A stretch of DNA of 64,000 nt from Scyliorhinus canicula (lineage: Eukaryota): the NCBI RefSeq assembly GCF_902713615.1, contig NW_024055461.1, positions 4,040,940-4,104,939 on the forward strand, written 5' to 3'. The first letter of the stretch is position 1, and every line of letters begins with the position of its first letter. Under the pieces are notes generated by a model, which was given only the letters and a program-made list of their open reading frames with translations, was not told where the DNA came from and ran no database searches. Below are positions 1 to 64,000 of the stretch, piece by piece. Position numbers and translations under genes: made by a program.

Positions 1-541
1 GAACTCGACCCGCAGGATGCAGAGGCTAAAGAAATCTTCTCCCACTGAATCCAGTGCTTCAAGGCCTACCTGGCAGAAGCGAGCAGAGCCGAAACGACAG
101 AGGATCAGAAGATAAGTCTACTGCATGCGAGAGTGAGCCACAGAATCTCTACGCAACTAAACTCGGCCAGTTCATATACTGCGGCGCTATCAGTTCTCGA
201 TAAAATTTATGTAAGGCCTATTAATGAAGTTTACGCTCGCCAAGTGTTCACAACTCGCTGCCAGCGGCCTACATAATCACTCACAGAATTTCTAACGGAA
301 CTCTATAATTTGTCCAATGACTATAATTACCAAGCGGCTAGCGCAGCTGAACACAGGGAACATGCAGTACGCGACGTTTTTGTAGTGGGCCTCAAGTCTA
401 ACTATGTGCGCCACGGACTGCTGGAAAAGGGGGCCCACGATGGAGGTCTCCTTCCGCAGCCTTCACTCATTCCCCGCGGACCCCGTGACCCAATCATGGG
501 CCCCCGACCTGCGACTCCCCCAGGCCTGTGCTACGCGGTCG

Positions 542-2622
542 CCCAGCCACTATGCTGCCCCAGCCAGCCACTATGCTGCCCCAGCCACCGTGCTGCTCCA
601 GCCAGCCACTACGCTGCTCCAGCCAGCCACTATGCTGCTCCAGCCTGCCACGACGCTGCTCCAGCCAGCCACTATGCTGCTCCAGCCTGCCACGACGCTG
701 CTCCAGCCAGCCACTATGCTGCTCCAGCCAGCCACTACGCTGCTCCAGCCTGCCACTATGCTGCTCCAGCCAGCCACTACGCTGCTCCAGCCAGCCACCA
801 TGCTGCCCCAGCCAGCCACTACGCTGCTCCAGCCTGCCACTATGCTGCTCCAGCCAGCCACTACGCTGCTCCAGCCAGCCACTATGCTGCTCCAGCCAGC
901 CACTACGCTGCTCCAGCCAGCCACCATGCTGCCCCAGCCAGCCACTATGCTGCTCCAGCCAGCCACTACGCTGCTCCAGCCTGCCACTATGCTGCTCCAG
1001 CCAGCCACTACGCTGCTCCAGCCAGCCACCATGCTGCCCCAGCCAGCCACTACGCTGCTCCAGCCTGCCACTATGCTGCTCCAGCCAGCCACTACGCTGC
1101 TCCAGCCAGCCACTATGCTGCTCCAGCCAGCCACTACGCTGCTCCAGCCAGCCACCCATGCTGCCCCAGCCAGCCACTACGCTGCTCCAGCCAGCCACGA
1201 CGCTGCTCCAGCCAGCCACTATGCTGCTCCAGCCAGCCACTATGCTGCTCCAAGCCAGCCACTACGCTGCTCCAGCCAGCCACTATGCTGCTCCAGCCAG
1301 CCACTACGCTGCTCCAGCCAGCCACTATGCTGCTCCAGCCAGCCACTACGCTGCCCCAGCCAGCCACCATGCTGCCCCAGCCAGCCACTATGCTGCTCCA
1401 GCCAGCCACTATGCTGCCCCAGCCAGCCACTACGCTGCTCCAGCCAGCCACGACGCTGCTCCAGCCAGCACTATGCTGCTCCAGCCAGCCACTACGCTGC
1501 TCCAGCCAGCCACTACGCTGCTCCAGCCAGCCACTATGCTGCTCCAGCCAGCCACTATGCTGCTCCAGCCAGCCACTACGCTGCTCCAGCCAGCCACTAC
1601 GCTGCTCCAGCCAGCCACTATGCTGCTCCAGCCAGCCACTACGCTGCTCCAGCCAGCCACCATGCTGCCCCAGCCAGCCACTATGCTGCTCCAGCCAGCC
1701 ACTACGCTGCTCCAGCCAGCCACTATGCTGCTCCAGCCAGCCACTATGCTGCTCCAGCCAGCCACCATGCTGCCCCAGCCAGCCACCATGCTGCTCCAGC
1801 CAGCCACTATGCTGCCCCAGCCAGCCACTACGCTGCTCCAGCCAGCCACTATGCTGCTCCAGCCAGCCACTATGCTGCTCCAGCCAGCCACTATGCTGCT
1901 CCAGCCAGCCACCATGCTGCCCCAGCCAGCCACTATGCTGCTCCAGCCAGCCACTATGCGGCTCCAGCCAGCCACTACGCTGCTCCAGCCAGCCACATGC
2001 TGCTCCAGCCAGCCACTACGCTGCTTCAGCCATCACCATGCTGCTCCACCAGCCACTACGCTGCTCCAGCCAGCCACTACGCTGCTCAAGCCAGCCACTA
2101 TGCTGCTCCAGCCAGCCATACGCGCTCCAGCCAGCACATGCTGCCCAGCCAGCCACTACGCTGCTCCAGCCAGCCACTACGCTGCTCCCAGCAGCCACTA
2201 CGCTGCTCCAGCCAGCCACTATGCTGCTCCAGCCAGCCACTATGCTGCTCCAGCCAGCCACTACGCTGCTCCAGCCAGCCACTACGCTGCTCCAGCCAGC
2301 CTACTACGCTGCTCCAGCCAGCCACTACCGCTGCTCCCAGCCAGCCAACTACGCTGCTCCAGCCAGCCCCATGCTGCCCCAGCCAGCCACTACGCTGCTC
2401 CAGCCAGCATACGCTGCTCCCGCCAGCACTACGCTGCTCCAGCAGCCACTACGCTGCTCCAGCCGCCACTGATGCGCTCCAGCCAGCCACTATGCTGCTC
2501 CAGCCAGCCACCTACGGCTGCTCCAGCCAGCCACCTATGCTGCTCCAGCACAAGCCACGTATGCTGCCTCCAGCCAGCCAGCTATGCTGCTCCAGCCAGC
2601 CACTTATGCCCTCCAGCCTGCC
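542..2622 (+). repeat. 21-bp tandem repeat (CCAGCCAGCCACTATGCTGCT)n, about 100 units, inside gag
   Basis: Directly visible. It produces the PASHYAA / QPATMLL / SSQPLCC repeats in the three plus frames, so the 720-937 aa ORFs are repeat artefacts. Confidence 0.97.
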
Positions 2623-5184
2623 ATTTTCTGCGGCCAGAACCAGCACCCGCGGCGGCACTGCAGGCCCGCAACGCGACTTGCGCGAGCTGCGGGCGAAAAG
2701 GCCATTACGCAAGAGTGTGCCTGCTAAAAGGGCCCAGCTTGCAACTCCCAGCGACTCAAAGTAATCGCTCCCCTCATTCAGCAAGGACAAGAGGGCCCGA
2801 AACGCTGCAGCCTATGCCCCGACTCCGCCCCTCCAGCCACGTGCGATCCGTGGGGGCCGCCATCTTGGAAAACCTCCACCACGTGGCAGGCCACTGTGCC
2901 ACTCGATGGGGGCCGCCATCTTGGACCGCCATCTTCCTCGCCGCCCGCCACATGCGATCCACGGGCCCGATCGGCCATCTCCGCGCTTCGGAAAACTCTG
3001 TGGAAGAATTCGAATGCGACTATGAACTCAGAGGGCAGTCATCACGGGCCACTCCAGCACAGTTGATCGAGCCGCCGACTACCCGCAACTCAGCGCGGTC
3101 ACTCTGGACCAATCACGACCAAAGAATCTACAAACTCGATGGCAGAGGTCCATATCAACGGGTACAAAACGCCTTGCCTCTTCGACTCCGGGAGCCACGG
3201 AGAGCTTCATACAATCCAGACCTGGTAAGACGCTGTTCGCTCCCAGTTTTCCCGTGTCGCAAACTATCTCGCTCGCTTCAGGCTCCCATTCGGTCCAGAT
3301 TCAGGGGCGCACCCACTGACACTCACAATCCGAGGCTCTAGCTACTCGAAATTCAAACTCTACGTTTTGCCCGAACTCTGCACGCCACTCTTATTAAGCC
3401 TAGACTTCCAATGTCACCTCAAGAGCCTCACCCTCAGCTTCGGAGGGCCCCTGCCCCCACTCAGGATCTGGAGCCTTGCTATGCTGTGAATCCCCCTCTT
3501 CTCTTCGCCAATCTCACAAAAATACCAACAAGCAAGTGTCTTGGGACTCTAACCCTAACCCTAACTTTTAGACTTTTTCTCCATTGTACATGAGCAATCT
3601 GGACTGGCAAAGCACGGAATGTCTCTGCAATGAGGTTACATCATAAGGTGATGATGGGAAAGGCTAGGGAATTAAGTCATTGTAAACCTGTAGCCACTCG
3701 TAGCAGGCGGTATAGCCTGCAGGATAGGGTATTTGTCAGAGCAGAGGTCAGGTGGTGGTCGTTAAGACCGAGGACAAATTCCGTATGGTGGTCGAATACA
3801 GTCAGACCATAAATAGATTGATGCTCCTCGACGCGTATCCCCTCCCCAGGATTACAGACATGGTAAACCAGATCGCCCAGTACCGGCTCTTTTCTACGGT
3901 AGATCTGAAGTTTGCATACCACCAGCTCCTAATCCGCCCGGAGGACCGCCACTGCATGTTATTAGAGGCCGATGGCCGCCTCTTCCATTTCCTCCGGCTC
4001 CCTTTCGGCGTCACTAATGGTGTCTCGGTGTTCCAACAAGCAATGGACCGAATGGTGGACCAGTACGGGCTGCGGGCCACGTTTCCGTACTTGGACAATG
4101 TCACCATCTTTGGCTATGACCAGCAGGTCCAAGACACCAACCTCCACCGTTTTCTCCAGACGGCACAGAAACTGAATCTCACGTACAACAAGGAGAAATG
4201 CGTTTTCCGCACAACCAGACTAGCTATACCTCGGCTAAGTCATGGAAAACGGAGTCCTGGGCCCAGACCCGGACCGTATGCGGCCCCTCTTAGAACTCCC
4301 CGTCCCCCATTGCCCAAAGGCCCTCAAACGGTGCTTGGGCTTCTTTTCCCTACTCGCCCAGTGGGTCCCTCAATATGCGGACAAAGCCCGCCCACTCTTT
4401 AGGGCCACACGATTTCCCCTGTCAGCCGAGGCAGCCAGGCCTTCGACGGCATCAAGGAGGACATCGCCAAAGCGGTCATGTGGGCGGTGGCTGAATGCAC
4501 TCCATTTCAGGTAGAGAGCGACGCCTCAGAAGGTCGCTCTTGCAGCCACGTTAAATCAGCAGGGAAACCAGTTGCATTTTTCTCCCGTACCCTCTCCGCT
4601 TCAGAACTCCGACACTCTTCTGTCGAGAAAGAAGCACAAGCCATTGTGGAGGCTATCCGTCACTGGAGGCACTACCTCGCAGATAGGAGGTTAACCTCAT
4701 CACCGACCAAAGATCGGTTGCCTTCATGTTCAACAACTCGCAAAGGGGCAAAATTAAAAACGACAAAATTCTGAGGTGGAGGATCGAACTCTGCACATAA
4801 TTACGATATCGACCCGGGAAGCTCAACAAGCCTCCGGATGCCCTATCCTGCGGGACATGCGCCAGCGCGCAGATCGACCGATTAAAAGTCATCCACAATG
4901 ACCTCTGCCACCGGGGTTACCATGGCTCGCCCACTACATCAGGGTCCGAAACCTGCCTTTCTCCAAAGAGGAGGTAAAAGCGTCACCAGGGACTGCCCGA
5001 TCTGTGCGGAGTGCAAACCACACTTCTATAGACCAGACAGGGCCCACCTGGTCAAGGCTTCTAGGCCATTTGAACGCCTCGCGATTGATTTCAAAGGGCA
5101 CCCCTCACACTAACAAGAATGTTTACTTTTTAACGCTGTAGACGAGTTTTCCCGTTTCCCATTCGCTATCCCGTTGCCCGACAT

Positions 5185-5310
5185 GAAATGAATGAAATGA
5201 AATGAAAAATGAAAGGAAATGAAATGAAAATCGCTTATGTCACGAGTAGGCTTCAATGAAGTTACTGTGAAAAGCCGCTAGTCGCACATTCCGGCGCCTG
5301 TCGGGAGCGG
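5185..5310 (-). mobile_element. SINE 3' fragment with (TTTCA)n tail, inserted in the Gypsy integrase
   Basis: (GAAAT)n run plus aagttactgtgaaaagcc...cacattccggcgcctg, shared with the SINE copies at 26070 and 61850. Confidence 0.8.
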
Positions 5311-6209
5311 ACCTCCATGACCTCCCACACAGTCAATAGGGGCTCTGCATAGCATCTTCATCCTGTTGGTTCCCCCAGCTACGTACACAGCGCCGGGGTT
5401 CGTCCTTCATGATCGACGAGCTGCCTCTGTTCCTGCTCGTCAAGGGCATTGCCTCGAGCAGGACTACCAGCTACAACTCCAGGGGGACGGGCAGGTAGAA
5501 AGGGAGAACGTGACGGTCTGGAAGACCGTCCTACTGACCCTGCGGTCTAGAAAGGTCCATGTCTCCCAGTGGCAGGAGGTACTCCCAGACCCCGCTCCAC
5601 GCTATTAGGTCCCTTTTGTGCACGGCGACCAACCAGACCCCTCACGAGAGGCTCTTCATTTTTTCCCAGGGGCACTACCACGGGGGTCTCACTTCCGGCA
5701 TGGCTGAGGACGCCGGGCCCCGTACTTCTGAGGAAACATATCAGGGCACACAAACCGACCCCTTGTTGAAAAGGTGCGCCTGCTCCACTCCAACCCCAGT
5801 ATACATTCGTCGAGTTCCCTGACGGCCGTCAGGACACGGTATCCCTCCGGGATCTGGCACCCGCCAGATCCAGCATCCCCTCTACCCCCACAGAAAGACC
5901 TCTCACCCTACACACCCATGCTGTCCGCCCCCTCGCGCTCCCGAGTGCTCGAGTTCGCTCCACCAGTTCCGCGCACCCACGCCGGCCAGCCCCCAGCGCC
6001 CCCAGTCCATGGTCGAACCAGAAGAGTATGAAGCCGGACACAACCCTCCCTGGAGTCCGCCATCATACCCCAGCACACAACACCCATCCAGCCTCCGCAA
6101 GAGGCTGCGACCCCGGGCTCCGCAGATCACGCGGGAAGTTCGACCCCAGGACAGACTTACTTGGTAGGCCACCACCCCCGCTGGACTTGATTTTTGTGCA
6201 GGGGATGAA

Positions 6210-6502
6210 TGTGGTGAATGTAACTTAGTAATTCACACTGTAGTTACCAATACCATTGTAAGCGCAGTAGCGTTATCAACCACTAGGGGGAGTAGGTTTG
6301 GGAATGCTCAGGCGTTTGTACATGGCTCCACCATTGCTCCGCCCACGACGCCTTCTCCTGGACTACTGTATAAATCCCCTTGTACAGAGCCAGCCTGCAG
6401 TGCATCGAGAGTTCAACGGGTAACAGGCTGGCCTCTGTAGTAAGTAGATTAAAACCACGTTCATATCTTAAAGCACATGTCTAGTGAATGATGGTTCCAT
6501 CA
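6210..6502 (+). mobile_element. 3' LTR of the Gypsy element
   Basis: Starts TGTGG directly after purine-rich AGGGGATGAA and ends CCATCA. Contains TATAAAT (about 6369) and ATTAAA (about 6449). Confidence 0.75.
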
Positions 6503-6864
6503 CCTGTGTGCTTACTGGTCATCCTGTGCGTCAATCACTGCCTGTCTGCACTCCATTATACATAGATGTATATTATGACATTCTGGTTCAGTTAGGAAGG
6601 TTCCCTACACTTTTGCTGGGACTTGCTGATTTTGGTCTTTTATTTTGACTGGACCACATGCTGGGAAAGCAAGAGAGGAAAGAAGGTTCGATAGAAACTA
6701 GAATGATCTATTTGATTTCTATCCTATTCTTGCAGTGATCATTTTTGGAAACTTCTATTTCAGGCATTAGAAACGGGAGGATTGGCAGCTGGCCAACTGG
6801 AACCAAATATAACATCAAGATCTGGCAGTCACTCATTCATTAGCATCTAAATATCAAACTGTCA

Positions 6865-7012
6865 ATGTGTTTGTCTGTTCTGACTGTGGGAAGAGATTTC
6901 AAACATCAGTGTGACGGAAAAGCCCCGAGACCACACACACACCTGAGTGGGAGTGTTCCAGTGACTGAACTGTGGAAAGAGCTCAACCAGTTATACTGCC
7001 TGAAAAATCATC
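6865..7012 (+). pseudogene. Relic of C2H2 zinc-finger array (about two degenerate fingers)
   Basis: TGTTCTGACTGTGGGAAGAGATTT reads CSDCGKRF; a second degenerate C..CGKS.NQL..LK.H unit follows. Frameshifted and truncated by a CR1 fragment. Confidence 0.5.
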
Positions 7013-7813
7013 TTGTTTCCTCTTGTGGGAGAATCTGGGACCAGAGGGCATAATTTCAGAGTAAGGACTCTCAAATTTAGGACAGAGACGAGGGAAGCCA
7101 TTCTCCCATCAGAGGGTAGTGAATCTGTGGCATTCTTTCGCTGGCATTCTGTCTCTGGAGTTTACCAAAAAAAGTCAGAGGCGAAGTTGGCATTAACCGG
7201 ATGGGCCACTGGGTGCGCAGTGGCTCTTTCATCGAGGGGCCTTGAGTTCAGACACATCCCAGACAGGGACTGGTGAGAAATATCTGTCTGGGAAAGGGGA
7301 GAAAGGATCAGTGCCGTGGACCTGAGAGAAAGGAGTTCAGCAAGTCTATTTTCTTCATTTTCAATTCAATATTTATTAAAAATTCAGAGAAATATTACAC
7401 AAACGCTTATTTTGAAGTTAACAAAAGGGACATAATGATTGAGGGTCACACTGAGATGAGAACACATGCCCTCTGAGCTGCCAAATGTATTACAACTGTG
7501 ACAGGCACAAGAAAGGGAACATGAGCTCAACATAAAGGGAAGGTACAGTTGTGAATAAGGAACGTGATAAGTTATTTATTTATACAAGGCATTGAGGGAA
7601 TTGATTAGCTACAATTACATTACAGCCAAAATTATCTCATACATTTCAAATGAAAATAGAAATACTGTCCATGATTGTCTCAGTTACCGATGCAGAATAA
7701 TAAAGGGGATGATTTTACTGTTCGAGTCACCAAGAGGAGATATTGTATTTGTGGTCACACACAGATCATAATAAACAGCTGAGGAAAATCTACAGCGTCC
7801 GAACGTCAACCGA

Positions 7814-7822
7814 TCACTTGAT
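7814..7822 (-). CDS. IGHM: IgM TM2 exon coding part (I-K-stop)
   Basis: Minus strand reads tttctctctcttttacag|ATC AAG TGA, about 140 bp downstream of the TM1 donor. Confidence 0.8.
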   Translation of the reverse strand: MK

Positions 7823-7961
7823 CTGTAAAAGAGAGAGAAAATTATGAAGCAGATGTTTACGATCTGTGACATTGATGTTAAAGTTTTTAATCAATCAAAC
7901 ATTAGAGATGTTTTAAACGGTTTCTGTCAGTTTGAAGTGTGAGTGGATTGAATCTTCTCAC

Positions 7962-8087
7962 CTTCACCAGAGTGACTGCAGCGCTGTAGGACATGCTCAG
8001 GAAGAACAGGGTGATGAATGTGGAGCGGTTGCCCAGATGTTCCGTTATCATCCTCATTGTCTTCAGTCCAGGTGTGGTCTGTGGCAT
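7962..8087 (-). pseudogene. IGHM: IgM TM1 (transmembrane) exon, frameshifted as written by two 1-bp deletions
   Basis: Acceptor ag at 8088-8089 and donor GTGAG at 7957-7961. Reads DATDHTWTEDNEDDNG, then in shifted frames (N)IWAT(A)STFITLFFLSMSYSAAVTLVK, the Ig CART-type TM motif. Exon is 126 nt where 128 nt would preserve phase. Confidence 0.88.
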
Positions 8088-8254
8088 CTACGGCGATAGA
8101 GCCAAATAAATATAATCAGATTGTTATTAATACAGGATATTATTTTATATTCTCGTTTTATTTCTTAAGGCTGATCATTCATTCTTTAATATTTTTCTTG
8201 CATATCTACTGTTGAGTTTGTGACACTCAGAAATTGATCTCTCTTACTTTTTTT

Positions 8255-8445
8255 CTAGTTAAAGGGGCAATTAAGCGTGCCCAATCCACCTACCCTGCAC
8301 ATCTTTGGGTTGTGGGGTGAGACCCACTGGTCACGGGAAGAATGTGTAAACTCCACTGGGACCCAGACCCAGGAGCGGGATCAAAGCGAGATCCTTAGCG
8401 CCGTGAAGTAGCAGTGCTAACCACTATGCCACCGTGCTGCACTTG
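8255..8445 (-). mobile_element. V-SINE/HE1-like SINE fragment
   Basis: Reverse complement of the gcacggtggcatagtggttagcactgct...gatgtgcagggtaggtggattgg...aattgcccc core seen in the other copies. Confidence 0.8.
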
Positions 8446-9205
8446 CCTGACGTTTGAGTTTTTTCTTCAGCATTTGTGTCGGTGTAGATTTTAAATTTCT
8501 GTTTTGGTTTGCTCCTCTGTTGTGTGTCCAAATGTCTGTGTAGGTTCACTGTGTGTTCATTCTGTCAATGAACATGGCATGCCAATGAACATGCCATGGC
8601 AACCTCTGCAAGACGTGCCAGATCATCGACATAGACACCACCATTAAATGTGATAAAACCACCCATCAGGTACATTGTACATACTCGTACTACTCGGCCA
8701 ACGTTGTCTACCTCATACGCTGTAGGAAAGGGACGTCCCAAAGCGTGGTACATTGGCAAGACCATGCAGACCCTGCGAGAACAAATGTATGGGCATCGCG
8801 CGACAATCACCAGGCAGGAATGTTCCCTTCCAGTCGGGGAACACTACAGCAATCAAAGGCATTCAGCCTCTGATCTCCGGGTAACCGTTCTGAAGTCGGC
8901 CATCAGGACACGCGGCAACGCAGAATTGCCGAGCAGAAACTAATAGCCAAGTTCCGCACACATGAGTGCGACCTCAACCAGGATCTTGGATTCATGTCGC
9001 ATTACATTCATCCCCCACCATCTGCCCTGGGCTTGCGGAATCCTACAAACTGTTCTGGCTTGAGACAATTCACACCTCTTTAACCTGGGGTTACCCCTCT
9101 CTCTGGATCTGTAAAGACTTAATTACCTGAAAATGCTCGCATTCTGAGCATTGTCTTGCATCTTTGAATTCGTCTATATATATGTTTCTGGAACATACCT
9201 CTTCA

Positions 9206-9252
9206 TTCATTCACCTGAGGAGGGGGCTGTGCTCCGAAAGCTCGTGTTTGAA
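9206..9252 (+). ncRNA. Minimal type-I hammerhead ribozyme in Penelope pseudo-LTR (copy 1)
   Basis: Sequence TTCA-TT-CAC CTGAGGA G GGGGC TGT GCTCC GAAA GC TC GTG-TT-TGAA. Core CUGANGA/GAAA, stem II, palindromic AGCU in place of stem III, and stem I CAC/GTG extended by TTCA/TGAA. Confidence 0.75.
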
Positions 9253-12164
9253 ACAAACCTTTTGGACTTTAACCTGGTGTTGTAAGACTTCTTACTGTGC
9301 TCACCCCAGTCCAACGCCGGCGTCTCCACATCATGGCTGCCGTGTACACCGCAAACTGCCAGCTCAAAGTGGAGAGGATCTCCAGGACGATCGTGCATAT
9401 AGACACTGACGTTAAGTTTCTACAAAGATGCAAGAAAGCAGTCAAGATCCCAAAAGGGCCACAGATCACAAACCCAGTCAAGTCGACCTGCAATACAGCA
9501 CAGACTACACTGCGAGACTCTGCCATCGCACCTCTCTCACACTCCTCAACCACCTCGAACGCCAGCTCTACAGCAGACGACGCAACCTGGAAACCAAGAT
9601 AGAGGCCATATTCTCAACTTGTGCTCAGGAAGCAGCAGACGAGCTGCGGAGCACCGCCAAACAGATGGGACAACGATACTATGCCACCTATATGCACATC
9701 AAGAACAGGAAGCTTGAGAAACCCGGCATCACCACCAGCAGCAACCAAGCCTCTCTCGGGACCACAGTACAAAACCATACAGGGAAATCTATTGTCAACT
9801 TGTCGGACTACACCCTTCAACCAGACGAAATGAAGTCCTCAGCAGAGGGCTCAATTTCTGCGCCTCCACCAAAATGGACCCCATCAGTCTCGCGGCAGAC
9901 ACGGAGGAACTCATCAGGTGAATGAGGCTCCGGGAATTCTTCCACAGACCTCACGTGGCCAACAGCGAACCCGAAGAGACGACCAATGAACCGGAACAGC
10001 AGACCGAGAGATCTGCGGTGCGGCAACTGAAGAGGAAAGAGTCGAATTGGACCCCTCTGGAAGGCCACTGCCCTAGAGTTGACATGTATGCTCAAGCTGT
10101 GAGGAGTCGCATCAATGCCAGATTCATCAGTCGCATTCACAAGACAGCCCTGAACGTCACCCAAGCACAATGCAAAACCATCCGCGCTCTCATGGCCAAC
10201 CGTAACATTGTTATCTAACCAGTAGACAAAGGAGGGGCAACCGTCATACTGAATAGAACGGACTACTGCAAAGAAGTATACCAACAACTCAACAACCAGG
10301 AACACTACAGACAGTTACCCTATATCCGACCAAGGAACACATCCGCCAACTCAACAGACTGATCAAGACCTTGGATCCAGACCTTCAGAGCACCCTACGT
10401 GCTCTCATTCCACTTACTGCCCGCATTGGAGATCTCTACTGCCTCCCGAAAATACACAAGGCCAACACACCAGGCCGTCCTATCGTTTTAGGCAATGGGA
10501 CCCTGTGTGAGACCCTCCCTGGCTATATCGAGGGCATCTTGAAACCCAGCGTACAAGATGGACACAACGGACTTCGTACAGAAACTCAGCACCCCTGGAC
10601 CAGTTGAACAAGGAACATTCCTCGTCACAATGGACATCTCGGCACTCTACACCAGCATCCCCATGATGATGGCATTGCTGCAACAGCCTCAGTACACAAC
10701 ACCGAGAACTGTCAATCTCCAGACGCAATTCTGCAACTCATCCGCTTCATTCTGGATCACAACGTCTTCACCTTCGACAACAAGTTCTTCATCAAGATGA
10801 ACGGAACAGCCATGGGGAGCAAATTTGCACATCAATACGCAAACATCTTCATGCATAAGTTTCAACAAGACCTCCTCACCACACAGGACCTTCAACCGAC
10901 ATTATACACCAGAGACATTGATGACATTTTTTTCCTTTGGACCCACGGCGAGGAATCACTGAAACGACGACACTATGACATCAATAAGTTCCAACCCACC
11001 ATCAGACACACCATGGAATACTCTCCAAAATCAGTTGCATTCTTGGACACACTCATCTCCAACATGGGCGGTCACCTCAGCACTTCGCTTTACTGCAAGC
11101 CCACGGATAACCTCATGATGCTCCACTTCTCCAGCTTCCACCCTAAACACATTAAAGAAGCCATCCCCTATGGACAAGCCCTCCGTATATACAGGATCTG
11201 CTCAGACACGGAGGAGAGTAACAGATATCCACAGACGCTGAAGGATGCCGTTGTATGAACGGGATATGGCGCTCGACTCATCGATCGACAGTACCAACGC
11301 GCCACAGCAAAAAACCGCACCAACCTCCTCAGAAGACAAACATGGGACACAACCGACAGAGTACCCTTCATCGTCCAGTACATTCCCGGAGCAAAGAAAC
11401 CAAGAAATCTTCTTCGCAGTCTTCAAGACATCATCGTTGAAGATGAACATCTTGCCACGTTTATCCCCACACAACCACTACTAGCCTTCAAACAACCGCA
11501 CAACCGCAAACAAGCCATTATTTGCAGCAAACTACCCAGCCTTCAGAACAGCGAAAACGACACCACACAATCCTACCATGGCAATCTCTGCAAGACGTGC
11601 CAGATCATCGACATGGATACCACCATTACACATGAGAACACCACCCACCAGGTACGCGGTACATACTCGTGTGACTCGGCCAACGTTGTCGACCCCATAC
11701 GCTGCAGGAAAGGATGTCCCGAAGCGTGGTACATTGGCGACACCATGCAGACACTGCGACAACGAATTAACGGGCATTGCACGACAATCACCAGGTAGGA
11801 ATGTTCCCTTCCAGTCGGGGAACACTTCAGCAGTCAAGGGCATTCAGCCTCTGATCTCCGGGTAAGCGTTCTCCAAGGCAGCCTTCAGGACACGCGGCAA
11901 CGCAGAATCGCCGAGCAGAAACTAATAGCCAAGTTCCGCACACATGAGTGCGGCCTCAACCGGGACATGGGATTCATGTCGCACTACATTCATCCCCCAC
12001 CATCTGGCCTGGGCTTGCTAAATCCTACCAATTCACACCTCTTTAACCTGGAGATACCCCTATCTCTGGATCTGTAAAGATTTAATTACCTGCAAATGCT
12101 CGCATTCAAAGCATTGTCTTGCATCTTTGAATTTGTCTATATATATGGTTCTGGAACATACCCC

Positions 12165-12211
12165 TTCATTCACCTGAGGAAGGAGCAGTGCTTCGAAAGC
12201 TCGTGTTTGAA
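12165..12211 (+). ncRNA. Minimal type-I hammerhead ribozyme in Penelope 3' end (copy 2)
   Basis: TTCATTCAC CTGAGGA A GGAGC AGT GCTTC GAAA GCTC GTGTTTGAA. Confidence 0.75.
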
Positions 12212-12554
12212 ACAAACCTGTTGGACTTTAACCTGCTGTTATAAGACTTCTTACATTGTGTAAATGAGTATTGATCTGTGTATTTGGGTGTCAGCGCCTG
12301 AGAGTATACTTTGTTTATCCTCTGTCAATGTGTATGTATGAGTGTTTTATTGTTTGTGTTGAAATCTATGTTTATATATTATTGCCTGTGTTAATATGTG
12401 TTTAAACTTTCCTGCCCAGTAATATATGTGTTAATATGTCTTTTTGCCTTCAACTTGCATGTCAGTGTCTTAATGTTTGTGTCTGGATAAGTGCGTTTGT
12501 GTGTGTGTGTTTGACTGTGTGTTTGTTAATGCGTGTATTTCAGCATACAATTAT

Positions 12555-12870
12555 CATCATATAATCCCTACTTTGGAGAACGAGGCCATTCGGCCCATTG
12601 TGTCTGCACCGACCCTCCAAAGAACACCCTACCGAGGTGAACGCCCTGCCTTTCCCCAGAACCTCATAACACCACCTAACATTTTGGGCGACAAAGGGTA
12701 ATAGAGCATGGCCAATCCACCGAACCTGCACAGCTTTGGTCTGTGGGAGGAAACCGGAGCAGGCGGAGGAAACAGGAACAGACATGGGAGAACGTGGAAA
12801 CTCAACACAGGCAATCACCAAGGCTGGAATTGAACCCGGGTTTATGGCGCTGTGAGGCAGCAGTGCTATT
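12555..12870 (-). mobile_element. V-SINE/HE1-like SINE
   Basis: Reverse complement of the tRNA-like head (gcactgctgcctcacagcgcc...gggttcaattcc) and V-domain core. Confidence 0.8.
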
Positions 12871-13059
12871 TATGCATTGATGGTTGTTTATAACTAACTA
12901 TTGCTGTGTATTGAAGCCTCAATGTGCACTAATGTGTGTTTGTGTTAGCATGTGTACGAGTATACTAATATGTGTCTACGTGTGCGCAGAAGTGTGCTAA
13001 TGTGAACTATTGTCTCTGTTTTAATGGAAATATTACTGTCATTGTGAAATGGTGTGAAT

Positions 13060-13355
13060 ATGGGCGGCATGGAAGCACAGTGGTTAGTACTGTTGCTTCA
13101 CAGTGCCAGAGACCCGGGTTCGATTCCTGCGTGGGTCACTGTCTGTGCGGAGTCTGCATGTTCTCCCTGTGTTCGCGTGGGTTTCGACCGGGTGATCCGC
13201 TTTCCTCCCACAAGTCCCGAAAGACGTGCTTGAGAGGTAATTTGGACATTCTGAGTTCTCCCTCTGTGTACTCGAACAGGCGCCAAGCGTGTGGCGACTC
13301 GGTGTTTCTCACAGTAACTTCTTGCAGTGTTAATGTAAGCCTACTTGTGACAATA
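13060..13355 (+). mobile_element. V-SINE-like SINE
   Basis: gggcggcat...gcacagtggttagtactgttgcttcacagtgccagagacccgggttcgattcc (A and B boxes), followed by the V-SINE core. Confidence 0.85.
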
Positions 13356-14249
13356 AACATTATTGTTACTATTATGTATATGTTATTGCTTACCTTTGTG
13401 TTTCATATTCTTGTGTCAGTCTGCTTGTCTGGTTTTATATGTTCGTGTTTGCATATTTGTGTATCTGTGTGGACATGTGGGTGCATGTGCATATTTGTGT
13501 GTACTTATGTGCCGGCTTGTGTGTGTGGATTTGTGTGTGTGTGTGTATGTATGTACAATGTGTCTGTGTGCGTATAAACGTGTGCTTCTTTGTGTTTATG
13601 TGCATGTTTGTAAATTTTTGTTCATTTATGTGGATATGTATACATGTGTTTCTGTGTGTGAACCTATGTGTGTGTTTGTGTCTATGTGTGCTCGTGTGTA
13701 TGTTTGTGGGTGCGTACGTGTGCAGGTACGTGTTTATTCCTGTTTATCTGTCTATGTATCAGCTGCCTGTAGCTTTGCCAGTTGTGGGTATTATTGGTAC
13801 CGATGTACAATATGTTGAACTTTCTGCTTATAAATGTGTTTTCTGTGAGTTGCAAGCTGACATCAGGTGACCGAATGCAAAAATACAAGGAGGTGCCTCA
13901 GGAGAGAACAGTGAAAACCCAGGGAGAATGCAATCACCAGCCTGGATTTAGATTATGCAAAATCAGTTATCGCATATGGATAAGAGGAACAAGGGTGCTA
14001 AAGAAAATTATGTTGTGTGAATAGATATTTTAAGAATATCTTTAGCATGTTGGTCATTTAAAATCTTCAGCCAGTAAGCTACATGCCGTCTTGTAATGTC
14101 AGTAACTGAATTCTTAGTGTAGAGACACATCCACTCCCAAATTCCCTGCTTGGAGCGTAGTTAGATAGTGATTTAATAGTCTCTCCCTCTCTGGACAGCT
14201 GAACAAATTATTTTTGGGTTCCCCCTGCAGATGAGGTGGAGATACAGAG

Positions 14250-14940
14250 AGTCCACTCATCACCTTCCTCCTCTATTGGTCGGGGACGTGGAGGTAAAAT
14301 TGGTTTATATTGCCCCTCCTCCTCTCTCTATTGCGGAAGTGGGCGTACAGTGCATTAATTTAGGCCCTCTCCCTTTCTTTGTTGGAAGCGGCTGTACAGT
14401 GAATTAACTAATGCCCCAGCTCTTTGGTGGGAAAGTGGGGGTACAGTGTTAATTAATGCTCCTCCCCCACTATTTGTTGGGGAGCGGTGATACACTGGAT
14501 TAACTACTGCCCCCCCCCCCCCATATGCTTTGGTGAGGAAGTGAGGGGTATAGTGGGTTCACTAAGCCCCTTCCTCTTTGTTGGGGAGTTGGGGTGCAGG
14601 GCATGAGCTAACGTCCATTCCCCACTCTCTGTTGGAGAAGTGGGGGTGAAGTGCATTCACTAATGCCCCTCCCCCTCTCTGTTTTGGGATGTGGGGGTAC
14701 AGTGGATTAACTACTGCCCCTTCCCCATCTCTGTTTTGGGATGTGGGGGTTCAGTTGATTACTTTATGCTCCCTCCTCTCTCTTTTGAGGAAGTGGGGGT
14801 ACAGTGGATTAACTAAAGCCCCTCCTCCTGTCTCTGTTGGGGAAGTGGAGGTACAGTGGATTTACTAATGCCCCTCCTCCTGATTTTGTAGGAGAAGTGG
14901 AGATGTAATGGGTTCACAATTTCTCTTTCCCCTCTCCTTG
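14250..14940. repeat. Degenerate minisatellite, unit about 55 bp (GGAAGTGGGGGTACAGTGGATTAACTAATGCCCCTCC...), about 12 copies
   Basis: Recurrent gtgggggtacagtg...ttaactaatgcccc motif. Confidence 0.8.
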
Positions 14941-15032
14941 ATGGGTGATTGTTGGTCCATGTTTCTGTTTGATTCTCAATTCAGTTCCCAGTGGGTGTAA
15001 TGCAGCAATTTAAAGCTGACATTAATTTTAAA

Positions 15033-15122
15033 TTCACCTGAGGAAGGAGCAGTGCTCCGAAAGCTAGTGTTTGAAACAAACCTGTCAGACTTTAACCTGG
15101 TGTTGTAAGACTTCTTACTGTG
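15033..15122 (+). mobile_element. Penelope terminal fragment containing a hammerhead core (15035-15069)
   Basis: CAC CTGAGGA A GGAGC AGT GCTCC GAAA GCTA GTG...gtaagacttcttactgtg matches 12171-12256. Confidence 0.8.
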
Positions 15123-15446
15123 ATCAATTTTAAAGGGATGGACAATGGGAGAAGCAGGAACACCGATATCTAAATGCGATGGGTTTGTGTGTCTGAAATG
15201 GGAAAATGTCCGATTTCTTCTCAGCGGGAGGAAAGTCAATGAAGATATTTTGCTGAATCCTGGAATGAATGAGTTTTACTTTGTCTCTAACCCAGGGTGT
15301 TTCTGAGCTGAGAGCACTGGTTGTATCAGACTTGGGGCCGAAACCTGTAGAAATCCGGGTCTCATTGAACAGATCTAATATCAGCAAAGTGGAAGCACCA
15401 TTAATTAAGCGGCTGTACATTTAAATCACAATTGGAGGAAAAAACC

Positions 15447-15452
15447 TTTATT
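15447..15452 (-). promoter_or_regulatory. Polyadenylation signal of secretory IgM
   Basis: AATAAA on the minus strand about 37 nt after the secretory stop codon. Confidence 0.65.
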
Positions 15453-15488
15453 ATTTTTATTTTAGTTCGAAATGCAATTGATAGATTC

Positions 15489-15880
15489 TCATTGACATGA
15501 ATTAACGGTGTCCATCAGAGCGAGGGAAATGTTCACAAAACTGGGTTTACCGCTGGATTTATCAACCGTTCTGTTGATGATCTTCAAGGGGATGGCTTCA
15601 TGTCCCACCACACAGGAGTAAGAAGCGCCGCTGGCCCACTCCTCCGCTGCAATGGATAACAGGCTGTACATGAAGAAGGAGCTATTGCCGTTCTCCGCCA
15701 TCACCTCGGTGTTCTTGTAGTTCCCGGGATTCACCGGCTTGTCATTGACGGTCCACTTGACGAAGATCTCTCGGGGGGAGAAACCTCTCACTAAGCAGCT
15801 GAGGGAGACGAATCTCTGAGCGGAGACGTCTTCAGCCGAGGGCAGCAGGACAGAGACGGACGGTTCCCGCGGGTTGGGAT
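15489..15880 (-). CDS. IGHM: IgM Cmu4 exon plus secretory tail; internal donor for the TM form after 15551
   Basis: [43 protein letters not shown]...[23 protein letters not shown]|[20 protein letters not shown]. Acceptor at 15881-15882. G|GTAAA donor; tail has an NIS sequon and penultimate Cys. Confidence 0.97.
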
Positions 15881-16189
15881 CTGCAGAAAATGTACAATAA
15901 ATATCAATAAAATGGGGAATTCCGGAGACAATGGAACCGCGGGTTAGATGTGGGAGAAATGTGTTTTGTGTTGGATTTTAAAGGTTTCCATTTTCCACTT
16001 TGGGATCTGTCCCGGTTCCCAGCTCGGAGCAGAGGTGGACACAATCCTTTTCCCTGAGAATTTACGGATATTGGATTCGAAAGTTTCAGAAAGTGTACAG
16101 CAAGGAAACAGGCCATTTGGCCCAACTGTTCTGTGCTGGTGTATGAACTCCACACCAAACTCCCCCTACCTCACGCCCAGAGGATTGGA

Positions 16190-17690
16190 AACTGCCAATG
16201 TAACACCCTTATTAAAAAGCGAGGGAGACAAAAACAGGTAACTATAGGCCAGTGACCTTAACAGCTGGGCACTTAGACATACAGGATATAATTAAGCAGA
16301 GTCAGCGCGGCTTTGCGAAGGTAAATCTTGCTTCACAAATTTATTGCAATTCTTTGAGGTGATAACGAGAAGGCTAGAGAGAGGGAAACCAATAGTTGTA
16401 ATATAGATGAATTTCAAAACTGTGTTTAATAAGTGAATGTGCTATTCCCACGGCTGCAGATACAAAAATAGGTAGAAAGGCAAGTGGTGAGGACATAAAG
16501 TCTACAGAGGAACAGAGCCAGCTTACGTTACTGAGTAAAATCTTGGCAGATGGAATATGATGCAGGAAAATGTGAGGTTAGACACTTTGGTCGGAGGAGG
16601 AACATAACGAAATATTATTTAGATGGACAAAGACTGGGGAAAGCTGAAGTAACGGGGGAATTGGGGGTTCTCGTGCAGAAACCACATAAAGCAAGTTCTG
16701 CAGGTAATATGGAGACAAATTGAATGTTGGCATTTATTTCAATGGGAATAGAATATAAACATGGGGAAGTCGAGCTCAAATTATACAAGGCATTAGTTAG
16801 ACTACACTTGATACACTTTTGTTGCCCTTATCTGAGGAAGGCAGATTGGCTTTGAAGGCAGTCCAGAGAAGGATCACGAGGTTGACCCCGCGTATGGAGG
16901 GATTTTCTTCAGAGGAGAGGTTAAGTAGACATAGACATAGAATTTACAGTGCAGAAGGAGGCCACTCGGCCCATCGAGTCTGCACCGGCTCCTGGAAAGA
17001 GCACCCTACCCAAGGTTAACACCTCCACCCTATCCCCATAACCCTGTAACCCCACCCAACACTAAAGGCAATTTGGACACTAAGGGCAATTTATCATAGC
17101 CAATCCACCTAAGCTGCACATCATTCGACTGTGGGAGGAAACCGGAGCACCCAGAAGAAACCCACGCACACACGGGGAGGATGTGCAGACTCCGCACAGA
17201 CAGTGACCCAAGCCAGAATCGAACCTGGGACCCTGGAGCTGTGAAGCGCTTGTGCTATCCACAATGCTACCGTGTTGGGTTGTACTTATTGGAGTTTGGA
17301 AGAATGAAGGCGACCTAATTGAGACATGAAAGATTCTCCGGGAGATTCTTAGGATAGACGCTGAGAGGTTGTTTTCCCTTGTGGGAGCGTCTCGGAGCAG
17401 TGCAGGATCACAAAGTGAGGGTTCACCCATTTAAGACAGAGATGAGAAGGAATTTCCTCTCTCAGAGGGTCGTGAAGCTGTGGAATTATGTAACACAGGG
17501 GGCTGTAGATTCTGGGTTGTTCAGTCTGTTGAAGGTTGAGAGAGGCGCATTTTAAATCAGTAAAGACGGCAAGAGATATGGGGATAAGGCGGGAAAGAGG
17601 AGTTGAAGATGATCACATCAGATCAGTCAGGACGTCACTGAAGGCTGGACCGGTGTTGATGGGCCTAATGGCCTACATCTGCTCCTACGT
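16190..17690 (+). mobile_element. Degenerate CR1-type LINE 3' portion, interrupted by a minus-strand SINE (about 16927-17275)
   Basis: Decayed RT-region sequence (ggtaaatcttgcttcacaaatttattg, ...VQRRITRL.P.M.G.S.EERL) continuing on both sides of the SINE. Confidence 0.8.
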
Positions 17691-17921
17691 CTTATGGTCT
17701 GCAGTCTCGTTCCATCTAATCCCAATATCACTGCTTTTAATCCATTGTTCATTCGTCTGCATATCAATTTCCCCCTTAAACTCTAAGGGCCTAGAATATT
17801 TAGTTAGTGGAATTACCAATCAGAATGGACCATAAATACACTGAATGCTAAATACTGACCGCTGCACTGACACTAGAAATAGACACAATGACTGACTTAT
17901 TGCTTCAGTCTCACCGCTCAC

Positions 17922-18230
17922 CTATTTTTTTGTGGATTGAAATTCTTAAAGGAGTTGGCAGGTCCTGATGGCTCGCCACACATTCAAACTCAGCCCCACT
18001 CAGCCAGGCTTGTGTGGAGATGTTTAATTTGCTGACCACGCTCTCAGTATCTGCCCCAGGCTGGTCGGCAATCTCTGATTTCAGCAGCTTCTTCGCTTCA
18101 CTCCAGGACACGTTGACTCCAAAAGGAGCATTCGAAATGACGCAGGTTAAGGTTACAGTCGCCTCCAGTAAGACCTGTTCTATTGGCGGTGGCTGTATTG
18201 TTACTGAGGCATCAGTGCAAACGGAAGGAT
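17922..18230 (-). CDS. IGHM: IgM Cmu3 exon
   Basis: [43 protein letters not shown]...[22 protein letters not shown]. ag/GTGAG boundaries, 309 nt, phase 1. Confidence 0.97.
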
Positions 18231-18399
18231 CTGTGAATGAAAACATGAAAATTAACCCAAGTTTCACCTTCAGAATCAGGACAGCAGGATTCAGCCTTCA
18301 CTCTCTAAATGTGAATAAGTCAACTTCGAAATATCAACCCCGACAGACCACCTTTAATCTTCGATATACAATAGAAAACCAGCGTGTTCTGTGAAAACT

Positions 18400-18720
18400 A
18401 TTATAGAATCATAGATCACTACAGCGCAGAAGAGGACCATTCGGCCCATGGAGCCTGCACCGACCGTCGAAAGAGCACTCTACCTTGGGCAATTCCCCCA
18501 CCCTATCCCTGTAACCTCACAACCCCACCTAATCTTTGGACATTCAGCGACAATTTAGCATCAGCAATTCACCTAACCTGCACATATTTGCCTGCGGGAG
18601 GAAACCAAAGCACCTGGAGGAAACCCGTGCAGAGACGGGGAGAAGGTGACTCCACACAGTCACCCATGGTCAGTATTGAACCGGGTCCCAGGTACTGTGA
18701 AGCCTCAGTACTAACCACTA
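18400..18720 (-). mobile_element. V-SINE/HE1-like SINE
   Basis: Reverse complement of the SINE head, core and CR1-like tail (atagaatcataga). Confidence 0.8.
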
Positions 18721-19077
18721 TTGTGAAAATCGGTTAGCCCCAGTATCATTTTAATGAATCAGTATTGCAGCATTCCCAATGTGATACATAATTCCTGATC
18801 TCTGGAAAGCAGTCTTGAATGCTAATTTATAAATAGGTTGGATGACGTTTTCAACAATTTCCCCCCGGAGCTGTTATCAATAAAGGTTTCAAGGCACCCA
18901 CTGCCTCTGAAATATAATCAGCTGTTTCGGAATAAAGCTGAGATCAGGTCCACCTCACTCACCAAATGATTTGAAAGTAGAGGAAACATTCTTTGCTGTT
19001 CTGATAACATCCTGAATGGTGAGCAATCCAAATGCAGCTCTTACATCAGAATGAAACACAAACTACATGGCAGTAAA

Positions 19078-19710
19078 TTAGAACATAGAACATTACATCG
19101 CAGTACAGGCCCTTCGGCCCTCGATGTTGCGCCGACCTGTGAAACCCCTCTAAAGCCCATCTACACCATTCCCTTATCGTCCATATGTCTATCCAATGAC
19201 CATTTGAATGTGTTTAGTGTTGGCGAGTCCACTACTGTTGCAGGCAGGGCATTCCACACCCTTACTTCTCTCTGAGTAAAGAACCTACCTCTGACATCTG
19301 TCCTATATCTATCTCTCCTCAATGTAAAGCTACGTCCCCTCGTGCTAGACATCACCATCCGAGGAAAAAGGCTCTCACTGATAGTCCACCCTATCTAATC
19401 CGCTGATCATCTTGTATGCCTCAATTAAGTCACCTCTTAACCGTCTTCTCTCTAACGAAAACAGCCTTAAGTCCCTCAGCCTCTCCTCATAGGATCTTCC
19501 CTCCATACCAGGCAACATCTTGGTAAATCTCCTCTGCACCCCTTCCAATGCTTCCACATCCTTCCTATAATGCGGCGACCAGAACTGGACGCAATACTCC
19601 AAATGCTGCCACAACAGAGTTTTGTACAGCTGCAACATGACCTCATGGCTCCGAAACTCAATTCCTCTACCAATAAAAGCTAACGCACCGTTCTCCTTCT
19701 TAACAACCCT
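19078..19710 (-). mobile_element. CR1 LINE 3' fragment
   Basis: MLQLYKTL..QHLEYCVQFWSPHYRKDVEALEGVQRRFTKMLPGM; (TTCTA)-type tail. Confidence 0.9.
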
Positions 19711-19816
19711 AAAATAGAAGTTATTCTGTGCTTTGTACTAACTTCAGTAAATTCCTGATTTGGATTGACAGCAGAATGCAGGATTATTTATTGTTTCCTC
19801 TGTTTGTGTCTCTTAC

Positions 19817-20128
19817 CAGACGAGGCGATGTTCAGACTTTGGGTGACCTCTTGATGAGTGACCTGGCAGGTATAGACCGCTTTGCTGAACCATTCCCCAG
19901 CGGAGACTGTCAGCCGACTGCTCACTGAGAAGTTCCCGTTCACTTCATAGGCGGGAGAGGTGACAATTCCTGAACCCATGGGTTGTCCATTCTTCAGCCA
20001 CTTCACGTTAATTGAGTTTGAACGGAAATTGTTGATTGAACAGACGATGGTTGCAAATTTCTTGCTTGAGATTTCTTCATTGGAACTCACGGTGACGAGA
20101 ACATTTGGGGGGATGTCATTTCCACCAC
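19817..20128 (-). CDS. IGHM: IgM Cmu2 exon
   Basis: (C)[47 protein letters not shown]...[19 protein letters not shown]. ag/GTAAG boundaries, 312 nt. Confidence 0.96.
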
Positions 20129-20942
20129 CTTCAAAAACACAAGTTAACATTTCTTGCAGAAGATCTTGTAACAAATAAAATGACTTATTATGTTTAACTC
20201 TTTGTCTGCAGTCAATGTTTTTCGCCAGGAATCAGAACTATGCAGAGTACCATAAATGTATCATAAATAACCAAAGTTGTAAATAAAGGAATGACAGATT
20301 TTCTGTTTCTCACAGGTTATGTGAATTGCGCTTTCACATAGCCGTCCGTCAGTCCAGAAGTAAAACACTCGAACACGTCAGTAACGAATATTCGTTTATT
20401 CACGGCCGGGACAAATCTCTAAGTAGTCGGGGAACCACCTTCGAGAAGTGCCAAAGTCCCAGAGTACGGACTGTCCCTTTATACAATCACAGCTTAGAGG
20501 TGGTCCCCTTAAATTCCTAGATACACCAATGATTTGGCAAGGATCCAGAACATGTAACTTATATGGAATTATTATCCTGACGTAGGGTGGTTACTATGAC
20601 ATAATCATTAGCACGGTTCACTAATACTGCTGCTGCTAACGGTTTTCTTATCCTATCCGTCCATCAGGTCGAACTTCCTTATCTCTTTCCCTCTCATGCT
20701 CCTGAGTCAGCTCTTTCACATTCCAATGCCCATTGTCTCAGTTGACAAGGTTTTACACACTCATCTTTGCTGTCTCTGCACTAACAGATACAGAGATATG
20801 TTCTCATTCCATTCTCTCAACCCTTTAACATCTTTTACTTGATGATCACAGATATATTTCAGAACCTTAATATTACGTACAGACAGCAAGGTTAAAACAA
20901 GACAATAAATGTAATCCACTTCCACATTTCCACAACACTTAC

Positions 20943-21242
20943 ATTTCATTCCAATGCTCTTGTCTGAGCCTCTGTGTCGAACCTCACAGCTGATTTTGCT
21001 GCATCCCCCCTCTGACTCGGTGATGGTTAACTGGCTGCTCAGGGTGTAGGTTCCCTTCAAGTTTCTCACTGACGGGTATTTCTTAACACCAGTGGTGATC
21101 GGCTGCCCATCTTTCTTCCAGGTAAGTCTGGTGATTTCTGGGGAGTAGTCCATCGCCAAACAACCGTAGGTCACGGAGCCATCGGTGTTGTGTTGCTGAC
21201 AGGAGGAGACCAGGCTGTAGAGAGTGGGCGGAGACGGTGTCG
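20943..21242 (-). CDS. IGHM: IgM Cmu1 exon
   Basis: [15 protein letters not shown]...[22 protein letters not shown]...[18 protein letters not shown]. ag/GTAAG boundaries, 300 nt. Retains the N-terminal Cys typically used for light-chain linkage. Confidence 0.97.
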
Positions 21243-21589
21243 CTGGGAGAGAATGGCCCATTCAACAAGTTAGACTCTGGGATCGTATTTATTCAGTAAC
21301 GTAACCTTTCAATATTCGACTATAACTATGAGTTTATTCTAACATTTTCCTATTAAATGCAACAACGATATTTCAGCATTTATTTGATCTATCATTTGAG
21401 AATCACCACCTGTTCGCCCCCTCATTATAAACTCACATATCTTTCTCCGTCCCTATCACCTGGCAAAAAAAGAACATTTTGATGTAATCTGAATGGTGTA
21501 ACTTTCATTGGATTGAAAGAGAGGAGCAGAGGGGTTATCCCCATTTTTTCAGCCACCATGTAATACAAAATGGAAATGTCCCATAGTTC

Positions 21590-21770
21590 CTGAGTCTCCC
21601 TCCTTTTTAGAGTTTACTGGTGGGGATTTAACCTGAGCGTCACCACACCTCAGGCGAGAGGCAAGGTTGAGAATGGGAGTTTTCATGAATAACCTCAGCC
21701 GGTGCAGCAATTGAACCCGCGCTGCTGGGATCGCTCTTCATCACGAACCAGCCGTCCAGCTAACTGAGCT
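21590..21770 (-). mobile_element. tRNA-derived SINE (family differs from the V-SINEs)
   Basis: Minus strand AGCTCAGTTAG (A-box-like)...GCGGGTTCAATT (B-box-like), followed by ggctgaggtt...cctgaggtgtggtg body. Confidence 0.6.
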
Positions 21771-22354
21771 GTGTACGTCACAATCCAACTACCTGAGCTG
21801 TGTACGTCAGGATCCAGCTAACTGAGCTGTGCAGGTCACAATCCAGCAATCTGAGCTGTGTACGTCACAATCCAGCAATCTGAGCTGTGTACATCACAAT
21901 CCAGCTAACTGAGCTGTGTACGTCACAATACAGCTAACTGAACTGTGTACGTCACAATCCAGCGAACTGAACTGTGTACGTCACAATCCAGCTAGCTGAG
22001 CTGTGTACGTCACAATCCAGCTAGCTGAGCTGTGTACGTCACAATCCAGCTAGCTGAGCTGTGCACGTCACAATACAGCTAACTGAGCTGTGTACGTCAC
22101 AATCCAGCTAACTGAGCTGTGTACGTCACAATCCAGCTAACTAAGCTGTGTACGTCACAATCCAGCGAACTGAGCTGTGTACGTCACAATCCAGCTAACT
22201 GAGATGTGTACGTCACAATCCAGCTAACTGAGCTGTGGACGGCAAATCCAGCAAACTGAGCTGTGTACGTCACAATCCAGCTAATTGAGCTGTGTACGTC
22301 ACAATCCAGCTAACTGAGCTATGTACGTCACAATCCAGCTAACTGAGCTGTGTA
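21756..22354. repeat. 29-bp tandem array (TCCAGCTAACTGAGCTGTGTACGTCACAA)n, about 20 copies
   Basis: Directly visible; two AGCT motifs per unit. Confidence 0.96.
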
Positions 22355-23359
22355 TTTCACAGTCAACAACATTTTGTGATAAAGAAGTTGTATCTTCATT
22401 TATATCATTGCAGTTTTGGAAATTGCCTTTTTTCAAACTGACTGATCCCTCTCCTCTCTCCACCTCACTACCCCCACTCCCCAAAACACTCCACTTCAGA
22501 ATGCACACTTATGTAATTACAACAAATCTCTAAATTTGAGTAGTTGCAACATTCTCTAATTTTAGGATCATGCACATTAACAGCGGGAGGCGGCCATTCT
22601 GCCGTCGAGCCCCCTCCACCATTCAATAATGGCTGTGTTGATTGTTGTGTTAACTCCACATTCCTCCTGTCGCTGAGACCGGGCTGTGTGCCCCGCGTCT
22701 CTGTGCGTTTCCCCATCTCTCTGTGATTCGCGCTGGACCTCTGCACCGTTCACCTGCTCCTTTCACTTTCTTCCACATCTCGTTGTTCTTTGTCCACTGC
22801 TCGTCTCTTTCCCCAGTTCTTTGAATATTTTCCGGTTCCTGACACTTTCCATGGGCTGTTTGAACTTCTCGCCAGTATTTTGCGCTTTACCCCGATTCTT
22901 TTCGCTGATCGCCCGCTCCATGGACTTTCCTCCGGATAGCTGCAATTCTCTCAGCTCTCTGCGCCTTCACCGGCTTGGTGCACTACCCCCGGCTCTCTGT
23001 CCCTTTCCTCTGCTCTCTCTGCTTTCTACCAGCTCTCTGCCCTTTGCTACGGCTCCCTGTGCTTTCCCCAGCATATCTGCCCTGTTCACCACATCTCTGT
23101 TTCCCCCCACATCTCCGCTCTGTCCCTCACATCTCTGTGTCCCCCTCCCCCATTCCTGCCCTGTTCCTCGCCTCCTTGTTCTTTCCCTGGCCCTGGAAGT
23201 TACTCCGGCTCCGGCGCTTTCTCCCGGCTCTCTGAACTATCCTCTCCCGGGCCGCACAGACACTTTCGGGCGCCAGTCGTGCTCATGCCCCGCTCCAGTT
23301 CTCTCTTTCTCTCTCGTTGCAGACATTCGGGACCGATTTAGGGACCGTGCGTAAGAGAA

Positions 23360-25550
23360 TGAGTGAGTAACAGAGTGAGGGTTGGAGAGTGAGAGGGGGT
23401 GAGTGAGTTGGGTGATTGAGGATATAAGAGTGTGGATGAGTCGGAGATAATGGTTGATTGACTGAGTGATGGTAAATGGTGAGGGTGTGTCACTAAGGGT
23501 GAATGACTCAGGGTGGGTGAGGGCAGTAAATGAGACGTGGAAAATAAGTGAGGCCGAGTGAGTAAGTTTCGGAGTTGAGTTTGTTAGTGCAGTCGTGTAG
23601 TGAACATGAGAGCGAAGGTGAGTGAGTGAGGGTGGGAGAGTCAGGATGGGTTACTGTGGGTGAGTGACTGGGTGGGTGACTGAGTGAGAGTGAATGAGTG
23701 AGAGTGAATGAGTGAGGTGAATGAGTGAGGGTGACTGAGTGAGGGTGAATGAGTGAGGGTGAATGAGTGAGAGTGAATGAGTGAGGGTGAATGAGTGAGG
23801 GAGAATGAGTGAGGGTGACTGAGTGAGGGTGAATGAGGGAGGGTGAATGAGTGAGGGTGAATGAGTGAGGGTGAATGAGTGAGGGTGAATGAGTGAGGGT
23901 GAATAGGTGAGGGTGAATGAGTGATGGTGAATGAGTGAGGGTGAATGAGTGAGAGTGAACGAGTTACGATGAATGAGGTTGTATGAGTGTGGCTGAGTGA
24001 TTGAGGTGTTTAACTAAGAATTAGCGGATGAGCTTGGTTGTGTGAGGGATATGAGCGGCGAGAATGAGTGTGGGTGGGTGAAAATGAGGCAGTGAATGTG
24101 AGTGGGTGCGTGACTGAGGGTGATTTAATGAGGTTGGGTGAGTAAGGGTGAGCGAGTTAATGAGGGCGTGTGAGTGAGTGTGGGTGAATAAGGATGAGTG
24201 AGTGTGCGTAAGTGAGGGTGAGTGAGTAAATGTAAGTGAATGACAGTGTGTGAGTGTGAGTGCGAGTGGGTGAAAGAGGGTGGGTTAATGATGGTGTGTG
24301 AGTAAGGCTGGGTAAATGAGTGTGCATGGGGGTATGTGGGTGAGCGAGGGTGTGTGAATGAGTGCGAGGGCAGTGTCAGTGCGTAAGAGTGAGTCAGTGT
24401 GGGTGGGTGAATGAGGGTGAGTGAGTGAGGATGGGTGATTGAGTCAGGTGAGAGACTGAATGAGGGTGGGCGAAAATGAGTGAGGGCGGGCGTGTGAGGG
24501 TGGGTGAGTCAGTGAGTGATGGTGGGTGACTGAGTGAGGGTGAATGTGAGTGAGTGATGAGGGTAGTGTGAAGGTGAGTGAATTAGGTTGGTCAATGAGG
24601 GTGAGATAGTGATGGTGAGTGAGGGTGTGTGAGGGTTTGTGAGCGAGTGTGTGTGTGTGAGTGAGTGGTGAGGGTAGTGTGAAGGTGAGTGACTTAGGTT
24701 GGGCTAGTAAGTGTGAGCCAATGAGGGTGAGTGAGGGTGTGTGAGTGAGTAATTGTGTGTCTGTGAGTGTGTCTGTGTGAGTGAGTGATGGTGTGTATTT
24801 GAGTGAGTATGTGCGAGAATAAGTGTGTGAGTGAGTGTGTGTGAGTGAGGGTGTGTGACTGAGTGAGGGTGAGGGAACAGGTGAGTTAGGGTTGATGAGT
24901 TAGAGTGGGAGCGTACCATTGGCTGAAAGAGGGCGAGTGAGCGTGTGGGCCTGAGTGGGTGAGTGAGATTGGCAATGTGTGTAAGGGAGAGTGTGCAAGT
25001 GTGTGTGAGTGTGTGACAGAAAGTGTATGAGAAAGACAGCATGTGAGAGACAGGGTGTGTGTGTGTGTTGGCAAGAGACCCTTTGTATAAGTGTGTGTGT
25101 GAGAGTGTGTGTAAGAGAGAGAAAGGATATGTGTGAGAAATAGAGTGTGTGGGAGAGAGACAGTGTGTGAGAGGCTGGATGCGAGTGTGTGGAAAAGTAA
25201 GTGCGCGAAAGAGATAAAGTGTGCGCATTTATCTGTGGGAGTGTGCATGTGGGAGAGAGGGGGCGGAGATGAGAGAGAGGGTGTGAGATGATGTATGTGT
25301 GAGACAGATTCGTGTGTCTGACAGAATATCCAAGAGAGTGGTAGTGTGCGTGAGAGTTGGTCAGAGAGAAAAAGTGTGTGAGTGCAAAAAATGTGTACTT
25401 GTGTGAGAGTGTATTTCTGTGCAAGGAAGTGTTTGAGTTTGTGTGTGTGAGCATTTTCTCTGTGGGTGTGTGAGAGTGTGGTAAGAACGAGAGTGCGTAT
25501 TTGTGCTTTGAGAGATTGTGTGTGAGAGAGAGAACAAGAGAATGTGTCTG
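23360..25550. repeat. GAGT/GT-rich low-complexity tract, including 14-bp repeat (GAGTGAGGGTGAAT)n at about 23690-23960
   Basis: Directly visible. The His/Thr/Leu-rich ORFs at 24704-25904 are artefacts. Confidence 0.92.
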
Positions 25551-25552
25551 AT

Positions 25553-25715
25553 AAAAGCAAATTATTGCCGATGCTGGAATCTGAAACAAAAATAGAAAAT
25601 ACTGCAAAATCTCAGCAGGTTTGACAGCATCTCTGGAGAGAGAAGAAAACTTCCTTCTGCCCCTTCTCTCTCCACAGATGCTGTCAGACCTGATGAGAAT
25701 GTCCAGCATTTTCTG
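25553..25715. mobile_element. Short palindromic non-autonomous element
   Basis: Inverted arms: ctcagcaggtttgacagcatctctggagagag versus ctctctccacagatgctgtcagacctgatgag. Confidence 0.6.
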
Positions 25716-26069
25716 AGTGTTTGAAAGTCTGTTTGTGTGTGGGTGTGTGAGAGAAGCAGTGTGTGAGAGCGAGAGTGGAACTGTGTGTGTGAGACGGTGA
25801 GTGTATGTGTGACAAAGAATATGTAGATGTATGAGTGTGTGTGTGTACTTGTGTGAAAGAGTGTATGTGTCTGTCTGGCTCACTCCCAGTTTCCATATTC
25901 TCATTCACCCTCACACTCCACAAATATTCCCATCCACTCTCACAGTGAGTGTGGGCGACTCAGTCAGCATAATCCGGTTCGCGGACCATGGGCTGGACAA
26001 TCATTTAAATCGTTCACAGATACGTTGTCCATTGACTTTGTCAATTAACGTGCATAATTTCACCGAGCA

Positions 26070-26250
26070 ATGAAATGAAATGAAAATCGCTAATTGTCAC
26101 AAGTCGGCTTCAAATGAAGTTACTGTGAAAAGCCGCTAGTCTCCACATTCCGGCGCCTGTTCAGGGAGGCTGATACGGGAATTGAACCGTGCTGCTGGCC
26201 TGCCTTGGTCGGCTCTCAAAGCCAGCGATTTAGCCCTGTGTTAAATCAGC
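26070..26250 (-). mobile_element. SINE with (TTTCA)n tail
   Basis: (GAAAT)n followed by the same body as the 5185 fragment, with reverse-complement B box (gaattgaacc). Confidence 0.8.
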
Positions 26251-26499
26251 ATTTAGCTAAATCCCTAAATCACATTGCTAAATGGGGCAATATGTTTCCA
26301 GATATCTGATTCGATAACTCGCAGCTTGTTAGTTCGATGTTTATTCTGTCTACTTGACCTCTGCGGGGAAAGGCCCTCAGGTCACGCACAGGTCATTTTA
26401 AGATATAAAATAAAGTCCCCACTCCTCCTCACAAAAGCTCCTATCTCCCGCTGCAAGGATGGAGATACAATGCTGGTCTGATATAAAATAAAACATCTG

Positions 26500-27090
26500 C
26501 TACATTGTCGAGCGACAAGAGCCTGTCAGAGACTGGGAATTCTGTGTCAGGTAATTCAAAACCTATCTCCCAAAGGCATTTTACCATCCACAAGTCTGGT
26601 CTGTGATTGAATCACTTCCACTTCTCTCAATGATTGAACCACAAAATAAACTGCAGAAATTCAACATTGTCCAGGACAAAGCCGACGCCAAATTAGCCCC
26701 ATTCACTGTCTTAAACATTCACTCCCTCCATCACTGACAAACGTTGGCAGCAGTGTGGGTGATATACAAGATGCACTGCAGCAACCCTCCAAGGCTTCAT
26801 CGAAAATGCCTTCCAAACACCCAACCTCTACCACCTAGAAGGACAAGGGCAGCAGATGCATGGGAACACCACACCTGCACTTTACTTCCAAGCCACACAC
26901 CATCCTGACTTAAAACTGTCCCGATTCCTTCACTGTTGCTTGGTCAAAATGGTGAAAATCTCTCCGTCACAGCACTGTGGATGTATCTACACCACATGGA
27001 CTGCAGCTATGCAAAAAAGTGATTCACATCAACACTTTCTCAAGGGGCAATTAGATAGCAAAAGCTGGCCTCACCAGCGACTATAACATC
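26500..27090 (+). mobile_element. Ancient LINE 3' relic (CR1/L2-like)
   Basis: Decayed cattcactccctccatcac...aagatgcactgcagcaac...ctagaaggacaagggcagcagatgcatgggaacacc motifs, related to 35540-36770. Confidence 0.6.
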
Positions 27091-27150
27091 CTGATTAAGA
27101 TTAAATGTAAAATACAGAATAATTTGTCTCTTTTCTTGCGCCATTAAATA

Positions 27151-27654
27151 GTAAGAAGTCTTACAACACCAGATTAAAGTCCAAAAGTTTTCATTCAAAC
27201 ACGAGCTTTCGGAACACTGCTCCTTCCTCAGGTGAATGGCGAGGTATGTTCCAGAAACATGTATACAGACAAAGTCAGAGATGCCAGACAATGCTTGGAA
27301 TGCGAGCATTTGCGGGTAATCAAATCATTACAGATCCAGAGATAGGGGGTGATCCCAGGTTAAAGAGGTGTGAATTGTCTCAAGCCAGGACAGTTGGTAG
27401 GATTTTGCAAGGATCACTCCCTATCTCTGGATCTGTAATGATTTGATTACCCGCAAATGCTCGCATTCCAAGCATTGTCTGGCCTCTCTGACTTTGTCTA
27501 TATAAATGTTTCTGGAACATACCTCTCCATTCAGCTGAGGAAGGAGCTGTGCCCCGAAAGCTCGTGTTGAAACAAACCTGTTGGACTTTAACCTGGTGTT
27601 GTAAGACTTCTTACTGTCCTCACCTCAGTTCAACGCCGGCATCTCCACATCATG
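27151..27654. mobile_element. Penelope-derived inverted-repeat insertion with flanking direct duplication
   Basis: Arms 27151-27355 and 27411-27614 are reverse complements. GCCATTAAATA flanks both sides (27140-27150 and 27655-27665). Confidence 0.88.
27194..27238 (-). ncRNA. Minimal hammerhead ribozyme, in sense orientation within the IgM J-C intron
   Basis: Minus strand TTCAC CTGAGGA A GGAGC AGT GTTCC GAAA GCTC GTG TT TGAA. Confidence 0.65.
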
Positions 27655-29543
27655 GCCATTAAATAGGATAAGGACTGTTATGACAAGGAATAAAAGAGAA
27701 TAAATCTCCCTCTGCATTGCCTACTCTAACATTCCAAAGGCAGATGCAGCAATGATTAAAAAGCAACCAGATCTCCTACACTACCTGGCATTTCTGAATT
27801 GTTCTTTCTGACTGTCACAATTTGGGGCAAGTATCTCAGTCTGAGGCGCCTCGTCAAACATAAAGTAAAACTTTCACATTCCTCACAGATACCATTTAAA
27901 AAAAAAGAAATCAGTCAAATTCCATCCCCTAAAATACAAGAGAATGAATTATTCAAGCTGTTTCATTCTAATTGATCAATGGTCAATTTACGACAACAAC
28001 AACTCAATAACTTCTTTGAAATTAAACTGATATTAATTTCAAAGCTTCCATCGCCTTTCAGATATTTCTCGCTGTATGTCTGAACTGAGCACAATGTATT
28101 TTCACTGAGAATGAGCACATTAAATATAACAGGTTCAGGGGAGTTTAATGACAGTGATCCAGTGATACGATAAGAAATAAAGAAACCAGGAAACATTCAC
28201 ATTTAAAACCGATTAGCTGATTTGATCTAATTAATTAATTAAATTTAATGAAATAAACAGGGCGAAACACTTCATCCACCTGAGTAAAGAAATTATTGTT
28301 TTCTAAATTAATTTTGGTTACAATTACAGATTCTCTAAATGCTTGACTGTCGGGGGGCATTTATGTTTAATTAGTTAGTACAAATATGTTATTGCCTGTT
28401 GGTTAATTGTCAATTAGGTGTCTTGTCAGATTATTTGCACTCTAATAAAAATAATAAAATGAGTTTTCTATAATTCAGAACTAGTTCCTGCCTGGAAGTT
28501 TGTTACAGCATCTGAGTTTAATTAAATCTTCAGCGATGCTAAACAATAAATATCAAATAACTGGATGGAAACATTCAAACATGTATAATATTTTTACTGA
28601 AAAATAACCATGTTTTAATGTTTAACTTTTTTGTTTTGAACTGCTCTGTATTAACCTACAAAAATGTTAACTATTAATATTTCTGAACGCATTGATAAAT
28701 CTTGAATTTCATCTATTCACAGAGTGTAATTCTCAAGATAAGTCTATGAGTGCAATATTTCAAATACTTTCAACTGGGCTGACATCGCGAAAACTGTCCC
28801 TGTGAGGTGTGATGGCATTACATCATCTGTTTGTTAAAGCGAGACTCCCGAGTTTCTAAACTGTCGCATATAAACTATATATATAAATAAATAAAGTGGC
28901 AGGCTGTTTGTGATCAATTAAAGTGCTTCCTAGATTTAATAACTCGACTAATCTCTGTAATTTAATTATTAAAATTATTATGAAAGGAGATCCAAATTAA
29001 TTAGTGTAAAATACGGTTAAAACTGTTCATTCAGATCCTCTACAAAACTAAACATGACGAGCAACTGGAGTAAAGATATTGTTACTCAATTTAATATTTA
29101 ATATAAATAAGCATGCGGCTCAGATATAATCTGTCCTCCTGTTCTGTAATTTGTCTTTCATATACTTCTATTCCATATACAGCACAGTTGTGCGAAACAG
29201 GGTATTATTATTTATTGCAAAGCTAATACTGTGTGTAATTAAATTAATCTCTTTGAATTTCAAGCTTTTACTTGTCAATCTCCTGCCCAATGCAGTCTGA
29301 ACATTCTTCCAATTCAAATAAAATCATATGAACAATTCCTTCACTGTCAGTGGCTTCCAGGTCGCAGAAAACTCTTTATGATTAGATTAATGACAATTAT
29401 CTCACTATCCAACTATAAATGGCATTGAAGGAATCATGAATCATAATGAAGAAGCAGAATCATATAGTTGTGGCTGCACAGAAATAATATAACAATCGGA
29501 CACATAAATTGCAAATTGCAAAGTTAAACTCCTATTTAAGTAA

Positions 29544-29551
29544 ATGCAAAT
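29544..29551 (+). promoter_or_regulatory. Octamer ATGCAAAT in the J-C intron; candidate intronic-enhancer element
   Basis: Perfect octamer about 1.6 kb downstream of JH in an AT-rich region. Could occur by chance. Confidence 0.35.
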
Positions 29552-31117
29552 GTTATCGGGGATATACAAATTAAAGCAAAAATCTCTTGTGCAACTGAAC
29601 ACTGCTGTAGAATCGGTACGGTCTGATTAATCTGTAATCATCAATTAAACATTTTAAAACGCCCGAATATATCTTTAATTATTTTGTTCATTTCCGAAAC
29701 CTGCCTCTTTTCTCCCTACAATCGCATTTCAAGCAGGTTCAAACAATTAGAATGCATTGTGCTAGAAAACATGTAACTGTCAATATCACCGAGTTTAAAC
29801 AATGTAGAAACACCAAACCGGTTTTTAAAATCACCCAGACACATAATCCCCTCAGCAGGAAAACACCAAAACTCATCACTGAGGGACTGAAACCCGTTTG
29901 CTGGAGAAGCAGCTCAATTCCACATTGAACACAATCAAACGTAACATTTCAAAAACATCTCAATATCGAATCCAGCAGACAAGCTCGCCACCAAATGTAT
30001 GAATTATCAAATAAATAAAAATATGGAATAAAAGCAGTATCATTGTGAGGAAGTAGGACAGGTCCAAAAATAATATTGAAACTTTACGATATTTTATTCA
30101 TATTGGGCTATATTGAAACATATTTAAATATTTAATGTTTGCAGGAGATGGTAAAAGCTGCAACCATCAGATGCCACCGTGATGAAACATTGCTGAGAAG
30201 CGAGGCTGTGATAGCAGGAACAAATTATGTTTGGAAGGAGCATCTAAAACTGTAATTTATTTTAATCTGCAAATAGTACTTTTGAAAAACCTAATATCTT
30301 GTCTGTTTTTAGCCTATAATCATGCGTCAAGCAGTTTCAAACGCGTGTATTGTTTTCATCCAATTACAAAACATGTAGCCGCTCAATATCATCGAGTTCA
30401 AACAACGCAGAAACAATACAGAAACAATGCTGAAACGTCACACCGCTTCACAGATTTTACTTATTCAAAGTTACCCAGACATAATCTCCTCAGCTGATAA
30501 ACACCAAATCACATCCCCGAGAGGTTAAACCTCGATTCACGGAGAAGCAGCTCAATTCTACAAACACTTTGAACAGAATCAAACATAACATTTGAAGACA
30601 ATCTCAATGAGAACCCACCAAATCCGCCAGTCACCAAGTGAATTAATTGTTACCCTAAACAGAAATGTGGAATAAAAGCGGCAAAATTGTGCGTAAATGG
30701 AACATATTTAATAAATGAACACAGAAAATTTCGCATATTTTGTGAATATTGGGTTAGATTTTTAACACTTGGTGGTAAAACTTGCAGCCACCAGATGTCA
30801 CCGAGATTAATCATTGCAGAAACGCCAAACTTTTTAACAGTCGTTGGATATTGAAAGTAACCCGGTTACACAGTATCCTCAGTAAATAACCACCAAATCA
30901 TAACAACCAGGGACTGAATCCCTCAACAGAAACTTTTGTCAAGAGGCAGAATAATTCTCTTTCCCCTTTTCAGCAAAATCGTATGAAACATTGCAAAACA
31001 ACGCAATACAAAATCCAGCAAACTATAATTCAGCGAACGAATGAATTGTTAACTTAGAGAAAAATATAAAACTAAGACTCAAGTAAAACAGTGAGTAAAT
31101 AATTGCACGGTTCTTAC

Positions 31118-31165
31118 CTGCAGTCACCGTCACCATGGTCCCTTGTCCCCAGTAGTCTAGATAGT
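31118..31165 (-). CDS. IGHJ: JH gene segment (YLDYWGQGTMVTVTA)
   Basis: WGQG motif; GTAAG donor at 31113-31117. Confidence 0.97.
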
Positions 31166-31204
31166 CACAGTGTCACATTCCCTGGGCAGTTCCATACAAT
31201 AACC
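31166..31204 (+). promoter_or_regulatory. 23-bp-spacer RSS of JH
   Basis: CACAGTG + 23 nt + ACAATAACC. Confidence 0.95.
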
Positions 31205-31511
31205 GCACCTGCACAAAATAGACAGAAATCCACTTTATTTTAAATATTCACAAACCAGCAGCAAAAGAAAGCCAAGGTGAATGTTCATGAAATTATAATT
31301 GTATTTGTGGATATCGCTTGCTCTTCATAAATGTTTTACATTAAGAACATGTTATTGAAATCACCAACTGATTGGCGAATAATTATCACAGATTTTCCAC
31401 ATTTCTTCTTATCATTTGGACAGAGATGGATATATAAATAATACTTCACTATGAATAAAGTTGGATTGTAAAAGGGATCACTGAGTCAGCCTCAGTTCAT
31501 TAGTGCTGAGG

Positions 31512-31539
31512 GGATTTTGTATTGACACTAGCTAGTGTG
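31512..31539 (-). promoter_or_regulatory. 12-bp-spacer RSS 3' of the joined V-D(D)
   Basis: CACACTA + GCTAGTGTCAAT (12 nt) + ACAAAATCC on the minus strand. Confidence 0.85.
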
Positions 31540-31874
31540 CCCCCGCCCCCCCCACACCCCAGGTATCTGGTATCTTGCGCAGTAATAGACGGCGGTGTTT
31601 TCGGTCTTTAGGTTCCTCATGTCCAAAGAGAAGATGTTGTTTGAAGTGTCTTTGGACGCAGTAAATCGATCCTTAATTGCTGGGGTATAGATGTTGTCTG
31701 ATGAACTATAATAATATACCAAGCCCTCCAGCGCCTGTCCGGGAAGCTGGCGGAACCAGCTCATGTAGCCACTGCCAAGATTGAAGCCGCTGGTTTTACA
31801 GGTCAGTGTCAGGGAGCCTCCGGGACGCCCGGTCTCTGCCTCCGGCTGAGTCAACACAACATCCGACTGGACAC
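31540..31874 (-). CDS. IGHV: VH exon pre-joined to D/N sequence (VD(D)); open reading frame
   Basis: [101 protein letters not shown], then 33 nt ([11 protein letters not shown]). No 23-RSS after CAR. Confidence 0.95.
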
Positions 31875-32003
31875 CTGTAAAAATATATCAAAAAGCCCGA
31901 GGATTAATGCTGGTGAAATGATTGGTGACTCTGGGAACATTCCAGAGAGAGACTAACACTGAGACAGTAACAGTGAGAGACTTGGACAATAAAAACTACT
32001 CAC

Positions 32004-32049
32004 GGGATAAGAAAGTCAGCAACAAACTGAGAGAAATGGCCCACCTCAT
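32004..32049 (-). CDS. IGHV: VH leader exon (MRWAISLSLLLTFLS); an upstream in-frame ATG lies at 32061
   Basis: 46 nt, phase 1, GTGAGT donor, 129-nt intron to the V exon. Confidence 0.93.
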
Positions 32050-32140
32050 CCTTCTGGTCATTTGGGGGAAATGGTTGTGTCAGGAATTCAGTGAACAAAC
32101 CAGCTCCCGGACTGTTGGATTCGGGTCCCAGTGAGCGGCA

Positions 32141-32167
32141 TTTAAATACCCGGCAGAAGGGGGCGGC
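32141..32167 (-). promoter_or_regulatory. Putative VH core promoter (TATTTAAA plus GC box)
   Basis: TATA-like element about 80-90 nt upstream of the ATG and gggggcggc nearby. No octamer seen in the proximal region, consistent with what is known of shark VH promoters. Confidence 0.5.
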
Positions 32168-32873
32168 TTTCCAGGCGCCGCCTGTTGATTCCCTGGTGGA
32201 GGCGGCGACTGGATCCACGTCCCACCTTCCACACCCCCAACAGAATGGACACAGAGATTTACTATATGTTATTGTTAAAGTAGACATTTATCTGTATCGG
32301 GATATTTGTTTGAATGGATTCATTTTATTATCTGTAATCTGAAATTATATTTTCGCATCTGTTAATAAAAGTTAATTTCATTGTAAATTCAGTCCCTTTA
32401 TTTCTGCACTCCATCATAAGTGGATGAACAGAAACAGATTAACTATATTATGATGAAATGACGTCTGTCTGTCTGATTTGCAACAACTCCGGGTCTCTAT
32501 CCAATTAAAATAATAATTTATAATTTATCAGCAGAATTGTTCTCGATTTCGGTAACTAAATACGGGCAATGAATAAAGTGATTCTATTTAAAGTATGCAC
32601 GGTTATCATTAAATAATGTAGGTCTAGTGCCAAGAAGAAACTCTAACAATACACAATGTTTCTCCTCGTATTTCTCGAACTGTCCATGAGCCTCAGACAG
32701 TCCTGTGAACATTAGCGGTAAAATAACCCGCTTGCCTGATAATTCAGCAGTGAGTTGACAGAGAGACATAAAATTCACATCAGCTTTTGACAGAGAAGTT
32801 AATGAATCGGAACGGACGCGGCGATCAGCAAAGTTATCCTTCAGCATCCAAATCATTGCCGCTAATTTTACTG

Positions 32874-33071
32874 TAAGAAGTCTTACAACACCAGGTTAAA
32901 GTCCAACAGGTTTGTTTCAAACACGAGCTTTCAGAGCGCAGCTCCTTCCTCAGAAAGCTCGTGTGCGCTCCGAAAGCTCGTGTTTGAAACAAACCTGTTG
33001 GACATTAACCTGGTGTGGTAAGACTTCTTACTGTGCTTACCCCAGTCCAACGCCGGCATCTCCACATCATG
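32874..33071. mobile_element. Short Penelope-end inverted insertion with 13-bp flanking duplication
   Basis: GCTAATTTTACTG at 32861-32873 and 33072-33084; two head-to-head Penelope termini. Confidence 0.88.
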
Positions 33072-35539
33072 GCTAATTTTACTGACCAGCGGCTGTCTAA
33101 CATTCACTGGTGTTGGGAACACAGGATATCAGGACATTGAGGCATATTAAGCAATATCACAGGAATAAATGTTTTATTCTCCACTAAAGCAGGTCATGAA
33201 CTGGTAATTTCTCCACTCATTGGCAGCAATGAGAGGGACTGTTAAATAATGGAAATCAGCACAAATTAAACTGTACAGAACACTTTGTTAATCAGGTAAA
33301 AGAGACCACTCCATTTAAAAGACATCAAGAACTCGGAGAATATTGTAGGAATCTCCCCCCCCCCCCCCCCCCCCGCCCCCCCCCCCGCCGAGTTCAAAGC
33401 AGTTTTTTTTACATTTAATTCATTCTATTTTATTTTTTGTAATTTCACTTATCTTATTGAACTTGTGGATTGGGTTAACCAACACCACTCACTCTCACTT
33501 CATTAGGCTCTTAACAAACGGACTTTAATAACTAGAGTGACCTTTACTCAGAACTAATATAAATTAAATAGCATCTGGTCAGGTTACTATTTTCCGATTG
33601 TGTTTAATCTCATAGTGAACAAAACAGTCAGTGAATATATTTCTTTGCATGGATCACCATTTAAAACGTTCACCTCATGTGCGACTAAACATTTATTGTT
33701 TGAATGGATAAATCCCATTTAATCCATTCATATTCAGGTAAATCTGCCTCACACAGTATTTGGCAGCAATCCAGCCGCCTGCAGTCAGGGAGGCTCGAAT
33801 GTCCAAAGTTGTTTACAGGAAGCATCTGGATTTGTTTTTCAAAGATCTGTTTCCTCAGTACTGGCCGCTTGGCTGCAAGCCAACTTCAAACTCTTAACAT
33901 TGCCAATGAGGACTATTTATAAACAAATCTACCCAGCAACAGTACTGCACATAATTTTATGTTTTAAATTGAGAACCGTTTTGAACTGTTCCCATCTCTA
34001 AGGAAAGGAGAGTTATACAGCTTTTCTAGCCTCTCTTAGCAACAGTAGCCGGCTGGAGGATCTCTCCCACATCTCATAACATTGTGATGATGCATAGAAA
34101 TACATTCAGACTATCAGACAGGGGATACATTTTGTAATAGATAAACATGTAATTTATGTGTTTTTCCCTTTAACTTCCTTGGAATGTTTGACTCACTGGC
34201 AAGACCAGCATGTGATCCCTGTCCCTAATTGCTGTTGAACTGAGTGGGCCAGCTCAGAAGGAACTGAAGAGTCAGACATGTTGCTGTCCGACTGGAGCCA
34301 CATGTCGGTGAGACCAGGGAGGGATGTCAGATTTCCTTCATTGATGATGCAGAGGGGATTTCATGGTCACCATTAGTATGTATTCCAGATTTATTAATTA
34401 AATTCAAATTCCACCACCGGCCATGGTGCGATTTGTACCTGAGTCCCCACAGAATTAACCTGGGCCTTTGGATTACTGGTACAATAACATTAATACTACA
34501 CCACCACGTGCCAAAAGATAAAATGATGACTGCTTTTATGTCGGGATGTATGTTGGTTGGATGCCTGAATATTTTGATTGAGGAATCAGTGAATGTGGTT
34601 GATGGTCTGAAAGATATTGTTCTACATTCTTAACTTTGCGCTTGATAAATTAAAGCAGGTCCTTCATAATTTGTGTCAGTCTAATACATTCGGTGGTTCA
34701 AGATTTTCTGGATGCTTTCCATCCCCAGACTATGGGGAACTAACGAGCTGGACGTCATTATAAGGAAACTGGAGATATTCCTGCGGTTCTGGTGATTCTT
34801 CTCTGCTGATGGCGAATCTTCATCTCAAAGAGAGAATGCAGGAATATGATTACATTTGGGACGGTTGTAATATTGTGGGCATGTGGTCATATCATGTACA
34901 ATAAGTCACTCCAGATGTCCCAACCCAAATTAATGAAGACACCAGACTGAAAACAGAAATCCTGTGAAACTCAGTGGACAGCTGCAGACGTTGCATTACT
35001 TTTCAAAACAATGTAATAACAAATCGGGATTTAAAGATTCATTAACGTCACATTAGGTACAGGTATTTTCATTTCTACCGGCACTTTAAAAATCGGCACA
35101 CACTCCAGTCTGGAGATTATGTGTGACGATGAGGTGATCACTGACCAATACAGCGCAGAGGCTGCTGGGTAGCTGCATATTAACCTCGGTGTGGTTTAAT
35201 TCCATTTCACATTGAATTCTGATGCAGATGTTACTTGTTGGTGACAGAATGGTCAACGCTATCGCAATGAAGTTTAATCGCAATAGATTATGTTAAACAT
35301 AGGAATTAGGAGCAGAAGTAGGAAATTCAGACCTTCGACCTGCTCCGCCATTCAATCATCATGGCTGATCTCTTCCTGGTCTCAAATCCACCTCCCTTAA
35401 ATGAATTGCTTCACATATTGTAAAACCAAATGCCGAAAATAATTGGTGAATGTAACTATTTATTTTGTGAGTTGATCATAATTTATTAATATAATTATTT
35501 AACTTTGTGAATTGTGACAATTGGTAACATTCGCCATGG

Positions 35540-36770
35540 AAGTGCTAAAGAATGACCATCTCCACCAAATAGAATCTAACAATCTCTCCTTGACATTCAG
35601 TGATATTGCTATCGCTGAATTCCCAATTATCAATACCCTGGGGTTACCATTGACCAGAAGCTGTCCTGGAATGATCATATAAATGCTGAGGCGCCATGAT
35701 CCGTTCAGGGTCTAGGAAATCTGTGGCGAGTAACTCACTCCTGACTCCCAAAGCCTGTTACCATCTATAAGGCATAAGTCAGGAGTGTAATTGAATACTC
35801 TCCAGTTGCCTGGCTGGGTGCAGCTCCAACAACATTGAAGAAGCTTGACACCTTCCAGGCCAAATCAGCCCGCTTGATTGTCACCCTATGTGCAAACACC
35901 CTTATGATGGACATGGATAGAATGGATGGCAGGAACTCATTCCCAGGGTGGCGAGGTCAGTCACCAGGTAGCATAGGTTTAAGGTCCGTGGGGCAAAGTT
36001 TAGAGGAGATGTGCGAGGCAAGGTTCCATCCACAACCGACGAACAATGACAATAATTTACCATCCGCAGGATGCACCGCAGAAACCCATCAAGTCTCCTT
36101 TGAAACGCCTTCTAAACCCAGGCCCATTACCTTCTAGAAGGAAAAAGCAGCTGACACATGGGAAGGTCACTTGAGGGGCAGCAGGGTAGCATGGGGCAGC
36201 AGGGTAGCATGGTGGTTAGCATACATGCTTCACAGCTCCAGGGTCCCAGGTTCGATTCCCGGCTGGGTCACTGTCTGTGTGGAGTCTGCACGTCCTCCCC
36301 CTGTGTGCGTGGGTTTCCTCCGGGTGCTCCGGTTTCCTCCCACAGTCCAAAGATGTGCGGGTTAGGTGGATTGGCCATGCTAAATTGCCTGTAGTGTCCT
36401 AATAAAAGTAAGGTTAAGGGGGGCGTTGTTGGGTTACGGGTATAGGGTAGATACGTGGGTTTGAGTCGGGTGATCATGGCTCGGCACAACATTGAAGGCC
36501 GAAGGGCCTGTTCTGTGCTGTACTGTTCTATGTTCTATGTCACCACCTGGAAATTCCCCTCCAAATCACTCACTATCTTGACTTGGAAATATATCGCAGA
36601 ATCTTCGGTGTCGCTGGTTCAAACGACTAGAACTCCCTCCCTAACAGCACCGTCGGTGTACCTACACCAGAGTGACTGCGGAGGTTCAAATAGGTGGCAC
36701 ACCACCACTTTGTGAAGGACAATTAGTGATGGTCAATAAATCATGGCCAAGCCAGCGACACCCGCACCAT
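35540..36770 (+). mobile_element. Degenerate LINE (CR1/L2-like) with nested V-SINE at about 36170-36537
   Basis: RT C-terminal relic (PTTLKKLDTFQAKSARLI). The SINE is full length, with a duplicated ggggcagcagggtagcat head. Confidence 0.75.
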
Positions 36771-37269
36771 GTAACTTAATTTAAAACTGTACCAATTTTT
36801 GTGAAACGACGATAATTGGTGAATTCAATTATTTATATTCATAATTGAATGAAGATTGATGAATATAATTACTATGTTTCTGAACATTCGTGGCCTGCTC
36901 CTTCTCTGATGGAAGATATAAACCATCCCACAGGAGATGCAAAATCATAACCAATATCTGAAAACAAAGTGGACAGAGGAAACTGCAGCAACTATTGACA
37001 TATCTCACTCATAGCAGCACTGGAAAGGCCTTTGCTAGCTTCACACTTTGAACATTTCATCTGCTTGCAGGCCGAATGTAGTTGGAAGAAAGGTGTGGTG
37101 TTTGTGTCGCAAGATTTACTCTGGGCGTGATCTGTTCCCTATACCACAAGTCTACCTCTTCACCTTACCATCAGGAGAGCAGGGACTATAAGATTTGGGG
37201 ATAATTGGCTGTCTCTCAAAGCTCCCCTGTCTCATTAACTTCTTCCATGGCAAAATGCACTGCATTGTA

Positions 37270-38560
37270 CAGATTGACGATTCCACTTCCGACAGATTCT
37301 AAGTGAATAATTGAGTGAAAGAGGACCGTGTGATTGACCCAACTCTATTCGGGAGCTTTCTCTTCAAGCTGCTGATCTTTGCCTGCCCTGAAGATATGGA
37401 TGAAATCCACTAGCACACTCGGTCAGGCTGCAACCCCTACAACCTTTCAGTCATCAAAACTGAGACAAAATCACAATGCATCCGCATCAGAGAATTCCTC
37501 CACGCTGAAAATTCGATCATCCAAACAAAACATCATCCATAGAGACTCATGGACTCTATCCCCAATGCATGTAACTTGTTCTTCCTTGCCATAAGCATGA
37601 GGAAAACAGTGATCGTGGACATGGTGTTGCACTTTCTGCCTTGATGTAGAACATGATGCTGACATGGGGAAAGCAGGTACTACCTTTGTTTGACTCATTA
37701 AAATGTCCATGGAACAACATCAAGCTTTGGAACGAGCTAATGGTTTATAAGGCCTAAACTCTCAGAACCTTAGGTGAACAAGTTAGAACAGTGGCAAGCA
37801 CAGTTGCTTCATAGCTTCAGGGTCACCGGTTCAATATCCGCCTTGGGTCACTGTGCAGAGTCTGCACATTCTCCCCCTGTCTCCGTGGGTTCCTCCGGGC
37901 GCTCCGATTTCCTCCCACAGTCCTAAGATGTCCAGGATAGGTGGATTGGCCATGCTAAATTACCGTTAGCATCCAAAGAAAGGTTAGATGGTAGTACAGA
38001 GATAGGGTGGAGATGTGGGGATAGGGTGGAGGTACGGGTTAGATAGGATGCTGTCTCCAAGGGACTTGATGGGCCGAATAGCCTCCTTCCACACTGTAAA
38101 TTCTATGATTCTATGAACCTTGTCTTCTGTCTGTGAAACAAGGAACACTTGCAGCTGTCAAGAAAAATAGCTCAAAAAATTTCATCTTTGTTGTCCGCAG
38201 TGCATTATGGATATTTACTGGCAGGACAAAATCAGAAATGCAGCAGTTCTCTCAAAGACAGAGCTTCCAAGTCCCTTCAAAACAATCAAAAAAGGTGGTT
38301 TTCACGGTTCTAGTGTGGTCTCCAAATGGAAGATGGTCACATGACAAAGGAATTTCCACTTTGCGAAGCAGCCGGAGCCACGCATCCAGTGGGGAGCCAG
38401 ATATTCCACTTCAAGGTTTCTTCTAAGTGTGACATAACGTCCCTAAACCTAAATATTAAGCATCGCAATTGGGTGTCACCAGCAGCAAACGGAAAAAATG
38501 GCGGCACTTCCGGTGGGCTGGTGTGAGCCACCAGGACCAGTGGATTTAGCAGCTTTGACA
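37270..38560 (+). mobile_element. Degenerate RTE-clade LINE with nested V-SINE at about 37785-38115
   Basis: Decayed RTE-like RT (IREFLHAEN..RLMD...AC.LF.L.IS.RKTV) and C-terminus (WQDKI.NAAVLS, MEDGH...PVG). Confidence 0.65.
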
Positions 38561-39429
38561 TTGACATAAACCGAGAATATGAAAACCCAGAACGACAATT
38601 GGGAGCTTCATGTGCAACACTTGTCTCGAAATCAGTGGATATTTGTTGGGTATCTATTAGAAATTGAAGGATGCCTGTGACCTGAGTGACATTCAGTTGT
38701 ACACAGCATGGGTGCTTTCGCGCACACACACGAAACACAGATATACAGTCTCTCACACATGCATTCTCTCTGTCTTACACGCACACCCACAATTTCCCAT
38801 TCAACTTAAGATCCCATCTTAACTTCCTTGGAGGCCTTGGAGACAATGACCCCAACCGTCTTTCAGCTGGTATAATGAACCAACAAATTCGCCCCAACAT
38901 CATGTACGCTAAGTTGAATGTTAAATTTCCTATGGACTCCATACAGGGCCCAGGAAACACTCCTCCATTTAACAAACATGAACAAAACCGCGCGACCAGG
39001 GATTGAGCCGCTTTGCTCTGGCGCTGACCTCACTGCGCAAGAATTAGCCACCAACACCTGCAATGAGTTAAACCTTAGATTATAGCAGCTCCGCAGAACG
39101 CGATGTGATATTACATTTGTGGAGATGAATTATTGACCCATCAACATCATGGATCATACCTGCCAACGACATTTTCACAGTAACTGCAATTGCAAAATCT
39201 GGCCAGCAGATGGAATTTAAATCGAGATGCTTTACATTACATGAAACAGACATTGCCTCAATAATTACTGCATTAATTCCTGTCTCTGTTAATTTTAAAT
39301 TGGGCTCCATCTGTATTTTTGTTAGACTAGACTGTCTCTGTTTACATTACACGACACTCTGTTTCAATTAATACTGCACCAGTGCATGTCGTTGTTTATG
39401 TCACACAATCACTGTGATCCAGTTTTCAA

Positions 39430-39990
39430 TGGATAGGATCTACCTTTGCAGTTCACCCACATCCAGTCCTGAATAGTAATGAACAATTAAACAAATAGCC
39501 GGAGCAGGAGCCTCAATAAAATTCCCCTCTTCAATGATGCGGGAGCCCAGCACGTTCGTGCAAAAAACAAGACTGAAAGTTCCTGCCAGAGGTGCCGAGA
39601 GGATGATCCATCTCGGCCTCCTCCGGTGGTCTGCATCATCGTGGATGTCAGTCTTCAGGAAATTTGATTCCTCCACACGATATCAAGAAATGGCTGACAG
39701 CGCTGCAAACGTCATTAGCCCTGGCAACATTATAGCAACAATACTGAAGGTTTGTGCTCCAGAACTGGCTGGGCCCCAATAAACTTGTTCCAGTGCAGAT
39801 ACAGCACTGGCATGGACCCAACAATATGCAACATTATCAAACATGACCCGTTCACAAAACGCAGGATAAATCCAACCCAGCCACTTATGTCCCTTTGCAG
39901 CCCAGATCAGATATAGAGGAAAATTGTCTCTCCAGTTCTCATTAAATATCTAAAGTCATTGAATGCTCCAACCACATTTTCGAGTATAAC
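39430..39990 (+). mobile_element. LINE RT-region relic (CR1/L2-like)
   Basis: PGNIIATILKVCAPELAGP, and aaatccaacccagcc (K-S-N-P) motif preceding RT domain 1. Confidence 0.65.
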
Positions 39991-41719
39991 TCCCTCTACG
40001 TATTCCAATTCATTGAACTCGATCCATTAGTTTGAAGCCAACGGGGTGAGATCGGGGTGAGCGAGATGGTTTAGCTCTGTGGGCTAGACAGCTGGTTAGT
40101 GATGCAGAACAAGGCTAGCAGCGCGGGTTCAATTCCGGTTCCAACTCACCCGAACAGGCGCCGGTTGTGGCGACTAGGGGCTTTTCGCAGTAACTTCATA
40201 CATGTGTCAATAAAAATTATTATTATTATTGGCCACATGTCGATTAAAGACAATGACCCATCGTGGAGAGACATGAGATAGAACCAGTTATGAGAAAGAC
40301 ACAGAGAGAGATAGGATACAAGAAAATTCTACTAACACACTTGGCATGCCCTTTTCTTTAGAGATTAGAGGGAATCTTTCTTAATTATGAGCATGGATAT
40401 CATAATTATATTTTTCTCATATAACTGATGAATAAAAATGTCGAAAAACAAACACTACTGGAATCCGTTGATCTATTAGCATCTTTGGATCTATTTCTGT
40501 GCTGTGTTGGTGGGGAAAGATTTGTTTTGTTTTTTTTCAGTCCAAAATCTAATCTGGGACATCTATTTCTGTGTTTATTTACATTAACACCTCACTGGTC
40601 ACAATGAAATGTCCATGTCAGCAAAACGAGACAAACATAGTCACTTATTGATTAGTTTCAACTCAAAATAGCGGTTTATTTTAAGAATATTGACAGTTGG
40701 TTAAAATGAATAGAAACTTCCATCAGAACAGATGTTACTTAATTGAAATAAAAAATACTTTAAGTTAAGTATTCATTCTGAAAGTTCTGATGCCTATATT
40801 AATAAAGCATCTTTAACCAGCGACTTTTCCACTGAATGATTATTTGATTGAAATATTAACCGATTTAAAGTAGATAGATTCAAACATCAGCCAGAAGAGT
40901 GACCTATAGTCACACCAATCTCAGATCTTTTGACAAATTACAACTTGCATTTTAAAATGTTACCATTTGGAAAACGCTTGCATTTGTGAAACGCTTTACC
41001 CGACTTCAGGTCACCATCAACGCCCTTAAAACTCACTGATATATTTTTGCTGAATTTAGTCACTGCTGTAATGTTGGAAACAGAGCAGGGAATTTGTGCA
41101 CAGCAAGCTCCCACAAACTGAGATGTGACAAGTGACCAACTAATCTGTGATTTTAGATGAAAAACGGACATTGGTCCAAGATACTGGGAAAAGTAGCTCT
41201 GCTCTTCAGAATTATATCAATAAGGTAATCCACCTGAAATGTGAATCTGTTCCTCTCTCTGCAGATGCTCACTGACCTGCTGAGCAGCCTACTTTGTTGT
41301 TTTTGTTTTAGATTTCCAGAATCTTCAACACTTTGCACAGTTTTAGTTCATTCTCGCCATATGGCCATCTGTGACAAAGTCAGCATTAACTGTCCATTCC
41401 GAGAAGCCGGATGTGAGCCACCTTTTTGATAAGGTGCACTTCGAGCGGTTTTATCACATTTGACTTTCTGTAGCAACTTCCCATCAACTGACGTTCTTGC
41501 TCAGCAATATCAAAGACAGTTAATAGTCAACCCATCACTGCTGAACTAGTCACATATAGGCCAAACAGAATAAGGAGGGAAGATTTCTTCTCCTGAAGAT
41601 TGTTGGTGAACCTGCTGGGCTTTGGGAAATTTCGATAACTTCATCAGTATTGTAAATGACACGACGATTTGTTTCTGATATATTAATTCATTCAATTGAA
41701 AGTCCCCCAGTTGCCATAA

Positions 41720-42400
41720 AACCTTAATATATAGGAGCAGAAGTTGGCCATTCGGCCCATGGAATCTGATCTGGCATTCAATGAGATCGTGGCTGATCTG
41801 GTAAAATCCTCAACTCCATATTTCCTACTTATCCCCATATCCCCAGACTCCCTTCCTGATGAAAAATCTGTCTGTCTCAGCCTGGAACATATTTATTGAC
41901 CAGACCACCTCTCTACGGCAAATACTTATATAGAATCACTACCCTCTGAGAGAAGAAATTCCTCTTCATCCTCGTCTGAAATGAGCGGCACCTTACTCTG
42001 CGATTGTGCCCTCTGGTCCAAGATTCTCCCAAAAGCAGAAACAACCTCTAGCATCTATATTGTCAAGCCCCCTGAGAATACTATATATCTCAGTAAGTTC
42101 GGAACTCATTTTTCGAAACTCCAGCGCGTGTAGGCCTTACCGACTGAACCTCTCCTCATGCAACTGGTCAGCGTGTTTGGCTGTTTACCGAAAGGTCTGC
42201 GCTTCAAGGCCGGATTCTTTTTTATTTGCTGACAGGTAGAGTAACAATGGGTCGAAAGGTCTATTTCTGTGCTGTGAAATGCTACCTACTTTGAAAATCC
42301 CTCCATACTCGGGATTAACCTAAAGAACCTTCTCTGAACTGCCTCCAAAATGTCTATCCTCACATAAGGAGACCAGAACCGTTCACAACATTACAATATG
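41720..42400 (-). mobile_element. Decayed CR1 3' fragment
   Basis: Reverse complement of CR1 3'-end motifs (ccattcggccc, accctctgagagaagaaattcctc, tgccctctggtc). Confidence 0.65.
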
Positions 42401-43094
42401 ACCTGGAGGAAATTGTACTCCTGTGTCTGGAGTATTAGCTCAGGCCTCCAGATTGCCAGTTTTGTAATAATATTGCGAGACTGTCCCTAAGGCTGTAATA
42501 GCATCACATCTAAAAGATGGGACAATTGAACATTAAACACTCCTCCTGCATTGGATCACAGGTCTGAAGCATGTGCTCAGGTATCTGTTGTGGGAGGTGA
42601 TATCGATTCCACTGAGACAAGACTGTTAACCTATCATGGTTTGTATTTTGACATTCTGAAATATTGCTCAGTGAATCTAAAGTTCAAACTAAGGGTCTAG
42701 TCTTACATGGGTCAATTTAATTTTCAAAGGCTGGTATTTTACTAGTCCTGGGTCTTACTCTGACACAATGGTAATGGTGAATGGGAATTCCACTGGCTCC
42801 ATATAAAATATCAGTTATTCCAAAAATAGCATCTAAATGCAAGCAAAGCAGAAACATACGCACAACTTGATCTTCCCACTGTATGAGCTGCATGGCCAGA
42901 TTGGTTGGAAACTGGGATAGTTTTTCTTAGGACCGAGCAGGTTATGGGAAGGCGTGGTAAAAATGGTCACAATTAGGAATGGTTTTGTTTGATTAATTAG
43001 GAAGAAACTTGATTCACTGGCAGGGGGGGGGTCAGAAAACAGAGGACACTGATTAATTAGATATTAATTAATTCTCCCCTCTGATTATAAACCT

Positions 43095-43420
43095 ATCAAA
43101 TTGTGTCAGGACTAGAGAGGGCGGATGCAGAAACGATGGTCCCGATGGTGGGAGAAGATAGAACGAGGGGCCACCGTCTCAGAATAGTGGGTGAACGATT
43201 TAGGGCTGAGATGAGGAGTAATATCTTCACCCTGGAAGTCGTGAATCTGTGGAATTCTCTACCACCGAAAGAAGTTGAGTCCAATGTATTGTATGTTTTC
43301 AAGAGGAGTTAGACAGCTCTTGGGGATCAAAGCTCTAAAGGGACCACATGAAACGGGGGAAAGTGAAGCAGGCTCGAAGGGCAGAATGGTCTACTCCTGC
43401 TCTATTTTCTATGTCACTGT
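43095..43420 (+). mobile_element. CR1 3' fragment
   Basis: GLERADAETMVPMVGEDRTRGHRLRIVG.RFRAEMR.NIFT.EVVNLWNSLP. Confidence 0.85.
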
Positions 43421-44089
43421 ATTACATCAAATCCGTTCCTTCTCATGTCGAATGAGACCCTGTCTTTATTTGTATTAAAGTAAACCCTGTCCCTGTCTAT
43501 ACTACGCTGTTCTGCTTGTGCTACACGCAATTAATACTACACTAGACCATGCATAGGATTATATTACAATAAGTTCCGCCTCTTTTATATTCCACAGGAT
43601 TTGTCTCTTTATATCATATCAGGGCCTAGCTCTGTTGATATTTTACCGGACTATATTCCTGTTGCCTATTTCGATATTATAACTGATTTTATACGTTTGC
43701 TTGTTTGTACAAGTACAATCATTGTTGATTTGGAGATTATATTAATTCTTGTTAATAACTACAAGTAGTTCTATGAAATTTGCATTTGCTCTGCTATCAT
43801 GTGGGCAATATTAAGTTTAATATTTTACCTGCGCTCCAGTAATGAACTGGGCTTGAGGGACAGGCCGACATGTGAACACCGGTGCACTGCCATTTGCAAA
43901 GGTTAATGGGAATTTCGGTTTTATTCAAAATGATGAATTTACTCATGTCTTACACTCTTTCGATTGGAACGTTTTTTTCACTGTGTGGATTATTTTCCTG
44001 CCTCGTTTTATATTCACCAATGACCTAATATACGGCAGTGTTAGACTGAACAGTGTTCTCACAGAATCACCAGATTTTGTATGGATTTC

Positions 44090-47000
44090 AGCCCAGGGAG
44101 GAGGGAGAGTGTGTGGGACGGGGATTTACAGCTTTGAGGGAACAAGAGAGGAAGTGGAGGAGGCCTTGGCACGACACAGCGACCAGGTCACCTTGATGGG
44201 GACGAGCTGCGGAGGGTGGTGGAGGTCAACAGAGGACTCAGAGGAAAGCTCGAAGACTTGGAGAAGCGCTCAAGGCGGCACAATTTGAGAATTGTGGGCT
44301 TGCCTGAAGGGACAGAGGGCCCAAGGGCAACACAATATTTCACTAAAAAGTTGGCACAGCTGATACGGGAGGGTGAGAACCCCTCCCGGTATAAACTAGA
44401 CCTAGCTCATCGGCCATGAAGGCCGAAGCCCAAAGTGAACGAGCCGCCAAGGGCAGTAATTATCTGCTGCCATACGTTCGGCATGAAGGAAAATGTATTA
44501 AGCTGGGTGAAGCGGAAGCGTGAGGTGCTGTGGGATGGTACTGTGGTTCGGATCTACCAGGACTTGACGGTGGAGATGGCAAAAAGACGAGCGGCATTTG
44601 GGCGAGTGAAGGAGGCACTGTACAAAAAGGGGGTGCGAATTGGTATGGTGTACCCGGCGAAGTTGAGGGTAACGTATAATGCCAAAGACTTTTATTTTGA
44701 GACAGCGGAGGTGGCTGAGGCATTCATGAGGGCAGAAGGCTTGGCACAGACGTGAGGAGCGGAGCTGGAAGAGAGACTGTGGGATGTGTTTGAGCAGCAT
44801 GTTGAAATGCTACAACTTTCGTTTTACTGATGTGTATTGTAATTTACTTCTCTTTGCATTGTTACAGAGTTCAAGTTAATGGTGGGTTGTTTGGTATTCT
44901 GTGTTGCGACGATTAAATGTTATGTTAGTGAATTGTAGGGGTTGTATTGTTGGGTTTGTTGTTTTTTATTTTTTCTTTCTCTGGGACTGGGTGGAAGGGG
45001 ACGATATGTCTTTGCGGGGGGGGGGGCACCCGCGCGAGCTAACTAAAGTCAGCTAGTGAACGGAGGTGAGCTGAGAGGAGGGCTGCAGGCGGTGGAGCCT
45101 GGACAGCAGGCTTCAATGGGTCTACGAGGCGAGCGAGGGGGGGGGGGGGGCGAAGGGACGGAGGCTGGGGGATGTTGATTCAGGGGGAAATGTAGGGGGG
45201 GTTTTGGGAGAGGGGGAATTGGTTCGATGTTAACAATGGACAGGGCGGGTCAGGCTTATGGGGCAGGGCCCGCTGGATAAGAAAGGTGGGGGGGGGGGGG
45301 TGGGGGTGGGGTAAGAGACCCCCAGCAAGGATAGTCACATGGAATGTGAGAGGGCTGGGAGTTCCAGTCAAGAAGTCAAGGGTGCTTGCGCATCTTAAAA
45401 GTTTGAAAACCGATGTGGCAATGCTGCAGGAGAACTCACTTGAGGGACCAGGTGAGATTTAAAAAGGGCTGGGTTAGCCAAGTGTTTCACTCTGGATTTG
45501 ATGGAAGGGCTCGAGGGGTAGCGGTGTTGGTGGGCAAAATGGTACATTTCCAGATGGAGAAGGTGGTGGCACATCAGGGGGGTAGATATGTGATTGTGAC
45601 AGGGGCGCTGGAGGGGAGACTAGTGGGGGGGAGGGGGTTGGGGGGTTGGGACTGGAACTTGGTGCAGGAGCCAAGGTAGGTCAGGTCACGGCCGTGATCG
45701 CTGGTCCCATCAGCGGTCGTGAAGGCGCTGTCTGGGCTAATGGTGGAAACTGGAGGGGTGGACACTTGGAGGTTCATGCACTCAAGGGAACGGGAGTACT
45801 CGTTTTTCTCAGCAGTCCATAGGGTATACTCGCGGATTGACTTTTTTATGGTGGGAAAAGCTTTGCTGGCTGGGGTCAAGGGGTCGGAATACTCAGCAAT
45901 TGCAGTGTCAGATCACGCTCAGTATTGGGTGGATATGGTACTGGAGAAGGGAGTAGCGCAGAGGCCGGGGTGGAAACTGGATGTGGGGCTCATGGGGAAC
46001 CAAGTGTTCTGTGAGAAAATTGAAAAGGGAGTTAAGGAATATGTAGGTTTCAACTCTGCGGGTGAGGTGTCGAAGGCAGTTTTCTGGGAGGCTCTAAAGT
46101 TGGTAGTGAGGGTGAGATAATTTCGTTTAAGGTCAGGGTGGACAAAGAGGAGAGGTTGCAGCGGCAGAGCGTAATGGATGAGATGCTGGAAGTAGATATG
46201 AGTTATGCAGAAGATGGGGATCCAGCGAAGCTGGAAAAGAGGAAGGAACTACAGGCGAGCTTCGACCGACTATCCACCAGAAAGCCGGTGCGCCAACTGA
46301 GATGAGCAAGGGGTGCAGTTTATGAACATGAAGATAAGGCAGGTATGTTCGCAGGTCAGCTCCAGAGGGAGGCAGTGGCAAGGGAAATTCTTCAGGTGAG
46401 GGACAGGGCAGGGCAGTTGGTTTGGCTCCGGAGCGGATTAACAAGGTTTTTGAGGAGTTTTATGAGAGGTTGTACAGGTCAGAGCCACCTGGGGGAGACC
46501 GGGAGATGCAGGAATTTCTAGATGGGTTGGAGTACCCGAAGCTAGGGGAAGGGGAGAGGGCTACATTAGAAGGAGCAACAGTGGAGCAGGAGATAAAGGA
46601 TGCGATAGGGAGGATGCAGTCGGGGAAGGTGGCAGGGCCGGATGGGTTCCCGGTGGAATAGATAGATAGATAGAGAAATACAGCACAGAACAGGCCCTTC
46701 GGCCCACGATGCTGTGCCGAACTTTTGTCCTAGGTTAATCATAGAATTTTGGACACTAAGGGCAATTTATCACAGCCAATCCACCCAACCTGCACATCTT
46801 TGGACTGTTATAAAATGAATATAATATGAATATTATAACAAATTCAAGGATACGTTGGCACCCCTGATGGTGGGGATGGTTGAAGAGGCGATAGGAAAGG
46901 GAGTGTTGCCACAAACCTTGGGGCAGGCATCGATTTCACTGTTGCCAGAAAAAGAAAAGGGTCCGACGGAGTGTGGGTCGTATAGGCCATATCACTTCTG

Positions 47001-49440
47001 ATTGTGGAGGCAAAAGTATTGGTGAAGGTACTGGCGGATAGGCTGGAGTGCCTCCCGAAGGTGATGGGTGAGGATCAGGCGGGGTTCGTGAAAGGGAGGC
47101 AGCTGTTTTCCAATATTTGGAGGGGTTTGAACGTCGTTATGGCACCGGCGGAAGGGAAGGAAACAGAGGTGGTTGTGGCATTGGACGCCGAGAAGGCGTT
47201 TGACCGAGTAGAATGGGGATGCCTGATGGCAGTTCTGGAGTAGTTTGAGATTGGACCAAGATATGTGAACTGGGTAAAGCTATTATATAAGGAGCCAAAG
47301 GCGAGTGTCCGAACAAACAATATCAGCTTGAGATACTTTTTTCTCCACCGTGGGACGAGCCAGAGATATCCTATGTCGCCCCTGCTGTTTACACTTGCGA
47401 TTGAGCCGTTGGCCACCGCATTAAGAAGCTCGGGTGCATGGAAAGGAATAGTGCGGCGGGGGGAATGTGCGCAGGACGTCCTTATATGCCGATGACTTGC
47501 TGTTGTATGTATCGGAGCTGAGTGCATCAATAGGACAAATATTGGAGCCACTGCGAGTATTTGGGTCTTTCTTGGGCAACAAGCTGAACCTGGACAAGAG
47601 CGAGTATTTTGTGGTATCTCGCCCGGGGGTGGGGGCTGGGATGGGGGGCTGCCATTCCGTAGGGCTGGGACTCACTTTAGATACCTGCGTGTGCAGGTTT
47701 TCCGGGAGTGGGAGAAGCTTCGTAGGTACAACATCTCTAGTTTGGTGGGGAGAGTGAAAGCCGATCTGGCAAGGTGGGATGGTCTCCCTCTGTCACTGGC
47801 GGGTCGGGTACAGGCGGTTAAAATGAACGTGTTGCCGCGATTTCTGTTTATTTTTCAATGCCTACCGATTTTCCTGCCAAAGACTTTTTTTCAGGGAGAT
47901 TGAGGGGAGGATTACCTCGTTCATATGAGGAGGGAAGGTGGCCAGAGTTAGAAAGATGCTGCTACAGAGGGGAAGGCAGGCAGGGTGTTTGGGTCTTCCG
48001 AAACTGATGTACTACTACTGGGCGGCGAATGTGGAGAACGTGCTGAGCTGGGTCATAGGGGTTGATTCCCAGTGGGTCAGAATGGAGGAGAGTTTGTGCA
48101 GGGGGTCGGGACTGAAAGCAATTGCAACAGCGCCGCTCCCTATAACTCCGGGGAAATACTCAGGGAGTCCGGTAATAATAGCTGCATTGAGAATTTGGAG
48201 ACAGTTTCACCAACACTTCGGGTTGGGGGTAGGGTCAAGGTAAATGCTGATTCGTGGAACCACAGATTTTAGCCAGGGAAGTGGGATGGAAGTTTTGGGA
48301 AATGGGAAGAGAAGGGGATTAAGACGCTAAAAGATTTGTTTCTTAGGGGTCGGTTTGCAGGATTGAGGGCGTTGGAAGCGAAGTATGGGCTAGAGCAGGG
48401 AGAAATGTTTAGATACATGCAGGTTCGAGATTTTGCCTGGAATGGGATACAGAACATTCGGGAGGAGCCGGCCTCCACATTGCTGGAGGCGGTGCTTACA
48501 ACAAGGGGACTGGCAAAAGGGGTAGTGTCAGCGGTGTAGGGATCTATTTTGGAAGAGAAGAAGGCACCGCTGGAAGGGATCAAAGCAAAGTGGGAGGAAG
48601 AGTTGGGAGAGGTTATAGAGGAGGGGGTCTGGTGTGAGGTGCTCCGGAGAGTGAATGCCTCCACCTCGTGCGCGAGGTTAGGGCTGATACAGCTGAAGGT
48701 GGTATACAGAGCACACCTCATGAGGGCGAGGATGAGCCGATTATTTGAAGGAATAGAAGATGTGTGTGAGCGTTGCGGGTGGGAGGGGGCGGGGGGGGGG
48801 GGCGCTAATCACGTTCAGATGTTTCGGTCCTGTCCCAAGCTAGAGGATTACTGGAAGGAGGTTTTTAGGGTAATTTCTAAAGTGGTGCACGTGAAACTGG
48901 ACCCGGGTCCCCGGGAGGCCATATTCGGGGTGTCAGACCAGCCAGGGTTGGGAAAGGGTGCAGTAGCGGATATCGTAGCCTTCGCCTCATTGATCGTCCG
49001 AAGGTGAATACTGCTGGGATGGAGCGCAGCCTCTCCACCCTGTGCCCTGGCGTGGCGGGGGTATCAGTTGGAATACTTGACCCTTGAGAAGATTAAGTTT
49101 GAACTGAGGGGAAGGACGGAGGGATTTTATAAGTCATGGGCATTATTCATTATGCACTTTCAAGAACTGGATAACATTCAACATCAGTTGGGAGGGATTG
49201 GTGTGGGGGTTGGGGGGAGGGGGGCTGTGTATATTACGGATGACTATGGGTAATCCCTGATTCCTTTTTGTCAATTGTTTATGTTAACATGCGGGCTGAT
49301 GTTTGGGGGTTGGTGGGAGGATGGGATCGTTGTTATTGGTATGTGGATTGACATATTTGTTGCTGATTATTGTTTATTGTTGGTGGGTGTAAATTCGGGA
49401 GAAACTGAAAAAGGAGGAGAACATAAATATACTTTTTTAA
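44090..49440 (+). mobile_element. L1/Tx1-clade LINE, 5'-truncated, with disrupted ORF1 and ORF2; SINE nested at about 46660-46808
   Basis: ORF1 RRHNLRIVGLPEG...PRAVII...RIYQDLT...YPAKLRVT. APE endonuclease IVTWNVRG (45331) and YSRIDFF, SDHA. RT YRPISLL, LDAEKAFDRVEW, LYADD (47485). C-terminal CERC..H...C. Confidence 0.93.
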
Positions 49441-49616
49441 ATCTCCAGAACACTTCAAACTTTATGTAAACTCACGTTGGAAGTTATTTTAATTTCTGGG
49501 CATATATCTGTACAATTGTACATCTCTATCCGTGTTGGTCTTTTCCTGCGACCGTGTGTCAGTTTCCAATATGCCGTGGGCTGTCCACGGGAGGACGCTC
49601 TCTGATCACTTGTTTT

Positions 49617-52600
49617 AAGACATAGAACATAGAACATAGAACATAGAACGATACAGCGCAGTACAGGCCCTTCGGCCCTCGATGTTGCACCGACATGGAA
49701 AAAATCTAAAGGCCATCTAACCTACACTATCCCTTATCATCCATATGCTTATCCAATAAATTTTTTAATGCCCTCAATGTTGGCGTGTTCACTACTGTTG
49801 CAGGTAGGGCATTCCACGGCCTCACCACTCTTTGCGTAAAAAACCCACCTCTGACCTCTGTCCTATATCTATTACCCCTCAATTTAAGGCTATGTCCCCT
49901 CGTGCTAGCCACCTCCATCCGCGGGAGAAGGCTCTCGCTGTCCACCCTATCTAACCCTCTGATCATTTTGTATGCCTCTATTAAGTCACCTCTTAACCTT
50001 CTTCTCTGTAACGAAAACAACCTCAAGTCCATCAGCCTTCCTCATAAGATTTTCCCTCCATACCAGGCAACATCCTGGTAAATCTCCTCTGCACCCGTTC
50101 CAAAGCTTCCACGTCCTTCCTATAATGAGGCGACCAGAACTGTACGCAATACTCCAAATGCGGCCGTACTAGAGTTTTGTACAACTGCAACATTACCTCA
50201 TGGCTCCGGAACTCAATCCCTCTACCAATAAAGGCCAACACACCATAGGCCTTCATCACAACCCTATCAACCTGGGTGGCAACTTTCAGGGATCTATGTA
50301 CATGGACACCGAGATCCCTCTGCTCATCCACACTACCAAGAATTTTACCATTAGCCAAATATTCCGCATTTCTGTTATTCATTCCAAAGTGAATCACCTT
50401 ACACTTCTCCACATTAAACTCCATTTGCCACCTCTCAGCCCAGCTCTGCAGCTTATCTATGTCCCTCTGTAACCTGCAACATCCTTCCGCACTGTCTACA
50501 ACTCCACCGACTTTAGTGTCGTCTGCAAATTTACTCACCCATCCTTCTGCGCCCTCCTCTAGGTCATTTATAAAAATGACAAACAGCAACGGCCCCAGAA
50601 CAGATCCTTGTGGTACGCCACCCGTAACTGAACTCCATTCTGAACATTTCCCATCAACCACCACTCTCTGTCTTCTTTCAACTAGCCAATTTCTGATCCA
50701 CATCTCTAAATCACCCTCAATCCCCAGCCTCCGTATTTTCTGCAATAGCCGACCGTGGGGAACCTTATCAAACGCTTTACTGAAATCCATATACACCACA
50801 TCAACTGCTCTACCCTCGTCTACCTGTTCAGTCACCTTCTCAAAGAACTCGATAAGGTTTGTGAGGCATGACCTACCCTTCATAAAACCATGCTGACTGT
50901 CCCTAATCATATTATTCCTATCTAGATGATTATAAATCGTATATTTTATAATCCTCTCCAAGACTTTACCCACCACAGACGTTAGGCTCACCGGCCTATT
51001 GTTACCGGGGTTATCTCTACTCCCCTTCTTGAACAAAGGGACCACATTTGCTATCCTCCAGTCCTCTGGCACTATTCCTGTAGCCAATGATGACCTAAAA
51101 ATCATAGCCAAAGGCTCAGCAATCTCTTCCATGGCTTCCCAGAGAATCCTAGGATAAATCCCATCCGGCCCCGGGGACTTATCTATTTTCACCTTGTCCA
51201 GAATTGCCAACACTTCTTCCCTACGCACCTCAATGCCATCTATTCTAATAGCCTGGTTCTCAGCATTCTCCTCCACAATATTATCTTTTTCTTGAGTGAA
51301 TACTGACGAAAAGTATTCATTTAGTATCTCGCTTATCTCCTCAGCCTCCACACACAACTTCCCACCACTGTCCTTGACTGGCCCTACACTTACCCTAGTC
51401 ATTCTTTTATTCCTGACATACCTATAGAAAGCTTTGGGTTTTCCTTGATCCTACCTGCCAAAGACTTCTCATGTCCCCTCCTTGCTCGTCTCAGCTCTCT
51501 CTTTAGATCCTTCCTCGCTTCCTTGTAACTATCAAGCGCCCCAACTGAAACTTCACGCCTCATCTTCACATAGGCCTCCTTCTTCCTCTTAACAAGAGAT
51601 TCCACTTCTTTGGTAAACCACGGTTCCCTCGCTCGACCCCTTCCTCCCTGCCTGACTGGTACGTACTTATCAAGAACATGCAATAGCTGTTCCTTGAACA
51701 AGCTCCACATATCCAGTGTGCCCAACCCTTGCAGCCTACTTCTCCAACCAACACATCCTAAGTCATGTCTAATGGCATCATAATTGCCCTTCCCCCAGCT
51801 ATAACTCTTGCCCTGCGGGGTATACTTATCCCTTTCCATCACTAACGTAAAGGTCACCGAATTGTGGTCACTGTTTCCAAAGTGCTCACCTACCTCCAGA
51901 TCTAACACCTGGCCTGGTTCATTACCCAAAACCAAATCCAATGTGGCCTCGCCTCTTGTTGGCCTGTCAACATATTGTGTCAGGAAACCCTCCTGCACAC
52001 ATTGTACAAAGAATGACCCATCTAATGTACTCGAACTATATCTTTTCCAGTCAATATTTGGAAAGTTAAAGTCTCCCATAACAACTACCCTGTTACTTTC
52101 GCTCTTTTCCAGAATCATCTTCGCCATCCTTTCCTCTACATCCCGAGAACTATTAGGTGGCCTATAGAAAACTCCCAACAGGGTGACCTCTCCTTTCCTG
52201 TTTCTAACCTCAGCCCATACTACCTCAGAAGAAGAGTCCCCATCTAGCATCCTTTCCGCCACCGTAATACTGTCCTTGACTAGCAGCGCCACACCTCCCC
52301 CTCTTTTGCCCCCTTCTCTGAGCTTACTAAAACACCTAAACCCCGGAACCTGCAACAACCATTCCTGTCCCTGCTCTATCCATGTCTCTGAAATGGCCAC
52401 AACGTCGAAGTCCCAGGTACCAACCCATGCTGCCAGTTCCCCTACCTTATTTCGTATACTCCTGGCATTGAAGTAGACACACTTCAAACCACCTACCTGA
52501 ACACTGGCACCCTCCTGCAAAGTCAAATCTGTGCTCCTGACCTCTATACTCTCAATCTCCCGTACCCCAAAACTACAATCCAGGTTCCCATGCCCCTGCT

Positions 52601-53557
52601 GAATTAGTTTAAACCCCCCCAAAGAGCACTAACAAATCTCCCCCCCAGGATATTGGTGCCCCTCAGGTTCAGATGTAGACCATCCTGTCTATAGAGGTCC
52701 CACCTTCCCCAGAAAGAGCCCCAGTTAGCAGATAATCGGATATCCCCGCCCTGCCTGAACCGATCCTGTAGCCACGTGTTTAATTGTCTCCTCCCCTAAC
52801 ATTTTCCTTAATGGCACTATCACGTGGCACGGTGCAAATTAACACAGAGATAAACCACTCTGGTGTATTCTACGCTTGAGCTTCCATCCTAGCTCCCTAT
52901 ATAGCCTGCCTGGACACCTTTTCCGCCTTTCCTACCTATGCGCTTTAGTGCCAATTTGGGACTACGACTCGGGTGGCTGCTCCCTCCTGTACTTAGCCGG
53001 ACCGGGACAAAACACGATCCCGCAGACACTCACGTACCCTGCACTCTGGGAGGCAACATACCAAACGGGAGTTGCTCACTCTCGCTCCCCACAAAATTCT
53101 CCTAATCTGTGCCCCTGACTATTGATCTCCCCAGATTACTTAATGTTCTACTCCTTTCCCCCCTTCCCTTCTGAGGCAACAGGGGACAGGACTCCGTGCC
53201 AAGAGGGCCCGTACCCCATGCGTCTTTCCCCTTGGTAAATTCCCCCCCCCCCCCCCCACAAGTAATTTCCAAACGGTATACTTGTTACTCAGGGGAACGA
53301 CCGCAGGGGGGTCCCTGCACTGACTGCTTCTTCCCAGTCCCTCTTACAGTTACCCATCTATCTCCAGTCTTTGGTGTAACTACTTCCCTGAAGCTCCTAT
53401 CTATGACCCCCTCTGCCTCCCGAATGATCCGAAGTTCATCCAGCTCAAGCTCCAGGTCCCTAACACGGTTTTTGAGGAGCTGGAATTGGGTGCACTTCCC
53501 ACAGATGAAATCAGCAGGGACACTGACGGCGTCCCTCACCTCAAACATTCTGCAAGA
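49617..53557 (-). mobile_element. Near full-length CR1 LINE (ORF1 zinc-finger/esterase region, ORF2 APE-RT), frameshifted
   Basis: ORFs 53596-53285 (CRMFEVR..CGKC), 52622-51399 (LKCVYFNARSIRNK, APE) and 51402-50032 (GVPQGSVLGP, FADD). (TTCTATG)n tail at 49617-49650. Confidence 0.96.
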
Positions 53558-53686
53558 CGTGAACATTGGCGGAGAGGGGATCGCATTCGACCTCACAGCC
53601 TCCCTCTGACTATTTCAACTTTTACAATTGCAGCTCTGGTACACTCAGTGATCACTGTCTCTGTTTCTGAAATTCAGACTGGAACC

Positions 53687-54166
53687 ATGAGGGTGAAACT
53701 CTGCGTCTAGTTATTGTCCTGATCACAGGAGCGTTATATTGAACCTTTATCGAAATTCCCCAATTGCCATATTTTTCCAGTTTCATCTCCGGATACATAT
53801 CCTCTGCCTGTTACTCCTTCTAACCCGCGGTACTTCTGTTGTTTATTTTCAGGAATGAGTAACGGAGACTCAATGTCCCAGTCAGAACAAGGAATTGAAA
53901 GAGAAGAGGGTTAAAGATTGAGCAATACCTAGTTACTCGGTATTGAGTTCAACTACCGACTATGGCCTCTTCTGGTGTCGCCAGTATCCACACCGAGCTC
54001 CTCAGTATCTGCTCAGAGCCGAGAGTTATGGATTTAATGAGACGGCTCCGGTTTTCAACAGTTCAGTCAGAAACTCAACCCGACACAAAACACTTTTCAC
54101 ATACACATGACAGATTTGAAGGTAACACGCAACGCCGTGCATTACTACGCGCTGAGACCCACAGTG
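53687..54166 (+). pseudogene. TRAV/TRDV: TCR alpha/delta-type V pseudogene (leader plus V exon 53853-54159, heptamer 54160-54166), inverted relative to its neighbours
   Basis: Leader relic MRVKLCV. Acceptor ttttcag, then GDSMSQSEQG...YSVLSSTTDYGLFWCRQYPHRAPQYLLRAESYG...MTDLKVT.NAVHYYALR and CACAGTG. Stops and frameshifts present; nonamer degenerate. Confidence 0.82.
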
Positions 54167-54199
54167 AATGAGGGCCCGGCGGGCCAGGAGACACAGGAT

Positions 54200-55390
54200 G
54201 ATGACAGATGGCTGCTTGAGCGTCTGGAAGCCAGTAACCAGTGGCATATCACAGGGATCTGTGCTGGGACGCCTATTATTTGTCATTTCTTTCAATGACA
54301 TAGATGACTATGTGGAGGGTAGGGCCAGTAAATTCGCGGAATACACAAAGATTGACCGCGTGAGCTTGAGTGACTTGGGTTGCAGGAAGATATAGACAGG
54401 ATGGTGAAATGGGCGGATGGAACTTAACCCTGAAAGTGTGAGATGATACACTTTGGAAGGAATAATTTGACAAGGAAGTATAATATGAAAGGTCTGATAC
54501 CGACTAGTTTTGAAGAGCAAAGGGACCTTGGGGCGTGTGTCCACAGATCTCTGAAGGCTGAAGGGCAGGTTAATAGAGTGGTGAAAAAGGGATATGGGTC
54601 ACTCGCATTCATCAATCGGGGCATAGATGGAGCTGTACACAATCTTGGTGAGGCCACAGCTAGAGACCTGTGTGCAATTGTGGTCTCTACATTACAGGAA
54701 TGATATGATTGCGGCAGCGCGGCGGCGCAGTGGTTAGCACAGCTGGCTCACGGCACTGAGGTCCGTGATCCCGGCCCTGTGTCACTGTCCGTGTGGAGTT
54801 TGCACATTCTCCTCGTGTCTGCGTGGGCTTCGCCCCCACAACCCGAAGATGTGCAGGGTAGGTAGATTGCCACGCTAAATTGCCCCTTAATAGGAAAAAT
54901 GAATTGGGCACTATAAATTTATTTTTAAAAAGGGATATGATATGATTGAACTGGAGATGGTCGTGCGGTGATTCACCACGATGTTGGCTGGGATGGAACA
55001 CTTAGGTTATAAAGAGAGGTTGGATAGGCTCTGGTTGGATTCGTTGGAGCAGAGAAGACTGAGGGGTGACCTGATCGAGGCGTACATGATTATGAGGGAC
55101 ATGGACAGCGTGGATTGGGCACCGCTGTTCCCCTCGGTTGAAGAAGGGTCAGTCACAAGGGGACGCAAGTTCAAGGTGAGGCGCAGAATGTTTTGGGGAG
55201 ATTTGAGGAAAGACCTAATGCATTGCCTGGGAGGAGGCGGGTGGTTGAGGCGGGATGTCACTCATCCTTTAAAAAGTACCTGGATGAGTACTTGGCACGC
55301 CATAACATTCAAGGCTATTGGCTAAGTGCTGGCAAGTGAGCTTGATGGGCCGAATGGCCTCTTCTGCCCTGTAGTACTCTGTGATTCTGT
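54200..55390 (+). mobile_element. Degenerate CR1 3' portion with nested SINE (about 54712-54935)
   Basis: GISQGSVLGRLLFVI, SKFAE.TKI, HFGRNN, EQRDLG, LEQRRLRGDLIEAY. Confidence 0.88.
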
Positions 55391-56245
55391 GATTGTGCGA
55401 TATTGTATTCCAGCCGTCACAGTAGGTAACACAACAGGTAAATGCAACAGCAGGTATATAACACTGAGGGAAGTGTAGGAACAGAGTCTCTATGTGTACA
55501 AAGGCGCATCCGATGTGTTTGGATTTCCAAAAGGTTTTCTGGTCCTTATCGCAAATTATCTGATACTTTTTTCAATGAGGCTTTCAGCGGTATTATTTAT
55601 TTTATTTATTAGTTTATGGGATGTGGATGTAGGCGTCGCTGGCCCCTCCCCTCTCTTTATCTTCTATCTTCTTACCAAGTGTCCCAGTGTCGGGAACACA
55701 TCAAGCCTGTCTTTAGTGATGATTTATTTGTTAATTATTGTCCATCAGATTCAAACCATGTCCTGAAAATGACCACTTTGCACTTGTTTATATTAAGGAT
55801 TCTTAGTTTACTTTGTGTAAGAGAATTAACATTTCGAGCTTTATAATAAGGGTACTGTAATTATTAGGATTTTCATTAACCATCTGACTTTAGTTTACAC
55901 CATTGACTGATATTTCAAAGTAAAGTTGATTTGTTCCCTGTGCATGTGTTCCTTCTGAAACATCAGAGCAGGAACATAACTAGTTCCAGACCCCCTCCGC
56001 GTTTTGTATTCTGAATGTTAGTACCGAGTTCCAGGTGATCCCCAAATACACAGCAGAAAATTCTTCCCTCACACAGTGGATGTAATAATCAGACTACACC
56101 TGTCTTCGATGTGAACTATTTAGAGGTGTTCGTGTGTATTGTGCTTGGGGTCTGTGCTCACAGGAATGTATTCAGGTGTCAGTGTCTGAACCGCTGTTAT
56201 AAACATCCCTCAACAGACAGCAGCTGTGACGCAGAATCCTGCGTC

Positions 56246-56568
56246 AGTTTTTGTTCGAGACTTTCCCTCGTTCCCATCACTGTGAGACTCTGTGCATAGT
56301 AATAGACCGCAGTGTCAGACAGCCGCAGCTCCGAGATGGTCAATCGGTACAACTTCTCTGATTGTTGGACGGTAACGGAAAACCGTTCCTGAGCGAAATC
56401 CGCCTTCAATTCAGCACCACCGCCCGTGTGCCTCCCGACTGCATTTTGACACAGCATTTTGCTGCTCAGAGGGAAAGACCAGTATAAATAGACAACTTTA
56501 TCTCTAATTGGCCTGAGCTGCAGCTTGGTCTCTAATTGTCCTGAGAGACAACTTGTTCTTTAATTGAC
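56246..56568 (-). pseudogene. TRAV/TRDV: TCR alpha/delta-type V segment (exon 56285-56568) with intact 23-RSS; defective as written
   Basis: VYLYW...DFAQERFSVTVQQSEKLYRLTISELRLSDTAVYYYAQS, with the second Cys read as Tyr. CACAGTG + 23 nt + ACAAAAACT. The 5' half is garbled. Confidence 0.85.
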
Positions 56569-57018
56569 CTGGAATAAATCGTCTCAATATTAGAAACCCA
56601 GGTGTTGAATATAAGCGAACATGCTCAGTTTATTTTACTGACTGTCACTCATCAGGCTGAGCTTGTTAAGAGGAACTGGTTATATGTAACCAACTACTGG
56701 ACACAGACAAGGGGAAGATTTGATCTCGTCACTCTGTCTTAGTGACATACTAGGCAGTACAGGAAGGGACAGGGGAACATGAACAGAAGAAACCTCCAAT
56801 TCCATAGATGTTATACGTTCGGGTTCTCTAATAAGCCTGCACAGAGTTTGTCCTGCCAGTCCTTCATTATAGGGTGAATAAAATCTAAAAAAACCACTTC
56901 CATTCGGAGCTTCTGGAGAAATTGTCGATTGGGCCTCCTTAAGTAAGTAATGGCATTCCACATAATGTACCCCCCCCACAGACCGCCGCTCCGTCACCGT
57001 GTCACACTGCGGTCAGTA

Positions 57019-57247
57019 GGTTTTTGTACGAGGCTCCCTCTGGTTGCTGTCACTTGTGTCTCTCAGTCCGCAGTAATACCACCGTAGGCTGTCAGACAGC
57101 CGCCGCTCCCGGATGCTGGAAGAATTCCCCTCACTTGTCGATTTGTCGATAGATGCCGAAAATCGAATCCCCGCGCAAATCTCCTCTGAAAACGATTCCG
57201 TAATTGGAGATGTAGATATAAGGAAGATAGGGGCTTTCTCCTCGGTT
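57019..57247 (-). pseudogene. TRAV/TRDV: 3' half (FR2 to RSS) of a TCR alpha/delta-type V split by CR1
   Basis: APIFLISTS...RFSASIDKSTSEG...RLSD..YYCGLR. CACAAGTG (heptamer with one extra base) + 23 nt + ACAAAAACC. Confidence 0.85.
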
Positions 57248-60200
57248 AGAACATAGAACATAGAACGATACAGCGCAGTACACGGCCCTTCGGCCCACGA
57301 TGTTGCACCGACATGGGAAGTCAAAAACTAAAGGCCATCTAACCTACACTATGCCATTATCATCCATATGCTTATCCAATAAACTTTTAAATGCCCTCAA
57401 TGTTGGCGAGGTCACTACTGTTGCAGGTAGGGCATTCCACGGCCTCACCACTCTTTGCGTAAAAAACCTACCTCTGACGTCTGTCCTCTATCTATTACCC
57501 CTCAATTTAAGACTATGTCCCCTCGTGCTAGCCACCTCCATCCGCGGGAGAAGGCTCTCACTGTCCACCCTATCTAACCCTCTGATCATTTTGTGCCTCT
57601 ATTAAGTCACCTCTTAACCTTCTTCTCTCTAACGAGAACAACCTCAAGTCCATCAGCCTTTCCTCATAAGATTTTCCCTCCATACCAGGCAACATCCTGG
57701 TAAATCTCCTCTGCACACGTTCCAAAGCTTCCACGTCCTTCCTATAATGAGGTGACCAGAACTGTACGCAATACTCCAAATGCGGCCGTACCAGAGTTTT
57801 GTACAGCTGCAACATGACCTCATGGCTCCGGAACTCAATCCCTCTACCAATTAAGGCCAACACACCATAGGCCTTCTTCACAACCCTATCAACCTAGGTG
57901 GCAACTTTCAGGGATCTATGTACATGGACACCGAGATCCCTCTGCTCATCCACACTGCCAAGAATTTTACCATTAGCCAAATATTCCGCATACCTGTTTT
58001 TCTTTCCAAAGTGAATCACCTCACACTTCTCTACATTAAACTCCATTTGCCACCTCTCAGCCCAGCTCTGCAGCTTATCTATGTCCCTCTGTAACCTGCA
58101 ACATCCTTCCACACTGTCTACAACTCCACCGACTTTAGTGTCGTCTGCAAATTTACTCACCCAACCTTCTGTGCCCTCCTCTTGGTCATTTATAAAAATG
58201 ACAAACAGCAACGGCCCCAGAACAGATCCTTGTGGTACGCCACCCGTAACTGAACTCCATTCTGAACTTTTGCCATCAACCACCACCCTCTGTCTTCTTT
58301 CAACTAGCCAATTTCTGATCAACATCTCTAAATCACCCTCGATCCACAGCCTCCGTATTTTCTGCAATAGCCGACCGTGGGGAACCTTATCAAACGCTGT
58401 ACTGAAATCCATATACACCACATCAACTGCTCTACCCTCGTCTACCTGTTCAGTCACCTTCTCAAAGAACTCGATAAGGTTTGTGAGGCATGACCTACCT
58501 TTCACAAAACCATGCTGACTATCCCTAATCATATTATTCCTATCTAGATGATTATAAATCGAATCTTTTATAATCCTCTCCAAGACTTTACCCACAACAG
58601 ACGTGAGGCTCACCGGCCTATAGTTACCGGGGTTATCTCTACTCCCCTTCTTGAACAAAGGGACCACATTTGCTACCCTCCAATCCTCTGGCACTATTCC
58701 TGTAGCCAATGATGACATAAAAATCAAAGCTAAAGGCTCAGCAATCTCTTCCCTGGCTTCCCAGAGAATCCTATGATAAATCCCATCAGGCCCCGGGGAC
58801 TATATCTAATTCACCTTTTCCAGATTGCCAACACTGGAATGTCTTCTTCAATCCCTACGCACCTCATGCCTCTATTCTAATAGCCTGGGTCTCAGCATTC
58901 CTCACTCCACAACATTATCTTTTAGTCTGCAAGCTGAAGTACTGACGAAAAGTAGTCATTAGTATCTCGCTGATCTCCTCAGCCTCCACACACAACTTCC
59001 CACCAAGTCCTTGATTGGCCCACCTCTTACCCTATTCATGTCTTGGTTATTTCCTGCATAGATACCATATAGAAGCTTTTTTGGGTTTTCCAATTGATCC
59101 TACCGCCAAGACTTCTCATGTTCCCCTCCATTGCTGCGTCTTCTTCGCTCTCTCTTTAGAATCCATTCCCTCCGCTTCGCTTGTAACTTCAAATCGCCCG
59201 CAACGAACTTCACGCGTGCCTCATTTTCACCATAGTCCTCCTTCTTCCTCTAAGCAAGCGATTCCACTTCTGGTTTGTTAAACCACGGTTCCCTAAGGAA
59301 AATCTCTCTAGGCCCTTCCTCCCCTCTGAGTGTACACGTAACATATCAAGAACAGCAATAGCTGTTTCCTTGACAAGCTCCAATATCCAGCTGTGGCCCA
59401 ACCCTTGCTAGCTGACTTACTCTCTCGCAACCTACAACATCCTAAGGGTCATGTCTATGGCATCATAATTGCCCTTCCCCCAGCTATAAAAACTCTTGCC
59501 CTGCGGGGTATACTTATTCCTTTCCATCACTAATGTAAAAGGTCACGCGAATTATGGTCACTGTTTCCAAAGTGCTCACCTACCTCCAGATCTAACACCT
59601 GGCCTGGTTCATTACCCAAAACCAAATCCAATGTGGCCTCGCCTCTTGTTGGCCTGTCAACATATTGTGTCAGGAAACCCTCCTGCACACATTGTGCAAA
59701 GAATGACCCATCTAATATACTCGAACTATATCTTTTCAAGTCAATATTTGGAAAGTTAAAGTCTCCCATAACAACTACCCTGTTACTTTCGCTCTTTTCC
59801 AGAATCATCTTCGCCATCCTTTCCTCTACATCCCTAGAACTATTAGGTGGCCTATAGAAAACTCCCAACAGGGTGACCTCTCCTTTCCTGTTTCTAACCT
59901 CAGCCCATACTACCTCGGAAGAAGAGTCTCCATCTAGCATCCTTTCCGCCACCGTAATACTGTCCTTGACTAGCAGCGCCACACCTCCCCCTCTTTTGCC
60001 CCCTTCGCTGAGCTTACTAAAACACCTAAACCCCGTAACCTGCCACAACCATTCCTGTCCCTGCTCTATCCATGTCTCTAAAATGGCCACAACATCGAAG
60101 TCCCAGGTACCAACCCATGCTGCCAGTTCCCCTACCTTATTTCGTATACTGCTGGCATTGAAGTAGACACACTTCAAACCACCTACCTGAACACTGGCAC

Positions 60201-61071
60201 CCACCTGCGAAGTCAAATCTGTGCTCCTGACCTCTATACTCTCAATCTCCCGTACCCCAAAACTATAATCCAGGTTCCCGTGCCCCTGCTGAATTAGTTT
60301 AAACCCCCCCAAAGAGCACTAACCAATCTCTCCCCCCCCCCCCCCCCAGGATATTGGTGCCCCTCAGGTTCAGATGTAGACCATCCTGTCTATAGAGGTC
60401 CCACCTTCCCCAGAAAGAGCCCCAGTTATCCAGAAATCTGAATCCCTCCCGCCTGCACCATCCCTGTAGCCAGGTGTTTAATTGCTCTCTCTCCCTATTC
60501 CTCGTCTCACTATCACGTGGCACGGGCAACAGCCCAGAGATAACAATTCTGTTTGTTCTCGCTCTGAGCTTCCATCCTATCTCCCTAAAGGCCTGCCTGA
60601 CATCCTTGTCCCCTTTCCTACCTATGTCGTTAGTGCCAATGTGGACTACGACTTGGGGCTGCTCCCCCTCCCCCTTAAGGACCCGGAAAACACGATCCGA
60701 GACATCACGTACCCTTGCACCTGGGAGGCAACATACCAAACGTGAGTCTCTCTCGCTCCCACAAAATCTCCTATCTGTGCCCCTGACTATTGAGTCCCCA
60801 ATTACAAATGTTCTACTCCTTTCCCCCCTTCCCTTCTGAGCAACAGGGACAGACTCCGTTCCAGAGGCCCGTACCCCATGGCTTACCCCGGTAAGCCGTC
60901 CCCCCCACAAGTATCCAAAACGGTATACTTGTTACTCAGGGGAACGACCGCAGGGGGTCCCTGCGCTGACTGCTTCTTCCCAGTCCCTCTTACAGTTACC
61001 CATCTATCTCCAGTCTTTGGTGTAACTACTTCCCTGAAGCTCCTATCTATGACCACCTCTGCCTCCCGAAT
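57248..61071 (-). mobile_element. CR1 LINE (same family as 49617-53557), 5'-truncated, inserted into a V exon
   Basis: ORF1 SGNH/GDSL-like esterase (FVIGDSIVRG, CLPGARVRD, VHIGTND, DGLHLN), APE and RT; (TTCTATG)n tail at 57248. Confidence 0.96.
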
Positions 61072-61409
61072 GTTCCGACGATACAATTGAATGTAAGGTG
61101 CACCAGCAGCTGAATAGCTGAACCTAATGGTCGCCGAGTCTCCTTCAAACTTCATTGCTGTAGCCGGCTCCTGTGAGATCGAGTCTGCAGCAGTGACACC
61201 TGAACACATTTAGAAAGAGCGAGCGGTAAAATGTATTATACGTTTCCTATAATGCAGACGCTCAGGGAACGGATCACATTATAATGAGCGAAAGAGCGGA
61301 ATAAAATTAACTTCGACGTTGCCCACAACAAGAAGATGACGTAACTTGTAAACTTACCAGGTGTAATAGCTGAAATAGTGAAAAATTAGTTGAAAATGAA
61401 AGCCAGCAT
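61072..61409 (-). pseudogene. TRAV/TRDV: Leader (61358-61409) and 5' half of V exon (61072-61199) of the split TCR V
   Basis: Leader MLAFIFN*FFTISAITP with GTAAG donor. Exon GVTAADSISQEPATAMKFEGDSATIRFSYSAAGAPYIQLYRRN, with first Cys read as Phe and Trp read as Leu. Confidence 0.87.
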
Positions 61410-61540
61410 GTTTCTAGCGAGCTTGTCGCGGTTTTAAACAGAATGATTTGACTCTGTATTGTTTCAGTGACGAGTTGTGGAGATATTCATCTACATCCGG
61501 TCCCTCCAGCGATTGGTTCATCCATGAACGGATCAAGAGA

Positions 61541-61548
61541 TGACGTCC
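61541..61548. promoter_or_regulatory. CRE-like element upstream of TCR V leader
   Basis: TGACGTCC about 130 bp upstream of the ATG. CRE-like decamers are established in TCR V promoters. Confidence 0.4.
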
Positions 61549-61819
61549 AATAAGCGCCCATGTTTTCTTCTCCCCAATTCATCCAATCAGATCACAGCCC
61601 CTTTGTTCTCCATTTCATTACATCAGAACAGGGAGCAGCGAATCAGTGAAGTTGTTTCCCCCAAAGCGGGAACCGAGATTAGGATTCACCACATTGTTAT
61701 CCCTTTAGCGGAGTCAGCGTGTGAGCTGGTGGCAGTGAGGGGAAATTGTTAATGTTGTCCGTGTAACAATGTCAGATGTTCCTATTGAAAGAGATGACTA
61801 CTGACCATATTAATTATAG

Positions 61820-62110
61820 TCTTTATTGTCACAAATAGGCTTACATTGCAATTAAGTTACTGTGAAAAGCACCTAGTCGCCACATTCCGGCGCCTGTTCG
61901 GATACACAGAGGGAGAATTCAGAGTGTCCAACTCACCTAACAAGCACGTCTTTTTGGACTTGTGGGAGGAAACCGCAGCACCCGGAGGAAACCCACGCAG
62001 ACACGGGGAGAATGTGCAGACTCCGCGCAGACAGTGGCTAAAACGGGAATCGAACCTGGTACCCTAGCGATGTGAAGCAACAGTGCTAACCACTGTGCTA
62101 CCATGCTGCT
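61820..62110 (-). mobile_element. V-SINE-like SINE
   Basis: Reverse complement of the 13060 family (gcacagtggttagcactgttgcttcac...ggttcgattcc). Confidence 0.82.
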
Positions 62111-62152
62111 CTTCCTTTGCTATAGTTTGGACGGATTGAGGCGCCTTTGGAA

Positions 62153-62441
62153 CAGTTTCCGGCTAATCACACATTAATACGTGTCAGGGTCAGAGATAAG
62201 AGCACCGGTGACCGTTAACAGAATAGTTCAATTATCTCAGTCCAAGTAAGCAGAGAGGCGGTCTGGGAAATCTCGAAACTTATCTCAGTCTTTGCAGAAT
62301 CTCTTCAGTAGATATTTCAGAGGTTTCCCGGGAAGCGGTATGTTGCTGGATGTGGAATAATTGCAGTTTAGTTGCAACCTTTGCCCTATTGAATCATTAA
62401 TCCATGTGGATCCTGAGACACTAATTGTTGGTCACTTGTTC
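62153..62441 (-). pseudogene. TRAV/TRDV: Highly decayed TCR alpha/delta-type V exon (not in the ORF track)
   Basis: ttgttacag|GTSDQQLVSQDPHGLMIQ*G-QRLQLNCNYSTSS...LPGKPLKYLLKR...FPDRLSAYLD*DN*TILLTVTGALISDPDTY*CVIS. FR2 Trp region deleted; heptamer decayed to GAAACTG. Confidence 0.72.
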
Positions 62442-63139
62442 CTGTAACAAAAACATGGAACGAGCCAGAATTCCGTGAATACCTGTAACCAATGGAATAC
62501 AAACGGACCATTGAAATACGGACTCACTGGAAAGCACTGCTATCATCATCAGTAAGAGATATGGCAGCACATGGTGGCTGATTTAGATGAGATAAATACA
62601 AAACATGTGAAAATCTGTTGACTCTGATATTGAAGACAAATTCGGAGAAGGGGAAGATGTTGCTTGTTACTAGAATAGGGGCGTGTCTCTTTGACAGGTT
62701 TGACTAACTTCTAAGATTGGCAACAGATGTACGCCAACCAGAGCTGGTTGTGAATCAGTTATGGATGCCTCCCGTCCAACATTAACCTTGTGAATGAAGT
62801 TCTGTTTCTCCTGCCCCGCTCTCCCTCTCTGTCCCATACCCTCTCTCTCTCTCTGCTTTCCCCACTTTCATCACTTAATTTAACTTAATTCACATTTTTT
62901 CTCTCCAATCTCTCTCTCGCATCGTCTATTCCTTTCACTCTTTCTCATTGAATATCGGCTTCACTCTGCGTTAATCTCCTTATACCCTTACGCCTCTCTA
63001 TCCCTCTCGATATCGCTCTTTCTCTGCCACCTTCCCTCTCTGTCTCTGTTTATAATGTGGGAAGGTGAAAGTAATTGTGCTTGTTGCCAATCACGGTAAT
63101 AAGTGTCCCACTCAATGAGCTCAACTACTGCTGATAGTT

Positions 63140-63490
63140 GGGGCAGCACGGTAGCATTGTGGATAGCACAATCGCGTCATAGCTCCAGGGTCCCAGGTTC
63201 GATTCCGGCTTGGGTCACTGTCTGTGCGGGGTCTGCACATCCTCCCCGTGTGTGCATGGGTTTCCTCCGGGTGCTCCGGTTTCCTCCCACAGTCACAAAG
63301 ATGTGCAGGTTAGGTGGATTGGCTATGATAAATTGCCCTTAGTGTCCAAAATTGCCCTTAGTGTTGGGTGGGGTTACTGGGTTATGGGGATAGGGTGGTG
63401 GTGTTGACCTTGGGTAGGGTGCTCTTTCCAAGAGCCGGTGCAGACTCGATGGGCCGAATGGCCTCCTTCTGCACTGTAAATTCTATGATA
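63140..63490 (+). mobile_element. Full-length V-SINE/HE1-like SINE
   Basis: ggggcagcacggtagcattgtggatagcac...ggttcgattcc head, V-domain core, and CR1-like tail ...ctgtaaattctatga. Confidence 0.9.
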
Positions 63491-64000
63491 GCTGAGACGC
63501 ATTAGAGACATTAGAGCTTCCTGGATCCCCAGGACTGTCTCTTTTGTTGGGGGGGGGGGAGGGGCAAAGTTGCTCTGGTGAACTCCTCTGCGACCTTCCC
63601 ACGTACGGGATTACAATTGCACTGGGCTGGGAACTATCCAAAAAAGAGACGTATATCGTTAACTTCGGATGATTTTTGCCACTTTAAGCCTAATAGCTAC
63701 TCTGAAAGGTAGAAGGGTAAAAAACCTCTAACTCCAGATTGACAATTTAAACACCCAGGCCTAACCTCACACAGGGCAGCCTGGACACACAGTCCCACTC
63801 TCTTCCCTTCCCAGGAGAACCCCCACACCCACCCCACCCTTGACAAGCCAAAGCCGCCCATTTACACCCGCCCCCATCCCACCGCCCGCCCAAACCATGG
63901 GCCCAGCCCGAACGCCCTCATCCGACAATGCCGACACCACCCCTCATGTCACCCCACGACTCGGCCTGACCCCTCCCTCCTGAGCACCAGCTACCCCAAG

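Follow-up and report, generated by a model that had tools for sequence, protein, structure and literature searches.

A catshark IgM heavy-chain mini-locus, most probably joined in part in the germline, with one deletional V-D(D)-J step left

Introduction

The question raised by this stretch of Scyliorhinus canicula DNA (64,000 nt, analysed as a whole and called the window below) is why an antibody heavy-chain V segment runs directly into a G-rich tract and a 12-RSS, and whether the gene to which it belongs is still fit for a last rearrangement. Partly pre-joined genes of this kind have been known in sharks since the 1980s. Partly joined VD-J and VD-DJ clusters and fully joined IgM clusters are established in cartilaginous fish, and their germline joining is attributed to RAG acting in germ cells (PMC5192425, PMC2193156); the first-pass annotation of this DNA, which stated that germline-joined classes occur in these animals and left the novelty of the gene open, thus referred to an established class and rightly withheld judgement. 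Germline-joined shark Ig genes are classic evidence for the action of RAG in germ cells in reshaping antigen-receptor loci in the course of evolution. No published annotation of catshark IgH was found in the literature searched. On the evidence presented here, the locus is most probably a catshark IgM heavy-chain mini-locus in a partly germline-joined V-D(D)-J state, one deletional join from completion; it belongs to a known class, and this copy is probably decaying.

Results and Discussion

Anatomy of the Locus

The whole gene lies on the minus strand and comprises leader, V exon, G-rich tract, 12-RSS, spacer DNA, 23-RSS, JH, Cmu1-4 and TM1 (Table 1). Other shark VH leaders begin, in the alignment, at a second in-frame ATG of this leader (32049); like the promoter, the leader is ~80% conserved with bamboo shark. 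The leader-V intron measures 129 nt, and its splicing is confirmed by splice joints in the RNA-rich runs X2 and X10. The second V exon encodes a V-set domain (PF07686, E 1.3e-18, domain search) with 63-81% identity to shark VH proteins. The cluster holds a single JH, equipped with a WGxG motif, a 23-RSS and a splice donor.

Immediately after the V end TGC GCA AGA a 23-RSS is absent. The 33-nt tract found in its place is in frame with V, contains no stop and encodes 11 residues. The pattern of the 12-RSS that follows occurs once in the 64 kb against 0.01 expected occurrences, and that of the 23-RSS twice against 0.00 expected, the second occurrence adjoining another V remnant; both RSSs are far beyond a chance match. 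The arrangement described by the first-pass annotation, with this V end, a G-rich tract of 33 nt, a 12-RSS and an unjoined JH, is confirmed to the base, and its estimate of about 310 bp between the two RSSs becomes a measured 307 bp.

Table 1. Coordinates of the catshark IgM gene in the window, in the order of its coding strand
Feature	Position	Strand	Remarks
TATA-like box	32140..32148	-	TATTTAAAT; inside a promoter ~80% conserved with the bamboo-shark VH promoter (alignment)
Leader exon	32004..32061	-	MTRRMRWAISLSLLLTFLS; ATG at 32061; GT donor at 32003
V exon 2 (VH, V-set domain)	31573..31874	-	ends TGC GCA AGA; ORF intact
Joined tract, 33 nt	31540..31572	-	TACCAG + ATACCTGGGGTG (core matching D2) + TGGGGGGGGCGGGGG (G-run)
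12-RSS (3' signal of D2 type)	31512..31539	-	CACACTA / GCTAGTGTCAAT / ACAAAATCC
D2-J intergenic DNA, 307 bp	31205..31511	-	homologous to the bamboo-shark D2-J spacer
23-RSS of JH	31166..31204	-	GGTTATTGT / 23 / CACTGTG
JH segment	31118..31165	-	YLDYWGQGTMVTVTA; then GTAAGA splice donor
Cmu1 exon	20943..21242	-	AG/GT bounded, phase 1, C1-set domain
Cmu2 exon	19817..20128	-	AG/GT bounded, phase 1, C1-set domain
Cmu3 exon	17922..18230	-	AG/GT bounded, phase 1, C1-set domain
Cmu4 exon + secretory tail, stop	15489..15880	-	AG/GT bounded, phase 1, C1-set domain
TM1 exon	7962..8087	-	mu membrane motif spread across three frames

Elsewhere in the window, at 56246-56400 on the minus strand, an FR3 remnant of VH type (...RLSDTAVYYYAQS) has the second Cys replaced by Tyr, with a good 23-RSS (CACAGTG/23/ACAAAAACT) after it. 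Only its FR3 half matches antibody heavy chains, and it is probably a V pseudogene located ~24 kb upstream of the IgM cluster.

The V domain itself contains unusual residues, specified by codons at 31723-31755 and 31597-31599 on the minus strand: F (WFRQ) stands where 10 homologues have V or I, G (LEGL) where nine homologues have W (LEWL), and N replaces D (TENTA). The F and G residues occupy positions that are altered in camelid VHH domains. As no differences are seen at the three codons in the contigs of X1 (~4-5 copies by depth) or in X13, which derives from another species, these residues represent a subfamily trait and not private decay.

Origin of the Joined Tract

The first point to be settled is whether the 33 nt were joined to V at all. 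The bare layout would also suit an ordinary germline V 3' sequence, with V naturally carrying a 12-RSS, an objection that the first-pass annotation had itself raised. V homologues in four shark species nevertheless stop at CAR(D) and pass directly into a 23-RSS: in the bamboo-shark cluster L001 the V end reads ...GCAAGAGAC|CACAGTG-23-nonamer, the germline V flank of nurse shark is TGTGCAAGAGAC (Malecek 2008, Fig. S11), and the V of horn shark HV01 ends in CAR. The tract is therefore not V sequence. Since it also contains a significant D2 core, and its 12-RSS is orthologous to the 3' RSS of D2, a natural V end of this form is vanishingly improbable.

The D2 segment of nurse shark is ACATACTGGGGTAG or a variant thereof, and a germline-joined sister gene of catshark carries ATACTGGGGTGG. 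The core of the tract, ATACCTGGGGTG, matches both, with p = 0.008 when the tract is shuffled and p = 0.0002 when the reference is shuffled; judged by this match, the core is of D2 origin. The conserved shark D1 is ATACTACAGTGGGT in nurse shark, and the identical 14 nt occur in bamboo shark and in a catshark sister (run X10). In the TACCAG portion of the tract it finds no significant match (p ~0.6), and TACCAG reads as a junction of 4-6 nt with a possible D1 remnant. Consequently, of the fusion of V, D1 and D2 that had been proposed, the part that concerns V and D2 sequence stands, and the participation of D1 does not receive support. A VDD-J gene in the proper sense needs a recognisable D1 and a recognisable D2, and here D1 is not recognisable. 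What is found is a V coding end contiguous with D-derived sequence, the V 23-RSS missing, as expected for a partly joined cluster, and a retained 12-RSS of D2 3' type, oriented for a deletional join to the 23-RSS of a J that is still separate. A V-D1-D2 join with a nearly erased D1 and a direct V-to-D2 join are equally possible, the 23/12 rule allowing both.

Two further candidates were rejected. Inversional joins of V or D1 to the D2 3' RSS do not agree with the forward orientation of the D2 core or with the intergenic DNA, which is 307 bp long, homologous to the D2-J spacer and free of any signal joint. The second candidate was L001 (BEZZ01001580.1, 6930-7290) as a D2 reference: this otherwise conventional V-D1-J cluster has no recognisable D2 between D1 and J, and the candidate stretch aligns to D2-J intergenic DNA.

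The partly joined state most probably arose as follows. In a germ cell, deletional recombination of the RAG type would have fused V, trimmed to ...GCA AGA, to D-segment sequence, either as V-D1-D2 with D1 almost wholly trimmed away or as V directly to D2. The V 23-RSS and the signals 5' of D would have been lost in this join, whereas the D2 3' 12-RSS would have survived it and now faces the JH 23-RSS across the 307 bp. One more deletional join, with 374 bp excised, would give a VDJ exon whose Gly-rich CDR3 is fixed for the most part. Of such joins, about one third would be in frame; with eight G in the G-run a net gain of 1 nt would be needed, and with nine G the untrimmed join would already be in frame. 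The earlier suggestion that a single rearrangement is left agrees with these signals, because the pairing of a D2-type 12-RSS with a 23-RSS J satisfies the 12/23 rule and a single deletional join suffices. RAG in germ cells is inferred as the agent; Lee and co-workers showed such joining in 2000 for shark light chains.

Comparison with Related Genes

The closest structural parallel is the bamboo-shark (Chiloscyllium punctatum) cluster L002 (BEZZ01000461.1, 3440-3920), a germline VDD-J cluster with recognisable D1 and D2. It reads V + GTATACTACAGT + AATTGGGCTGTAG + CACTGCA/12/ACAAAAACC, followed after ~340 bp by a 23-RSS J. It shares with the catshark gene the VDD-J layout, a homologous D-J spacer, the 23-RSS J and signs of decay, and the two 12-RSSs align base for base in heptamer, spacer (...CAAT) and nonamer (alignment). 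In contrast to the catshark gene, L002 retains almost all of D1 (GTATACTACAGT) and lacks a G-run, the ...GTAG end of its D2 abutting the heptamer. Its J contains an in-frame TAA (YLY*WGQG), and by its sequence L002 is another decaying, partly joined cluster.

The VD-J and VDD-J clusters of horn shark (Heterodontus francisci) likewise inherit the V-D fusion with a separate J that bears its own RSS (PMC5192425, PMC2193156); they share the attribution to RAG in germ cells and the doubtful expression. The catshark gene differs from them in species and order, in its unrecognisable D1, in the G-run at the heptamer and in its frameshifted membrane exon. Fully joined shark IgM genes (nurse-shark IgM1gj, a catshark VDJ sister and whale-shark P0007) are also germline products of V(D)J joining. 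They need no rearrangement, and IgM1gj is expressed, whereas the catshark gene has a join still to make and gives no indication of being used productively. The VH pseudogenes of chicken, too, are germline V-D fusions that are not expressed as such (PMC2193156); they serve as conversion donors and lack the RSS, J and C that the catshark gene has.

The catshark cluster provides a base-level example of germline joining, with comparators across orders (bamboo shark) and in a sister species (Scyliorhinus torazame). In the latter, the annotated protein P0001 (scyTo_0022151) runs past CTRD through a G/C-rich junction of ~24 nt into a translated 12-RSS with its flank, both homologous to those of the catshark gene (...QQLLSIQKAPQH); judged from this reading, P0001 is another V-D-12RSS gene.

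Sister genes with other degrees of joining occur in catshark itself. A sister V (~82% identical) is linked to J by an identical 34-nt CDR3 (TTCATGGCAGCCTACAAAATACTGGGGTGGCGAA) in the DNA of X1 and in RNA-rich X2, and is thus a fully germline-joined, transcribed VDJ gene located elsewhere in the genome. A sister V in X10 continues ...TGTGCTGT + complete D1 (ATACTACAGTGGGT) + CACAGTG, i.e., V and D1 are joined and the 3' signal of D1 is kept.

Germline Status of the Junction

An unbroken short-read contig of run X1 (419 nt) spans 31235-31652 and reaches from intergenic DNA across the 12-RSS and the tract into 80 nt of V. At 8.37, its depth is close to that of neighbouring unique pieces (8.5-9.9), while pieces shared with paralogues reach 251. 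The D2-J intergenic DNA is unique in X1 and is also present in X2. In X1, no alternative path leads from the private letters of this V (31609, 31622) into a 23-RSS. Relative to the assembly, the X1 contigs carry a Val-to-Ile change at 31590, another difference at 31711 and a G-run of different length, and they look homozygous; these differences indicate that X1 probably represents another haplotype or individual. The mapping of reads across the junction, which the first-pass annotation had proposed, hence finds it bridged in X1 (tissue coded) at single-copy depth and not in minority reads. The contigs of X2, X10 and X13 have a gap over 31518-31553 and do not bridge the junction; X13 yields V and leader pieces that are ~99% identical, with no coverage of 31158-31553.

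Single-copy depth combined with the assembly consensus makes a polyclonal somatic junction very unlikely. It is therefore very likely that the junction is inherited in the germline, as judged from the assembly and X1, both of coded tissue and individual. This coding of origin leaves room for a somatic VDD-J ('2R') intermediate from a lymphocyte, or an assembly chimera, having been caught in the assembly, all the more as no somatic intermediate is commoner than VDD-J in the lymphocytes and thymocytes of nurse shark (PMC2435157). The nurse-shark 2R form has an identical configuration, the same 12/23 logic and read-through RNA (Malecek et al. 2008, PMC2435157), but it is somatic, polyclonal and confined to lymphocytes, and polyclonal junctions cannot dominate a consensus. 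The catshark junction, by contrast, is found in the assembly consensus and is bridged in X1 at the depth of its flanks with no competing unjoined path and with SNPs relative to the assembly. Furthermore, the decay of RSS and TM1 is typical of an old germline allele, and genes of the same class are found in germline assemblies from two further sharks. A somatic or chimeric origin is thus highly improbable, and the germline join is retained below.

The X1 contig over the leader, the intron and the V 5' end (window 31844-32100) shows a depth of 251 against ~8.4 for unique sequence, which suggests ~30 near-identical copies of the VH 5' region in the genome.

The G-Run at the Heptamer

The sole feature of the gene that goes beyond the known picture is the position of its G-run. 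Between the D2 core and the intact CAC of the heptamer lie 12-15 extra G/C nt (TGGGGGGGGCGGGGG), whereas the D2 segments of L002 and nurse shark run up to the heptamer with ...GTAG. Nucleotides added at a V-D or D-D junction would not land at this place, and the TdT-like G/C additions invoked for the joining step consequently offer no simple fit. Candidates for the origin of the run are a long-G variant of D2, replication slippage and an open-and-shut joint with G addition.

In the last case, RAG in a germ cell would have cut at the 3' signal of D2, TdT would have added G-rich nucleotides, and the end would have been religated to the same signal, a non-standard RAG event at the border of D2 and the 12-RSS. 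The exact location of the extra nucleotides speaks for such an event, as do the D2 ends ...GGGGT(A/G)G at or near heptamer or J in nurse shark, L002 and the catshark sister, and the G/C-rich somatic N regions of sister transcripts. On the other hand, D2 G-runs of nurse shark already vary from G3 to G5 between clusters (Malecek 2008), and the CDR3 of a sister gene contains ACTGGGGGGG, by which long-G variants of D2 may exist. Simple slippage is indicated by the difference in run length between the assembly (G8) and X1 (G9). Taken together, an open-and-shut joint appears distinctly unlikely. If true, it would be direct genomic evidence that germline RAG/TdT in sharks makes aberrant joints besides coding joints.

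The homopolymer discrepancy itself is located at window 31546-31553 (coding strand: G8 in the assembly, G9 in the X1 contig). If G9 is the true length, the tract has 34 nt instead of 33, and its frame relative to J is shifted.

Constant Region, Transcription and Probable Decay

All four Cmu exons are open, with correct splice sites, and the membrane form has a cryptic donor inside Cmu4, G|GTAAAC at ~15551/15550. The membrane exon TM1, in contrast, is distributed over three reading frames (acidic linker / NIWATA / STFITLFFLSMSYSAAVTLVK). With the human and mouse mu TM sequences of PMC6304377 and PMC9860311 as references, the human mIgM TM peptide finds its best match within the window in STFITLFFLSMSYSAAVTLVKV, which lies in frame -3 at 8024-7956 (E 5e-6, tblastn). 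The residues preceding it in the reference, NLWATA, match NIWATA in frame -1 at 8041-8024, which overlaps the frame -3 match by one base, and the acidic linker, in phase with the cryptic donor of Cmu4, occupies the third frame. TM1 is 126 nt long (0 mod 3), whereas entry in phase 1 and exit in phase 0 need 2 mod 3. Two apparent losses of a single nucleotide would account for this in the assembly sequence, where an assembly error is possible. As TM1 is frameshifted within the conserved mu TM motif, no membrane IgM can be encoded from the assembly sequence. A HMMER search with the TM-frame peptide for a shark mu-TM reference returned spurious matches only, P0024 being an unrelated repetitive protein.

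Run X2 represents RNA, as is apparent from its leader-V splice joints, its J-Cmu1 splice ends and a V depth in the thousands. The unique D-J intergenic stretch is also represented in it (identity over 271 nt, depth 11-14), and its depth over the leader intron is zero. This combination agrees with spliced read-through RNA from the unrearranged gene rather than with DNA carry-over; such a transcript would end at a TAG just inside the RSS. The proposed search of RNA for the CDR3 prefix joined to JH gives no J-to-tract joint in the contigs of RNA-rich X2 and X10, which are gapped there; VDJ joints of sister genes are plentiful in X2. The heptamer CACACTA keeps its CAC, deviates at two further positions and is accompanied by a nonamer that deviates at one.

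The readiness implied by the first-pass annotation, which saw the gene as waiting for its D-to-J join, is not borne out, with TM1 frameshifted in the assembly, the heptamer weak and no rearranged transcript seen. From the same weak heptamer, frameshifted membrane exon and lack of a completed rearrangement, we infer that the gene is on its way to becoming a pseudogene. It could instead be a functional one-step gene, selected as a semi-invariant, innate-like heavy chain and expressed, for instance in neonates. In favour of this view, the V ORF, J, Cmu1-4, secretory tail and promoter are intact and conserved, the locus is transcribed, the unusual FR2 residues common to sister copies and another species hint at constraint, and nurse-shark IgM1gj (PMC5192425) offers a precedent. 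Against this stand the frameshift in the mu TM motif, by which the assembly sequence gives no membrane receptor, the deviations in heptamer and nonamer, and the J-to-tract joint missing from two RNA-rich runs despite the many sister VDJ joints; moreover, joined H genes of horn shark were historically not found expressed (PMC2193156). A functional role is thus unlikely, and decay of a partly joined gene is the preferred reading. The catshark cluster would then show the usual fate of such genes, in which transcription persists although the signal is weakened and the membrane exon broken, and for repertoire work its V gene is to be annotated as partly joined and probably non-functional.

In the J-C intron, ~500 bp upstream of Cmu1, a 29-bp unit (TCCAGCTAACTGAGCTGTGTACGTCACAA, 91% matches) is repeated 21 times at window 21755-22361, and arrays of a 14-nt unit (GGTGAATGAGTGAG and variants) occupy window 23617-24873 in the J-Cmu1 intron, with a GC skew of up to 0.64; the latter are G-rich on the plus strand, hence C-rich on the coding strand of the gene. 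Retroelement ORFs of reverse-transcriptase and endonuclease types (3.7-5, 9.4-11.9, 44-49, 50-52.6 and 57.5-60.9 kb) flank the cluster and also sit between Cmu4 and TM1, and a proline- and serine-rich, coding-like tandem array is located at 0.3-3.3 kb of the window.
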